A stretch of DNA of 34,930 nt from Candidatus Caenarcanum bioreactoricola (GTDB lineage Bacteria; Cyanobacteriota; Vampirovibrionia; Caenarcaniphilales; Caenarcanaceae), in NCBI GenBank assembly GCA_001899385.1, contig MOYB01000006.1, forward strand, positions 3,832 to 38,761. Direction: 5' to 3'. This document shows, in pieces, positions 1 through 34,930 of this stretch. The number at the start of each line of letters is the position of its first letter. Within the stretch, counting starts at the first letter, position 1. The notes below the pieces were generated by a model. The model was not told the DNA's origin, did no database searches, and saw only the letters and a program-made list of their open reading frames with translations. Both the position numbers and the translations under genes were made by a program.

Positions 1-478
1 TTGCTCCTATATAAAGCCCAGAAACAGAAAGTATTCCCGAATCAAAAATCGAAAAAAGTCCTCGCCATAATTCATCTTCTGGATTTCTTCTAGGTTTGTT
101 TGAAGTTTCTTTAATTTTAAAAGGAATAGGTTTTTTTGAAGCCGATTTTATTCCTATATTTTCTTTGTAATATTCATTAAATTGATCTTTTTCTAAAGTT
201 TTTAGATATTCTTTATCAGATCTTTCAAAAATTTTATTTATAACATAACCACGAGTTAATCCTCCTAAAGCTGCCCCCATACCTGCTAATATTAATGCAT
301 AAAAAGCGATTTCTCTAATAACATGTTTAAATCCTTTCCAAAAACTTATTTCTTTAGATTTTTTTTGCTTTTCTTCTTCTTTAGCTAAATTAAAATTATT
401 AAATGTAGAATTCCTATATCTATATGAAGCTTTTAACACTCTATTTACAACTTTATTAATAGTTAAATATTTGTTCAT
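1..478 (-). CDS. Hypothetical membrane protein, partial (runs off the left edge; absent from the supplied ORF track)
   Basis: Read manually: ATG at 478 is open to position 1 (MNKYLTINKVV...EIAFYALILAGMGAALGGLTRGY...LSVSGLYIGA). It has one clear hydrophobic segment and a consensus promoter upstream. Confidence 0.8.
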   Translation of the reverse strand, partial: MNKYLTINKVVNRVLKASYRYRNSTFNNFNLAKEEEKQKKSKEISFWKGFKHVIREIAFYALILAGMGAALGGLTRGYVINKIFERSDKEYLKTLEKDQFNEYYKENIGIKSASKKPIPFKIKETSNKPRRNPEDELWRGLFSIFDSGILSVSGLYIGA

Positions 479-498
479 AAATTTATCTTAATATTAAA

Positions 499-528
499 AT
501 TATAGATAAATTAAAATAGTATTGTCAA
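499..528 (-). promoter_or_regulatory. Sigma70-type promoter TTGACA-N18-TATAAT for the partial ORF at 1..478
   Basis: Both hexamers are perfect consensus on the minus strand (-35 at 523..528, -10 at 499..504), 20 nt upstream of the ATG. Confidence 0.75.
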
Positions 529-557
529 TAAAAACTTAGAAAATTTTATATATTTAA

Positions 558-1118
558 TTACCAATTTATAATTTTTTCAGTTAATTTAGGCACACTATCA
601 AAAATAGAATCATTAGGATATAAATTTCTTTGTTCACTTGGGTTTGTTTTACGTCCTTTAATATCTTCAAATCGACCTAAATGTGAAGTTAAAGCTATGT
701 TTATAGTTGAAGTTGCTTCTTCAAAATCATCACACATTGACATTCCATCCATTAAACCATAAAAAATTAAAATTGGCTCATGAATTATTTGATCTGTAGT
801 TTCATCAAGTAATGCAAAATAAATTTTTAAAGGATTATATACAAACTGTTCTGTTAATACTAAAGCTTTTATATTTTTATCTAAACCACTTAAACTTATT
901 TCACTTTGTACTGCTTCAAATTTATTTGTTTCTTCAATTTCTCCTATAGATAAAAGATGTCCTGCTGAAATATATTCATTATTATTCCAAATTAAATTTC
1001 GTGAAAAATTAGTTAATCTAACTATACCTGTATCCCAAAAACCTTCTACAAGATTAATTGCAGAAGTATTTAGGCTTTTTAATTTATTTGAAATATTTTG
1101 ATCTATAATTTTTGGCAT
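558..1118 (-). CDS. Siphophage-type tail tip / baseplate hub-like protein (DUF2163 / lambda gpL N-terminal-like)
   Basis: Motifs WNNNEYISAGHLLSIGEIEE, EISLSGLD, IFYGLMDGM and EQRNLYPNDSIFDSVPKL..K.INW are typical of the small hub gene that follows Dit. Its start overlaps the Dit stop by 1 nt. Confidence 0.75.
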   Translation of the reverse strand: MPKIIDQNISNKLKSLNTSAINLVEGFWDTGIVRLTNFSRNLIWNNNEYISAGHLLSIGEIEETNKFEAVQSEISLSGLDKNIKALVLTEQFVYNPLKIYFALLDETTDQIIHEPILIFYGLMDGMSMCDDFEEATSTINIALTSHLGRFEDIKGRKTNPSEQRNLYPNDSIFDSVPKLTEKIINW

Positions 1119-1717
1119 TAGTTAAATACCTCCTCAAATTCAAGAGCCCAAGAAGCTTTTTTATGTAAATCCAGATTTAGACTTATTTCATCTTTAGTAT
1201 TGGCAACTGTAAAATCTACATCATTATAAATAATAGTTTCATCTTTTATTGGTATTTGTATAAGATTAGGAATAATAGTTAAATAGCCACAACCATTTGA
1301 ATCAGAATATAAGTCCTCTTCTATTTGATATACTTTTTTATGTCCGCTAAACCGAATAAAATCCCCTGTTGCAAGAATTTTTTTATTTGCCTCCATTCCA
1401 TAAACAGAGATTATTCGACCACTTTGATTGTCTAAATCAACTTTTATTTCCCCTTTATAATTAGTTTTAGTTGATGAATAATAAGGAATTATAATTTTAA
1501 AAGATTCATATCTTCCTCGTCTTGCATTTAAAAAAGCAAATATTTCATCGTGTTCTTGTCTAGACTTTCTTAAAAGTTCTATTGATATTTGCCAATAAGC
1601 GCCTCCAAAACTAGTTGCTTGTCTATATCCTGATTGAGATCTACATATTCTAGTATTGAATGTTGATTTAATTGAAGCCCCTGTTATTGAATAAAGTGGA
1701 AAAATTTTATCTGTCAT
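1118..1717 (-). CDS. Distal tail protein (Dit), T5 pb9-like
   Basis: Motifs SQSGYRQ..FGGAYWQISI, IFAFLNARRGRYESF, GDFIRFSGHKKVYQI and LTIIPNL; about 200 aa; lies between tape measure and hub in canonical gene order. Confidence 0.75.
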   Translation of the reverse strand: MTDKIFPLYSITGASIKSTFNTRICRSQSGYRQATSFGGAYWQISIELLRKSRQEHDEIFAFLNARRGRYESFKIIIPYYSSTKTNYKGEIKVDLDNQSGRIISVYGMEANKKILATGDFIRFSGHKKVYQIEEDLYSDSNGCGYLTIIPNLIQIPIKDETIIYNDVDFTVANTKDEISLNLDLHKKASWALEFEEVFN

Positions 1718-1738
1718 AAATTATTCTTGTCTGTTATG

Positions 1739-1756
1739 AAATGACTATAACAAAAG
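1739..1756 (-). promoter_or_regulatory. Putative tail-gene promoter motif, copy 1 (minus strand CTTTTGTTATAGTCATTT, extended -10 TGnTATAGT)
   Basis: 15/18 identical to 4392..4409; the TATAGT hexamer ends 26 nt upstream of the Dit ATG. Confidence 0.6.
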
Positions 1757-1813
1757 CTGTTTTTAAATCTTGAATATAGCTTATAATTTTTAAAGATTTT
1801 ATTAAATAAAATA

Positions 1814-2938
1814 ATGTTTAAAGAAATTTCAATTCAGAATCTTAGAGGAATAAAAGAATTAAAGATTGATGATTTTGCACAAATTAATTTATTTCTTGGA
1901 AAAAATAATAGTTGTAAAACAACAGTCCTAGAAGCTTTATATTGTGCAATTAATCCTAGTAATCCTAGTCTTCTTACTAATACAAATATAATTAGAGGTT
2001 TATTAAACACTACTAAAATTGAAAATATAAATAAAACATCAAGGTTTTCTATGGAATCTCTTTTTTATAATTTAAATACAGAAAATCCTCTTCAAATAAA
2101 TTCTGTTTTTAATTTCTTGGAATTAGAACAAGAAAAACAAAATATTATAATTACTGCTTTAAAAGATATTATTAGTTCTTCTGAAAAATCCTCGTCATCA
2201 ATTTCAACAGCATTAATAGAAATAATAAAAGGTTTAAATTTTTCTTTTGAAATTATTAAAAATAAAAGAAAAAAAGAAAAATTTGAATCTATACAAATTT
2301 TAAAAGAAAAAGAAATATTTGAAAATAAAATAGATGAAAAATATTTAAAATATGCAAATCAACGAAATGGTTTTTATTTATTTTCTCATATAGCAAATGA
2401 TCTTATAAATTCAGATTTAAAAAGTAAATTTGACAATATTCTTTATCAAAAGAAAGAAAAAGAGCTTATTGATAATTTTAAAAAACTAATACCTGAAGTT
2501 CAAGCAATTAAATTTCTTGATGCTTTTTATATTGATATAGGTTTACCTAAATTAATTCGTTTAGAATCTTTAGGAGAAGGAGCTAAAAAGTTTTTTGTAT
2601 ATATTTGTCGCTTATTAGGTGATGAGAGTTTAAAAGAGAATTCTATTATATTAATTGATGAAATAGAGAATGGTATATATTATGATTCTCAAAAAATTCT
2701 TTGGAAATTTTTATTTAATTTTGCTAAAGAGAAAAAAATTCAGATTTTTGCAACAACACATTCTATAGATTGTATAAAGGCATTTGTTGAAATTGCAGAA
2801 GAAGAATCAAAAAAGAAAGAAGATTTAATAAGAATATTTAGATTAATTAAAGGAGAAGATAATGTTTTTGATATTTCAAAATATAATCTCACTTCTGCAA
2901 AAATTATTTTAAATGAATACAATTTGGAGATTCGTTAA
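1814..2938 (+). CDS. ABC-type ATPase (AAA_15/AAA_21 family; AriA-like sensor of a putative defence or toxin-antitoxin pair)
   Basis: N-terminal ISIQNLRGIKEL, Walker A variant GKNNSCKT, signature SLGEG, Walker B ILIDEIENG and H-loop ATTHS. Confidence 0.85.
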   Translation: MFKEISIQNLRGIKELKIDDFAQINLFLGKNNSCKTTVLEALYCAINPSNPSLLTNTNIIRGLLNTTKIENINKTSRFSMESLFYNLNTENPLQINSVFNFLELEQEKQNIIITALKDIISSSEKSSSSISTALIEIIKGLNFSFEIIKNKRKKEKFESIQILKEKEIFENKIDEKYLKYANQRNGFYLFSHIANDLINSDLKSKFDNILYQKKEKELIDNFKKLIPEVQAIKFLDAFYIDIGLPKLIRLESLGEGAKKFFVYICRLLGDESLKENSIILIDEIENGIYYDSQKILWKFLFNFAKEKKIQIFATTHSIDCIKAFVEIAEEESKKKEDLIRIFRLIKGEDNVFDISKYNLTSAKIILNEYNLEIR

Positions 2939-3598
2939 ATGAAAAAAACAAAATTTCTTTTAGTTGAAGGTTCTGATGATAAAAGTTTTTTTCAACAGTT
3001 TTTTGAATCTTTAAAAATTGATTATGAAAAAGAAATAGAAATTATAGAAATGAAAACTAAATATACTAAAACAGTTGAATGGAAAGAAAGATTAAATGCT
3101 ATTAAAGAAAAATTTAAAGAAGAAAATAATATATTAGGAATAATTGTTGATTCAGATAATAAATTAGAAAAAACAATTAAGGATATTCAAGCTGCTTTTA
3201 ATGAACTTGATATTAAAGAAACAATAGAAAATCAAAAATTTATTAAAATAAACGAAAACCTAAAGATTGGACTTTTTATTTGTGAACCACGAGATTTAGA
3301 AAGTCTTTGTCTTAATATTATTAAAGAAAATTCTCCTTCTGAATTGAAAGAAATTCAAGATTTTTTAGATAAGAAAAAACAAAAACATAAAAAGATTTAT
3401 CATGAAGAAAAAAAAGATTTACAAGCATATTTAACTTATAAACAATTTATAGAGGAAAAATCAGAATTTCAATTATTTTTAGCAACACAATATAATTATA
3501 AATTTGCTTATTCCCCTGGAACCGCATCACAAAAAGGCTATATAAAATTTGATTTATTCAAGGATTTAAAAAAATTTTTAGAGAATTTTAGATCTTAA
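2939..3598 (+). CDS. TOPRIM-like protein (DUF3226/DUF4435-like; AriB-like partner of the ATPase)
   Basis: LLVEGSDD (TOPRIM glutamate), IIVDSD (DxD) and DLESL motifs; starts immediately after the ATPase stop (TAA-ATG). Confidence 0.75.
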   Translation: MKKTKFLLVEGSDDKSFFQQFFESLKIDYEKEIEIIEMKTKYTKTVEWKERLNAIKEKFKEENNILGIIVDSDNKLEKTIKDIQAAFNELDIKETIENQKFIKINENLKIGLFICEPRDLESLCLNIIKENSPSELKEIQDFLDKKKQKHKKIYHEEKKDLQAYLTYKQFIEEKSEFQLFLATQYNYKFAYSPGTASQKGYIKFDLFKDLKKFLENFRS

Positions 3599-3599
3599 T

Positions 3600-4367
3600 C
3601 TATTCAAAACTTGATCTGTTTAGTTTTTTATTTGAAGTTTTTTGAACTGTTTTAATTGTGTTTGCTCCTAAATATTTTTGAACTTCTGTTTTAGATAAAG
3701 CTCTAATAGTATCTTGTGAATCCATTGCACTTATATTTATAACTACTGAAGAACTTGCTCCTAAAGTCCTTGTATTTTCTTTAGTTAAAGCACTTTTAGG
3801 TATTATTTGCCCAGATGTTTTAGGTACAAAAATTTCTGCTTCTTTTTCTCCTACTATATAAGCACTGTTAGAAGAAACTGGTCCTCCATCCGCACGAAAT
3901 CCACCAAAGATCCCCCCTAGCCCACCAAGTAAGCTGCTAAAAATACTTCCACCAGCGCTACCACCTCCACCACCAAAAAGTCCTGCTAAATTAAAACCTC
4001 CAGACATAGAAGAACTTAATCCTTGAATTAAACTATTTGCAATTGAACTACTTATTGATTCAGCAACCCCTGCAAATATATTAAACATTGAACTAGCAAA
4101 CTCTCTTAAATTAAACTCACCAGTTTCAATTGCACTACAAATAGAATTTTTTAAAGTATTTCCTATTTGATTTGAAATACTTAAAATTTCATTAAAACTT
4201 TTTTTAAAATTACTAGTTTGATTAAAAGTTTGACTTAAGTCAACAGTTTGATTTTTAAAAAAAGATGAAGTTGTTTTTAATTCGTTTTGAGTTTGAGCTA
4301 GTTTAATTTTAAAATCTTCATTATCAGCTTTAATTTTTATAACTAATTCTTCTATTTCTTGAGCCAT
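3600..4367 (-). CDS. Short phage tail tape measure protein (GTA-like size, 255 aa)
   Basis: Typical TMP N-terminus (EELVIKIKADNEDF), helical middle, Gly-rich segment and conserved C-terminal motif GFRADGGPV...YIVGEKEAEIFVPKTSGQIIP...VVINISAMD. Confidence 0.85.
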   Translation of the reverse strand: MAQEIEELVIKIKADNEDFKIKLAQTQNELKTTSSFFKNQTVDLSQTFNQTSNFKKSFNEILSISNQIGNTLKNSICSAIETGEFNLREFASSMFNIFAGVAESISSSIANSLIQGLSSSMSGGFNLAGLFGGGGGSAGGSIFSSLLGGLGGIFGGFRADGGPVSSNSAYIVGEKEAEIFVPKTSGQIIPKSALTKENTRTLGASSSVVINISAMDSQDTIRALSKTEVQKYLGANTIKTVQKTSNKKLNRSSFE

Positions 4368-4391
4368 TTTATTAATAATTAAGTTAATACT

Positions 4392-4409
4392 AAAGGACTA
4401 TATCAATAG
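4392..4409 (-). promoter_or_regulatory. Putative tail-gene promoter motif, copy 2 (minus strand CTATTGATATAGTCCTTT)
   Basis: 15/18 identical to 1739..1756; the TATAGT hexamer ends 29 nt upstream of the TMP ATG. Confidence 0.6.
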
Positions 4410-4493
4410 GGCTTTCATTATAAATTTTTTAAATTGTACTAAGTCTTAATTTTTAAGGGAATAAATTTAGAAGAAATAAAAACACAAAGTTCA

Positions 4494-4838
4494 ATGAAAA
4501 AAATAATACTTTTTACTTTAACTTTTTTATTAGTTTTAGGCATTGTTGACCTAATTAAAGCAGAGCCTTTTAATTTTTATGAAAGTCCTTACTTCGGAGT
4601 AAAAGAAGAAGTTTATGAATATTATACTCCAAAGAGAATAACCCCTTTAATAGCTCAATTACCAGAATATTCAATGAGGGGACCAGGTTATATTTGTGAT
4701 AAGAGACAAGCTTCTCCTGTTTATCGTTATCCTTTACAATATAATAGACATATAGGTTATAGAGAAGCAGACTGGGCTAAAAACACTCTTTATGATAATG
4801 GCATTTTTCCTGTAAATTTTGGTGGCTACACTTATTAA
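4494..4838 (+). CDS. Small exported hypothetical protein, Tyr/Pro-rich
   Basis: Sec-type signal peptide (MKKIILFTLTFLLVLGIVDLIKA); 114 aa; 3' end overlaps the convergent CDF gene. Confidence 0.7.
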   Translation: MKKIILFTLTFLLVLGIVDLIKAEPFNFYESPYFGVKEEVYEYYTPKRITPLIAQLPEYSMRGPGYICDKRQASPVYRYPLQYNRHIGYREADWAKNTLYDNGIFPVNFGGYTY

Positions 4839-5718
4839 GTTTTAAACATTCATTATTACAAGGCTCAGTATGAATAGTAACAGAAGAGTTAAATAAAATA
4901 TTTTTAAGTTCTATTTCTATTTCATCACAAATAATATGTGCTTCTTTTATTCTTAAGCCTTTAGGCAATACAATAGTAAATTCAATAAATTTATTAGGAC
5001 CAGATTTCCTAGTTTTAAGATTATTAAAAGAGATTATTTTTTGTATAGAACAATAGGATTTTAGTATTTTTTTTATATCTTCTAGATTAGCTTTAGAGAG
5101 AGAACTGTCAAGAATATTTTTAGAAGAATCAATACAAAGATTCAATCCGGCTTTTATTATTAAAAGTCCAACTAAAATAGCTACAATTGGATCAAATATT
5201 TTAATTCCAGTAATTTTTATACAAATTAAAGCAATAAGTACTCCTGCAGAAGTTATAACATCAGTACGTAAATGTTCAGCATCTGCATGAAGTGCTATTG
5301 AATCCGTTTCTTTTGCAACTTTAAAAAGATATTTACTAACTAAGATATTTGCAACAATAGAAATACTCATTACAATAATGCCTAAAAAAGAATCAATATA
5401 ATCAAAATTTTTATTTATTAATTTTTCTACTGATTCATAGATTATATAAAAAGCAGCTAAAATAATAAGAAAACCTTCAATAAAACCAGATACTTCTTCA
5501 AATTTACCATGTCCATATTGATGATCTTCATCTGCTGGATTTGAAGAGATTTTTACCGCAATAAAAGCAATAAAAGACGCAAGTAAATCAACAAGAGAAT
5601 GTACTGCTTCTGAAATTATACTTATACTATTTGTAAAAATTCCTACAATAAGCTTTGATAAAACTAAAATTGTATTAGAAATTATTGAAATTCCTGCGGC
5701 TTTAATTTTATTATTCAT
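4777..5718 (-). CDS. Cation diffusion facilitator transporter (FieF-like)
   Basis: SEAVHSLVD, PADEDHQYGHGKFE, ADAEHLRTDV, C-terminal dimerisation domain (EAHIICD, TIHTEP), six TM segments. Confidence 0.93.
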   Translation of the reverse strand: MNNKIKAAGISIISNTILVLSKLIVGIFTNSISIISEAVHSLVDLLASFIAFIAVKISSNPADEDHQYGHGKFEEVSGFIEGFLIILAAFYIIYESVEKLINKNFDYIDSFLGIIVMSISIVANILVSKYLFKVAKETDSIALHADAEHLRTDVITSAGVLIALICIKITGIKIFDPIVAILVGLLIIKAGLNLCIDSSKNILDSSLSKANLEDIKKILKSYCSIQKIISFNNLKTRKSGPNKFIEFTIVLPKGLRIKEAHIICDEIEIELKNILFNSSVTIHTEPCNNECLKLNKCSHQNLQEKCHYHKECF

Positions 5719-5731
5719 TATTCTTTATATT

Positions 5732-6337
5732 TTAAACTAATTTCTCTCCAAGTTTCTTTGCTTTGTTTAATAATCTTTCCGAAAGAATTTCTTTTTTTTC
5801 ATGTCCTACAAAACCGATAAGAAAAGATTTTATAACTTTTGCTCCTAATACATTTGCAGATAATCCTAAAGTTTTAAAAGTTCCTGTCATAAAATATGCT
5901 AATGGCCAAGGCATTGCAGAAGAAGCAACAATTATTGCTTTTTTATTAAATTTCTTAATTCTATTTTGAGGAGGTCCTAATTTTTTCCAGGGCCAATAAG
6001 TAAAACAAAGCAATCTTTCTGCAAAACGACGCATTAAAGCAGTAGTATCATAAAAATTTACTGGAGAGGCAAGAATAATAGAATCTGCTTTTTCTATTTC
6101 ATTTAAAATTTCTGCCATTTCATCTTTTTTTTCAAAAATACATTCTTTTCTTTTTTCACCTTCTTCTTGAGTACAAATACGACAGTTAATACAGAATTCG
6201 ATTTGTTTATCTAAAAGATAGATTTTTTTAGTTTGAGCACCTTTCAATTCAGCAGATGCTAACATACTATCAACAGCTTGGTCTATAATCCCAGCTTTAC
6301 GATAAGTTCCTAAAATAGCTACAACTAATTTTTTCAT
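5732..6337 (-). CDS. Flavodoxin-fold NAD(P)H-dependent FMN reductase / iron-sulfur flavoprotein
   Basis: CINCRIC...C cluster motif, ADSIILASPVNF, RRFAERL. Confidence 0.88.
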   Translation of the reverse strand: MKKLVVAILGTYRKAGIIDQAVDSMLASAELKGAQTKKIYLLDKQIEFCINCRICTQEEGEKRKECIFEKKDEMAEILNEIEKADSIILASPVNFYDTTALMRRFAERLLCFTYWPWKKLGPPQNRIKKFNKKAIIVASSAMPWPLAYFMTGTFKTLGLSANVLGAKVIKSFLIGFVGHEKKEILSERLLNKAKKLGEKLV

Positions 6338-6421
6338 AAGTTTAATTTATTTTATCAAATTCAAAAGATTTATTATATATAAAAATCTTATTCATAATAA
6401 TTTGTTGAGAATAAAATTATT

Positions 6422-7423
6422 ATGAATAAGATTTTTAAATTACCTAAAAGTTATGTATTTTTTTGCTTTCTTACAACTTTTATGTTTATTGGATTTATTT
6501 TTATTTCTTATAACGTATCACTTACAAAAGGACTATGTTGTATTATTGGAATTAAAAAGCAACAAGTTAGATCTAATTGTGATAAAAAATGTTGTAAAGA
6601 AAATAAGTTTCCTCAAATAAATCCATTTAATAAAGAAGGATATCTTATTTTAAAAAAAGGATTTTTACTTTCTATTAATAATAATTATGATCGTATAGGT
6701 TTTTTTTCTCTTTTTATTTTTTCTTTTTTATTAATGTTATTTTCTTGGATTTATTATCTAGGTTCCTATGTTTTAGTCTCTGATAAATATTTAATTTTAA
6801 GAATGTTTTTTTATTATAAGAAAAAATATAATTGGTCAGATTTTCTCGAAATGGAAGAAACTAAATTTTCTTATTCAAAAGTTGCTTCTAAAGTCTTTTT
6901 AAAAACAAAATATTTTAAAGAAGTTTGTTTTTCTATTAAAAAAGAAGAATTTAATGAATTTAAAGAAATATTTAATAATAAAATTACTAATAATCTTCAA
7001 TTAACTGATTATTCTAAATTTATTAAACCAATTTCATTAGAAAAATATTATATGCAAACATTTATTTTTTCTCTCATTATTCTTATTATTCTTATTTTTA
7101 ACTTTAATATAGATTCAATAATATTTATTTTTTTTGCTTTATTAATTATGATATCTACACTTTCTTATCTTTTTTTAGTCCCTAAGGAAATTATTATTTC
7201 ATCTAATAAACAAATTAATTTTAAATATATTTTAAATTTTATGAATAATCATATAAAACTTGATGAAGGATATAAAATTATAATTACTAAATATCCAAGA
7301 AAATTTCTTTTGTATACAAATAAAAAAAATTTTACTTTAGCAAAAGCCAATTGGGAATTTAATTCTTTTGAAAGATTATTAAATTATTTAATTAAAGATG
7401 CTCTAGATATTATTGAAAAATAA
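6422..7423 (+). CDS. Hypothetical multi-pass membrane protein
   Basis: 333-aa ORF with about four hydrophobic segments in two TM-plus-soluble units and a Cys-rich loop (LCC...CDKKCC); no family recognised. Confidence 0.65.
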   Translation: MNKIFKLPKSYVFFCFLTTFMFIGFIFISYNVSLTKGLCCIIGIKKQQVRSNCDKKCCKENKFPQINPFNKEGYLILKKGFLLSINNNYDRIGFFSLFIFSFLLMLFSWIYYLGSYVLVSDKYLILRMFFYYKKKYNWSDFLEMEETKFSYSKVASKVFLKTKYFKEVCFSIKKEEFNEFKEIFNNKITNNLQLTDYSKFIKPISLEKYYMQTFIFSLIILIILIFNFNIDSIIFIFFALLIMISTLSYLFLVPKEIIISSNKQINFKYILNFMNNHIKLDEGYKIIITKYPRKFLLYTNKKNFTLAKANWEFNSFERLLNYLIKDALDIIEK

Positions 7424-7547
7424 TTTTTTTATTATATTTTTATTTTTAGAAATTTCCCTTATAAAACTATAGAAAACCCTAAACAATTTAAATTAAAATA
7501 AATTTTTAGGAAGAATTAAATAAAGATAGCTTATTTCAAAAAATATT

Positions 7548-10500
7548 ATGGTAACTATTAATTCTTCTAGATCTACTAATAATCTAATTTTAAATGGGAC
7601 TGCTCAAATTGATTATATCTATGGAGGTTCTGGCAACGATTATATTTATGGAGGCTCTAATAATGATTATTTATATGGTGGATTAGGTAGCGATTATTTA
7701 GATGGTGGCTCAGGTAATGATAAAGTATATGGTGGAGCTGGTGATGATGAAGTATATGGTGGTTCTGGCGATGATTACTTAAAAGGGGATGCTGGTAATG
7801 ATAAAATATATGGTGGCTCTGGTAATGATTATTTATATGGTGGAATAGGTGATGATTATTTAAATGGTGGCTTTGGTAATGATAAATATGTATATAAATT
7901 TGGAGAAGGTAATGATGTTATTAAAGACTATGATGGAATAGACAGCTTAAATCTTAGTACTTTAATAGGTAAAGTTGAAGGAATTATACAAAATGGAAAT
8001 AATTTTGAAATTGAATCAACAATTTGGGTTAAAAATGGAAATAATTTAATTTTAAATTTTGATACAAACAGTAAACTTACAATTAATAATTATTATCAAA
8101 CAGGAAATATTGAAAATATAATTTTAAAAGAAATTCCAAATGAAGCTCCTGTATTTGTTGGAGATAAAACTGCTGAAATAAATGAAGGTGCTTTATATAC
8201 TTTTACAAGCACTAATTTAAACTTAACAGATTCTGATAATACTCCTTCACAGCTTACATATACAGTAAGTAATTTAATAAATGGTCAAATTTTTATAAAC
8301 GGTACAGCTTCAAATAATTTTACACAAGAACAAATAAATAATGGACTTGTTAGATTTATGCATAATAATTTACAAACTGGAGAATCTAGTTTTGATTTTA
8401 TTGTTAGTGATGGAAAAAATACTTTAGATTCTCAAAAATTTAATTTTACAGTTAATCATGATAATGATACTCCTTTATTTACTGGGGATAAGACTGCTGA
8501 AATTAACGAAGGTGCTTTATATACAATTACAAATATTGATTTGAATACAACAGATATAGATAATACTTCTTCACAACTTGTTTATACTGCAAGCAATTTA
8601 GTAGCTGGTAAAATACTAGTTAATGGAATAACTTCTAATAGTTTTACACAAACTCATATAAATAATGGCTTTGTTAAATTTGTACATAATGGCTCTGAAG
8701 CTGAAAGTGCAGGTTTTGATTTTATTGTTAGTGATGGAACAAATACTTTAGATTCTCAAGTTTTCAATTTTATAATAAATCCAGTTAATGATGATCCTGT
8801 GTTTTCTGGAGATAAGACTGCTGAAATTAACGAAGGTGCTTTATATACAATTACAAATACTGATTTAAATTTAACAGATCCTGATAATACTCTTGATGAG
8901 CTTACATATACCGTAGATAATTTAGTTAATGGACAAATCTTAGTTAATGGGGTAGCTTCTAATAGTTTTACACAAGCACAAATTAATGCAGGACAAGTCA
9001 TCTTTCAACATGATGATTCTGAAACTACAAATGCAAGTTTTCAATTTCAATTTGATGATATAGATGGTTCTTCTGCTCCTATTATGCCTCAGATCTTTAA
9101 TTTTACTGTTAATCCAGTTAATGATGATCCTGTATTTTCTGGAGATAAAACAGCAACAATAGATGAAGGTGGATTCTATATACTTACAAATGCTGATTTG
9201 AATTTAACAGATCCTGATAATACTCCTGATGAGCTTAGTTATACTATAGACAATTTAGTTAATGGACAAATCTTAGTTAATGGGGTAGCTTCTAATAGTT
9301 TTACACAAGCACAAATTAATGCAGGACAAGTTATATTTCAACATGATGATTCTGAAACTACAACTGCAAGTTTTCAATTTCAATTTGATGATATAGATGG
9401 TTCTTCTGCTCCTGTTATGCCTCAAACTTTCAATTTCACAGTTAATCCAGTTAATGATGATCCTGTATTTTCAGGAGATAAGACTGCTGAAATTAACGAA
9501 GGTGCATTATATACAATTACAAATACTGATTTAAATTTAACAGATCCTGATAATACTCTTGATGAGCTTAGTTATACTATAGACAATTTAGTTAATGGAC
9601 AAATCTTAGTTAATGGTGTAGCTTCTAATAGTTTTACACAAGCACAAATTAATGCAGGACAAGTCATATTTCAACATAATGGCTCTGAAACTATAACTGC
9701 AAGTTTTCAATTTCAATTTGATGATATAGATGGTTCTTCTGCTCCTGTTATGCCTCAAATCTTTAATTTTACTGTTAATCCAATTAATGATGATCCTGTG
9801 TTTTCTGGAGATAAGACTGCTGAAATTAACGAAGGTGCTTTATATACAATTACAAATACTGATTTAAATTTAACAGATCCTGATAATACTCTTGATGAGC
9901 TTACATATACTGTAGATAATTTAATTAATGGACAAATCTTAGTTAATGGGGTAGCTTCTAATAGTTTTACACAAGCACAAATTAATGCAGGACAAGTCAT
10001 ATTTCAACATAATGGCTCTGAAACTACAAATGCAAGTTTTCAATTTCAATTTGATGATATAGATGGTTCTTCTGCTCCTGTTATGCCTCAAATCTTTAAT
10101 TTTACTGTTAATCCAATTAATGATGATCCTGTGTTTTCTGGAGATAAAACAGCAACAATAGATGAAGGTGCTTTATATACAATTATAAATACTGATTTAA
10201 ATTTAACAGATCCTGATAATACTCTTGATGAGCTTACATATACTGTAGATAATTTAATTAATGGGCAAATTCTAGTTAATGGTGTAGCTTCTAATAGTTT
10301 TACACAAGCACAAATTAATGCAGGACAAGTCATATTTCAACATAATAGCTCTGAAACTACAAATGCAAGTTTTCAATTTCAATTTGATGATATAGATGGT
10401 TCTTCTGCTCCTGTTATGCCTCAAATCTTTAATTTTACTGTTAATGATCTGCCTTTATTTTCTGGTGATGGAACTATTGAAATTAAAGAAAATACCTCTT

Positions 10501-12542
10501 ATATAATCACAAATTCTGATATTAATGTAATAGATTCTGATACGCCTTTAAATGAAATTAATTATAAAATAACTACTAGTTTAGGTTCTTTAAATCCTAT
10601 ATTAGTTCAAAAATGGAATGGAAATGAATGGATAAATAATGATAGCTTTACACAAGCTGATATAAATAATGGTTTTGTTAGATTACAACATGATGGATCT
10701 GAAGCGTTAACAAGTATTGATTTTTATCTTATATTTGAAGATAATTTTGCTGAAAATATTCAAGTTGAACTTTTTAATATTAATGTAAACCAATTTAATG
10801 ATGTAAATAATAAAGCTATAAATGATTTTCTTATTTCTACAACTAATACAAATAATCAACGTTTTCCAGAAATAAGAAGTTTATCAAATGGTAATTTTGT
10901 TGTTGCTTGGGAAAGTTATGATAATGGAAGTGATTCTAATATAAGAGGACGAGTATTTAATGCAAATGGAACTCCTCTTAATGCTTCTGATTTTCTTATT
11001 TCTACTTCTAATATAGATAATCAACAAAATTTAGAAATAATAAGTTTAACAAATGGTAATTTTGTTGTTACTTGGGAAAGTTATGATAATTACAATAATA
11101 CTTCTGCGGATATAAGAGGACGAGTATTTAATGCAAATGGCACTGCTATTAATACCTCTGATTTTCTTATTTCTACTTCTAATGCAAATCTTCAAATGGA
11201 GCCAGAAATAACAAGTTTAACAAACGGTAATTTTGTGGCTACTTGGCAAAGTTATGATAATGGAAATGATTATAATATAAGAGGAAGAGTATTTAATGCA
11301 AATGGAACAGCTATTAATGCTTCTGATTTTATTATTTCTACTTCTAATACTTATAATCAAGAGGAGCCTGAAATAAGAAGTTTATCAAATGGTAATTTTG
11401 TAGCTACTTGGATAAGTTTTGATAATGGAAATGATTATAATATAAGAGGAAGAATATTTAATCCAAATGGAACAGCTGTTAATGCTTCTGATTTTCTTGT
11501 TCCTACAAGTAACATCTATAATCAACTGAAGCCAGAAATAACAAGTTTATCAAATGGTAATTTTGTGGCTACTTGGTTAAGTTCTGAAAATGGAGCTTAT
11601 TATGGAATAAAAGGAAGAGTGTTTAATGCAGATGGAACAGCTCTTAATGCTTCTGAATTCTTGATTCCTACAAGCAATTTTACTTCTGATCCTTATGTTC
11701 AATGTTATCCTAAAATAACAAGTTTAACAAATGGTAATTTTGTTGTTACTTGGGGAAGTCTTGATAATGGCTCTAATTGTGATATAAGAGGAAGAGTATT
11801 TAATGCAAATGGAACTCCTCTTAATACTTCTGATTTTCTTGTTTCTACTTCTAATACAAATGATCAATATTTTCAAGAAATAACAAGTTTATCAAATGGT
11901 GGTTTTGTTGTTGTATGGGGAAGTTCTGATAATGGTTCTAATAAAGTAAGAGGTCGTATTTTCAATGCAGATGGCAGCGCTCTTAGTACTTCTGATTTTA
12001 TTATTTCTACTTCTAATTATTATAATTGGTATGAACAAAATTTAGAAATAACAAGTTTATTAAATGGTAATTTTATTGTTACTTGGGAAAGTGCTAATAG
12101 TACTACTGGTCTTGATATAAGAGGACGAATGTTTAGTGCCGATGGTACTCCTTTAGGTGATTTAACAGGTATAGGTACAACAGCTAATGATCTTCTTGTA
12201 TCTCAAAGTACTTTAAAAGATACTCTTATTGGTGATGCAGGCAATGATCTTTATATCTTTAGAGATACTTTTGGTAATGATATCGTAAAAGATTCTGCTG
12301 GTATAGATTCTATGGATCTTAATGATTTTGCATATTCTACTGCTGTATTCACTCGTCAAGAAGGAAATGCTAGCACTGGAGATGATTTGTTGATAAGTAT
12401 AGGAGCTAATGGAAGTATTCTTATAGAAAATTATTTTGCGGAAGATTCTGTAAATACTGCTGGTACTGGATATATAGAAGATATAGATTTTATGGGAATG
12501 CAAAATGTTGATGTAGCTCACATTGCTACATTAGGATTATAA
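7548..12542 (+). CDS. Large RTX-family surface adhesin: N-terminal Ca-binding GGxGxD repeats, 8 cadherin-like/CSPG-type repeats, 8 beta-propeller-like repeats, C-terminal RTX cap
   Basis: GGSGNDYIY-type nonapeptides; NDDPVF...DPDN...FTQAQINAGQVIFQHD repeats; NGNFVVTW...IRGRVFNANG repeats; no Sec signal, consistent with type I secretion. Confidence 0.9.
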   Translation: MVTINSSRSTNNLILNGTAQIDYIYGGSGNDYIYGGSNNDYLYGGLGSDYLDGGSGNDKVYGGAGDDEVYGGSGDDYLKGDAGNDKIYGGSGNDYLYGGIGDDYLNGGFGNDKYVYKFGEGNDVIKDYDGIDSLNLSTLIGKVEGIIQNGNNFEIESTIWVKNGNNLILNFDTNSKLTINNYYQTGNIENIILKEIPNEAPVFVGDKTAEINEGALYTFTSTNLNLTDSDNTPSQLTYTVSNLINGQIFINGTASNNFTQEQINNGLVRFMHNNLQTGESSFDFIVSDGKNTLDSQKFNFTVNHDNDTPLFTGDKTAEINEGALYTITNIDLNTTDIDNTSSQLVYTASNLVAGKILVNGITSNSFTQTHINNGFVKFVHNGSEAESAGFDFIVSDGTNTLDSQVFNFIINPVNDDPVFSGDKTAEINEGALYTITNTDLNLTDPDNTLDELTYTVDNLVNGQILVNGVASNSFTQAQINAGQVIFQHDDSETTNASFQFQFDDIDGSSAPIMPQIFNFTVNPVNDDPVFSGDKTATIDEGGFYILTNADLNLTDPDNTPDELSYTIDNLVNGQILVNGVASNSFTQAQINAGQVIFQHDDSETTTASFQFQFDDIDGSSAPVMPQTFNFTVNPVNDDPVFSGDKTAEINEGALYTITNTDLNLTDPDNTLDELSYTIDNLVNGQILVNGVASNSFTQAQINAGQVIFQHNGSETITASFQFQFDDIDGSSAPVMPQIFNFTVNPINDDPVFSGDKTAEINEGALYTITNTDLNLTDPDNTLDELTYTVDNLINGQILVNGVASNSFTQAQINAGQVIFQHNGSETTNASFQFQFDDIDGSSAPVMPQIFNFTVNPINDDPVFSGDKTATIDEGALYTIINTDLNLTDPDNTLDELTYTVDNLINGQILVNGVASNSFTQAQINAGQVIFQHNSSETTNASFQFQFDDIDGSSAPVMPQIFNFTVNDLPLFSGDGTIEIKENTSYIITNSDINVIDSDTPLNEINYKITTSLGSLNPILVQKWNGNEWINNDSFTQADINNGFVRLQHDGSEALTSIDFYLIFEDNFAENIQVELFNINVNQFNDVNNKAINDFLISTTNTNNQRFPEIRSLSNGNFVVAWESYDNGSDSNIRGRVFNANGTPLNASDFLISTSNIDNQQNLEIISLTNGNFVVTWESYDNYNNTSADIRGRVFNANGTAINTSDFLISTSNANLQMEPEITSLTNGNFVATWQSYDNGNDYNIRGRVFNANGTAINASDFIISTSNTYNQEEPEIRSLSNGNFVATWISFDNGNDYNIRGRIFNPNGTAVNASDFLVPTSNIYNQLKPEITSLSNGNFVATWLSSENGAYYGIKGRVFNADGTALNASEFLIPTSNFTSDPYVQCYPKITSLTNGNFVVTWGSLDNGSNCDIRGRVFNANGTPLNTSDFLVSTSNTNDQYFQEITSLSNGGFVVVWGSSDNGSNKVRGRIFNADGSALSTSDFIISTSNYYNWYEQNLEITSLLNGNFIVTWESANSTTGLDIRGRMFSADGTPLGDLTGIGTTANDLLVSQSTLKDTLIGDAGNDLYIFRDTFGNDIVKDSAGIDSMDLNDFAYSTAVFTRQEGNASTGDDLLISIGANGSILIENYFAEDSVNTAGTGYIEDIDFMGMQNVDVAHIATLGL
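7596..7890 (+). repeat. Tandem 27-bp RTX nonapeptide repeats (about 11 units)
   Basis: Recurring tatggtggctctggtaatgat-like units encoding YGGxGxD. Confidence 0.9.
8133..10445 (+). repeat. Intragenic tandem array: two diverged 324-bp units (8133, 8457) plus five near-identical 333-bp units (8781, 9114, 9447, 9780, 10113)
   Basis: Unit starts ccagttaatgatgatcct / ccaattaatgatgatcct recur at exact 333-bp spacing; a diverged eighth unit follows at about 10446..10790. Confidence 0.95.
10824..12158 (+). repeat. Eight tandem repeats of about 165 bp (about 55 aa), probable beta-propeller blades
   Basis: DFLISTSN..NQ..PEI.SL.NGNFVVTW.S.DNG....IRGRVFNANGT counted 8 times. Confidence 0.9.
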
Positions 12543-12544
12543 GA

Positions 12545-13291
12545 TTATCTAACTTCTTCTATTTCAGCATTTACATTAAGAGAATAACGATTTAAGCCAT
12601 CTGTTATGCCTTCTGTTAATTCTGCCGAAGTATCTGCTGTATAAAATTGCCCATCTGTTGATTTTGCAATACATTGTAGTTGTTCTATTGCATTAAAATC
12701 ATTTTTTATACCAAAACCTACTACATTAAATTGTACATTTAAATTATTTTCTCTCATAGATTCCGCTAAAGAACAAGGATCATATCCACATGTATCCATA
12801 CCATCACTTATTAAAACTACTGATTTCTGTTCTGCTGATACAGATTTAAGATCATCTATTGCTCTTCTCATTGCTAAACTTATAGGCGTTGCTCCTGAAG
12901 GTTTAATATTTCTTAATTCATTTATTATTTTAGCTCTATTATTTAAAGCAGGGGAAACTAAAAGTAAAGTATCTTGACATTTTTCAAAAGGATCAAAACT
13001 TGGTTCAGAACTACCATATACACGCAGTCCTACTTTTACTGAAGAATCTAATTCTGAAAGAACTTTTTCAAGTACTTGTTTTGCTGCAAAGATTTTAGTT
13101 TTACCGTTTTCTGCTTCTTCAGACATACTACCTGAAGCATCTAAAACTATCATTACTGCTCTTTTTGAAGAAACAAATTCATCTCCATTTTGATTTTTAC
13201 TCTTCATAAAAGGATTTTCAGCAAAAGATGCTAGGTTTAGATTTAAGAAGAGAAAAAGGGCTAAAATTCTTTTATACTTTTTTTTCATCAT
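12545..13291 (-). CDS. Exported VWA-domain protein
   Basis: Signal peptide, MIDAS motif DASGS, GATPI and LISDGMDTCG; overlaps the ftsH 3' end by 20 nt. Confidence 0.9.
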   Translation of the reverse strand: MMKKKYKRILALFLFLNLNLASFAENPFMKSKNQNGDEFVSSKRAVMIVLDASGSMSEEAENGKTKIFAAKQVLEKVLSELDSSVKVGLRVYGSSEPSFDPFEKCQDTLLLVSPALNNRAKIINELRNIKPSGATPISLAMRRAIDDLKSVSAEQKSVVLISDGMDTCGYDPCSLAESMRENNLNVQFNVVGFGIKNDFNAIEQLQCIAKSTDGQFYTADTSAELTEGITDGLNRYSLNVNAEIEEVR

Positions 13292-15230
13292 GATCTTTTT
13301 CTTTTTTATTTATTTTTTCTTTTAATACTTGTACTTCTTCTCTTGCAAGATCAAAGTTATAATTATTATTTTCGACTTTATTTTTTATTTCGTCAAGTTC
13401 ATTAAAGTCAAGAGTCTCTTTTTTTAACAATTCCAAAACAACTGCTTCCATTAAAATTTTATTTGCTTCTATATAACTCTTTACTTCATCATAGCCATAA
13501 TTTATTATTTGTGAAATTTGTTTATCTATCTCTTGCGCAGTATATTCTGAATAATTTTTATCACTACCAAAATTTCCTAAAAAAGTTTCTTTTTCTTTAC
13601 TAAAGGAAACAGGACCTAAAGGACTCATTCCAAATTGAGTTACCATTCGACGTGCAATTTGAGTGGCATTTTCAAGATCAGCAACAACCCCTGCTGTTGT
13701 ATCATGAAAAACTAATTCTTCTGCAACGATTCCACCTAAAGCAACTTTTATTCTTGTCATTAAAGAATTTTTTGTCCAATGAACATAATCATCTTTTGAT
13801 AAAGACCAAGTAACCCCCATTGCTGTTGCTCTAGGTATAATTGTAACTTTATGAAAGGGCATTTTTTTATCTGTCATAGCAATCAAAGCATGTCCAACTT
13901 CATGATATGCAGTCATTTCAAGTTCTTCAAAAGGAATTGCTAAAGTTCTTTTTACTCCCATCCAAACTTTATCAACAGCCTCATCTAAATCAACATTTTC
14001 TATATGTTTTTTATTTTTACCTGCAGCTATAAGTGCAGCTTCATTCATTACATTTGCAAGTTGCGCCCCACTAAAACCAGGTGTTCTTTTTGCTAATACA
14101 CTCAAATCTACTTCAGGATCTAAGATTTTACCTTTTGAATGAACTTCTAATATTTTTTTTCTACCTTTTGAATCTGGATAATCTATAACTACTTGACGAT
14201 CAAAACGCCCTGGTCTAGTTAAAGCAGAATCTAATACATCAGGTCTATTTGTAGCAGCAAGTACTATAACATTTGTATTTGTTTCTTCAAAGCCATCCAT
14301 TTCAACAAGCATTTGATTTAGGGTTTGTTCTCTTTCGTCATGCGAAGAAAAACCACTAACTCCTCTTTGTCTACCAACAGCATCAACTTCATCAACAAAA
14401 ACTATACAAGGAGATTGTTTTCTTGCTTGTTCGAATAAATCTCTAACACGGCTAGCACCAACTCCAACAAACATTTCAACAAAATCTGAGCCTGAAATAG
14501 AAAAGAAAGGCACTTTTGCTTCACCCGCAATTGCTTTTGCTAAAAGGGTTTTACCAGTACCAGGTGCACCAACAAGAAGTATACCTTTGGGAATTTTAGC
14601 TCCTAATGCTCTAAATTTACCAGGATTTTTCAGAAATTCAACAACTTCTTCTAGTTCTTGTTTAGCTTCATCAACACCGGCGACATCATCGAAAGTAATT
14701 TTTATATTTTGTTCTTTAAAAAGTTTAGCTTTATTTTTACCGAAGCTAAACATACCTCCGCCTGCACCACTACCTCTAAACATCATAAGAAGAAGAGGGA
14801 GAATAATTATTAAAGGAAGAAGATAATTTATAAAATAAAAGAGTAATTTATCACTTTTAGTTATTTGAACTTTAGTTTTAATACCAGCTTCATCAAGTTT
14901 ATCGAGAATTTCAGTATTTCCAGATAAATTTCTTGGAAGTATTACAATTTTAATTTCTTCATTAGCTAAATGTAATTTAATTTTACTTCCACTATCTTCA
15001 AATTCAGCATTTTTAATAGACTGAGGATTATTTTTAAGAATATTTTTGAATTCACTATAATCAATTTCATTATTAGTTTTTTGATTAGTTATATAAATTG
15101 CAAGCATTATAGAAATAAGTGCAAGCATTAAAAATGGAAGATTTATTTTAAATTCAAAATTATCTTTATTATTTTTATCGTCTTTATTATTTTTTTTAGA
15201 ATTTCTCAAGATCTTAAAGGTTTTCTTCAT
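13272..15230 (-). CDS. ftsH: ATP-dependent zinc metalloprotease FtsH
   Basis: Two N-terminal TM segments, Walker [53 protein letters not shown]. Confidence 0.97.
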
Positions 15231-15376
15231 AAATTAAAGTTAAAAGAATAATTATAATAAGCTTAACGGAAAAATTCAAATTTTATAAATATTCTAAAAT
15301 TATTTTAAGGTATATACCTATTTTTGAAAATGGTCAATTAAATTATACTTAATTATTAAATAAAAATTTTTAATTA

Positions 15377-16330
15377 ATGAAAAATAAAGAAATTCGAATA
15401 GGTATATTAATAGTTTTATTTATAATTTTTTCTTTATTCTTCATGATTTGGATAAAAGGTGATCCTTTTAAAAATACATATGAATTACAAGTATTATTTA
15501 AAAATGTTCATGGGCTTCGTAAAGGTTCTATAGTAGAATACCAAGGTCTAAAATGTGGACAAATTAAAAATTTTAAAGTTTTAGATAATGGCATTATTAC
15601 TTATATAAAGATAGACGAACCTTCAATTAAAATTTATAAAAAAGATCGTTTTATAATAATTCCCAATTCAACTATTGCATCGGAGTTTTTAATCTTTATA
15701 GAAAAATCAAAAGAAGATTCTAAGCTTATTAATAAAAAAGATTTAATTATAGGCGAAGAAATGCCTGCTTTTCAAGATTTTATGGAAGGAGCTCAAAAAA
15801 CTCTTAATAACGTAAATGATTTTGTTCTTGAACTAAGTGCTACTTTAAAATCTGCAAAAATTTCTATTAAAAAGGTTGATTTAATCTTAGATAATGTAAA
15901 TGCTTTAATTAAAGATGAATCTATAAAAAAAACTATTTTAAATCTTTCTAATTCATCTGAGAGTTTAAATGAAAGTATTATAACTATAAATAAAATATTA
16001 AATAAAACAGAAGGAAAATTAGATGCTATTTCTGAACAAGAAATTCGCGCGGCTTTGAAAAATCTAAATGTAAGTTTAGAAAATATAAGAAAAATGACTG
16101 ATTCTATTGATAAAGCGGATTTCCAAAAAATTAAAAATATTATAAATGAAACAGAAGAAATAATGCTTGAATTAAATAGTAAAGATCCTAATGAAAATAG
16201 TATAAAACTTCTAAAGAAAAATTTAAAAAGAATAGATAGAATTTCAACCTCTTTAGAAAAAAATCTAAGACAAAAAAGTCTTATAAAAAATCTATTTTCA
16301 AAAATGGCAATACCACCTGCAGAACAATGA
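15377..16330 (+). CDS. MCE/MlaD family protein
   Basis: N-terminal anchor KEIRIG+TM, FKNVHGLRKGSIVEYQGLKCGQI MCE motif, long helical C-terminus. Confidence 0.85.
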   Translation: MKNKEIRIGILIVLFIIFSLFFMIWIKGDPFKNTYELQVLFKNVHGLRKGSIVEYQGLKCGQIKNFKVLDNGIITYIKIDEPSIKIYKKDRFIIIPNSTIASEFLIFIEKSKEDSKLINKKDLIIGEEMPAFQDFMEGAQKTLNNVNDFVLELSATLKSAKISIKKVDLILDNVNALIKDESIKKTILNLSNSSESLNESIITINKILNKTEGKLDAISEQEIRAALKNLNVSLENIRKMTDSIDKADFQKIKNIINETEEIMLELNSKDPNENSIKLLKKNLKRIDRISTSLEKNLRQKSLIKNLFSKMAIPPAEQ

Positions 16331-16749
16331 AAGAATCAAAAGAATTTAAAAGTCAAATAAGAGTTATATATGCAGATATAGACAAAATGGGTATTGTTTA
16401 TTATGGAAAATATTTCGAATATTTTGAATATGCTCGTGGAGAAGCTCTTCGAGATATAGGCTTTCCTTATAAATTACTTGAAGAAAATAACTTATATTTG
16501 CCTGTTATAGAAAGTCATTTAGAATATTTTTTACCAGCTAAATATGATGATTTTTTAACTATTCATACTAAAATTTATTATGATGAAAATAAAAGATCTA
16601 GATTAAAATTACAATGTGAAACTTATTTGAATCAAAAACTTTTAAATCGTGGTTATACAATTCATGTTTTTGTTAATGAAAGCGCAAAACCTTTAAGATT
16701 AAAAAATAATATTTTAATTAAAGCTCTTTTTGAAAAATTATTTAATTGA
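16327..16749 (+). CDS. Acyl-CoA thioesterase, YbgC/4HBT family
   Basis: IRVIYADIDKMGIVYYGKYFEYFEYAR and YFLPAKYDD; ATGA overlap with the MCE gene. Confidence 0.92.
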   Translation: MKESKEFKSQIRVIYADIDKMGIVYYGKYFEYFEYARGEALRDIGFPYKLLEENNLYLPVIESHLEYFLPAKYDDFLTIHTKIYYDENKRSRLKLQCETYLNQKLLNRGYTIHVFVNESAKPLRLKNNILIKALFEKLFN

Positions 16750-17487
16750 TCTATGAATACAAGAAATCCCGCCTAAGAGATTTTTGTATTGTATATTTTG
16801 CCATGCAGTTTCTTTTAATAAAAGTGCTAATTCTTCTTGATTTAAATAATCTTTTATAGAAGTACTTAGATATTCATATGCTTGACGATTTTTAGTTAAA
16901 AGATGTCCTAGTTGCGGAATAATCTTGACTTTATAAAAATTTAAAATATTTTCAAAAAGCATATTAGAATGAATAAAATCTAATATAAGTAATACCCCTT
17001 TAGATTTACAAACTCTTTTTATTTCTTCAAGACATCTTTTATAATTTGATACATTACGAAGTCCATAAGCTAACATAACACCATCAAAAACCTGATCTTC
17101 AAAATAAAGATTTAAAGCATCTGCTTTTTGAAATTCAACTAAAGAATTTTTAGTAATTTTCTTTATTTCTGCAATTTTTAACATCTCAGGCGAAAAATCA
17201 ACACCTATTATTTTTATTGTTTTATTTGGAAAAAATTTTTTAGAAAGTTTTTCAAGCATAAAGCTCATAACACCAGTTCCACAAGCTAAATCAAGAATTT
17301 TTATTTCTTTTTGAGATTCATCTATATTCTTTGAAATATTTAATAATAAAGATTTACAAGCTTTTCTTCTCCAAAATCTATGTAATCCAAAACTTAAAAT
17401 ATCATTCATTAAATCATATTTCTGAGCAATTTTTGAAAAGATATTTTTTACAAGGAGCGCCTTCTCATCAATCTCTTGATATGACAT
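16738..17487 (-). CDS. ubiE: Demethylmenaquinone/ubiquinone methyltransferase UbiE/MenG
   Basis: IAQKYDLMNDILSFGLHRFWR, LDLACGTG, YGLRNV, AYEYLSTSI. Confidence 0.94.
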   Translation of the reverse strand: MSYQEIDEKALLVKNIFSKIAQKYDLMNDILSFGLHRFWRRKACKSLLLNISKNIDESQKEIKILDLACGTGVMSFMLEKLSKKFFPNKTIKIIGVDFSPEMLKIAEIKKITKNSLVEFQKADALNLYFEDQVFDGVMLAYGLRNVSNYKRCLEEIKRVCKSKGVLLILDFIHSNMLFENILNFYKVKIIPQLGHLLTKNRQAYEYLSTSIKDYLNQEELALLLKETAWQNIQYKNLLGGISCIHRSIK

Positions 17488-17562
17488 ATTTTTTAAAATT
17501 AATTACAATAGAATTTTAACATATTATTTATTAAAATCTTATTTACTGATAAAATATACAAA

Positions 17563-18150
17563 ATGATAAAAAATGATAAATGGATTCTTGAAAAAGTCAA
17601 GGAAAATCAAATAATAGAACCATTTGAAGCAAAACTTATAAATCTAATCGAAAATAGAAAATTACTAAGTTATGGCATGAGTTCTTATGGTTATGATATA
17701 AGATTATCTGAAAAAGAATTTTGGATATTTAAACATATACCCGGTACTGTTTTAGATCCAAAGAGTTTTAATCCAGCTAATCTTGAAAAAGCAAAACTCT
17801 ATGAAGATGAAAAAGGTGATAAATATTTTATTTTGCCAGCAAATAGTTATGGTTTAGGTGTTGCTGTTGAACGGCTTAATCTCCCTGAAAATATAACTTG
17901 TTTGGCAATAGGTAAAAGTACTTATGCCCGTTGTGGAATAATTGCAAATACTACTCCTGCTGAGGCTGGTTGGTGCGGACATCTTACTTTAGAATTTAGT
18001 AATTCTTCAAAAGCAGATTGTAAAATTTATGCTAATGAAGGAGTTGTTCAATTATTATTTTTTGAAGGAGATCCTTGTGCTACTAGTTATGCTAAAAGAA
18101 GTGGCAAATATCAAGATCAACCAGAAAAAGTAACTATTGCTAAAGTATAA
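17563..18150 (+). CDS. dcd: dCTP deaminase
   Basis: SYGMSSYGYDIRL, GKSTYARCG, TPAEAGWCGHLTLE, YANEG, GKYQDQ. Confidence 0.96.
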   Translation: MIKNDKWILEKVKENQIIEPFEAKLINLIENRKLLSYGMSSYGYDIRLSEKEFWIFKHIPGTVLDPKSFNPANLEKAKLYEDEKGDKYFILPANSYGLGVAVERLNLPENITCLAIGKSTYARCGIIANTTPAEAGWCGHLTLEFSNSSKADCKIYANEGVVQLLFFEGDPCATSYAKRSGKYQDQPEKVTIAKV

Positions 18151-18156
18151 AAAATC

Positions 18157-19260
18157 ATGAAATTAAAAATAAATTTTATAATATTATTAAGTTTAATATT
18201 TTTACTTTCCTCTTGTATTGGGCTAGGACAAAAGCCGGAGCCACAAGAAGAAATGGCAATGCCTGTTGAAATAATTACAATTAAAAAAACTTGGATAAAA
18301 GATATATCAAAGCATATTGCTGAACTTGATTCTAAACAATCAGTTAATCTTTTTCCAAAAGTAAATTCTCATGTACAAAAAATTTATGTACAATCTGGAC
18401 AAAAAGTTAATGCTGGAGATTTAATAATAAAACTTGATTCAGTACAGCAATCAATAGAAGTAAAAAGAGAAGGTGCTTCTAAAGATCAAGCGATTGTAAA
18501 TTATAATCTTGCAAAAGCTCAATATGATAGATATAAAAAACTTTTTGATCAAGAACTTATAAGTAAAGATGCTCTTGATCAGTATTATAGTAAACTTAAA
18601 GTAAGTGAAGAAGAAGTAAAAAAAGCAAAAGCAGAAGTTGGTAATAAAGAAGCAGAATTGGGATTTTATTATGTAAGATCTCCTATTGCAGGGATTGTTG
18701 GCGATATAGCAGTAAAACAAGGAAGTTATGTTGATCCTACTACGCTTTTAGCAACTGTCTCAAATATAAATGAATTAGAAGTCTATATAGAAGTACCTGC
18801 AGAAAAAATAAATTTATTAGATTTAGGAAGTAATATTGAACTTTTTGATTCAGAAAATAAATTAATAGGCAAAGCATCTATATTTTTTATTTCACCTACA
18901 GTTAATGATAATTTACAAACTGTTTTAGTAAAAGCTTTATATAAAAATTCTGATCATAAGCTAAGAAGTGGACAAAAAGTTTCTTCTCAAATTGTTTGGG
19001 AAGAAAGAAGAGGTTTTCTTATACCTGTTAGTGCAGTAAAGAGATTAGGAAGTGATAATTTTGTAATTGTTGCAGAAAAATCTTTAGATAAAAATAAAAA
19101 AGAAATTCTTCGTGCAAAAACTCTTCCAATAAAATTAGGAGATATTTATAATAATCAATATGAAGTATTAGAAGGATTAGAAGAAGATTTAATATTAGTT
19201 ATTAAAGGTGGAGAAAAAGTTTCTGATGGAATGAAATTAATGAATTTAGAAGCTAAATGA
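18157..19260 (+). CDS. RND efflux periplasmic adaptor (membrane fusion) lipoprotein
   Basis: Lipobox LSSC, lipoyl half-motifs VQSGQKVNAGD and VRSPIAGIVG, helical hairpin, IPVSAV and EVLEGL. Confidence 0.92.
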   Translation: MKLKINFIILLSLIFLLSSCIGLGQKPEPQEEMAMPVEIITIKKTWIKDISKHIAELDSKQSVNLFPKVNSHVQKIYVQSGQKVNAGDLIIKLDSVQQSIEVKREGASKDQAIVNYNLAKAQYDRYKKLFDQELISKDALDQYYSKLKVSEEEVKKAKAEVGNKEAELGFYYVRSPIAGIVGDIAVKQGSYVDPTTLLATVSNINELEVYIEVPAEKINLLDLGSNIELFDSENKLIGKASIFFISPTVNDNLQTVLVKALYKNSDHKLRSGQKVSSQIVWEERRGFLIPVSAVKRLGSDNFVIVAEKSLDKNKKEILRAKTLPIKLGDIYNNQYEVLEGLEEDLILVIKGGEKVSDGMKLMNLEAK

Positions 19261-20003
19261 AAATAGGAATTATTAGTTTAGGTTTAATAGGAGGTTCTTT
19301 AGCTTTAAGACTTATAGAACAAGGTTTTGATGTCTATGCTTTTACTACAAACAAAAATTTAATTTTAAAGAATGGGAAAGCTTTTACTAATTATGAAAAA
19401 CTAAAAGAATGTAATATAGTATTTATTTGTAGTCCTTTAAACAAAATCCTTGATATATTAAAAGAAATTCAAGTTTATATTACAGCAAATACTATTATTT
19501 CTGATGTAGGAAGCGTTAAGAGTTTTATTTGTAAAGAGGCGCAACAAATCATAAGATCTGATTGTGAATTTATAGGAGGGCATCCAATGGCAGGTACTGA
19601 AAAACAAGGTTTTGAAAACGCTTTCCCTAGTCTTTTTGAAAATAGAAGTTGGGTGCTTATGAAAGAAAATAAGCTTTTAGAAAGTATAATTCAAAAGACT
19701 AATGCAAATATTGTTTATACATGTCCAGAAAAACACGATCAAGCAGTTGCTTTTATAAGTCATATTCCTTTGTTATTATCACTTGGATTACATAATCTTA
19801 TTGAAAATATAAAAGATCCTGAAATAAAAGAACTTGCTCAAAATCTTGCATCAACTGGTTATGAAGGTATGGTAAGACTTGCTAAAGGAAATCAAACTTT
19901 AAATCAAGATTTACTATACTTTAATAAAGAAAATATAAATATTATTTTTGAAGAATTTTTACAAGAAACAAAAAATAAATATTTGAGTTCTTTAGGTTTA
20001 TAA
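19257..20003 (+). CDS. tyrA: Prephenate/arogenate dehydrogenase
   Basis: IISLGLIGGSLA, SDVGSVK, GGHPMAGTE, HDQAVAFISHIP. Confidence 0.93.
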   Translation: MKIGIISLGLIGGSLALRLIEQGFDVYAFTTNKNLILKNGKAFTNYEKLKECNIVFICSPLNKILDILKEIQVYITANTIISDVGSVKSFICKEAQQIIRSDCEFIGGHPMAGTEKQGFENAFPSLFENRSWVLMKENKLLESIIQKTNANIVYTCPEKHDQAVAFISHIPLLLSLGLHNLIENIKDPEIKELAQNLASTGYEGMVRLAKGNQTLNQDLLYFNKENINIIFEEFLQETKNKYLSSLGL

Positions 20004-20013
20004 AAATAGATTT

Positions 20014-21174
20014 TTATGTTGTATATTCTGCATTAATACGAACGTAATCATAAGATAAATCACAACCCCAAGCAATAGAAGAATGTTTATTTTCAAGATT
20101 TAATGCAAGATCTAAATTAATGAAAATTTCTTTATTTTCTTTTATTTTCAAAGAAAGCTCTTGTTTATTAAAATTAACTGGTTGACCATTTTTAAGAAGT
20201 ATTACATCAAATATTTTAAGAGAAGTTTCTTTAATATTAAAATCACCATATTGACCAGCAGCAGCTAATATTCGTCCCCAATTAGGATCATTTCCAAAAA
20301 TAGCAGACTTAACAAGAGAAGAAGAAACAATGCCTCTTGAAATTTTCTTTGCTTGTTCAAGACTTTTTGCTCCATTCACAGATACTTCAAAGATTTTATT
20401 TGCACCTTCACCATCTATCACAATTTTTTTTGCTAAATCAATACAAACTTCATTTAAAACAGCTTGAAATTCTTCTATATTTACTTCTTCATTAGAAGCA
20501 CCATTACTAAGAAGAATTACCATATCATTTGTACTTGTATCACCATCAACAGATATTTGGTTAAAAGAAATTTCATTTGCTTCTTTTAAAGCTTGTTTTA
20601 GATTATCTGTAGAGATCTTCGCATCAGTCATAATAAAAGCAAGCATTGTTGCCATATTAGGATGTATCATACCAGAGCCTTTTGTGATACCTGTTATTTG
20701 GCTGAATTTACCTAATTTTTTTGAAAAAACTTTTGTTTTAAGATCAGTAGTTAAAATAGCTTCACTAAAGTCTTTAAAATCTTGAGAAAGTTGATTTTTA
20801 AGAATTTTTAAACCTTGAATTATAAGTTCAGAATTTAAAGGTACTCCAATAATACCAGTACTTGCAGTTAAAATTTCATTTTGTTTTATATTAAAAAGCT
20901 CTGCACCAGATTTTTTTATGTTATTAATAGCCTGAATAGCAGCTTCACCAACACAAGCATTTGCATTGCCTGAATTTGCAATTATAAGTCTTATTTTAGA
21001 ATTATTATTTAAAATATTTTGATTATCCAAAACACATTGAGCTTTTACAGTATTTGTTGTAAAAACAGCAGAACAATTACAATCGTATTCAGAATAAATA
21101 ACAGCTAAATCTTTATTAGCTGATTTTTTTAGTCCACAAGCAATGCCTGAAGATTTGAATCCTTTTGGAAGCAT
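20014..21174 (-). CDS. argJ: Bifunctional ornithine acetyltransferase / N-acetylglutamate synthase
   Basis: NSGNANAC, STGIIG, KGSGMIHPNMATML, DGDTSTND, DPNWGRI, YVRINAEYTT. Confidence 0.97.
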   Translation of the reverse strand: MLPKGFKSSGIACGLKKSANKDLAVIYSEYDCNCSAVFTTNTVKAQCVLDNQNILNNNSKIRLIIANSGNANACVGEAAIQAINNIKKSGAELFNIKQNEILTASTGIIGVPLNSELIIQGLKILKNQLSQDFKDFSEAILTTDLKTKVFSKKLGKFSQITGITKGSGMIHPNMATMLAFIMTDAKISTDNLKQALKEANEISFNQISVDGDTSTNDMVILLSNGASNEEVNIEEFQAVLNEVCIDLAKKIVIDGEGANKIFEVSVNGAKSLEQAKKISRGIVSSSLVKSAIFGNDPNWGRILAAAGQYGDFNIKETSLKIFDVILLKNGQPVNFNKQELSLKIKENKEIFINLDLALNLENKHSSIAWGCDLSYDYVRINAEYTT

Positions 21175-21210
21175 ATATTATATAAAATTTATAAGTATCT
21201 TAAATTATAA

Positions 21211-21717
21211 CTAATTTGAAGTTGACTGATTTAATTTATTAATAAGATTTTTTAATTCTCTTTTTTTAGGGATATATTCTTCTTGCTTAGGACTTTCTAT
21301 TAAAGGCTCTGGAGCTTTTTTTATTTCTTCTATTTTTTGTACTTCTTCTTTGGTTTCTTGTGTTTGTATAAATTTATTAGCAAGTTGTTTATTTTGCATA
21401 GATTTTGCAATAAAAGAAAAATCTCTCTGTATAGGCGTTGATACTACTGTTGTCTCATTATTAGTGCTAGTAGCATTAACAACTTCTTCTGTTATTATTT
21501 CTGATCCTTGTTGATATCTAGATTTAAGTGTATTAAATTTAGAATTAGTATTTAAATCAATAGAATTTTCTTTAGGAGTTTCTTCATATACTTTATTAAT
21601 AATTAAAACTTGATTTTCAATAGCATTTAACGTATTAACACTTGTATTTATATCAAGTATTAAAATCTCTCCATTTTTTATAAAAGGAACTATTTTAATT
21701 ATTTTTATTTCATTCAT
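21211..21717 (-). CDS. Hypothetical protein
   Basis: Open frame; ATG at 21717 preferred over TTG at 21753 because a TATAAT (21737..21742, minus strand) lies between them. Confidence 0.65.
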   Translation of the reverse strand: MNEIKIIKIVPFIKNGEILILDINTSVNTLNAIENQVLIINKVYEETPKENSIDLNTNSKFNTLKSRYQQGSEIITEEVVNATSTNNETTVVSTPIQRDFSFIAKSMQNKQLANKFIQTQETKEEVQKIEEIKKAPEPLIESPKQEEYIPKKRELKNLINKLNQSTSN

Positions 21718-21849
21718 ATATTTATTAAATCCACAAATTATACATGTATTCAAGGGGTAATCAGCTTAATTTAAAAATCATCTATTTTATCTATGTTTTT
21801 TTATAAATAAAGTGAATATCAGGGATAGACTCTTATTAAATTTAAAATA

Positions 21850-23781
21850 ATGACTTCTATAGATAGCCTTTTTTCAAGTTTATTTTCTAATGCTACGGCT
21901 AGTAAAACTTCTAATAGCAAAACTACTTCTACTCCAACAACAACTAGTGCTAGTGATAGTTTTGAATTTGGAAATCCTAAAACATTTTTTAATGATACCA
22001 ATGCTTTTTTAAACAATCTTTTAAATCAAATTAATAATACAACTCCAACTACTACAGTTACTACTAAAACTCTTTATTCTTCAAAAACCGCTGAAACTTT
22101 AACTCTTAAATCATATAAATCAAGTAGATTACAAGTTAATCGTACTTATACAAAATCAGGTAATACTTATAAAGAAATAATATATATAACTGGTTATGAT
22201 AAAAATGGAAAAGTTATTGAAAAATATAAAATATATGGAGAAACTGTAAGTGGATCTTCTTCTACTCAAGTTAAAAATCCTAAAACAATTAAATTTACTA
22301 ATGGAACAAGTAGTTCACTTAGTAGCCTTTTAACTAATAATTCAGTAGATGGTATAACCGAAATACTTAATGTTGATGCAACTAATTCAAATGCTGCAAA
22401 TCTTAGTGTAGGTGTTGCTAAAAATAAAACAAAAATAGAAATAATAACTGACTCTACTGCACCTAATGGAAAATATCTAAAAATAACGATTCTAGACTCT
22501 ACTGGTAATGCTACTGATAAAGTATATAAAATAATAGGTACTGCTGGTAATCCTACAAGTGTTAAATTTACAGATCAGACTATTTCTGTAAAAACATTAT
22601 TGGGAATCGATGAACCTATTACTACTCAAACCGATGCAGAATATTTTGCTGAAATAAAAACAGCTCTTAGTTCAGTTATTTCAAGTGCAGGCATTACAGC
22701 AACTTCTTCTGCTAATGGAAGTCTTGATTTAACTTCTATGTTAAGCTCTGCTATTGCTAGAGCACAGTTTGAATATGCTGGCAATGCTACAAATGCAGTT
22801 AAATATAGTAGAAGAATATTATTAACGGGACTCACAGATGCTCAAAAAACAGCTCTTGCATCTTTCTGTACAAAATATCCAATGTTTGTTATAGAAGATA
22901 ATTGTCTTGTATTTAAGCCTTCACTTGATAATAGTTCTTTAGGTACTAATGCAGGAAAAGTTATAAATGGAGCTGGATTATCATGGAATACAATAAATAC
23001 AGCACCTTCTACTTCTACAGCATTAACAAATTATAAGACTTTCATGACTAGTGCTAATTCAATTATTACAGCACTTAAAGCAAAAGGAGTTGAAGTTTCT
23101 ATTCCTCCAATGGAATCAATACCTCCTACAGAAGATTGGTCTACTTTAATAAGTAATAATCTTACAGCATTACAAAATACAGTTGATGCTTATCCAGAAG
23201 AAATTGTAGCTGAATTAATAAAGAGTAAAAAATTAACTGTTAATATTGCATCAGCTAGCTCTACAGATCTAGGCTATACAAGTTCAACTAATACTATTAA
23301 AGGTGCAAATATCTATGATATAGCAAAAGACTTTGCAAAAGCAGTAGATGCTATAGTACTTAAAAATGTAGAAGATACAACTAGTTCGAGTTTTTATACA
23401 AGTTTAATGACTGAAATGGTTGCATTGTTCAATCTTCCTTCAGGAGTTAGTTCAACTGCAACTATAACAGAAAAATTCACAGCTATATATAATGCAATAA
23501 TTGCTAATAATAGTGATTTAACAAGTACTGCAACTACTACTTATATTACATCAATGCTTAAAGATAGTACTGATTCAGCAGCGTCTATTGCAAAGATCTT
23601 TAAATTAATGAAAGAATCTGGAACTACAGGAATAAAAGATTTATTTGCTAATATGATGGCAATTGGAGCTTCAACATATGATAATACAAATACTTTAAAT
23701 AAAACACTTTTAGAGTCTTTCTCTGAATCAATAGGTTATGTTGTAGATTTAGTTGATGCAAAAACAGAAGAATTAGCTTAA
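21850..23781 (+). CDS. Ser/Thr-rich probable secreted protein with an internal duplication and a possible degenerate zincin (anthrax LF-like) C-terminal domain
   Basis: 643 aa with extracellular-type composition and no Sec signal; two YKIxG...NPxxxKFT repeats; AKDFAKAVD resembles xHEFGHAVD. CDS is secure, product is inferred. Confidence 0.6.
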   Translation: MTSIDSLFSSLFSNATASKTSNSKTTSTPTTTSASDSFEFGNPKTFFNDTNAFLNNLLNQINNTTPTTTVTTKTLYSSKTAETLTLKSYKSSRLQVNRTYTKSGNTYKEIIYITGYDKNGKVIEKYKIYGETVSGSSSTQVKNPKTIKFTNGTSSSLSSLLTNNSVDGITEILNVDATNSNAANLSVGVAKNKTKIEIITDSTAPNGKYLKITILDSTGNATDKVYKIIGTAGNPTSVKFTDQTISVKTLLGIDEPITTQTDAEYFAEIKTALSSVISSAGITATSSANGSLDLTSMLSSAIARAQFEYAGNATNAVKYSRRILLTGLTDAQKTALASFCTKYPMFVIEDNCLVFKPSLDNSSLGTNAGKVINGAGLSWNTINTAPSTSTALTNYKTFMTSANSIITALKAKGVEVSIPPMESIPPTEDWSTLISNNLTALQNTVDAYPEEIVAELIKSKKLTVNIASASSTDLGYTSSTNTIKGANIYDIAKDFAKAVDAIVLKNVEDTTSSSFYTSLMTEMVALFNLPSGVSSTATITEKFTAIYNAIIANNSDLTSTATTTYITSMLKDSTDSAASIAKIFKLMKESGTTGIKDLFANMMAIGASTYDNTNTLNKTLLESFSESIGYVVDLVDAKTEELA

Positions 23782-23808
23782 ATTAATTAATAATTATATA
23801 ATGAAATA

Positions 23809-25020
23809 ATGGATTTATTTAGTATAAGTCAAACTAGAGATTTGCCTTTAGCAGAACTTCTTCGTCCTAAATCTATTAATGATTTTTTAACAGATAAAGA
23901 ACTTTTAGGAGAAGGAAGTCCAATATTTCAACTAATAAAGAAAAATCAACTTTTTTCAGTTATATTTTGGGGTCCACCCGGTACTGGTAAAACAACTTTG
24001 GCAAGAATAATTGCAAATAATGCAAATGCTGAATTCGTTGAATTAAGTGCAATTAATTCTGGTGTAAAAGAATTAAGAATAATAATTGATGAAGCAAAAA
24101 AAAGATTAAAATTTGAAAATAGAAAAACAGTTATATTTCTTGATGAAATCCATCATTATAATAAAACTCAACAAGATTCTTTCTTACATGATCTTGAAAA
24201 TGGTTCTATTTATTTAATAGGTGCTACAACTGAAAATCCTTCTTTTCAAATTATTCCTGCTTTGCTTTCTAGACTTCTTTTAATTAGACTTAAACCTCTA
24301 AGAAAAGAATATATTTTTTCTATTATTCAAAAAGGAATTAAACTTTTAAACGATATTAAAATAAATGAAGAAGCAATTGAATTTATAATAAATTATGCTA
24401 ATGGTGATGCTAGAAGTGCTTTGAATTTATTGGAGCTAGCGTTTAAAGCTTCTAATGAAGGGGAGATAAATTCAATACTTTTAGAAAAACTTTCACAACA
24501 AAGTCGATTAAATTATGAAAAAGGTGGAGATGGACATTATGATCACGCTTCTGCTTATCAAAAAAGTTTAAGAGGAAGTGATGCAAACGCTGCATTATAT
24601 TGGCTTGCAAAAATGATTATAGCCGGAGAAGATCCTCGTTTTATTGCACGAAGATTATTAGTTGTAGCAAGTGAAGATGTTGGTTTGGCAGACCCAATAG
24701 CACTATTAATTGCAAATGCAACGTTTGATGCGGTTGAAAGGCTTGGATTGCCCGAAGCAAGAATTCATTTGGCACACACAACTGCATATATAGCAAAAGC
24801 TCCTAAATCTAATAAGGCTTATAAAGCTTTAGATAAAGCTATGTTTGATATACAAAATGGTAAAAATTATCCAGTTCCTTTTCATTTAAAAGATAGTCAT
24901 TATAAAGATGCTTCTAAATATGGACATGGTATTAATTATGTTTATACTCATGATCAGCCAGATTTTCAACAAGAATTTTTACCAAAAGAATTAAAAGATA
25001 TTAAATATTTAGATGAATAA
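23809..25020 (+). CDS. rarA: Replication-associated recombination protein A
   Basis: PLAELLRP, WGPPGTGKTT, GATTENP, KSLRGSD, ASEDVGLADP, APKSN, VPFHL. Confidence 0.96.
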   Translation: MDLFSISQTRDLPLAELLRPKSINDFLTDKELLGEGSPIFQLIKKNQLFSVIFWGPPGTGKTTLARIIANNANAEFVELSAINSGVKELRIIIDEAKKRLKFENRKTVIFLDEIHHYNKTQQDSFLHDLENGSIYLIGATTENPSFQIIPALLSRLLLIRLKPLRKEYIFSIIQKGIKLLNDIKINEEAIEFIINYANGDARSALNLLELAFKASNEGEINSILLEKLSQQSRLNYEKGGDGHYDHASAYQKSLRGSDANAALYWLAKMIIAGEDPRFIARRLLVVASEDVGLADPIALLIANATFDAVERLGLPEARIHLAHTTAYIAKAPKSNKAYKALDKAMFDIQNGKNYPVPFHLKDSHYKDASKYGHGINYVYTHDQPDFQQEFLPKELKDIKYLDE

Positions 25021-25029
25021 TACCTAGTC

Positions 25030-25059
25030 TTGACATTAACATTAACAAAAGTATATACT
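25030..25059 (+). promoter_or_regulatory. Sigma70-type promoter TTGACA-N18-TATACT
   Basis: -35 at 25030..25035 and -10 at 25054..25059, 23 nt upstream of ATG 25083. Confidence 0.7.
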
Positions 25060-25082
25060 CACTCTTAAATATATGAAGTAAA

Positions 25083-25583
25083 ATGTTATTAAAAGTTTCA
25101 AATACAAATTTAAAATTACACAGTTTAAGAAAATTAAAAGCTGAATTTTTTCTTCCTACAAGAATAGTTAAACCAGTACATACAAGAATTGCACGATTAA
25201 TAACAAAATTTATTATAAAGGAACTTGAAGATGAAAAAAAAGATTCTGTAATAAATTTCCCTATTTCTAAACTTCATAATTTAACTTTAGATGGCGACTT
25301 TAGACTTATTATTAGGAATGAAAAACAAGAAATTCCTATAATGCTATATAGAGATCAAAGAAAAACTGAAAAAGAAATTAAAAGCGAAATTCTAGAAAAG
25401 ATATTTCATTCTTGCTATTGTTTAGAAAAAGTTTTAGCTGATGAAAAATATTATTTATCAATTCGTCCTAATTTTAGATATATACTAAGAAGACATAACA
25501 ATGAAAACGAAGATATTCAAATGACTCAAGAAGGGAAAGCTGTTTTAAATGCTTTGAAAAATAGTTTTTTAAGTGTTATTTAA
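25083..25583 (+). CDS. Hypothetical protein
   Basis: 166-aa ORF filling the gap behind a near-consensus promoter; no family recognised. Confidence 0.7.
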   Translation: MLLKVSNTNLKLHSLRKLKAEFFLPTRIVKPVHTRIARLITKFIIKELEDEKKDSVINFPISKLHNLTLDGDFRLIIRNEKQEIPIMLYRDQRKTEKEIKSEILEKIFHSCYCLEKVLADEKYYLSIRPNFRYILRRHNNENEDIQMTQEGKAVLNALKNSFLSVI

Positions 25584-26281
25584 TTTCCGCCAAGCATTCT
25601 TCGTTTAAATAAATCTAACTGTGAAGAAAAATTAAGATCTATTGCTCCGGATTTACCTTCTAAATAACAACTTCCTTTATCTATAGTTTCTTTTGGAATT
25701 ATCTTTATTTCAAGCAAATCATTACTTTTCTTTTTAATATATTCTGCATATTTTGTTGCTAAATCTAAGTCTAATGGATTAACTGAAAAACTTATTTTTG
25801 CAGCTTCATTTACTCCTATTTTTAAATCATCAAGTGCAGATTCCATAAGTCTATGTATTAATTTTTCATCTTCTTGAATTTTTTTATGTATTAATTTTTC
25901 AGTTAATTTAATAACTAAGTCAGTTAAAAATTCTTCACTTTCTAAAGCAACTTTTAATTTTATATTTTCAACAATAGCTATATGTTCTATTAATTCTCTT
26001 TCTTTTTCTTCTAATATTAGAAATGCTTCTTTTTCATATTCTTTAATCTGAATTTTTTCTTTTTCAATTTCTTCTTTTTCTTTTTTTAATTTTTTTATTT
26101 CAAGAGCTAATTTTTCTTTTTCAATGTTAATTTGTTCTTCTATTCTAGTTTTAACTTCATTTTCAATATCTGGCAAACTTTGTTGTGGCTTAGATTCTGG
26201 TTTATGTTCTGATAAAACAACTTCATCATCATCTAACTTAGGTATTGAAATTTCTTCTAAATATTTCTTTTTGATTAACAT
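25580..26281 (-). CDS. fliH: FliH/SctL family flagellar export stator protein
   Basis: Coiled-coil N-terminal half, then LVIKLTEKLI, SVNPLDL, IDKGSCYLEGKSGAIDLNFSSQL. Confidence 0.82.
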   Translation of the reverse strand: MLIKKKYLEEISIPKLDDDEVVLSEHKPESKPQQSLPDIENEVKTRIEEQINIEKEKLALEIKKLKKEKEEIEKEKIQIKEYEKEAFLILEEKERELIEHIAIVENIKLKVALESEEFLTDLVIKLTEKLIHKKIQEDEKLIHRLMESALDDLKIGVNEAAKISFSVNPLDLDLATKYAEYIKKKSNDLLEIKIIPKETIDKGSCYLEGKSGAIDLNFSSQLDLFKRRMLGGN

Positions 26282-26309
26282 AATTAATTTTTACCCAAAT
26301 ATCGTTATA

Positions 26310-28322
26310 TTAAAAATAACTATAATTTTGTAAATCAGCAAAATCAATATGCTCTATATATCCTGTACCTATACCAGTACCAGCTTCATTAAAATAATCT
26401 TCTATAAGTATAGTATTTGTACCAATAGTTATTAATAAATCATCACCTCCTGCATTACCATCTTGTTGAGTAAATATTGCAGAACTAAATGCAAAATCTG
26501 TAAGATCTATAGAATCATTGCCATTACTATCTCTTACTGTATCATTACCAAAATCATTTTGAAAAATATATAAATCATTACCTTCTTTACCAATAAGTAA
26601 TTCTCTTTCAGAACTAAAAGACATTAAAAGATCATTTCCTATTGTACCAATTCCTGCAAGTTCTTGTATAGGATTAGCATCTGCATCAAAGATTCGCCCT
26701 TTTATATTATAATCTGAAATATTATTTGAACTATTATAATCTAAGCTCTCCCATACAACTATAAATCCACCATTATCTAATGCCATTATTTTTGGATTTT
26801 GTTGATCTATACTATTGGGATTAGAAACAGGAACTAAAAAATCTTGTTTAATAATATTGCCATTTATATCAAATAAACTAGCTTTAACATTATAATGACC
26901 AGTAACTTGATTGATTTCATACCAAGTTACAACAAATCTATCATTTAAAAGTTCTGTAATTTCTGGATTGTATTGACCATAACTAGTATATGGAGTATTT
27001 GAAATATCAAATTCTAATATTTGACCTCCTGAATTAAAAACTTCAACTTTTATTACACAATCTACGCCATTAGAAAAATAATCTTGCCAAGCTCTTATAG
27101 AATCTCCATTATCTAAAATAAGAGTATCACTTTCTGTATTACTATTATTAGTAAAAGAATTACCTGCAAAATCATTACCAATAGGATTTCCGTCTGTATC
27201 AAGATAATGTGATATGAAATTACCATTTTCTAGCCATGTAATTACAAAACAATTAGCAATTTTTTCTATATGTGCATTTCTTTGATTACCTAAATTATTT
27301 ATTGGAATAAGAAAATCAGGCATATCAACAAGTGTATTAGTAATATCATTAAGCAAATTTATATTAATATTAAAATGTTGAGAAGCTGAAGAATCAAGTC
27401 CATCATTAGCAACAAAATCAAAACTTGCATTTGTAGTTTCAGAATTATCATGTAATATAGCTATTTGTCCAGCATTTATTTGTGCTTGTGTAAAATTTCC
27501 ATCACTATCTATCCATTGATTACCATTCCATTCTTGTATTTTTATATTTGAAGATAAATTATTTACTGTAAAAATCAATTCATTAGGACTAACAATATTA
27601 TCTGGATCTGTAGCCCTCATGTCAAAATTGCTTAAATTATTTATAATATATCGTCTAGCCTCACTAAAAGTTGCGGCTTTATCTCCAGTAATTATAGGTG
27701 CTTGATTTAATCTAATATTTTCTATTCTACCCGCTGTATAAAATCCTTGAATTGTAATTCCACCATCTGTAAAATCTAATGTTAAATTATTTCCGCTTTT
27801 AATCCACAAATCACTCTTAACTATAAAATTATCATTATTTTGTATAATACCGTTAATATTACCTATTAAATTACTAAGGTCTAATCTATCTAAACCTGCA
27901 TTATCTACTATTAAATCTTGTCCATCTCCAAGCCTATATATATAAACATCATTACCTGTTCCACCATAAAGCCTATCATTACCTGTTCCACCATTTAAAA
28001 CATCATTACCTGAGTCCCCATATAAATAGTCTTTATCACTACCACCATTAAGAGTATCATTGCCACTACCACCATAAAGACTATCTCTTCCACTTTCTCC
28101 GTTTAAGATATCGTTATTTGAGCCTCCATACAAGAAATCATTGCCTGTTCCACCATAAAGAGTGTCATCACCATTATCTCCAAACAAACGATCATTACCA
28201 GCTCCACCGTAGAGTATATCATCGCCATCACCACCTAAAAGCTTATCATTACCGCTACCAGCAGTAAGAATATCATTTGCATTACTACCTTTAATTAAAA
28301 AATTCTTTTTATATTTCGCCAT
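26310..28322 (-). CDS. Shorter paralogous RTX-family protein (N-terminal RTX repeats, one cadherin-like unit, about 4 propeller-like repeats, C-terminal RTX cap)
   Basis: GGxGND repeats; shares LSxLIG..GIIQN..NF...S..W.K.GNNL.L.F, FTQAQINAGQ and GNDLYIF..FGND.V.DS.G.DS.DL.DFA.S.A.FT.Q.GNA..GDDLLI with 7548..12542. Confidence 0.9.
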   Translation of the reverse strand: MAKYKKNFLIKGSNANDILTAGSGNDKLLGGDGDDILYGGAGNDRLFGDNGDDTLYGGTGNDFLYGGSNNDILNGESGRDSLYGGSGNDTLNGGSDKDYLYGDSGNDVLNGGTGNDRLYGGTGNDVYIYRLGDGQDLIVDNAGLDRLDLSNLIGNINGIIQNNDNFIVKSDLWIKSGNNLTLDFTDGGITIQGFYTAGRIENIRLNQAPIITGDKAATFSEARRYIINNLSNFDMRATDPDNIVSPNELIFTVNNLSSNIKIQEWNGNQWIDSDGNFTQAQINAGQIAILHDNSETTNASFDFVANDGLDSSASQHFNININLLNDITNTLVDMPDFLIPINNLGNQRNAHIEKIANCFVITWLENGNFISHYLDTDGNPIGNDFAGNSFTNNSNTESDTLILDNGDSIRAWQDYFSNGVDCVIKVEVFNSGGQILEFDISNTPYTSYGQYNPEITELLNDRFVVTWYEINQVTGHYNVKASLFDINGNIIKQDFLVPVSNPNSIDQQNPKIMALDNGGFIVVWESLDYNSSNNISDYNIKGRIFDADANPIQELAGIGTIGNDLLMSFSSERELLIGKEGNDLYIFQNDFGNDTVRDSNGNDSIDLTDFAFSSAIFTQQDGNAGGDDLLITIGTNTILIEDYFNEAGTGIGTGYIEHIDFADLQNYSYF

Positions 28323-28441
28323 AATTATAATTTTCCTTACTTAAAATTTTAAATATCTTAAAAATAGGGGTTATTATATAGATAAAAGAAATTTCCCTAA
28401 AAATTAACTAAGGCTTAACTCTTTTAGATTAAAAATATAAT

Positions 28442-29167
28442 ATGAAGACTAATTATTACATTGAAGATTTTTGGGCAAAGGTATATTTCCCTAATGAAGA
28501 GGTAGGATTTTTACCTATAAAGATTCTTGTTTACAATGATGATAATGTAAGTCTTTTGTGTAAGCGTCCTTTTCAAAAATCAATTTTTAATTTTATAAAT
28601 AAACCAATTCCAGAGAAGACAGAAATACATTTTGCTTTTCATAGTGGTAAGATTTTTGAATTATGGTCAGCTAAAATAAGTAAATTCTTAGGCTTTAGAG
28701 AGGGCTTAGACGAATATAAATTATACGATTTACGTTTACAGACAGAGGCTTCATTAAGAAAACATGAAAGATTTTTAGTTAAAATTCCTTTGAAATTAAA
28801 ACTTAATTTAGATTCAGATCTTAATAAAGAAATAAAATATATTTTTAAATTTTCAGGATGTGAATTAAGTCATACAGGTATAGGTTTATGGATTCCATTA
28901 GAACACGAAAACAAAATACTACAAGATTTTAAATACAAATTAACTTTTGAACCATTAGAAATAGAACCTTTTGATTTAACAGCTATATGTGTAAGACAAC
29001 ATATTAATGATATTTTATCTAAAGGTTTTAAAATAGGATTTTCTTTTGCAAATTTAAACGGGAATAACAAATTAGCAAATTTCAGAATAGATCAACTTAT
29101 TGAAGCTAGGGGTAAAAATAAGAAATCTAATTTAAAAGAATTTTGGGAAGGAGAAATTAAATTATAA
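28442..29167 (+). CDS. PilZ-domain protein (putative c-di-GMP receptor)
   Basis: RKHERF (RxxxR), ELSHTG (variant of D/NxSxxG) and KIGFSF, preceded by an N-terminal domain. Confidence 0.75.
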   Translation: MKTNYYIEDFWAKVYFPNEEVGFLPIKILVYNDDNVSLLCKRPFQKSIFNFINKPIPEKTEIHFAFHSGKIFELWSAKISKFLGFREGLDEYKLYDLRLQTEASLRKHERFLVKIPLKLKLNLDSDLNKEIKYIFKFSGCELSHTGIGLWIPLEHENKILQDFKYKLTFEPLEIEPFDLTAICVRQHINDILSKGFKIGFSFANLNGNNKLANFRIDQLIEARGKNKKSNLKEFWEGEIKL

Positions 29168-29222
29168 ATTCCAATAAAATATGAGTTATAATTTATATAT
29201 TATATAGAAAAATTAATATATT

Positions 29223-29552
29223 ATGAATATACAAAATGTACAAAGAATTACTTTTAAAGCAGCAAGACCTAGTAGATTTACTAGATATTTTGTTGTTCCT
29301 CTTTCAATAGCTACTGTAGCATTAAGTGGGTGTGGAAGGCCGGCAGAATCAACAAATAAAAATTATCAACAACCAACATCAAGACCAAATGCAGCATCAA
29401 ATATAATAAAAGAAACACCAAAACCAACACCAACACCAGAAATTCAAAAATATCTTGATCTTATTCCAGAAAATCGCGCCTTACAGGGACTTAATGGCCG
29501 TGGGGCTGAAAATGTTAATAGAAACGTACTAGAAAACTGGCCGGGACAATAA
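29223..29552 (+). CDS. Small putative lipoprotein
   Basis: Hydrophobic stretch ending in lipobox LSGC, followed by a Pro/Thr linker (TPKPTPTP). Confidence 0.65.
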   Translation: MNIQNVQRITFKAARPSRFTRYFVVPLSIATVALSGCGRPAESTNKNYQQPTSRPNAASNIIKETPKPTPTPEIQKYLDLIPENRALQGLNGRGAENVNRNVLENWPGQ

Positions 29553-29587
29553 ATTTTTTAAATTAGTTATTATTCGTAAATTTTAAG

Positions 29588-30523
29588 ATGTCCAAAAATA
29601 TAAAAAAATTTATTAGTGTTAAAGATTTAGATTTTAATTTTATTGAAAAAATATTTTATTTAGCATCTAACTTTAAAAAAGAAAGTTTAAATTTTAATTT
29701 TGAAAAAGAAATAATTTCTCTTTTATTTTATGAAAACAGTACAAGAACAAAAAAGAGTTTTCAAATAGCTGCAGAAAATTTAAAATGTAAAATCATTGAT
29801 TTTGAAATAAAAACTTCTTCTATACAAAAAGGAGAAAACTTAAAAGATACAATACAAACACTTCTAAACTTAGGAAGTCGTATATTTGTAATAAGACATT
29901 CTATTTCACAAATTTATAAATCTTTAATTAAAGAATTTGAAGAAGAAAATATATATATTATAAATGCAGGAGATGGTAGTAATGAACATCCTAGTCAAGC
30001 ACTCTTAGATTTATTTACTTTATATGAAGATGTAGGCGGATTCAAAGAATTAAAAAATAAAAATCTTGTTATTATAGGAGATTGCTTACATAGTAGAGTT
30101 GCTAGATCTAACATTTATTTGCTGAAAAAGTTTGGAATTAATGTTTCTCTTGTAGGTCCTAGGGCTTTAATACCATCATGTTTTGAGGAGTTAGATGTTA
30201 AAATCTTTCATAATTTAAAAGAAGGATTATCTAAAGCAGATTTTATAATGGTTTTGCGTCTTCAAAAAGAAAGACAAGAACATAGCTTTCTTAATAATAT
30301 AAATGAATATATAAAAAACTTTGGAATTAATGAAGAAAATCTTAAAGCTAATGAAATAAATATTAAAAACATAAAAATATTACATCCAGGTCCTGTAAAT
30401 CGTGATGTTGAACTTTCTTCAGAATATATGGATAATAAAAATATTTCTTTAATTAATCAACAAGCTAAAAATGGTTTATTTATAAGAATGGCTTTATTAT
30501 ATGATTTTTTAAATCAACTTTAA
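29588..30523 (+). CDS. pyrB: Aspartate carbamoyltransferase catalytic subunit
   Basis: FYENSTRT, INAGDG..EHPSQALLD, HSRVARSN, LRLQKER, HPGPVNR. Confidence 0.96.
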   Translation: MSKNIKKFISVKDLDFNFIEKIFYLASNFKKESLNFNFEKEIISLLFYENSTRTKKSFQIAAENLKCKIIDFEIKTSSIQKGENLKDTIQTLLNLGSRIFVIRHSISQIYKSLIKEFEEENIYIINAGDGSNEHPSQALLDLFTLYEDVGGFKELKNKNLVIIGDCLHSRVARSNIYLLKKFGINVSLVGPRALIPSCFEELDVKIFHNLKEGLSKADFIMVLRLQKERQEHSFLNNINEYIKNFGINEENLKANEINIKNIKILHPGPVNRDVELSSEYMDNKNISLINQQAKNGLFIRMALLYDFLNQL

Positions 30524-31675
30524 ATATTTTTGACTTTCTATTATTAAATCTTGAGTATTAGAAACATTTTTAACTTTTAAATTAGGTTCAATACCTTTTA
30601 AATCTATTTCATTGTTTAATGGTGAACTAAATTTATTTATAGTTATATGAATAGAAGTATTGTTTGGTAAATAACTAATTTTTTGTATTGAAGCTTTACC
30701 AAAACTTTTTTCTCCTATTATAAAAGCTCTTTTATTCTCTTTTAAAGCAATTGTTAAAATCTCTGCTGAGCTTGCTGTTTTCTTATCTATAAAAATTATA
30801 ATAGGTTTTTCATATAATATTTGTTCTTTTGCTTGAATCTTATAAATAACTTTTTTAGTTTTTATTTTAATTATAGTGCCTTTAGATAAGAACATATCAG
30901 AGATTTTTATACCATTTGTTAAAAGTCCGCCTCCATTACCTCTTAAATCTAAAATAAGTGCTTTACTTTTTAAACTTTCTTGACTCTGTAATATATCATG
31001 AAACTCTTCAGGCATTTCTTTTGAAAGAAAATCAGAAATCCTAATATAAAAAATAGAATTATTAAGCATTTTAGTTTTTATAGAAGAAATTTTTAATGTT
31101 TTAGCATTTAATTTCTTTGAATAAAATAAAAATCCTTGTCTTTTCAAATTAAGTAAAACAGATTTTTCTTGAGGTCTTTCAACCATAGAAATAATATCTT
31201 CTTCACTTAAAATAGAGATAGGAGTATTATTTATTGAAATTATTATATCGCCTGCTTTAATAGTAGCTTCATCTGCTGGAGAATTTTTAATTATAGATTT
31301 TATAATTTGTGGATTTATAGGGTCAACTATTATTCCAAAACTTAAAGAAGAAGTTTCCTTAATTTTATTTTCTTGAGTTTTTGTTTCAATAGGATCTAAA
31401 ACTTTAGTGAATGGATCATTTAGTTCTTTTAATAAACAATTAATTGCTAAATATTCTTTAGGTAAAAATTTTGAACAGTTATTTATATTTTTTTGATTTA
31501 ATATTTTATTAATTTTAGTTGAATCATAATATTCAGATTTTAAATACTCTATAGAGGTTTTATAAATAGGAAACTCATTTAAATTTTGTGAAATTTCCTT
31601 GTTCTGAGCATTACATTGCATTAAAAGAAATAATAAAATGCTGATTAAAAGACTAAATACAAAATTTTTTTTCAT
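30509..31675 (-). CDS. S41 family C-terminal processing peptidase with PDZ domain (CtpA/Prc-like)
   Basis: LNDPFT, SPADEA.IKAGD, LDLRGNGGG, TASSAEI, GEKSFGK; ATG at 31675 (MKKNFVF..., signal peptide) preferred over TTG at 31705. Confidence 0.92.
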   Translation of the reverse strand: MKKNFVFSLLISILLFLLMQCNAQNKEISQNLNEFPIYKTSIEYLKSEYYDSTKINKILNQKNINNCSKFLPKEYLAINCLLKELNDPFTKVLDPIETKTQENKIKETSSLSFGIIVDPINPQIIKSIIKNSPADEATIKAGDIIISINNTPISILSEEDIISMVERPQEKSVLLNLKRQGFLFYSKKLNAKTLKISSIKTKMLNNSIFYIRISDFLSKEMPEEFHDILQSQESLKSKALILDLRGNGGGLLTNGIKISDMFLSKGTIIKIKTKKVIYKIQAKEQILYEKPIIIFIDKKTASSAEILTIALKENKRAFIIGEKSFGKASIQKISYLPNNTSIHITINKFSSPLNNEIDLKGIEPNLKVKNVSNTQDLIIESQKYLKLI

Positions 31676-31699
31676 TTTGAGTATAAATATGATATTATA

Positions 31700-31727
31700 T
31701 TGCAATTAAAAGTATTTTAATTATACT
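31700..31727 (+). promoter_or_regulatory. Possible sigma70 promoter TTGCAA-N16-TATACT for the SprT-like/zupT pair
   Basis: Hexamers at 31700..31705 and 31722..31727; SD-like AAGGGAG precedes ATG 31757. Confidence 0.45.
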
Positions 31728-31756
31728 TTAAAAATTTTTATTTAAGGGAGTGAATA

Positions 31757-32182
31757 ATGAGAGTCAATCTTGAACTAAAAGAAAAAGAATATGAACAATT
31801 AACAGATAGTGAAAAGAAAAAACAGACAAGACTTTGTGATTCGTTTCTTTCAAATTTATTTATAGTAATAAATCAAACACATTTCAATAATGAAATAATG
31901 CATTGTCGGGTTAAATGGTCAGATCGTATTGGTTCAGGCAAACATTGTCATAAATTATCAGATTTTACTATTTTTGAAGATAAAAGTTTTGCTCCTGTAA
32001 TTAGACTTTCAAAGAATTTTTTATTAGAAAAAGATATAGATAAAATTTCTCAAAGTTTATTTTATGCAATGATTCATATTTGGTTATGGGTAAAGAAAAA
32101 ACCTTGGGGACATACAAAAGAATTTTATGAAAAAACAAAAGATTTTAATTTTGGACTTATAAAAGAAATTCTCACTTTATAA
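31757..32182 (+). CDS. SprT-like domain protein with degenerate metalloprotease motif
   Basis: INQTHFNN, VKWSDR, IRLS, LFYAMIH (for LxHEMxH) and GHTKEF (for GHxxxF). Confidence 0.75.
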   Translation: MRVNLELKEKEYEQLTDSEKKKQTRLCDSFLSNLFIVINQTHFNNEIMHCRVKWSDRIGSGKHCHKLSDFTIFEDKSFAPVIRLSKNFLLEKDIDKISQSLFYAMIHIWLWVKKKPWGHTKEFYEKTKDFNFGLIKEILTL

Positions 32183-32196
32183 TATTTTTATAATAT

Positions 32197-32982
32197 ATGA
32201 TGGATAATAATGTTCTAAACGCAATCTTGTTAAGTTTTTTAGCTGGAATGTCTACTGTTATAGGTGGACTAATTGCTTTTATTGTTAAAAAAAAAGATTA
32301 TTGGTTTTTATCTTTATGTTTAGGTTTTTCAGCAGGAGTAATGCTTTATGTTTCTTTTATGGAAATATTGCCTGATGCTGAAAAACTTTTATTTGCTTCT
32401 CATAATAAACTTTATGCTTCGATAATTTTTTTAAGTTCTTTTCTTTTTGGTATTTTAATAACTGCTTTAATAGATAAATTTATACCAGATCATTTAGATG
32501 CAGATATTATAAAAAATGAAGTAAATCAACTTACAAGATTTAAAAAAGTAGGTTTGTTAGTTACTTTAGCAGTAGCTATTCATAATTTTCCTGAAGGATT
32601 AGCAACTTTTATGAGTGCTTTAAACAATCCTACCTGGGGAATCTCAATAGCAATAGCAATAGCTCTTCATAATATTCCTGAAGGTATTTCTATTTCTTTG
32701 CCTGTTTATTATGCAACAAATAGTAAAAGAAAAGCTTTATTTTATTCTTTTGTTTCAGGGATTACTGAACCTTTAGGTGCAATAATAGGATTTATTTTTT
32801 TAAGATCATTTTTAAATAATACTTTTTTTGGAATTATAATGGCTTTTGTTGCTGGAATTATGATTTATATTGCTCTTGATGAATTAATTCCACTTTCTAA
32901 AGAATATTCTAATGACCATTATTCTATATTGGGTGTAGTAATTGGAATGTTTATTATGGCAATTACTTTAATTATTTTATAA
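32197..32982 (+). CDS. zupT: ZIP family zinc transporter ZupT
   Basis: GFSAGVMLYVSFMEI, IHNFPEG, LHNIPEG, VAGIMIYIALDELIP. Confidence 0.95.
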   Translation: MMDNNVLNAILLSFLAGMSTVIGGLIAFIVKKKDYWFLSLCLGFSAGVMLYVSFMEILPDAEKLLFASHNKLYASIIFLSSFLFGILITALIDKFIPDHLDADIIKNEVNQLTRFKKVGLLVTLAVAIHNFPEGLATFMSALNNPTWGISIAIAIALHNIPEGISISLPVYYATNSKRKALFYSFVSGITEPLGAIIGFIFLRSFLNNTFFGIIMAFVAGIMIYIALDELIPLSKEYSNDHYSILGVVIGMFIMAITLIIL

Positions 32983-33006
32983 AAAACAATTATTATAAAA
33001 ATAGTG

Positions 33007-33015
33007 TGCTATAAT
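33007..33015 (+). promoter_or_regulatory. Extended -10 promoter TGCTATAAT for the RRM gene
   Basis: Perfect TGnTATAAT about 120 nt upstream of ATG 33134. Confidence 0.65.
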
Positions 33016-33021
33016 AATTGT

Positions 33022-33127
33022 TTGACAATTTTAGAAATAAGATTGTTCTCAAGTATTCTTAGTAGCATTAGCATCTTTTCGGTAAATGTTTTCTAATAGG
33101 ACTTGAGTGAAATTTATTGTTAAGGAG
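33022..33127 (+). ncRNA. Putative structured cis-regulatory 5' leader
   Basis: Nested inverted repeats: TTGACAAT/ATTGTTAA, CTCAAGT/ACTTGAG, TTAG/CTAA, AGCATT/AATGTT; the outer stem abuts the SD AAGGAG at 33122..33127. Confidence 0.5.
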
Positions 33128-33133
33128 CTAAAA

Positions 33134-33523
33134 ATGAGTAAAAAATTATTTATAGGAAATTTAAGTTATAATGCTACTGAAGAAGAACTTAATGATCTTT
33201 TTGCACGCTTTGGAGAAATCAACTCTGTAAAAATAGTGAAAGATTTTGAAAGCGGAAAAAGTAAAGGATTTGGTTTTATTGAAATGGCAAATGAAGCAGA
33301 AGCAAATGTTGCTATTCAGAACTTAAATGGCTATGAATACAAAGGTAGAGCTTTAAAACTTTCCGAAGCAAAAGAAAATTCTAATGGAAACAGAAGAAGT
33401 AGCGGTGGCGGCGGTGGTTTTAGCAGAGGCGGAAGCAGCGGCGGTGGCGGCGGAAGTTTCAGCAGAGGCGGAAATAGAAATAGTAGCGGCGGTGGCGGCG
33501 GAAGAGGAAGAAGTAGTTATTAA
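33134..33523 (+). CDS. RRM-domain RNA-binding protein with Gly/Arg-rich tail (Rbp-like)
   Basis: RNP2 LFIGNL and RNP1 KGFGFIEM; ATG at 33134 follows SD AAGGAG and is preferred over GTG at 33107. Confidence 0.95.
   Translation: MSKKLFIGNLSYNATEEELNDLFARFGEINSVKIVKDFESGKSKGFGFIEMANEAEANVAIQNLNGYEYKGRALKLSEAKENSNGNRRSSGGGGGFSRGGSSGGGGGSFSRGGNRNSSGGGGGRGRSSY
33398..33510 (+). repeat. GC-rich imperfect repeats encoding SSGGGGG(F/SF)SRGG
   Basis: Three agcggyggyggcgg blocks and two agcagaggcggaa blocks. Confidence 0.8.
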
Positions 33524-33551
33524 TAACTAATTATTTTTCTTTTTATTAATT

Positions 33552-33591
33552 AATACTCCTTTTTCTTAAATGAAGAGGGAGTATTTTTTTT
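33552..33591 (+). terminator. Intrinsic terminator after the RRM gene
   Basis: 14-bp stem AATACTCCTTTTTC/GAAGAGGGAGTATT (two G-U pairs), 6-nt loop, following T-run. Confidence 0.85.
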
Positions 33592-33667
33592 ATAATTCTT
33601 AATTAGCTTATTAACTTTTAAATTTAATAAATTAGTATAATATTTAAATCTTATTTAATTAAATTCA

Positions 33668-34774
33668 ATGTTTTTAGCCGTTTTAATAGCAATTGCAATA
33701 TTATTTCTTATAATTTTAGTTCATGAATTAGGGCATTTTATTTCAGCAAGACTTTTTGGAATGAAAACCCCTGTTGTTGGTTTAGGCTTACCTTTTTGGG
33801 GTCCAACTTGGATAATATTTAAAACAAAAAATATTGAATTTAGGCTACATCCTGTTTTATTAGGTGCTTATGTAGCTATACCAGAAATGGATGATGAAAG
33901 TGCTAAAGAATTTGAAGAACAATTTGCTATTGAATTAGGAGAAAAAAGAGAATTTCCTATGTGGCAAAAGATTATAGTATCTGCAGCTGGTTCTTTGGCA
34001 AATATAATTTTTGCATTATTATTAACTTTTATTTTAATTTTTAGTTCAGGAAAGCCAGTAGAAAGAATCATGATTTCTACTATTGAAAATAATGCTTCTC
34101 AAGAAATCAAAGAAAATTTCAAAGCAGCTGATTTAATAATACAAATTCAAGATAAAAAGATTTTAAAATCTGAGGATTTAATAAATATTTTAGGAAAAAA
34201 CAAAGGAAAACAAGTTAATGTAATAATTGAAAGAGAAAATAAATTAATAAATTTAAATTTAAAAGTTAATGAAGAAGGGCGTTTTGGAATTAGCATTTCA
34301 TCCTTAGCACAATTCAAAAAAGATAATACAAATTTTATTCAAAATATAAAATATTCTTTTGAACAATTTGCAAATTATTTTGCTTTTTGTTTTTCAATGA
34401 TAAAAAAAATAATTATATCTCCATTTTTACATTTAACAGGGCAAGGTAAATCCGCAGTACAAATCAAAGAATTAAGTGGCATAATAAAAGTAACTGAAAT
34501 GCTTGCAAAGATAGTACAAGAAGGTTTTCCTTATGCAATTCAACTTTGGGCAGTATTTTCTATATATATAGGACTTTTTAATTTAATTCCTCTTTTACCT
34601 TTAGATGGAGGACATATTTTATTTCAAATTATAGAGATTTTTACTGGACGTTCTAAAATAGAAAAAATAAGAGAATATACTGCTCAAATTGGTTTAACTT
34701 TATGTTTAATGCTTGTAGTTATAGTTACACTTAACGATTTAGGTATTTGGAAGCTTATAGATAAGTTTTTCTAA
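33668..34774 (+). CDS. rseP: Site-2 intramembrane metalloprotease RseP (M50) with PDZ domain
   Basis: VHELGH, AAGSLAN, PDZ segment, NLIPLLPLDGG. Confidence 0.93.
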   Translation: MFLAVLIAIAILFLIILVHELGHFISARLFGMKTPVVGLGLPFWGPTWIIFKTKNIEFRLHPVLLGAYVAIPEMDDESAKEFEEQFAIELGEKREFPMWQKIIVSAAGSLANIIFALLLTFILIFSSGKPVERIMISTIENNASQEIKENFKAADLIIQIQDKKILKSEDLINILGKNKGKQVNVIIERENKLINLNLKVNEEGRFGISISSLAQFKKDNTNFIQNIKYSFEQFANYFAFCFSMIKKIIISPFLHLTGQGKSAVQIKELSGIIKVTEMLAKIVQEGFPYAIQLWAVFSIYIGLFNLIPLLPLDGGHILFQIIEIFTGRSKIEKIREYTAQIGLTLCLMLVVIVTLNDLGIWKLIDKFF

Positions 34775-34800
34775 AAAAACGACATTCTCCCCGTCGATAA
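34772..34800 (+). promoter_or_regulatory. Possible sigma28-type promoter (TAAAAAAA...GTCGATAA) for a gene beyond the window
   Basis: GTCGATAA at 34793..34800 is 7/8 to GCCGATAA; spacing from TAAA is 17 rather than the usual 15; no downstream gene visible. Confidence 0.25.
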
Positions 34801-34930
34801 GTAGTGAAGTATCTTTAGGATTTTTTAATAATTCTTTTTTTAAATTATTTCAACATATTTTTAATATAACAGAGAAATCTACATAAAATTTGCTATTATA
34901 TATTATAAGAAGATTAATAGAATATTTTTA

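What the first reader, a model, noticed from the sequence alone, without database searches (positions are those of the whole stretch)
558..4409. Stand-alone short-tail module (mini tape measure, Dit, hub): candidate domesticated GTA-like or tailocin-like particle
Seen: three uninterrupted minus-strand ORFs in canonical siphophage order TMP, Dit, hub, with host-like AT-rich composition. The TMP has both its typical N-terminus and C-terminal motif yet is only 255 aa, so it is internally short rather than truncated. There is no capsid, portal, terminase, tube, integrase or lysis gene in 35 kb. The gene after the hub is an unrelated membrane protein with its own TTGACA/TATAAT promoter, and the gene before the TMP is a divergent host gene. 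Established: tail length scales with TMP length; such short TMPs are characteristic of gene transfer agents like RcGTA, whose genes are spread over several loci. Inference: this is one piece of a dispersed, host-maintained virus-derived machine in a lineage where I know of no described GTA.
Basis: partly seen in the sequence, partly recalled or inferred. Interest (0 to 1): 0.88.

Follow-up and report, generated by a model that had tools for sequence, protein, structure and literature searches.

The report
Scattered, co-regulated phage particle genes
The short tail-gene group is real, and it is one of about thirteen separate pieces of a complete phage-particle gene set that this bacterium keeps scattered among its housekeeping genes, nearly all behind the same unusual promoter, as expected of a domesticated gene-transfer-agent-like particle.

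Summary
The three minus-strand tail genes exist: a 255-aa tape measure (TMP), a pb9-type distal tail protein (Dit) and a lambda gpL-like hub component. They are not uninterrupted. A two-gene AbiL-like defence cassette on the other strand separates the TMP from Dit.

No prophage lies to the left of the window. The rest of a siphovirus virion set is spread over the 1.84-Mb genome as single genes or pairs wedged between housekeeping genes. It comprises large terminase, portal, protease with HK97 capsid, adaptor with head closure, Neck1, a tail terminator fusion, tube, a DUF6950 protein, a gpJ-like hub, a fibre and an M15 endolysin. In all there are 13 loci on 6 contigs, and every frame is open.

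Ten of the 14 transcription units carry the exact motif TTGWTATAGT 16-44 nt before the start codon. Genome-wide, 11 genes have it in that position, and all 11 are phage-related. Host genes use TTGWTATAAT instead.

The TMP aligns end to end with ~190-aa alphaproteobacterial chromosomal tape measures, so it is naturally short.

My best reading is a domesticated, co-regulated, GTA-like particle system. Particle production, DNA packaging and vertical conservation are unproven, and no orthologues were found in the distant relatives searched.

The parts
3600..4367 (-). Short tape measure protein, 255 aa, forming its own transcription unit
   Evidence: ORF. It matches PHROG TMP families at the N- and C-termini. 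It aligns end to end with ~190-aa 'tail tape measure protein' sequences of Parerythrobacter, Tsuneonella and an Alphaproteobacteria MAG, with two insertions of about 27 and 15 aa. A profile of that alignment hits the F2-pyocin TMP (PDB 25vf_5, E 4.5e-7).
4397..4406 (-). Promoter-like motif TTGATATAGT, starting 39 nt before the TMP start codon
   Evidence: It is one of only 2 copies in the window (0.45 expected) and one of 30 in the genome.
1814..2938 (+). AbiLi-like AAA ATPase. It is not part of the particle set; it is a defence gene inserted between the TMP and Dit.
   Evidence: Pfam AAA_15 (E 2.5e-18) and AAA_21 (E 1.4e-12). PADLOC AbiLi (E 1.3e-51) and PDC-M38A (E 1.9e-45).
2939..3598 (+). 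DUF3226 / OLD-like TOPRIM partner of the ATPase (PDC-M38B, weakly AbiLii). It ends 1 nt before the TMP stop codon.
   Evidence: Pfam DUF3226 (E 1.3e-15). PADLOC PDC-M38B (E 2e-11) and AbiLii (E 4e-4).
1744..1753 (-). Promoter-like motif TTGTTATAGT, starting 36 nt before the Dit start codon
1118..1717 (-). Distal tail protein (Dit), T5 pb9 type, 199 aa
   Evidence: phrog_1302 (E 1.5e-24). PDB profile hits to 8hqz_H and T5 pb9. Atlas TM 0.95 to viral pb9-type clusters. There are 589 relatives at E<=1e-3 among the representatives, the best 49% identical. It is 32% identical to the gene after the TMP of Pelagibacter phage HTVC112P.
558..1118 (-). Lambda gpL-like minor tail / hub-attachment protein, 186 aa, overlapping the Dit stop codon
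   Evidence: phrog_2048 (E 3.5e-29). It is 25.7% identical over 100% of its length to 'minor tail protein L' of Roseobacter phage CRP-701. The Pfam match to the baseplate-hub N-terminal domain PF09931 is only weak (E 0.029). It has no PDB sequence match. The single-sequence fold failed, with pLDDT 35.5.

Best explanation
**Claim.** The window holds the TMP unit and the Dit/gpL unit of a phage-derived particle system whose genes have been broken up over the chromosome and are kept by the cell.

**Shown**
- A non-redundant, complete-looking siphovirus virion and lysis gene set lies in 13 loci (14 transcription units) on 6 contigs. It comprises TerL; portal; S78 protease with HK97 capsid; adaptor with head closure; Neck1; a tail terminator fusion; tube with a chaperone-like gene; TMP; Dit with gpL; a DUF6950 protein in the gpK position; a gpJ-like hub; a fibre; and an M15 endolysin.
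- Each piece sits between housekeeping genes, and every reading frame is open.
- Ten of the 14 units carry TTGWTATAGT, an extended -10-like element that differs by one base from the host's TTGWTATAAT. It starts 16-44 nt before the start codon.

**Inferred**
- One mosaic prophage was fragmented by the same rearrangements that scrambled this genome.
- Each fragment kept or gained the same promoter, so the set is switched on together by some factor that tells TATAGT from TATAAT.
- The products assemble a small tailed particle with a short tail set by the 255-aa TMP, and the endolysin releases it.
- The structural genes lie hundreds of kb apart, so no particle could carry its own genes. Any DNA packaged would therefore be host DNA, as in a gene transfer agent.
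For: **Dispersal and identity of the parts**
- The parts were found by tblastn with proteins of related phages and by Pfam and PHROG searches.
- ORF maps show single genes or pairs between host genes.
- I ran 10 flanking genes through Pfam and all 10 are housekeeping: EF-Ts, BioB, L3, an amidohydrolase, glucan phosphorylase, TruA, DHPS, a GT9 glycosyltransferase, aminopeptidase P and Fe-ADH.

**Single copy**
- The capsid, portal, tube, adaptor and head-closure families each give 1 match in the genome, and Dit gives 1.
- The only other matches to the parts are a TerL paralogue on C8, one 33-aa TerL-like relic on host contig C23, and pieces on small phage-like contigs.

**Common origin by module**
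- Portal, protease, capsid, adaptor and Neck1 all match one phage, MW202613, where they are contiguous.
- TMP, Dit, gpL, DUF6950, gpJ, fibre N-terminus and M15 all match CRP-701 or HTVC112P, where they lie in that order.
- This TerL type sits next to a portal in 12 of 80 metagenome relatives, and next to portal, protease and capsid in one of them.

**Promoter**
- The motif occurs 30 times in the genome. Eleven copies lie 12-70 nt upstream of a gene on the same strand, and all 11 genes are phage-related.
- Eight of the 11 units found by homology alone carry it, against 3 of 1862 other crude genes (Fisher p = 7e-18).
- The 24 host genes with TTGWTATAAT in that position include none of the parts (p = 7e-6).
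- The motif led me to two further phage-type genes: a Neck1 gene (PF04883, E 1.2e-10) and a 114-aa protein whose nearest Atlas clusters are viral.

**Long residence**
- Pooled codon usage of the 17 parts is 0.127 from the host mean. Random pools of 17 host genes average 0.097, with a 95th percentile of 0.133.
- The phage-like contigs C8 and C66 are at 0.166 and 0.27.
- Host gene order is itself scrambled: rpoB and rpoC lie 108 kb apart.

**TMP**
- It belongs to a short (~190-aa) TMP family found on alphaproteobacterial chromosomes. RcGTA's TMP is 216 aa for a 49-nm tail (PMC7296036 passage).
Against: - Conservation is not shown. Dit was not found in 40 relatives or in 400 genomes of the phylum. 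The capsid family was not found in the 8 other genomes of the family. Only the protein itself came back from the word-index search. No dN/dS could be computed.
- There are no expression or particle data.
- No small terminase or holin was recognised.
- The tail terminator match is modest (PF11367, 27 bits) and sits at the front of an 806-aa protein with a GDSL lipase domain.
- The fibre unit has no motif. The portal, adaptor and terminator units have only variants of it.
- One exact motif copy lies on the phage-like contig C66, so the motif could be an ordinary phage promoter type.
- TerL is 61% identical to the TerL of a contiguous phage module on contig C8 of the same bin, so it may be a later arrival.
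- The phages of this bin are already AT-rich (GC3 15-18%), so host-like composition is weaker evidence of age than it looks.
- This is a single 67-contig assembly, 90.8% complete.
Confidence: 0.62

Rival explanations
1. The genes are inert debris. An old prophage was torn apart by the rearrangements that scrambled this genome. The pieces have no function, and the motif is the leftover promoter type of the ancestral phage.
For: - Host gene order is scrambled: rpoB and rpoC are 108 kb apart, and there is no synteny around bioB in 4 relatives.
- No orthologues were found in relatives.
- One motif copy lies on phage contig C66.
- A 33-aa TerL-like relic lies 2.8 kb from the capsid locus.
Against: - All 17 frames (5233 codons) are open and cover their family profiles nearly end to end, in a genome where a random frame meets a stop about every 12 codons. 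That figure is my estimate from base composition, not a tool result.
- No part is duplicated or missing from the core set.
- In the related phages these genes abut or overlap and have no promoter of their own. Here each fragment has one, including Dit right after the inserted cassette.
Confidence: 0.17
2. It is an F-type tailocin. Only the tail genes are in use, as a flexible-tail bacteriocin, and the head genes are unrelated remnants.
For: - The gpJ-like protein hits the F2-pyocin tail fibre (E 1.3e-16), and the TMP profile hits the F2-pyocin TMP (E 4.5e-7).
- The tail-tip module and the head module resemble different phages.
Against: TerL, protease/capsid and Neck1 carry the same exact motif as the tail genes. 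TerL, portal, protease, capsid, adaptor, head closure and Neck1 are all intact.
Confidence: 0.07
3. It is a helper-dependent set. The scattered genes are switched on by a factor of an infecting phage, such as those on contigs C8 or C66, and serve piracy or defence rather than host-controlled gene transfer.
For: - One exact motif copy lies in front of a 324-aa gene on phage contig C66.
- TerL is 61% identical to the C8 TerL.
- The fibre C-terminus resembles proteins on contigs C8, C11 and C16 (31-36% identity).
- An AbiL-like defence pair sits inside the tail module.
Against: - Only 1 of the 30 motif copies lies in promoter position on those phage contigs. The single copy on C8 is inside a gene.
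- The set is complete on its own and needs no helper structural genes.
Confidence: 0.08
4. It is an assembly or binning artefact. Phage reads were joined wrongly into host contigs of a metagenome-assembled genome.
For: The genome is a 67-contig draft with masked stretches, and several phage-like contigs are in the bin.
Against: - It would take about 26 false junctions, each placing one intact gene between host genes with gaps of a few bases to about 150 bp.
- The parts have host-like codon usage, unlike the phage contigs.
Confidence: 0.03

Closest known systems
RcGTA of Rhodobacter capsulatus (Rhodogtaviriformidae)
   Same: - Both are siphovirus-derived head-and-tail particles with a very short TMP. 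RcGTA's is 216 aa for a 49-nm tail (PMC7296036 passages).
- Genes at more than one locus are switched on together. For RcGTA this is through GafA; I saw only the listings and abstract starts of PMC6363796, PMC9638019 and PMC5026251.
- The best PDB sequence matches of the capsid and portal here are RcGTA Rcc01687 (E 3.4e-67) and Rcc01684 (E 5.8e-48).
   Different: - From memory, not from a call: RcGTA keeps about 15 structural genes in one cluster plus a few small loci. Here almost every gene is alone.
- The capsid is as close to true phages (Azospirillum phage Cd, 248 bits) as to RcGTA (230 bits).
- Dit and the hub match T5 pb9 and pb3, not RcGTA chains.
- TerL is of the type found in Flavobacterium phage 11b.
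- The organism appears not to be an alphaproteobacterium. This is a weak inference from the make-up of its phylum sample.
Reduced GTA gene sets of Rickettsiales and Holosporaceae
   Same: GTA-type genes are split over several places in small AT-rich genomes and look selectively kept. Orientia has six GTA genes at conserved separate positions (PMC10732058 passages). Sneabacter namystus has 'multiple GTA clusters' (PMC9254644 passages).
   Different: - Those sets are RcGTA orthologues inherited within the Alphaproteobacteria. They are usually head-biased with tail genes missing, and dN/dS below 1 has been shown for them.
- Here the set is complete, including the tail tip, fibre and endolysin. 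No relatives are available.
- A shared promoter motif is visible here. I did not see one reported in the passages I read, and the supplements were closed.
Bracoviruses / polydnaviriforms of parasitoid wasps
   Same: Both have virion genes of an endogenised virus dispersed through the host genome so that the particle cannot carry them. I saw the listing and abstract start of PMC4169385 and passages of PMC9662315 comparing GTAs with wasp viriforms.
   Different: Those have a eukaryotic host and a nudivirus ancestor, and they package host-encoded virulence circles. The likeness is one of architecture only.
F-type pyocins (flexible tailocins)
   Same: Both have lambda-like tail genes (TMP, gpM/L/K/J-type tip, fibre). 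There are PDB sequence hits to F2-pyocin parts.
   Different: Tailocins have no terminase, portal or capsid. Here these are intact and share the promoter motif.
Siphophages Roseobacter phage CRP-701 and Pelagibacter phage HTVC112P (tail tip), and uncultured phage MW202613 (head)
   Same: These are the nearest named relatives of the parts, and their gene order is the order expected for the ancestor.
   Different: - Identity is only 22-53% across the parts.
- Their structural genes are contiguous.
- Their TMPs are 495-660 aa, against 255 aa here.

Membership tests
Gene transfer agent (criteria listed in Kogay et al. 2022, PMC9662315) | Built from proteins derived from a tailed-phage ancestor | tested here: met
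   Sixteen of the 17 parts, and also the tail terminator fusion, match Pfam or PHROG virion or endolysin families, or (the fibre) a phage fibre by tblastn. The chaperone-like gene has only a weak match (E 0.0028).
Gene transfer agent (criteria listed in Kogay et al. 2022, PMC9662315) | Genes fully endogenised in the host genome, often across multiple loci | tested here: met
   There are 13 loci on 6 contigs between housekeeping genes. The nearest tyrosine recombinase lies about 10 kb from the nearest locus.
Gene transfer agent (criteria listed in Kogay et al. 2022, PMC9662315) | The particle cannot package all of its own genes | tested here: inconclusive
   Head capacity is unknown. By architecture alone the genes lie up to hundreds of kb apart and on different contigs, so no single headful could hold them. 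This is an inference.
Gene transfer agent (criteria listed in Kogay et al. 2022, PMC9662315) | Particles carry mostly random host DNA | not testable with these tools
   This needs purified particles and sequencing of DNase-protected DNA.
Gene transfer agent (criteria listed in Kogay et al. 2022, PMC9662315) | Mostly vertical inheritance and co-diversification with the host | tested here: inconclusive
   Dit was found in 0 of 40 relatives and 0 of 400 phylum genomes. The capsid family was found in 0 of the 8 other family genomes. The nearest relatives are very distant, with BioB 49-56% identical. No second genome of the genus is held.
RcGTA-like GTAs (Rhodogtaviriformidae) | Orthology of the gene set to RcGTA g1-g15, in an alphaproteobacterial host | tested here: not met
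   - Capsid and portal are nearest to RcGTA among solved structures, but the capsid is no nearer to RcGTA than to true phages.
- The Dit profile and the gpJ-like protein hit T5 pb9 and pb3, and no RcGTA chain.
- DUF2460 and PF09931 score below their cut-offs.
- TerL is of the phage 11b type.
- The host class was not named by any tool.
Intact or decaying contiguous prophage | Structural genes contiguous, with integrase, regulatory or replication genes nearby | tested here: not met
   Contig C8 of the same bin shows what a contiguous module looks like here.
F-type tailocin | Tail genes only, with no head or packaging genes in the system | tested here: not met
   TerL, portal, protease, capsid and connectors are present and intact. 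TerL, protease/capsid and Neck1 carry the same exact motif as the tail genes.
AbiL-type two-gene defence system (the cassette that interrupts the module) | An AAA_15/21 ATPase followed by a small TOPRIM-like partner | tested here: met
   PADLOC gives AbiLi (E 1.3e-51) and PDC-M38A (E 1.9e-45) for the first gene, and PDC-M38B (E 2e-11) and AbiLii (E 4e-4, weak) for the second. Pfam gives DUF3226 and OLD-like TOPRIM. Function was not tested.

The most novel reading that the evidence does not exclude
An independently evolved gene transfer agent (viriform) outside the Alphaproteobacteria. Its complete virion gene set has been atomised into about a dozen single-gene loci. These are re-unified as a regulon by a dedicated one-base variant of the host -10 element (TTTGWTATAGT against TTGWTATAAT), read by a factor still to be found. 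This would be a bacterial counterpart of the dispersed architecture of wasp bracoviruses.
Probability: 0.4. Interest if true: 0.9.

Novelty: new variant of a known kind. Interest (0 to 1): 0.8.

Why it matters
Known GTAs keep most structural genes in one block. How a cell takes control of phage genes, and how far a virus can be dissolved into a host genome and still work, are open questions.

Here the breaking-up is nearly complete, yet every gene is intact and almost every fragment carries the same promoter signature. That gives a directly testable regulon:
- one motif,
- one predicted regulator or sigma specificity,
- 14 transcription units.

The motif was also useful for finding parts. It located a Neck1 gene and a further virus-like gene that homology searches had not reached. 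If particles are made, this would add a new, independently domesticated GTA lineage with a very short tail.

Tried and rejected
**Rejected readings**
- Prophage to the left of the window: rejected.
- Internal deletion of a long TMP: rejected in favour of a naturally short TMP family.
- Direct descent from RcGTA: not supported.

**Things that led nowhere**
- Close relatives for dN/dS. The word-index search with Dit found only the protein itself. The capsid had no relative in genome contigs or viral contigs. The Dit relatives P0002 and P0003 were not in viral contigs, and P0002 was not in metagenome contigs. TerL relatives in metagenomes are only 45-53% identical.
- Alignment queries A1 and A2 were too variable for the search for related loci.
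- Naming the lineage. GyrB as a query gave only 47-54% matches spread over many phyla. There is no Photo_RC match. rpoC is one 1845-aa frame. The phylum remains unnamed.
- Synteny. Only bioB itself is shared within about 9 kb in 4 family relatives.
- Sequencing runs: none was listed and no RNA holder was listed.
- Structure of the gpL-like protein. The single-sequence model had pLDDT 35.5 and was not searched. There was no PDB sequence match for gpL or TerL.
- Rfam found nothing in the window or at C1:308300-309600.
- No extended similarity was seen between the promoter regions beyond the motif, apart from the TerL and Neck1 leaders.
- Paper searches turned up no description of a bacterial virion gene set split into a dozen loci with a common promoter.

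Full report
**1. The observation**

- The first matches tape-measure families at both ends.
- The second matches phrog_1302 'distal tail protein' (E 1.5e-24). It has the T5 pb9 fold by profile search of the PDB and by the Atlas model.
- The third matches phrog_2048 (E 3.5e-29). It matches 'minor tail protein L' of Roseobacter phage CRP-701 over its whole length. It is a gpL-like hub component rather than the hub itself.

The ORFs are not uninterrupted. Two plus-strand genes (1814-2938 and 2939-3598) lie between the TMP and Dit. They are an AbiLi-like AAA ATPase and a DUF3226/TOPRIM-like partner.

To the left of the window there is no prophage. That stretch holds a membrane protein, a coiled-coil protein, an ABC transporter and a 4Fe-4S protein.

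**2. The rest of the particle genes**

The nearest named phages are Pelagibacter phage HTVC112P and Roseobacter phage CRP-701. Both have the order TMP, Dit, gpL, a DUF6950 or gpK-position gene, gpJ, fibre and later an M15 peptidase. I searched the whole genome with their proteins and with Pfam families. This found the missing genes, each in a different place.

| Part | Place in G000 | Strand |
|---|---|---|
| TerL | C45:111802-113130 | - |
| Portal | C34:127521-128660 | + |
| S78 protease | C23:190839-191375 | + |
| HK97 capsid | C23:191359-192582 | + |
| Adaptor | C1:139188-139742 | + |
| Head closure | C1:139718-140089 | + |
| Tube (with a 113-aa chaperone-like gene downstream, 221170-221511) | C12:221524-221973 | - |
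| DUF6950 protein | C34:1173-1580 | - |
| gpJ-like protein, 1072 aa | C23:119225-122443 | + |
| Fibre, 359 aa | C1:273337-274416 | - |
| M15 endolysin | C23:68391-68834 | + |

The ORF maps show each piece as a single gene or a pair between host genes, often with gaps of only a few bases. All ten flanking genes that I ran through Pfam are housekeeping.

Capsid, portal, tube, adaptor, head-closure and Dit searches each give one match in the genome. The nearest tyrosine recombinase is about 10 kb from the nearest locus.

**3. A shared promoter-like motif**

I lined up the upstream regions and found TTGWTATAGT, usually preceded by a T. It starts 16-44 nt before the start codons of TerL, protease, tube, TMP, Dit, DUF6950, gpJ and M15.

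- The motif occurs 30 times on both strands of the genome, roughly what base composition predicts. The window has 2 copies against 0.45 expected, and both are the TMP and Dit sites.
- Eleven copies lie 12-70 nt upstream of a same-strand gene. Eight are the units above.
- The other three led to three genes:
  - a 99-aa HK97-gp10-like Neck1 gene at C34:44268-44567;
  - a 114-aa gene at C1:284764-285108 whose nearest Atlas clusters are viral (score 0.96, TM 0.87);
  - a 324-aa gene on the phage-like contig C66.
- A one-mismatch copy precedes an 806-aa protein at C1:11906-14326. Its N-terminus matches tail terminators (PF11367, phrog_176) and it continues into a GDSL lipase domain.
- The portal and adaptor units have variants (AAGATATAGT and TTTTGTATAGT). 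The fibre unit has none.
- Host genes with the same extended -10 shape use TTGWTATAAT. There are 24 such genes, and none is a particle gene.
- Fisher tests give p = 7e-18 for motif against particle unit, and p = 7e-6 for G against A at the fifth position of the hexamer.

In all, 10 of 14 units carry the exact motif, 3 carry variants and 1 has none.

**4. One ancestor or many**

- Portal, protease, capsid, adaptor and Neck1 all find the same uncultured phage, MW202613, where they are contiguous.
- TMP, Dit, gpL, DUF6950, gpJ, the fibre N-terminus and M15 all find CRP-701 or HTVC112P in that order.
- TerL is 51% identical to that of Flavobacterium phage 11b. In 12 of 80 metagenome relatives this TerL type is followed by a portal, and in one of them by portal, protease and capsid.

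The set is thus what one mosaic siphophage would carry.

Among solved structures the capsid and portal are nearest to RcGTA. However, true phages score as high, and the tail tip is T5/lambda-like. I therefore do not file it as an RcGTA relative.

**5. The short tape measure**

Among proteins of similar length, the TMP aligns from first to last residue (26-35% identity) with a family of ~190-aa proteins. Several of these are named 'tail tape measure protein' in Parerythrobacter, Tsuneonella and an alphaproteobacterial MAG, on contigs of megabase size. The window's protein has two extra segments of about 27 and 15 aa.

RcGTA's TMP has 216 residues for a 49-nm tail (PMC7296036, passages). That the ~190-aa proteins are GTA tape measures is my recollection and was not tested here. 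A short tail of that order is an inference.

**6. Age and selection**

- GC3 of the 17 parts is 7-17%, against 11.2 +/- 2.7% for host genes.
- Their pooled codon usage falls inside the range of random host gene pools. Contigs C8 and C66 fall outside it.
- The genome's order is scrambled: rpoB and rpoC are 108 kb apart on opposite strands.
- Nothing but bioB itself is shared around bioB with four family relatives, whose BioB is only 49-56% identical.

Fragmentation by ordinary rearrangement over a long time is therefore plausible. The 5233 codons remain open, and each fragment has a promoter. This is what argues for selection.

Direct evidence is lacking:
- Dit was not found in 40 relatives or in 400 genomes of the phylum.
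- The capsid family was not found in the other 8 genomes of the family.
- No close relative exists in the protein or contig collections searched.
- No sequencing run was listed.

**7. Reading**

The best explanation is a domesticated, co-regulated particle system of the GTA kind, with the window holding two of its 14 units. The head genes share the motif, which speaks against a pure tailocin.

The remaining rivals are inert debris, a helper-phage-dependent set, and an assembly artefact. Their weights are given in the Rival explanations section.

Known parallels:
- RcGTA's multilocus genome and its activator GafA (listings and abstract starts only);
- the split GTA sets of Rickettsiales and Holosporaceae (passages);
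- the dispersed virion genes of bracoviruses, for architecture only (listing and abstract start).

The GTA criteria used in the membership test are those listed in PMC9662315 (passage).

**8. Limits**

- The lineage was not named by any tool. That it is not an alphaproteobacterium is only inferred from the make-up of the phylum sample, where one family supplied 169 of the 400 genomes sampled.
- Supplementary files of the papers were closed.
- The single-sequence model of the gpL-like protein was too poor to use.

Noticed in passing
window 1814-3598 (+): An AbiL-like / PDC-M38 two-gene defence cassette (AAA_15/21 ATPase plus a DUF3226 TOPRIM-like protein) sits exactly between the TMP stop codon and the Dit promoter. 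It is convergent with the TMP, with a 1-nt gap. A 2026 paper reports an immune system that controls GTA release (PMC13236601; I saw only the listing and abstract start). Any link here is speculation.
   Followed up: partly
window 7548-12542 (+) and 26310-28322 (-); also G000:C23:118319-119080 (-), next to the gpJ-like gene: There are large RTX / cadherin-like repeat proteins. The 1664-aa one has 8 Cadherin_3 stretches, Big_9 and HemolysinCabind domains. The 670-aa one has the same N- and C-terminal design by eye. A 253-aa RTX protein lies divergent from the gpJ-like gene.
   Followed up: partly
G000:C45:100014-103403 (-) and C45:211051-216588 (+): rpoB and rpoC are 108 kb apart on opposite strands, and rpoC is a single 1845-aa frame. 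They were located with short conserved peptide motifs only. This points to unusually scrambled gene order in this lineage.
   Followed up: partly
G000:C1:11906-14326 (-): An 806-aa protein has an N-terminus that matches tail terminators (PF11367 E 5.2e-6; phrog_176). This is followed by a GDSL lipase/acylhydrolase domain and about 400 further residues. It is an odd fusion for a terminator.
   Followed up: no
G000:C23:187936-188034 (-): A 33-aa stretch is 58% identical to the Walker A region of the scattered TerL. It lies 2.8 kb from the protease/capsid locus and may be a relic of an earlier TerL position.
   Followed up: no
G000 contigs C8, C66, C10, C11, C16: There are phage-like contigs in the bin with higher GC3 than the host. 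C8 carries a contiguous module: a Rha regulator, a TerL 61% identical to the scattered one, an S49 protease and a 1602-aa TMP. The C-terminal half of the scattered fibre is 31-36% identical to proteins on C8, C11 and C16. This would fit a shared receptor on this host.
   Followed up: partly
G000:C34:1588-2631 (-) and C1:283713-284732 (+): Two distantly related GT9-type glycosyltransferase genes (29% identical; only the first was checked by Pfam) both end in Leu-Leu-stop, encoded by TTG TTA TAG. The promoter motif of the phage-derived gene that follows therefore overlaps their last codons.
   Followed up: partly
G000:C1:309444 (-) and downstream to about 308900: An exact motif copy is followed not by an ORF but by a G+C-richer stretch with stops in all frames. 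This runs into a masked region, and Rfam finds nothing there. It is unexplained.
   Followed up: partly
G000:C1:285157-286095 (+): A 312-aa protein with an RNase H / RVT_3 domain lies 48 nt after the motif-bearing 114-aa virus-like gene.
   Followed up: no

What the first reader, a model, noticed from the sequence alone, without database searches (positions are those of the whole stretch)
1739..4409. The same 18-bp promoter-like motif precedes both separated tail segments
Seen: on the minus strand CTTTTGTTATAGTCATTT (1739..1756) and CTATTGATATAGTCCTTT (4392..4409) are 15/18 identical, consensus CTWTTGWTATAGTCMTTT. The TATAGT hexamer lies 26 and 29 nt upstream of the Dit and TMP start codons. 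Both contain an extended -10 (TGnTATAGT) and lack a recognisable -35, unlike the TTGACA promoters at 523 and 25030. I did not notice this motif in other intergenic regions. Inference: Dit normally sits mid-operon, so having its own matching promoter implies selection to keep the split genes co-expressed by a dedicated sigma factor or activator. The motif could serve as a barcode to find the rest of the regulon.
Basis: partly seen in the sequence, partly recalled or inferred. Interest (0 to 1): 0.85.

Follow-up and report, generated by a model that had tools for sequence, protein, structure and literature searches.

The report
Promoter barcode of a scattered GTA-like particle
The two matching 18-bp boxes are real and belong to a genome-wide promoter signature that marks every piece of a complete phage-like head-and-tail gene set scattered gene by gene through the chromosome, which looks like a domesticated gene-transfer-agent-like particle held together only by its promoters.

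Summary
TATAGT lies 26 nt before the Dit start codon and 29 nt before the TMP start codon. As a pair they are only modestly unusual (P 0.13 to 0.002, depending on the null).

The genome makes the case. TTGnTATAGT occurs 45 times, about the number expected by chance. Eleven copies lie in non-coding DNA 6-37 nt before a gene start, where about 0.7 are expected. Nine of the eleven precede single-copy chromosomal phage genes: large terminase, protease+capsid, gp10-like, tube+chaperone, TMP, Dit+hub, DUF6950, J-like and an M15 lysin. One precedes a 114-aa protein with virus-like neighbours, and one a virion-like gene on a phage-like contig. None precedes a recognisable housekeeping gene.

Two units found by Pfam without the motif, portal and connector+head-closure, carry near variants. 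All twelve chromosomal units have TATAGT. Housekeeping extended -10 promoters here have TATAAT.

The units sit at 11 regions on 6 contigs among housekeeping genes. In two units the ATG follows TATAGT by exactly 6 nt, the genome's leaderless spacing, so the hexamer acts as a -10 box.

The factor that reads the signature is unknown. No relatives or RNA data could be found.

The parts
1739..1756 (-). 18-bp promoter box before Dit (CTTTTGTTATAGTCATTT). It contains TTTG, the -10-like hexamer TATAGT (1749..1744) and the following C.
   Evidence: Exact TTGnTATAGT, 26 nt before ATG 1717. Member of the genome-wide class.
4392..4409 (-). 18-bp promoter box before TMP (CTATTGATATAGTCCTTT). Hexamer TATAGT at 4402..4397.
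   Evidence: Exact TTGnTATAGT, 29 nt before ATG 4367. The consensus scan pairs it with a weak -35 (TTTATA, 16-nt spacer, TG present).
1760..1764 (-). A-tract 11-15 nt upstream of the Dit hexamer. This is part of the extended class consensus AAAAa-N4-TTTG-W-TATAGT. The TMP counterpart is AAA at about 4413..4415.
   Evidence: A in 10, 9, 9, 8 and 7 of 12 units at positions -14 to -10 from the hexamer. Background A in upstream regions is 0.41. Weak evidence.
1118..1717 (-). Distal tail protein (Dit), 199 aa.
   Evidence: phrog_1302 distal tail protein 1.5e-24. DUF2460 8.8e-6, below cut-off, and pb9 B-domain 0.0015. Weak match to T5 pb9 in PDB.
558..1118 (-). Tail hub-like protein, 186 aa. Its start overlaps the Dit stop, so it is in the same unit.
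   Evidence: phrog_2048 tail protein 3.5e-29. No PDB sequence match.
3600..4367 (-). Short tape-measure-like protein, 255 aa, standing alone in its unit.
   Evidence: phrog_10574 tail length tape measure 3.8e-16, plus other TMP families.
1814..2938 (+). AbiLi-like AAA ATPase, inserted on the opposite strand between TMP and Dit. It has its own TATAAT at 1782..1787(+), 26 nt before the ATG.
   Evidence: AbiLi 1.3e-51 and PDC-M38A 1.9e-45. AAA_15/AAA_21. Sequence.
2939..3598 (+). AbiLii / PDC-M38B-like DUF3226 (OLD-type TOPRIM-like) partner.
   Evidence: PDC-M38B 2e-11 and AbiLii 4e-4. DUF3226 1.3e-15.
499..528 (-). Canonical TTGACA-18-TATAAT promoter before the 178-aa membrane ORF (2..478). It marks the end of the Dit-hub unit and shows that the host uses ordinary -35/-10 promoters.
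   Evidence: 12 of 12 matches. (the ORF has no family).

Best explanation
The two boxes are the core promoters (extended -10 type: TTTG-W-TATAGT-C, with an A-tract about 12 nt further upstream and no usable -35) of two transcription units, TMP and Dit+hub. These units belong to a set of 12 chromosomal units that share this signature.

Together the 12 units encode one copy each of a complete HK97/RcGTA-like particle: large terminase, portal, prohead protease+capsid, head-tail connector+head closure, gp10-like tail completion, tail tube+chaperone, tape measure, Dit+hub, DUF6950, J-like tip protein and an M15 lysin, plus one small virus-like protein. They are scattered singly or in pairs among housekeeping genes at 11 regions on 6 contigs.

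I read this as a domesticated, gene-transfer-agent-like (viriform) gene set. Its operon has been broken up, and its co-expression is kept by a class-specific promoter code.

Shown: the sequence association, the positions and the gene identities. Inferred: RNA polymerase starts about 7 nt after TATAGT. Also inferred: the G at hexamer position 5, with its conserved flanks, lets a dedicated factor switch the whole set on together. That factor could be an activator or repressor acting on the housekeeping holoenzyme, or a sigma-like protein. It also remains unshown that particles are made.
For: 1. Counts. The genome holds 45 TTGnTATAGT sites; 54 are expected from base composition, so there is no global excess. 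By my ORF map, 29 are inside ORFs, 14 are non-coding and 2 lie at an ORF edge. Of these 16, eleven lie 6-37 nt before an ORF start, against about 0.7 expected (Poisson 2.6e-10).

2. Gene identities:
- TerL: phrog_2 5e-28.
- Peptidase_S78 4e-29, followed by Phage_capsid 2e-68.
- HK97-gp10_like 1e-10.
- Phage_tail_2 9e-7.
- TMP: phrog_10574 4e-16.
- Dit: phrog_1302 1.5e-24, with hub phrog_2048 3.5e-29.
- DUF6950 6e-10.
- J-like: phrog_31 7e-82.
- Peptidase_M15_3 2e-12.
- The 114-aa ORF has only virus-dominated Atlas neighbours (score 0.95-0.96, TM 0.83-0.88; a lead only).

3. Strict control. The set is ORFs of at least 100 aa with at least 70 nt of non-coding DNA upstream. TTGnTATAGT lies 5-40 nt before the start in 7 of 8 phage-like units against 0 of 816 other genes (Fisher 1.6e-16). 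TATAGT is in 8/8 against 22/816. TTGnTATAAT is in 0/8 against 11/816.

4. Independent test. Two units were found by Pfam without using the motif. The portal has AAGATATAGT. Connector+head-closure has TTTTG-TATAGT, 30 nt before the ATG.

5. -10 function. Portal and DUF6950 have their ATG exactly 6 nt after TATAGT. TATAAT-N6-ATG is a sharp genome-wide peak: 14 cases against 1-10 at the other spacers up to 20 nt.

6. Dispersal. Immediate neighbours are housekeeping genes: BioB, PrmC-like methyltransferase, glycogen phosphorylase, TruA, aminopeptidase P, a flavoprotein, Fe-ADH, a heptosyltransferase and a CDF transporter.

7. Integrity. All genes are intact and single-copy for the families searched. 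Their GC and GC3 are within the host range.

8. Negative control. The contiguous phage-like contig C8, with its own TerL, has no intergenic copy.

9. The capsid's best solved relative is the RcGTA capsid Rcc01687, 3.4e-67.
Against: - No transcription data. No sequencing run was listed, so the start sites and co-expression are inferred.
- No relative carries the element, so conservation and purifying selection cannot be shown (best Dit 49% and best capsid 45% identity anywhere).
- A single G in the least constrained position of a -10 hexamer is a thin basis for discrimination. The housekeeping sigma should read TGnTATAGT unaided.
- No candidate reader was found. None of the 7 sigma-70-family genes is adjacent to a unit. 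The six covered by my ORF map have no TATAGT upstream; the seventh was not examined. No DUF6456/GafA homologue was found.
- Most units were found through the motif (ascertainment), although their annotation is independent of it.
- One exact site sits on a phage-like contig (C66), so the motif is not strictly confined to the chromosomal set.
- Two exact non-coding sites (C1:11628, C1:309444) abut withheld N stretches and cannot be judged.
- No small terminase or holin was identified.
- The genome is a 67-contig draft, 91% complete, with 103 kb of N.
Confidence: 0.72

Rival explanations
1. These are ordinary housekeeping extended -10 promoters with no dedicated regulator. The shared TATAGT form is inherited, for example from promoters of the ancestral phage or from copying of one promoter as genes moved. 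Alternatively it simply reflects selection for weak constitutive expression.
For: TGnTATAGT satisfies the known requirements of an extended -10 promoter (recalled knowledge of sigma-70 region 3.0 contacts). The host clearly uses TGnTATAAT and TTGACA/TATAAT promoters. No reader protein was found.
Against: Sequence outside about 25 nt is unrelated between units, so the promoters are not recent copies. Even so, the G is kept in 12 of 12 chromosomal units, while G at that position is 9% among 132 generic TGnTAnnnT sites. In the strict set, 0 of 816 other genes have TGnTATAGT in promoter position. Drift should have produced TATAAT variants.
Confidence: 0.2
2. The similarity of the two boxes is a chance match between two AT-rich upstream regions.
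For: 15/18 matches occur in 13% of random pairs of upstream regions at any offset. The total number of TTGnTATAGT sites in the genome is what base composition predicts.
Against: Composition-weighted, position-restricted P is 0.0017. Eleven promoter-positioned copies occur against about 0.7 expected. All those whose downstream gene could be annotated precede phage-like genes.
Confidence: 0.01
3. The genes are decaying fragments of one or more dead prophages. The motif is a leftover of phage late promoters and has no present function.
For: No relatives show conservation. No small terminase, holin or regulator was identified. An AbiL-like defence pair has been inserted between TMP and Dit.
Against: - Every canonical head, neck and tail function is present exactly once as an intact ORF of normal length.
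- No stops lie inside the matches.
- Composition is fully host-like.
- Each unit sits among housekeeping genes in a 1.84-Mb genome.
- Prophage decay normally leaves clustered, truncated remnants, not a complete dispersed set in which each unit has its own matching promoter.
Confidence: 0.1
4. The box is primarily a recombination or insertion site that moved the genes around, not a promoter.
For: It sits at the 5' edge of every relocated unit.
Against: - Its distance to start codons is that of a -10 box.
- Two cases have the leaderless 6-nt spacing.
- No matching repeat lies at the 3' ends, and no conserved sequence lies beyond the box.
- No recombinase gene was among the neighbours annotated.
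Confidence: 0.03

Closest known systems
RcGTA of Rhodobacter capsulatus (multilocus gene transfer agent)
   Same: It is a phage-derived head-tail particle gene set that cannot package itself. Its genes are spread over several chromosomal loci and co-regulated through shared promoter-proximal sites. From passages read in PMC5026251, PMC5721377 and PMC9638019: 24 genes in five loci, and GafA binds near the -10/-35 of RcGTA promoters. The capsid here is closest, among solved structures, to the RcGTA capsid (3.4e-67). The order of functions (TerL to J-like) matches g2-g15, and the tape measure is short (255 aa).
   Different: - RcGTA keeps its 15-17 head-tail genes in one co-transcribed cluster. 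Here they are split into 12 units.
- No GafA/DUF6456 homologue was found.
- The tail-tip proteins resemble T5 pb9/pb3 more than the RcGTA proteins by sequence.
- DUF2460 scores below its cut-off.
- The host is not placed in the Alphaproteobacteria: its class held only 11 families in the sample.
- Particle production is not shown.
VSH-1 of Brachyspira and BaGTA of Bartonella (other multi-locus GTAs)
   Same: These are domesticated phage gene sets encoded at more than one locus whose expression must be integrated. VSH-1 at two loci is stated in a passage of PMC5026251. For BaGTA, the antitermination that integrates its loci was seen only in the search listing and abstract of bioRxiv 10.1101/2024.11.20.624540.
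   Different: They have two or a few multi-gene loci, not single-gene units. Coordination there is by antitermination or other regulators, not by a repeated -10-type box, as far as I read. No sequence relation was tested here.
Extended -10 (TGn) promoters of the housekeeping sigma factor
   Same: TG lies one base before a TAnnnT hexamer, with a weak or absent -35, at the right distance from start codons.
   Different: This genome's housekeeping extended -10 promoters read TATAAT. The phage-like class invariably reads TATAGT and has conserved T's before the TG, a frequent C after the hexamer and an upstream A-tract.
Phage late promoters read through a -10-like element alone (e.g. T4 gp55 with TATAAATA), and viral genes dispersed in polydnavirus-producing wasps that keep viral promoter motifs
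   Same: Conceptually, a short -10-region code read by a dedicated factor coordinates structural genes. In the wasp case, it does so for genes scattered through a host genome.
   Different: No sigma-like reader was identified here. The motif differs. The wasp example is eukaryotic. These are analogies of logic only.
AbiL (AbiLi/AbiLii) abortive-infection pair, for the insert between the two boxes
   Same: An AAA ATPase (AbiLi 1.3e-51) is followed by a small DUF3226/TOPRIM-like protein (PDC-M38B 2e-11).
   Different: The AbiLii match itself is weak (4e-4). Function was not tested. The pair is not part of the promoter class: it has its own TATAAT.

Membership tests
Extended -10 sigma-70-type promoter | TG at -15/-14, one base upstream of the -10 hexamer | tested here: met
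   Met at both window sites and in 10 of the 12 chromosomal units. The portal has AG. The connector has TG directly abutting the hexamer.
Extended -10 sigma-70-type promoter | -10 hexamer with T1, A2 and T6, at promoter distance from the gene | tested here: met
   TATAGT in 12 of 12 units. Spacers to the start codon are 22-37 nt in ten units and exactly 6 nt in two. The 6-nt spacing is the genome's leaderless peak.
Extended -10 sigma-70-type promoter | Transcription starts about 7 nt downstream of the hexamer | not testable with these tools
   No sequencing run was listed for this stretch.
Gene transfer agent (viriform), RcGTA-like | Complete tailed-phage head, neck and tail structural genes | tested here: met
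   TerL, portal, protease, capsid, connector, head closure, gp10-like, tube, chaperone (a lead only), TMP, Dit, hub, DUF6950, J-like and lysin. No small terminase was identified.
Gene transfer agent (viriform), RcGTA-like | The gene set cannot be packaged as one genome, and no replication or integration module accompanies it | tested here: met
   The units lie at 11 regions on 6 contigs, 40-145 kb apart where they share a contig, except TMP and Dit, which are 2.7 kb apart. The annotated neighbours are housekeeping genes or have no family hit. One neighbour has an RNase H phage-family hit, and the AbiL-like pair lies between TMP and Dit.
Gene transfer agent (viriform), RcGTA-like | Particles are produced and carry random host DNA | not testable with these tools
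   This needs culture or enrichment, electron microscopy and particle DNA sequencing.
Gene transfer agent (viriform), RcGTA-like | Vertical inheritance and purifying selection in related genomes | tested here: inconclusive
   No homologue was found in 8 same-family genomes (Dit, capsid and portal as queries), in 300 same-class genomes beyond 23-41%-identical capsid matches in six of them, or in 400 same-phylum genomes. The best Dit anywhere is 49% identical and the best capsid 45%.
Gene transfer agent (viriform), RcGTA-like | GafA-type regulator (DUF6456) | tested here: not met
   No match at E <= 0.1 in this genome. The control rang in Caulobacter. The genome is 91% complete.
Decaying prophage remnant | Clustered, truncated or frameshifted genes, with an integrase or att site nearby | tested here: not met
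   The ORFs are intact, with no stops inside the matches. They are dispersed, and their composition is host-like.
AbiL defence pair (the insert at 1814-3598) | AbiLi ATPase followed by an AbiLii partner | tested here: met
   AbiLi 1.3e-51. The partner matches PDC-M38B at 2e-11 and AbiLii at 4e-4.

The most novel reading that the evidence does not exclude
This is an independent, previously undescribed gene-transfer-agent-like viriform in an uncultured, low-GC, flagellated Gram-negative lineage. Its entire structural genome has been broken into single-gene or two-gene units spread around the chromosome. It is kept as one functional regulon solely by a dedicated promoter code, AAAA-N4-TTTG-W-TATAGT-C, read by a still unknown factor. 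That would make it a bacterial counterpart of the dispersed viral gene sets of polydnavirus-producing wasps, and the most fragmented GTA architecture known.
Probability: 0.45. Interest if true: 0.9.

Novelty: new variant of a known kind. Interest (0 to 1): 0.8.

Why it matters
Known GTAs keep their head-tail genes in one operon. A passage I read in PMC5721377 argues that functional RcGTA-type GTAs may be largely confined to Alphaproteobacteria because homologues elsewhere are few and scattered.

Here a complete, intact set survives in fully scattered form, with one promoter signature on every piece. If the set is functional, three things follow:
- Operon integrity is not required for domesticated phage particles.
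- Surveys that rely on gene clustering will miss such elements.
- A short cis-code can be used to enumerate a viriform's whole gene set, including unknown accessory genes and the regulator that reads it.

It also offers a clean natural system for asking how one base in a -10 hexamer can define a regulon.

Tried and rejected
- Relatives. Neither Dit nor capsid had a match in the 8 same-family genomes; the portal family gave only one weak hit there, below its cut-off (E 2.5e-5, G001). Dit had no match in 400 same-phylum genomes. Six same-class genomes matched the capsid at 23-41% identity. I re-searched five of them: they lack Dit, and only one has a weak TerL hit, so I read those as ordinary prophages.
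- Word-indexed protein search of Dit found only itself. The exhaustive search found 589 relatives, the best at 49% identity.
- The viral-contig scan with the hub protein found nothing. The metagenome-contig scan with P0004 returned 138 pattern hits, none confirmed.
- Sequencing runs: none was listed and no RNA holder was listed.
- Taxonomic placement. The genome-contig scan with the window's FtsH gave only 45-57% identical hits from many phyla, so there was no placement. The FlaA (spirochaete sheath) search was uninformative because the control did not ring.
- Rfam scan of 1-5000: no match.
- Reader protein. Seven sigma-70-family genes were found, none adjacent to a unit. The six covered by my ORF map have no TATAGT upstream; the seventh had no mapped ORF and was not checked. 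DUF6456 was not found.
- A shared leader, RAGATTAAAA(A)CT before the ATG, occurs in the tube, J-like, gp10 and TerL units; the protease unit carries the same string at its TTG start. The pattern has 20 genome hits, several not at gene starts, so I did not build the argument on it.
- The generic TGnTAnnnT logo showed no conserved flanks, so C after the hexamer and G at position 5 are not general features of this genome.
- The 324-aa gene on C66 was first counted as part of the set. I set it aside after C66 proved phage-like.
- Literature. Searches and passages read in PMC9254644, PMC5026251, PMC5721377 and PMC9638019 gave no report of a fully dispersed GTA or of this motif. This covers only those searches. 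Supplementary files were not opened and may hold locus maps that bear on 'scattered' homologues.


Full report
THE OBSERVATION

On the minus strand, CTTTTGTTATAGTCATTT occupies 1756..1739 and CTATTGATATAGTCCTTT occupies 4409..4392. They are 15/18 identical. The hexamer TATAGT ends 26 nt before the ATG at 1717 and 29 nt before the ATG at 4367. The first ATG opens a 199-aa ORF, the second a 255-aa ORF.

- The 199-aa protein is a distal tail protein: phrog_1302 1.5e-24, and DUF2460 8.8e-6, which is below the cut-off.
- The next ORF (558..1118) is a tail hub-like protein (phrog_2048 3.5e-29).
- The 255-aa protein matches the C-terminal part of tape-measure families (phrog_10574 3.8e-16).

Between the two units, on the other strand, lies an AbiLi/AbiLii-like defence pair (AbiLi 1.3e-51, PDC-M38B 2e-11). 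It has its own TATAAT. The rest of the window is ordinary chromosome: FtsH, ArgJ, OTCase, FliH and an RTX protein. A perfect TTGACA-18-TATAAT at 528..499(-) precedes the next ORF downstream of the hub. So the host does use canonical promoters, and the Dit-hub unit ends there.

IS THE PAIR MORE THAN CHANCE?

Taken alone, only modestly.
- In 20,000 random pairs from 824 real upstream regions of this genome, a 15/18 window occurs in 13.0% at any offset. It occurs in 1.9% when the two windows lie within 5 nt of the same distance from the start codon.
- When matches are weighted by base rarity (upstream DNA is 80% A+T), P is 0.012 and 0.0017 over 3,000 pairs.
- The 14-base core CTWTTGWTATAGTC occurs only at these two places in the 1.84-Mb draft genome. 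That count is circular, because the consensus was derived from these two sites.

THE GENOME-WIDE PICTURE

I relaxed the motif to the extended -10 core TTGnTATAGT.
- The genome holds 45 copies. Base composition predicts 54, so there is no overall excess.
- By a simple ORF map, 29 copies lie inside ORFs, 14 in non-coding DNA and 2 at an ORF edge.
- Of those 16, three fall in short or alternative-start ORFs that my map had missed (C2, C25, C65). Two abut withheld N stretches with no gene start nearby (C1:11628, C1:309444).
- The remaining 11 lie 6-37 nt upstream of an ORF start and point towards it. About 0.7 are expected (Poisson 2.6e-10).

The downstream genes are:
- large terminase (C45);
- prohead protease followed by an HK97-type capsid (C23);
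- HK97-gp10-like tail completion protein (C34);
- tail tube protein followed by a 113-aa protein whose nearest Atlas models include tail-assembly-chaperone clusters (C12, a lead only);
- TMP and Dit+hub, in the window;
- a DUF6950 protein (C34);
- a 1072-aa J-like tip protein (C23; phrog_31 7e-82, T5 pb3 2e-20);
- a Peptidase_M15_3 lysin (C23);
- a 114-aa ORF with no family, whose Atlas neighbours are virus-dominated clusters (score 0.95-0.96, TM 0.83-0.88, a lead only);
- a 324-aa virion-like gene on contig C66.

C66 turned out to be phage-like in itself, with its own terminase, a primase/helicase and a methyltransferase. I therefore count that site apart. None of the 11 precedes a recognisable housekeeping gene.

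CONTROLS

- Strict gene set. These are ORFs of at least 100 aa with an ATG start and at least 70 nt of non-coding DNA upstream. Eight phage-like units fall in this set, against 816 other genes.
  - TTGnTATAGT 5-40 nt before the start: 7/8 against 0/816 (Fisher 1.6e-16).
  - TATAGT alone: 8/8 against 22/816.
  - TTGnTATAAT: 0/8 against 11/816.
- Judged by their N-terminal sequences only, not by family search, the permissive list of TTGnTATAAT sites precedes genes such as rpsK, an Ile-tRNA synthetase-like gene, ffh, thioredoxin, rplI and a tRNA.
- Among 132 generic TGnTAnnnT sites in promoter position, G at hexamer position 5 is 9% and C after the hexamer is 10%.
- The contiguous phage-like contig C8 has a TerS-like ORF, TerL, a 1602-aa TMP and more. 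Its only TTGnTATAGT is inside an ORF, and its TerL has no such box.

AN INDEPENDENT TEST

I searched the genome for structural families without reference to the motif.
- Phage_portal gave one place (C34:127.5 kb). Its ATG is preceded by AAGATATAGT with a 6-nt spacer.
- Phage_connect_1 and Phage_HCP gave one place (C1:139.2 kb). It is a two-gene unit preceded by CATTTTGTATAGTA, 30 nt before the ATG; the TG abuts the hexamer.
- Phage_capsid gave one place, the gene behind the protease.

So 12 of 12 chromosomal units carry TATAGT. Ten have the exact TTGnTATAGT and two have near variants.

WHY I READ THE HEXAMER AS A -10 BOX

- Ten units have spacers of 22-37 nt to the start codon.
- The portal and DUF6950 units have exactly 6 nt.
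- Across the genome, TATAAT shows a sharp peak at a 6-nt spacer before the ATG: 14 cases against 1-10 at the other spacers up to 20 nt. This is the arrangement expected for leaderless mRNAs that begin at the A of the ATG.
- A hexamer that can occupy that precise position is behaving as a -10 element.

Aligned on the hexamer, the 12 units give AAAAa-N4-TTTG-W-TATAGT-(C/A). T is present in 10-11 of 12 at the three positions before the G. A is present in 10, 9, 9, 8 and 7 of 12 at positions -14 to -10. Further out there is no similarity, so these are not recent copies of one segment.

WHAT THE GENE SET IS

The 12 units encode, once each, every canonical function of an HK97-type head, neck and non-contractile tail, plus a lysin. 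The functional order matches RcGTA g2-g15. Among solved structures the capsid is closest to the RcGTA capsid Rcc01687 (3.4e-67).

The units lie at 11 regions on six contigs (C1, C12, C23, C34, C45, C56). Where they share a contig they are 40-145 kb apart, except TMP and Dit, which are 2.7 kb apart.

Immediate neighbours are housekeeping genes:
- biotin synthase beside TerL;
- a PrmC-like methyltransferase and a glycogen phosphorylase around the portal;
- TruA and an RTX protein around the J-like gene;
- aminopeptidase P beside the gp10-like gene;
- a flavoprotein and an Fe-alcohol dehydrogenase around the lysin;
- a heptosyltransferase before DUF6950.

Other neighbours had no phage family. GC and GC3 of the units lie within the host distribution. 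A set like this cannot package itself, and it shows none of the decay expected of prophage remnants. I therefore read it as a domesticated, GTA-like element. Particle production is not shown. I found no small terminase or holin.

HOW IT MOST LIKELY WORKS

Shown: a class-specific promoter-proximal signature lies on every unit of the set.

Inferred: transcription starts about 7 nt after TATAGT, near 1737(-) for Dit and 4390(-) for TMP. The signature allows the scattered units to be switched together.

I cannot say who reads it. The housekeeping holoenzyme should recognise TGnTATAGT by itself. The invariant G, the T-run, the C and the A-tract may therefore serve an activator or repressor overlapping the -10, or a sigma-like factor that needs only a -10-region element. 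Seven sigma-70-family genes exist. None is next to a unit. The six covered by my ORF map have no TATAGT upstream; the seventh had no mapped ORF and was not checked. No GafA-type DUF6456 protein was found.

The rival view is that these are plain constitutive or weak promoters of shared descent. I cannot exclude it without expression data. It explains poorly why the G is kept in 12 of 12 units while all surrounding sequence has diverged.

COMPARISON WITH WHAT IS KNOWN

Multi-locus GTAs are known. RcGTA has 24 genes in five loci, but its head-tail genes sit in one co-transcribed cluster. VSH-1 is encoded at two loci (passages read in PMC5026251 and PMC5721377). RcGTA loci are coordinated by GafA, which binds near the -10/-35 and contacts the RNA polymerase omega subunit (passages read in PMC9638019).

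PMC5721377 states that outside Alphaproteobacteria most taxa have only a few scattered RcGTA homologues. It conjectures that functional GTAs of this family may be mainly alphaproteobacterial, because the cluster is co-transcribed.

The present case is a complete set in scattered form with its own promoter code. My three literature searches and the passages read turned up no description of this arrangement or of the motif. Supplements were not available.

LIMITS

- The genome is a 67-contig draft, 91% complete, with 103 kb of withheld N.
- No relative carrying the element was found in 8 same-family, 300 same-class or 400 same-phylum genomes.
- The nearest Dit anywhere is 49% identical and the nearest capsid 45%, so conservation is untested.
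- No sequencing run was listed.
- I could not place the organism taxonomically.

VERDICT

The barcode interpretation is supported and considerably widened. The reader of the code and the function of the particle remain open.

Noticed in passing
window 1814-3598 (+): An AbiLi/AbiLii-like (PDC-M38) defence pair is inserted between the TMP and Dit units on the opposite strand. It has an ordinary TATAAT 26 nt before its ATG.
   Followed up: partly
G000 C45:98040-98916 (L023 about 2040-2914): TTGATAAAGT is one mismatch from the class core. It is followed by GGAGATTAAAAACTATG, the same leader as in the tube and protease units. Three small ORFs follow: 86 aa with hydrophobic stretches, 100 aa with a signal-peptide-like start, and 96 aa that is coiled-coil-like. 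None has a family hit. This may be a lysis cassette or another accessory unit of the set.
   Followed up: partly
Upstream of the tube, J-like, gp10 and TerL units; at the TTG start of the protease unit (G000 C12, C23, C34, C45): A shared purine-rich leader, RAGATTAAAA(A)CT, ends 0-3 nt before the ATG in the first four units. In the protease unit the same string begins at the TTG start codon. The pattern has 20 hits genome-wide, so its significance is unclear.
   Followed up: partly
Whole genome G000: TATAAT shows a sharp peak at exactly 6 nt before the ATG (14 cases against 1-10 at the other spacers up to 20 nt). This suggests that leaderless mRNAs are common in this organism.
   Followed up: partly
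G000 contigs C8 (30 kb) and C66 (38.9 kb): Both look like separate phage genomes or prophages binned with the genome. C8 has a contiguous TerS-like/TerL/.../1602-aa TMP module without the motif. C66 has its own terminase, a primase/helicase, a methyltransferase and a TnpB-like ORF. C66 also carries one exact TTGATATAGT, 18 nt before a 324-aa virion-like gene.
   Followed up: partly
G000 C1:11628(+) and C1:309444(-): Two further exact non-coding TTGTTATAGT sites lie next to stretches that read N (withheld). What they precede cannot be seen.
   Followed up: no
G000 C1:283112-284732 (L003 4113-5733): Two ORFs of 195 and 339 aa, with no family hit, lie directly upstream of the 114-aa motif-bearing ORF. 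The first has a TATAGT 9 nt before its ATG. They may be further members or regulators.
   Followed up: no
window 7548-12542 (+): A 1664-aa ORF has a regular series of short antisense ORFs. Two 81-aa ORFs lie 333 bp apart, and 50-aa ORFs recur with the same spacing. Identical 18-mers occur 165 bp apart (11264 and 11429). These point to tandem repeats inside a giant surface-type protein.
   Followed up: no
window 2-478 (-) and L001 3315-3740 (-): A 178-aa membrane ORF with a perfect TTGACA-18-TATAAT promoter and a 141-aa coiled-coil/TM ORF follow the hub gene. Neither has a family. Any relation to the particle, such as lysis, is unknown.
   Followed up: partly
G000 C67:14068-26019 and C1:169673-172786: These are very large ORFs (about 3,980 aa on C67). 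They carry repeated ...GGF(V/A)(I/V)TWYS... units that each contain TTGGTATAGT in frame, which accounts for several of the in-ORF motif hits.
   Followed up: no
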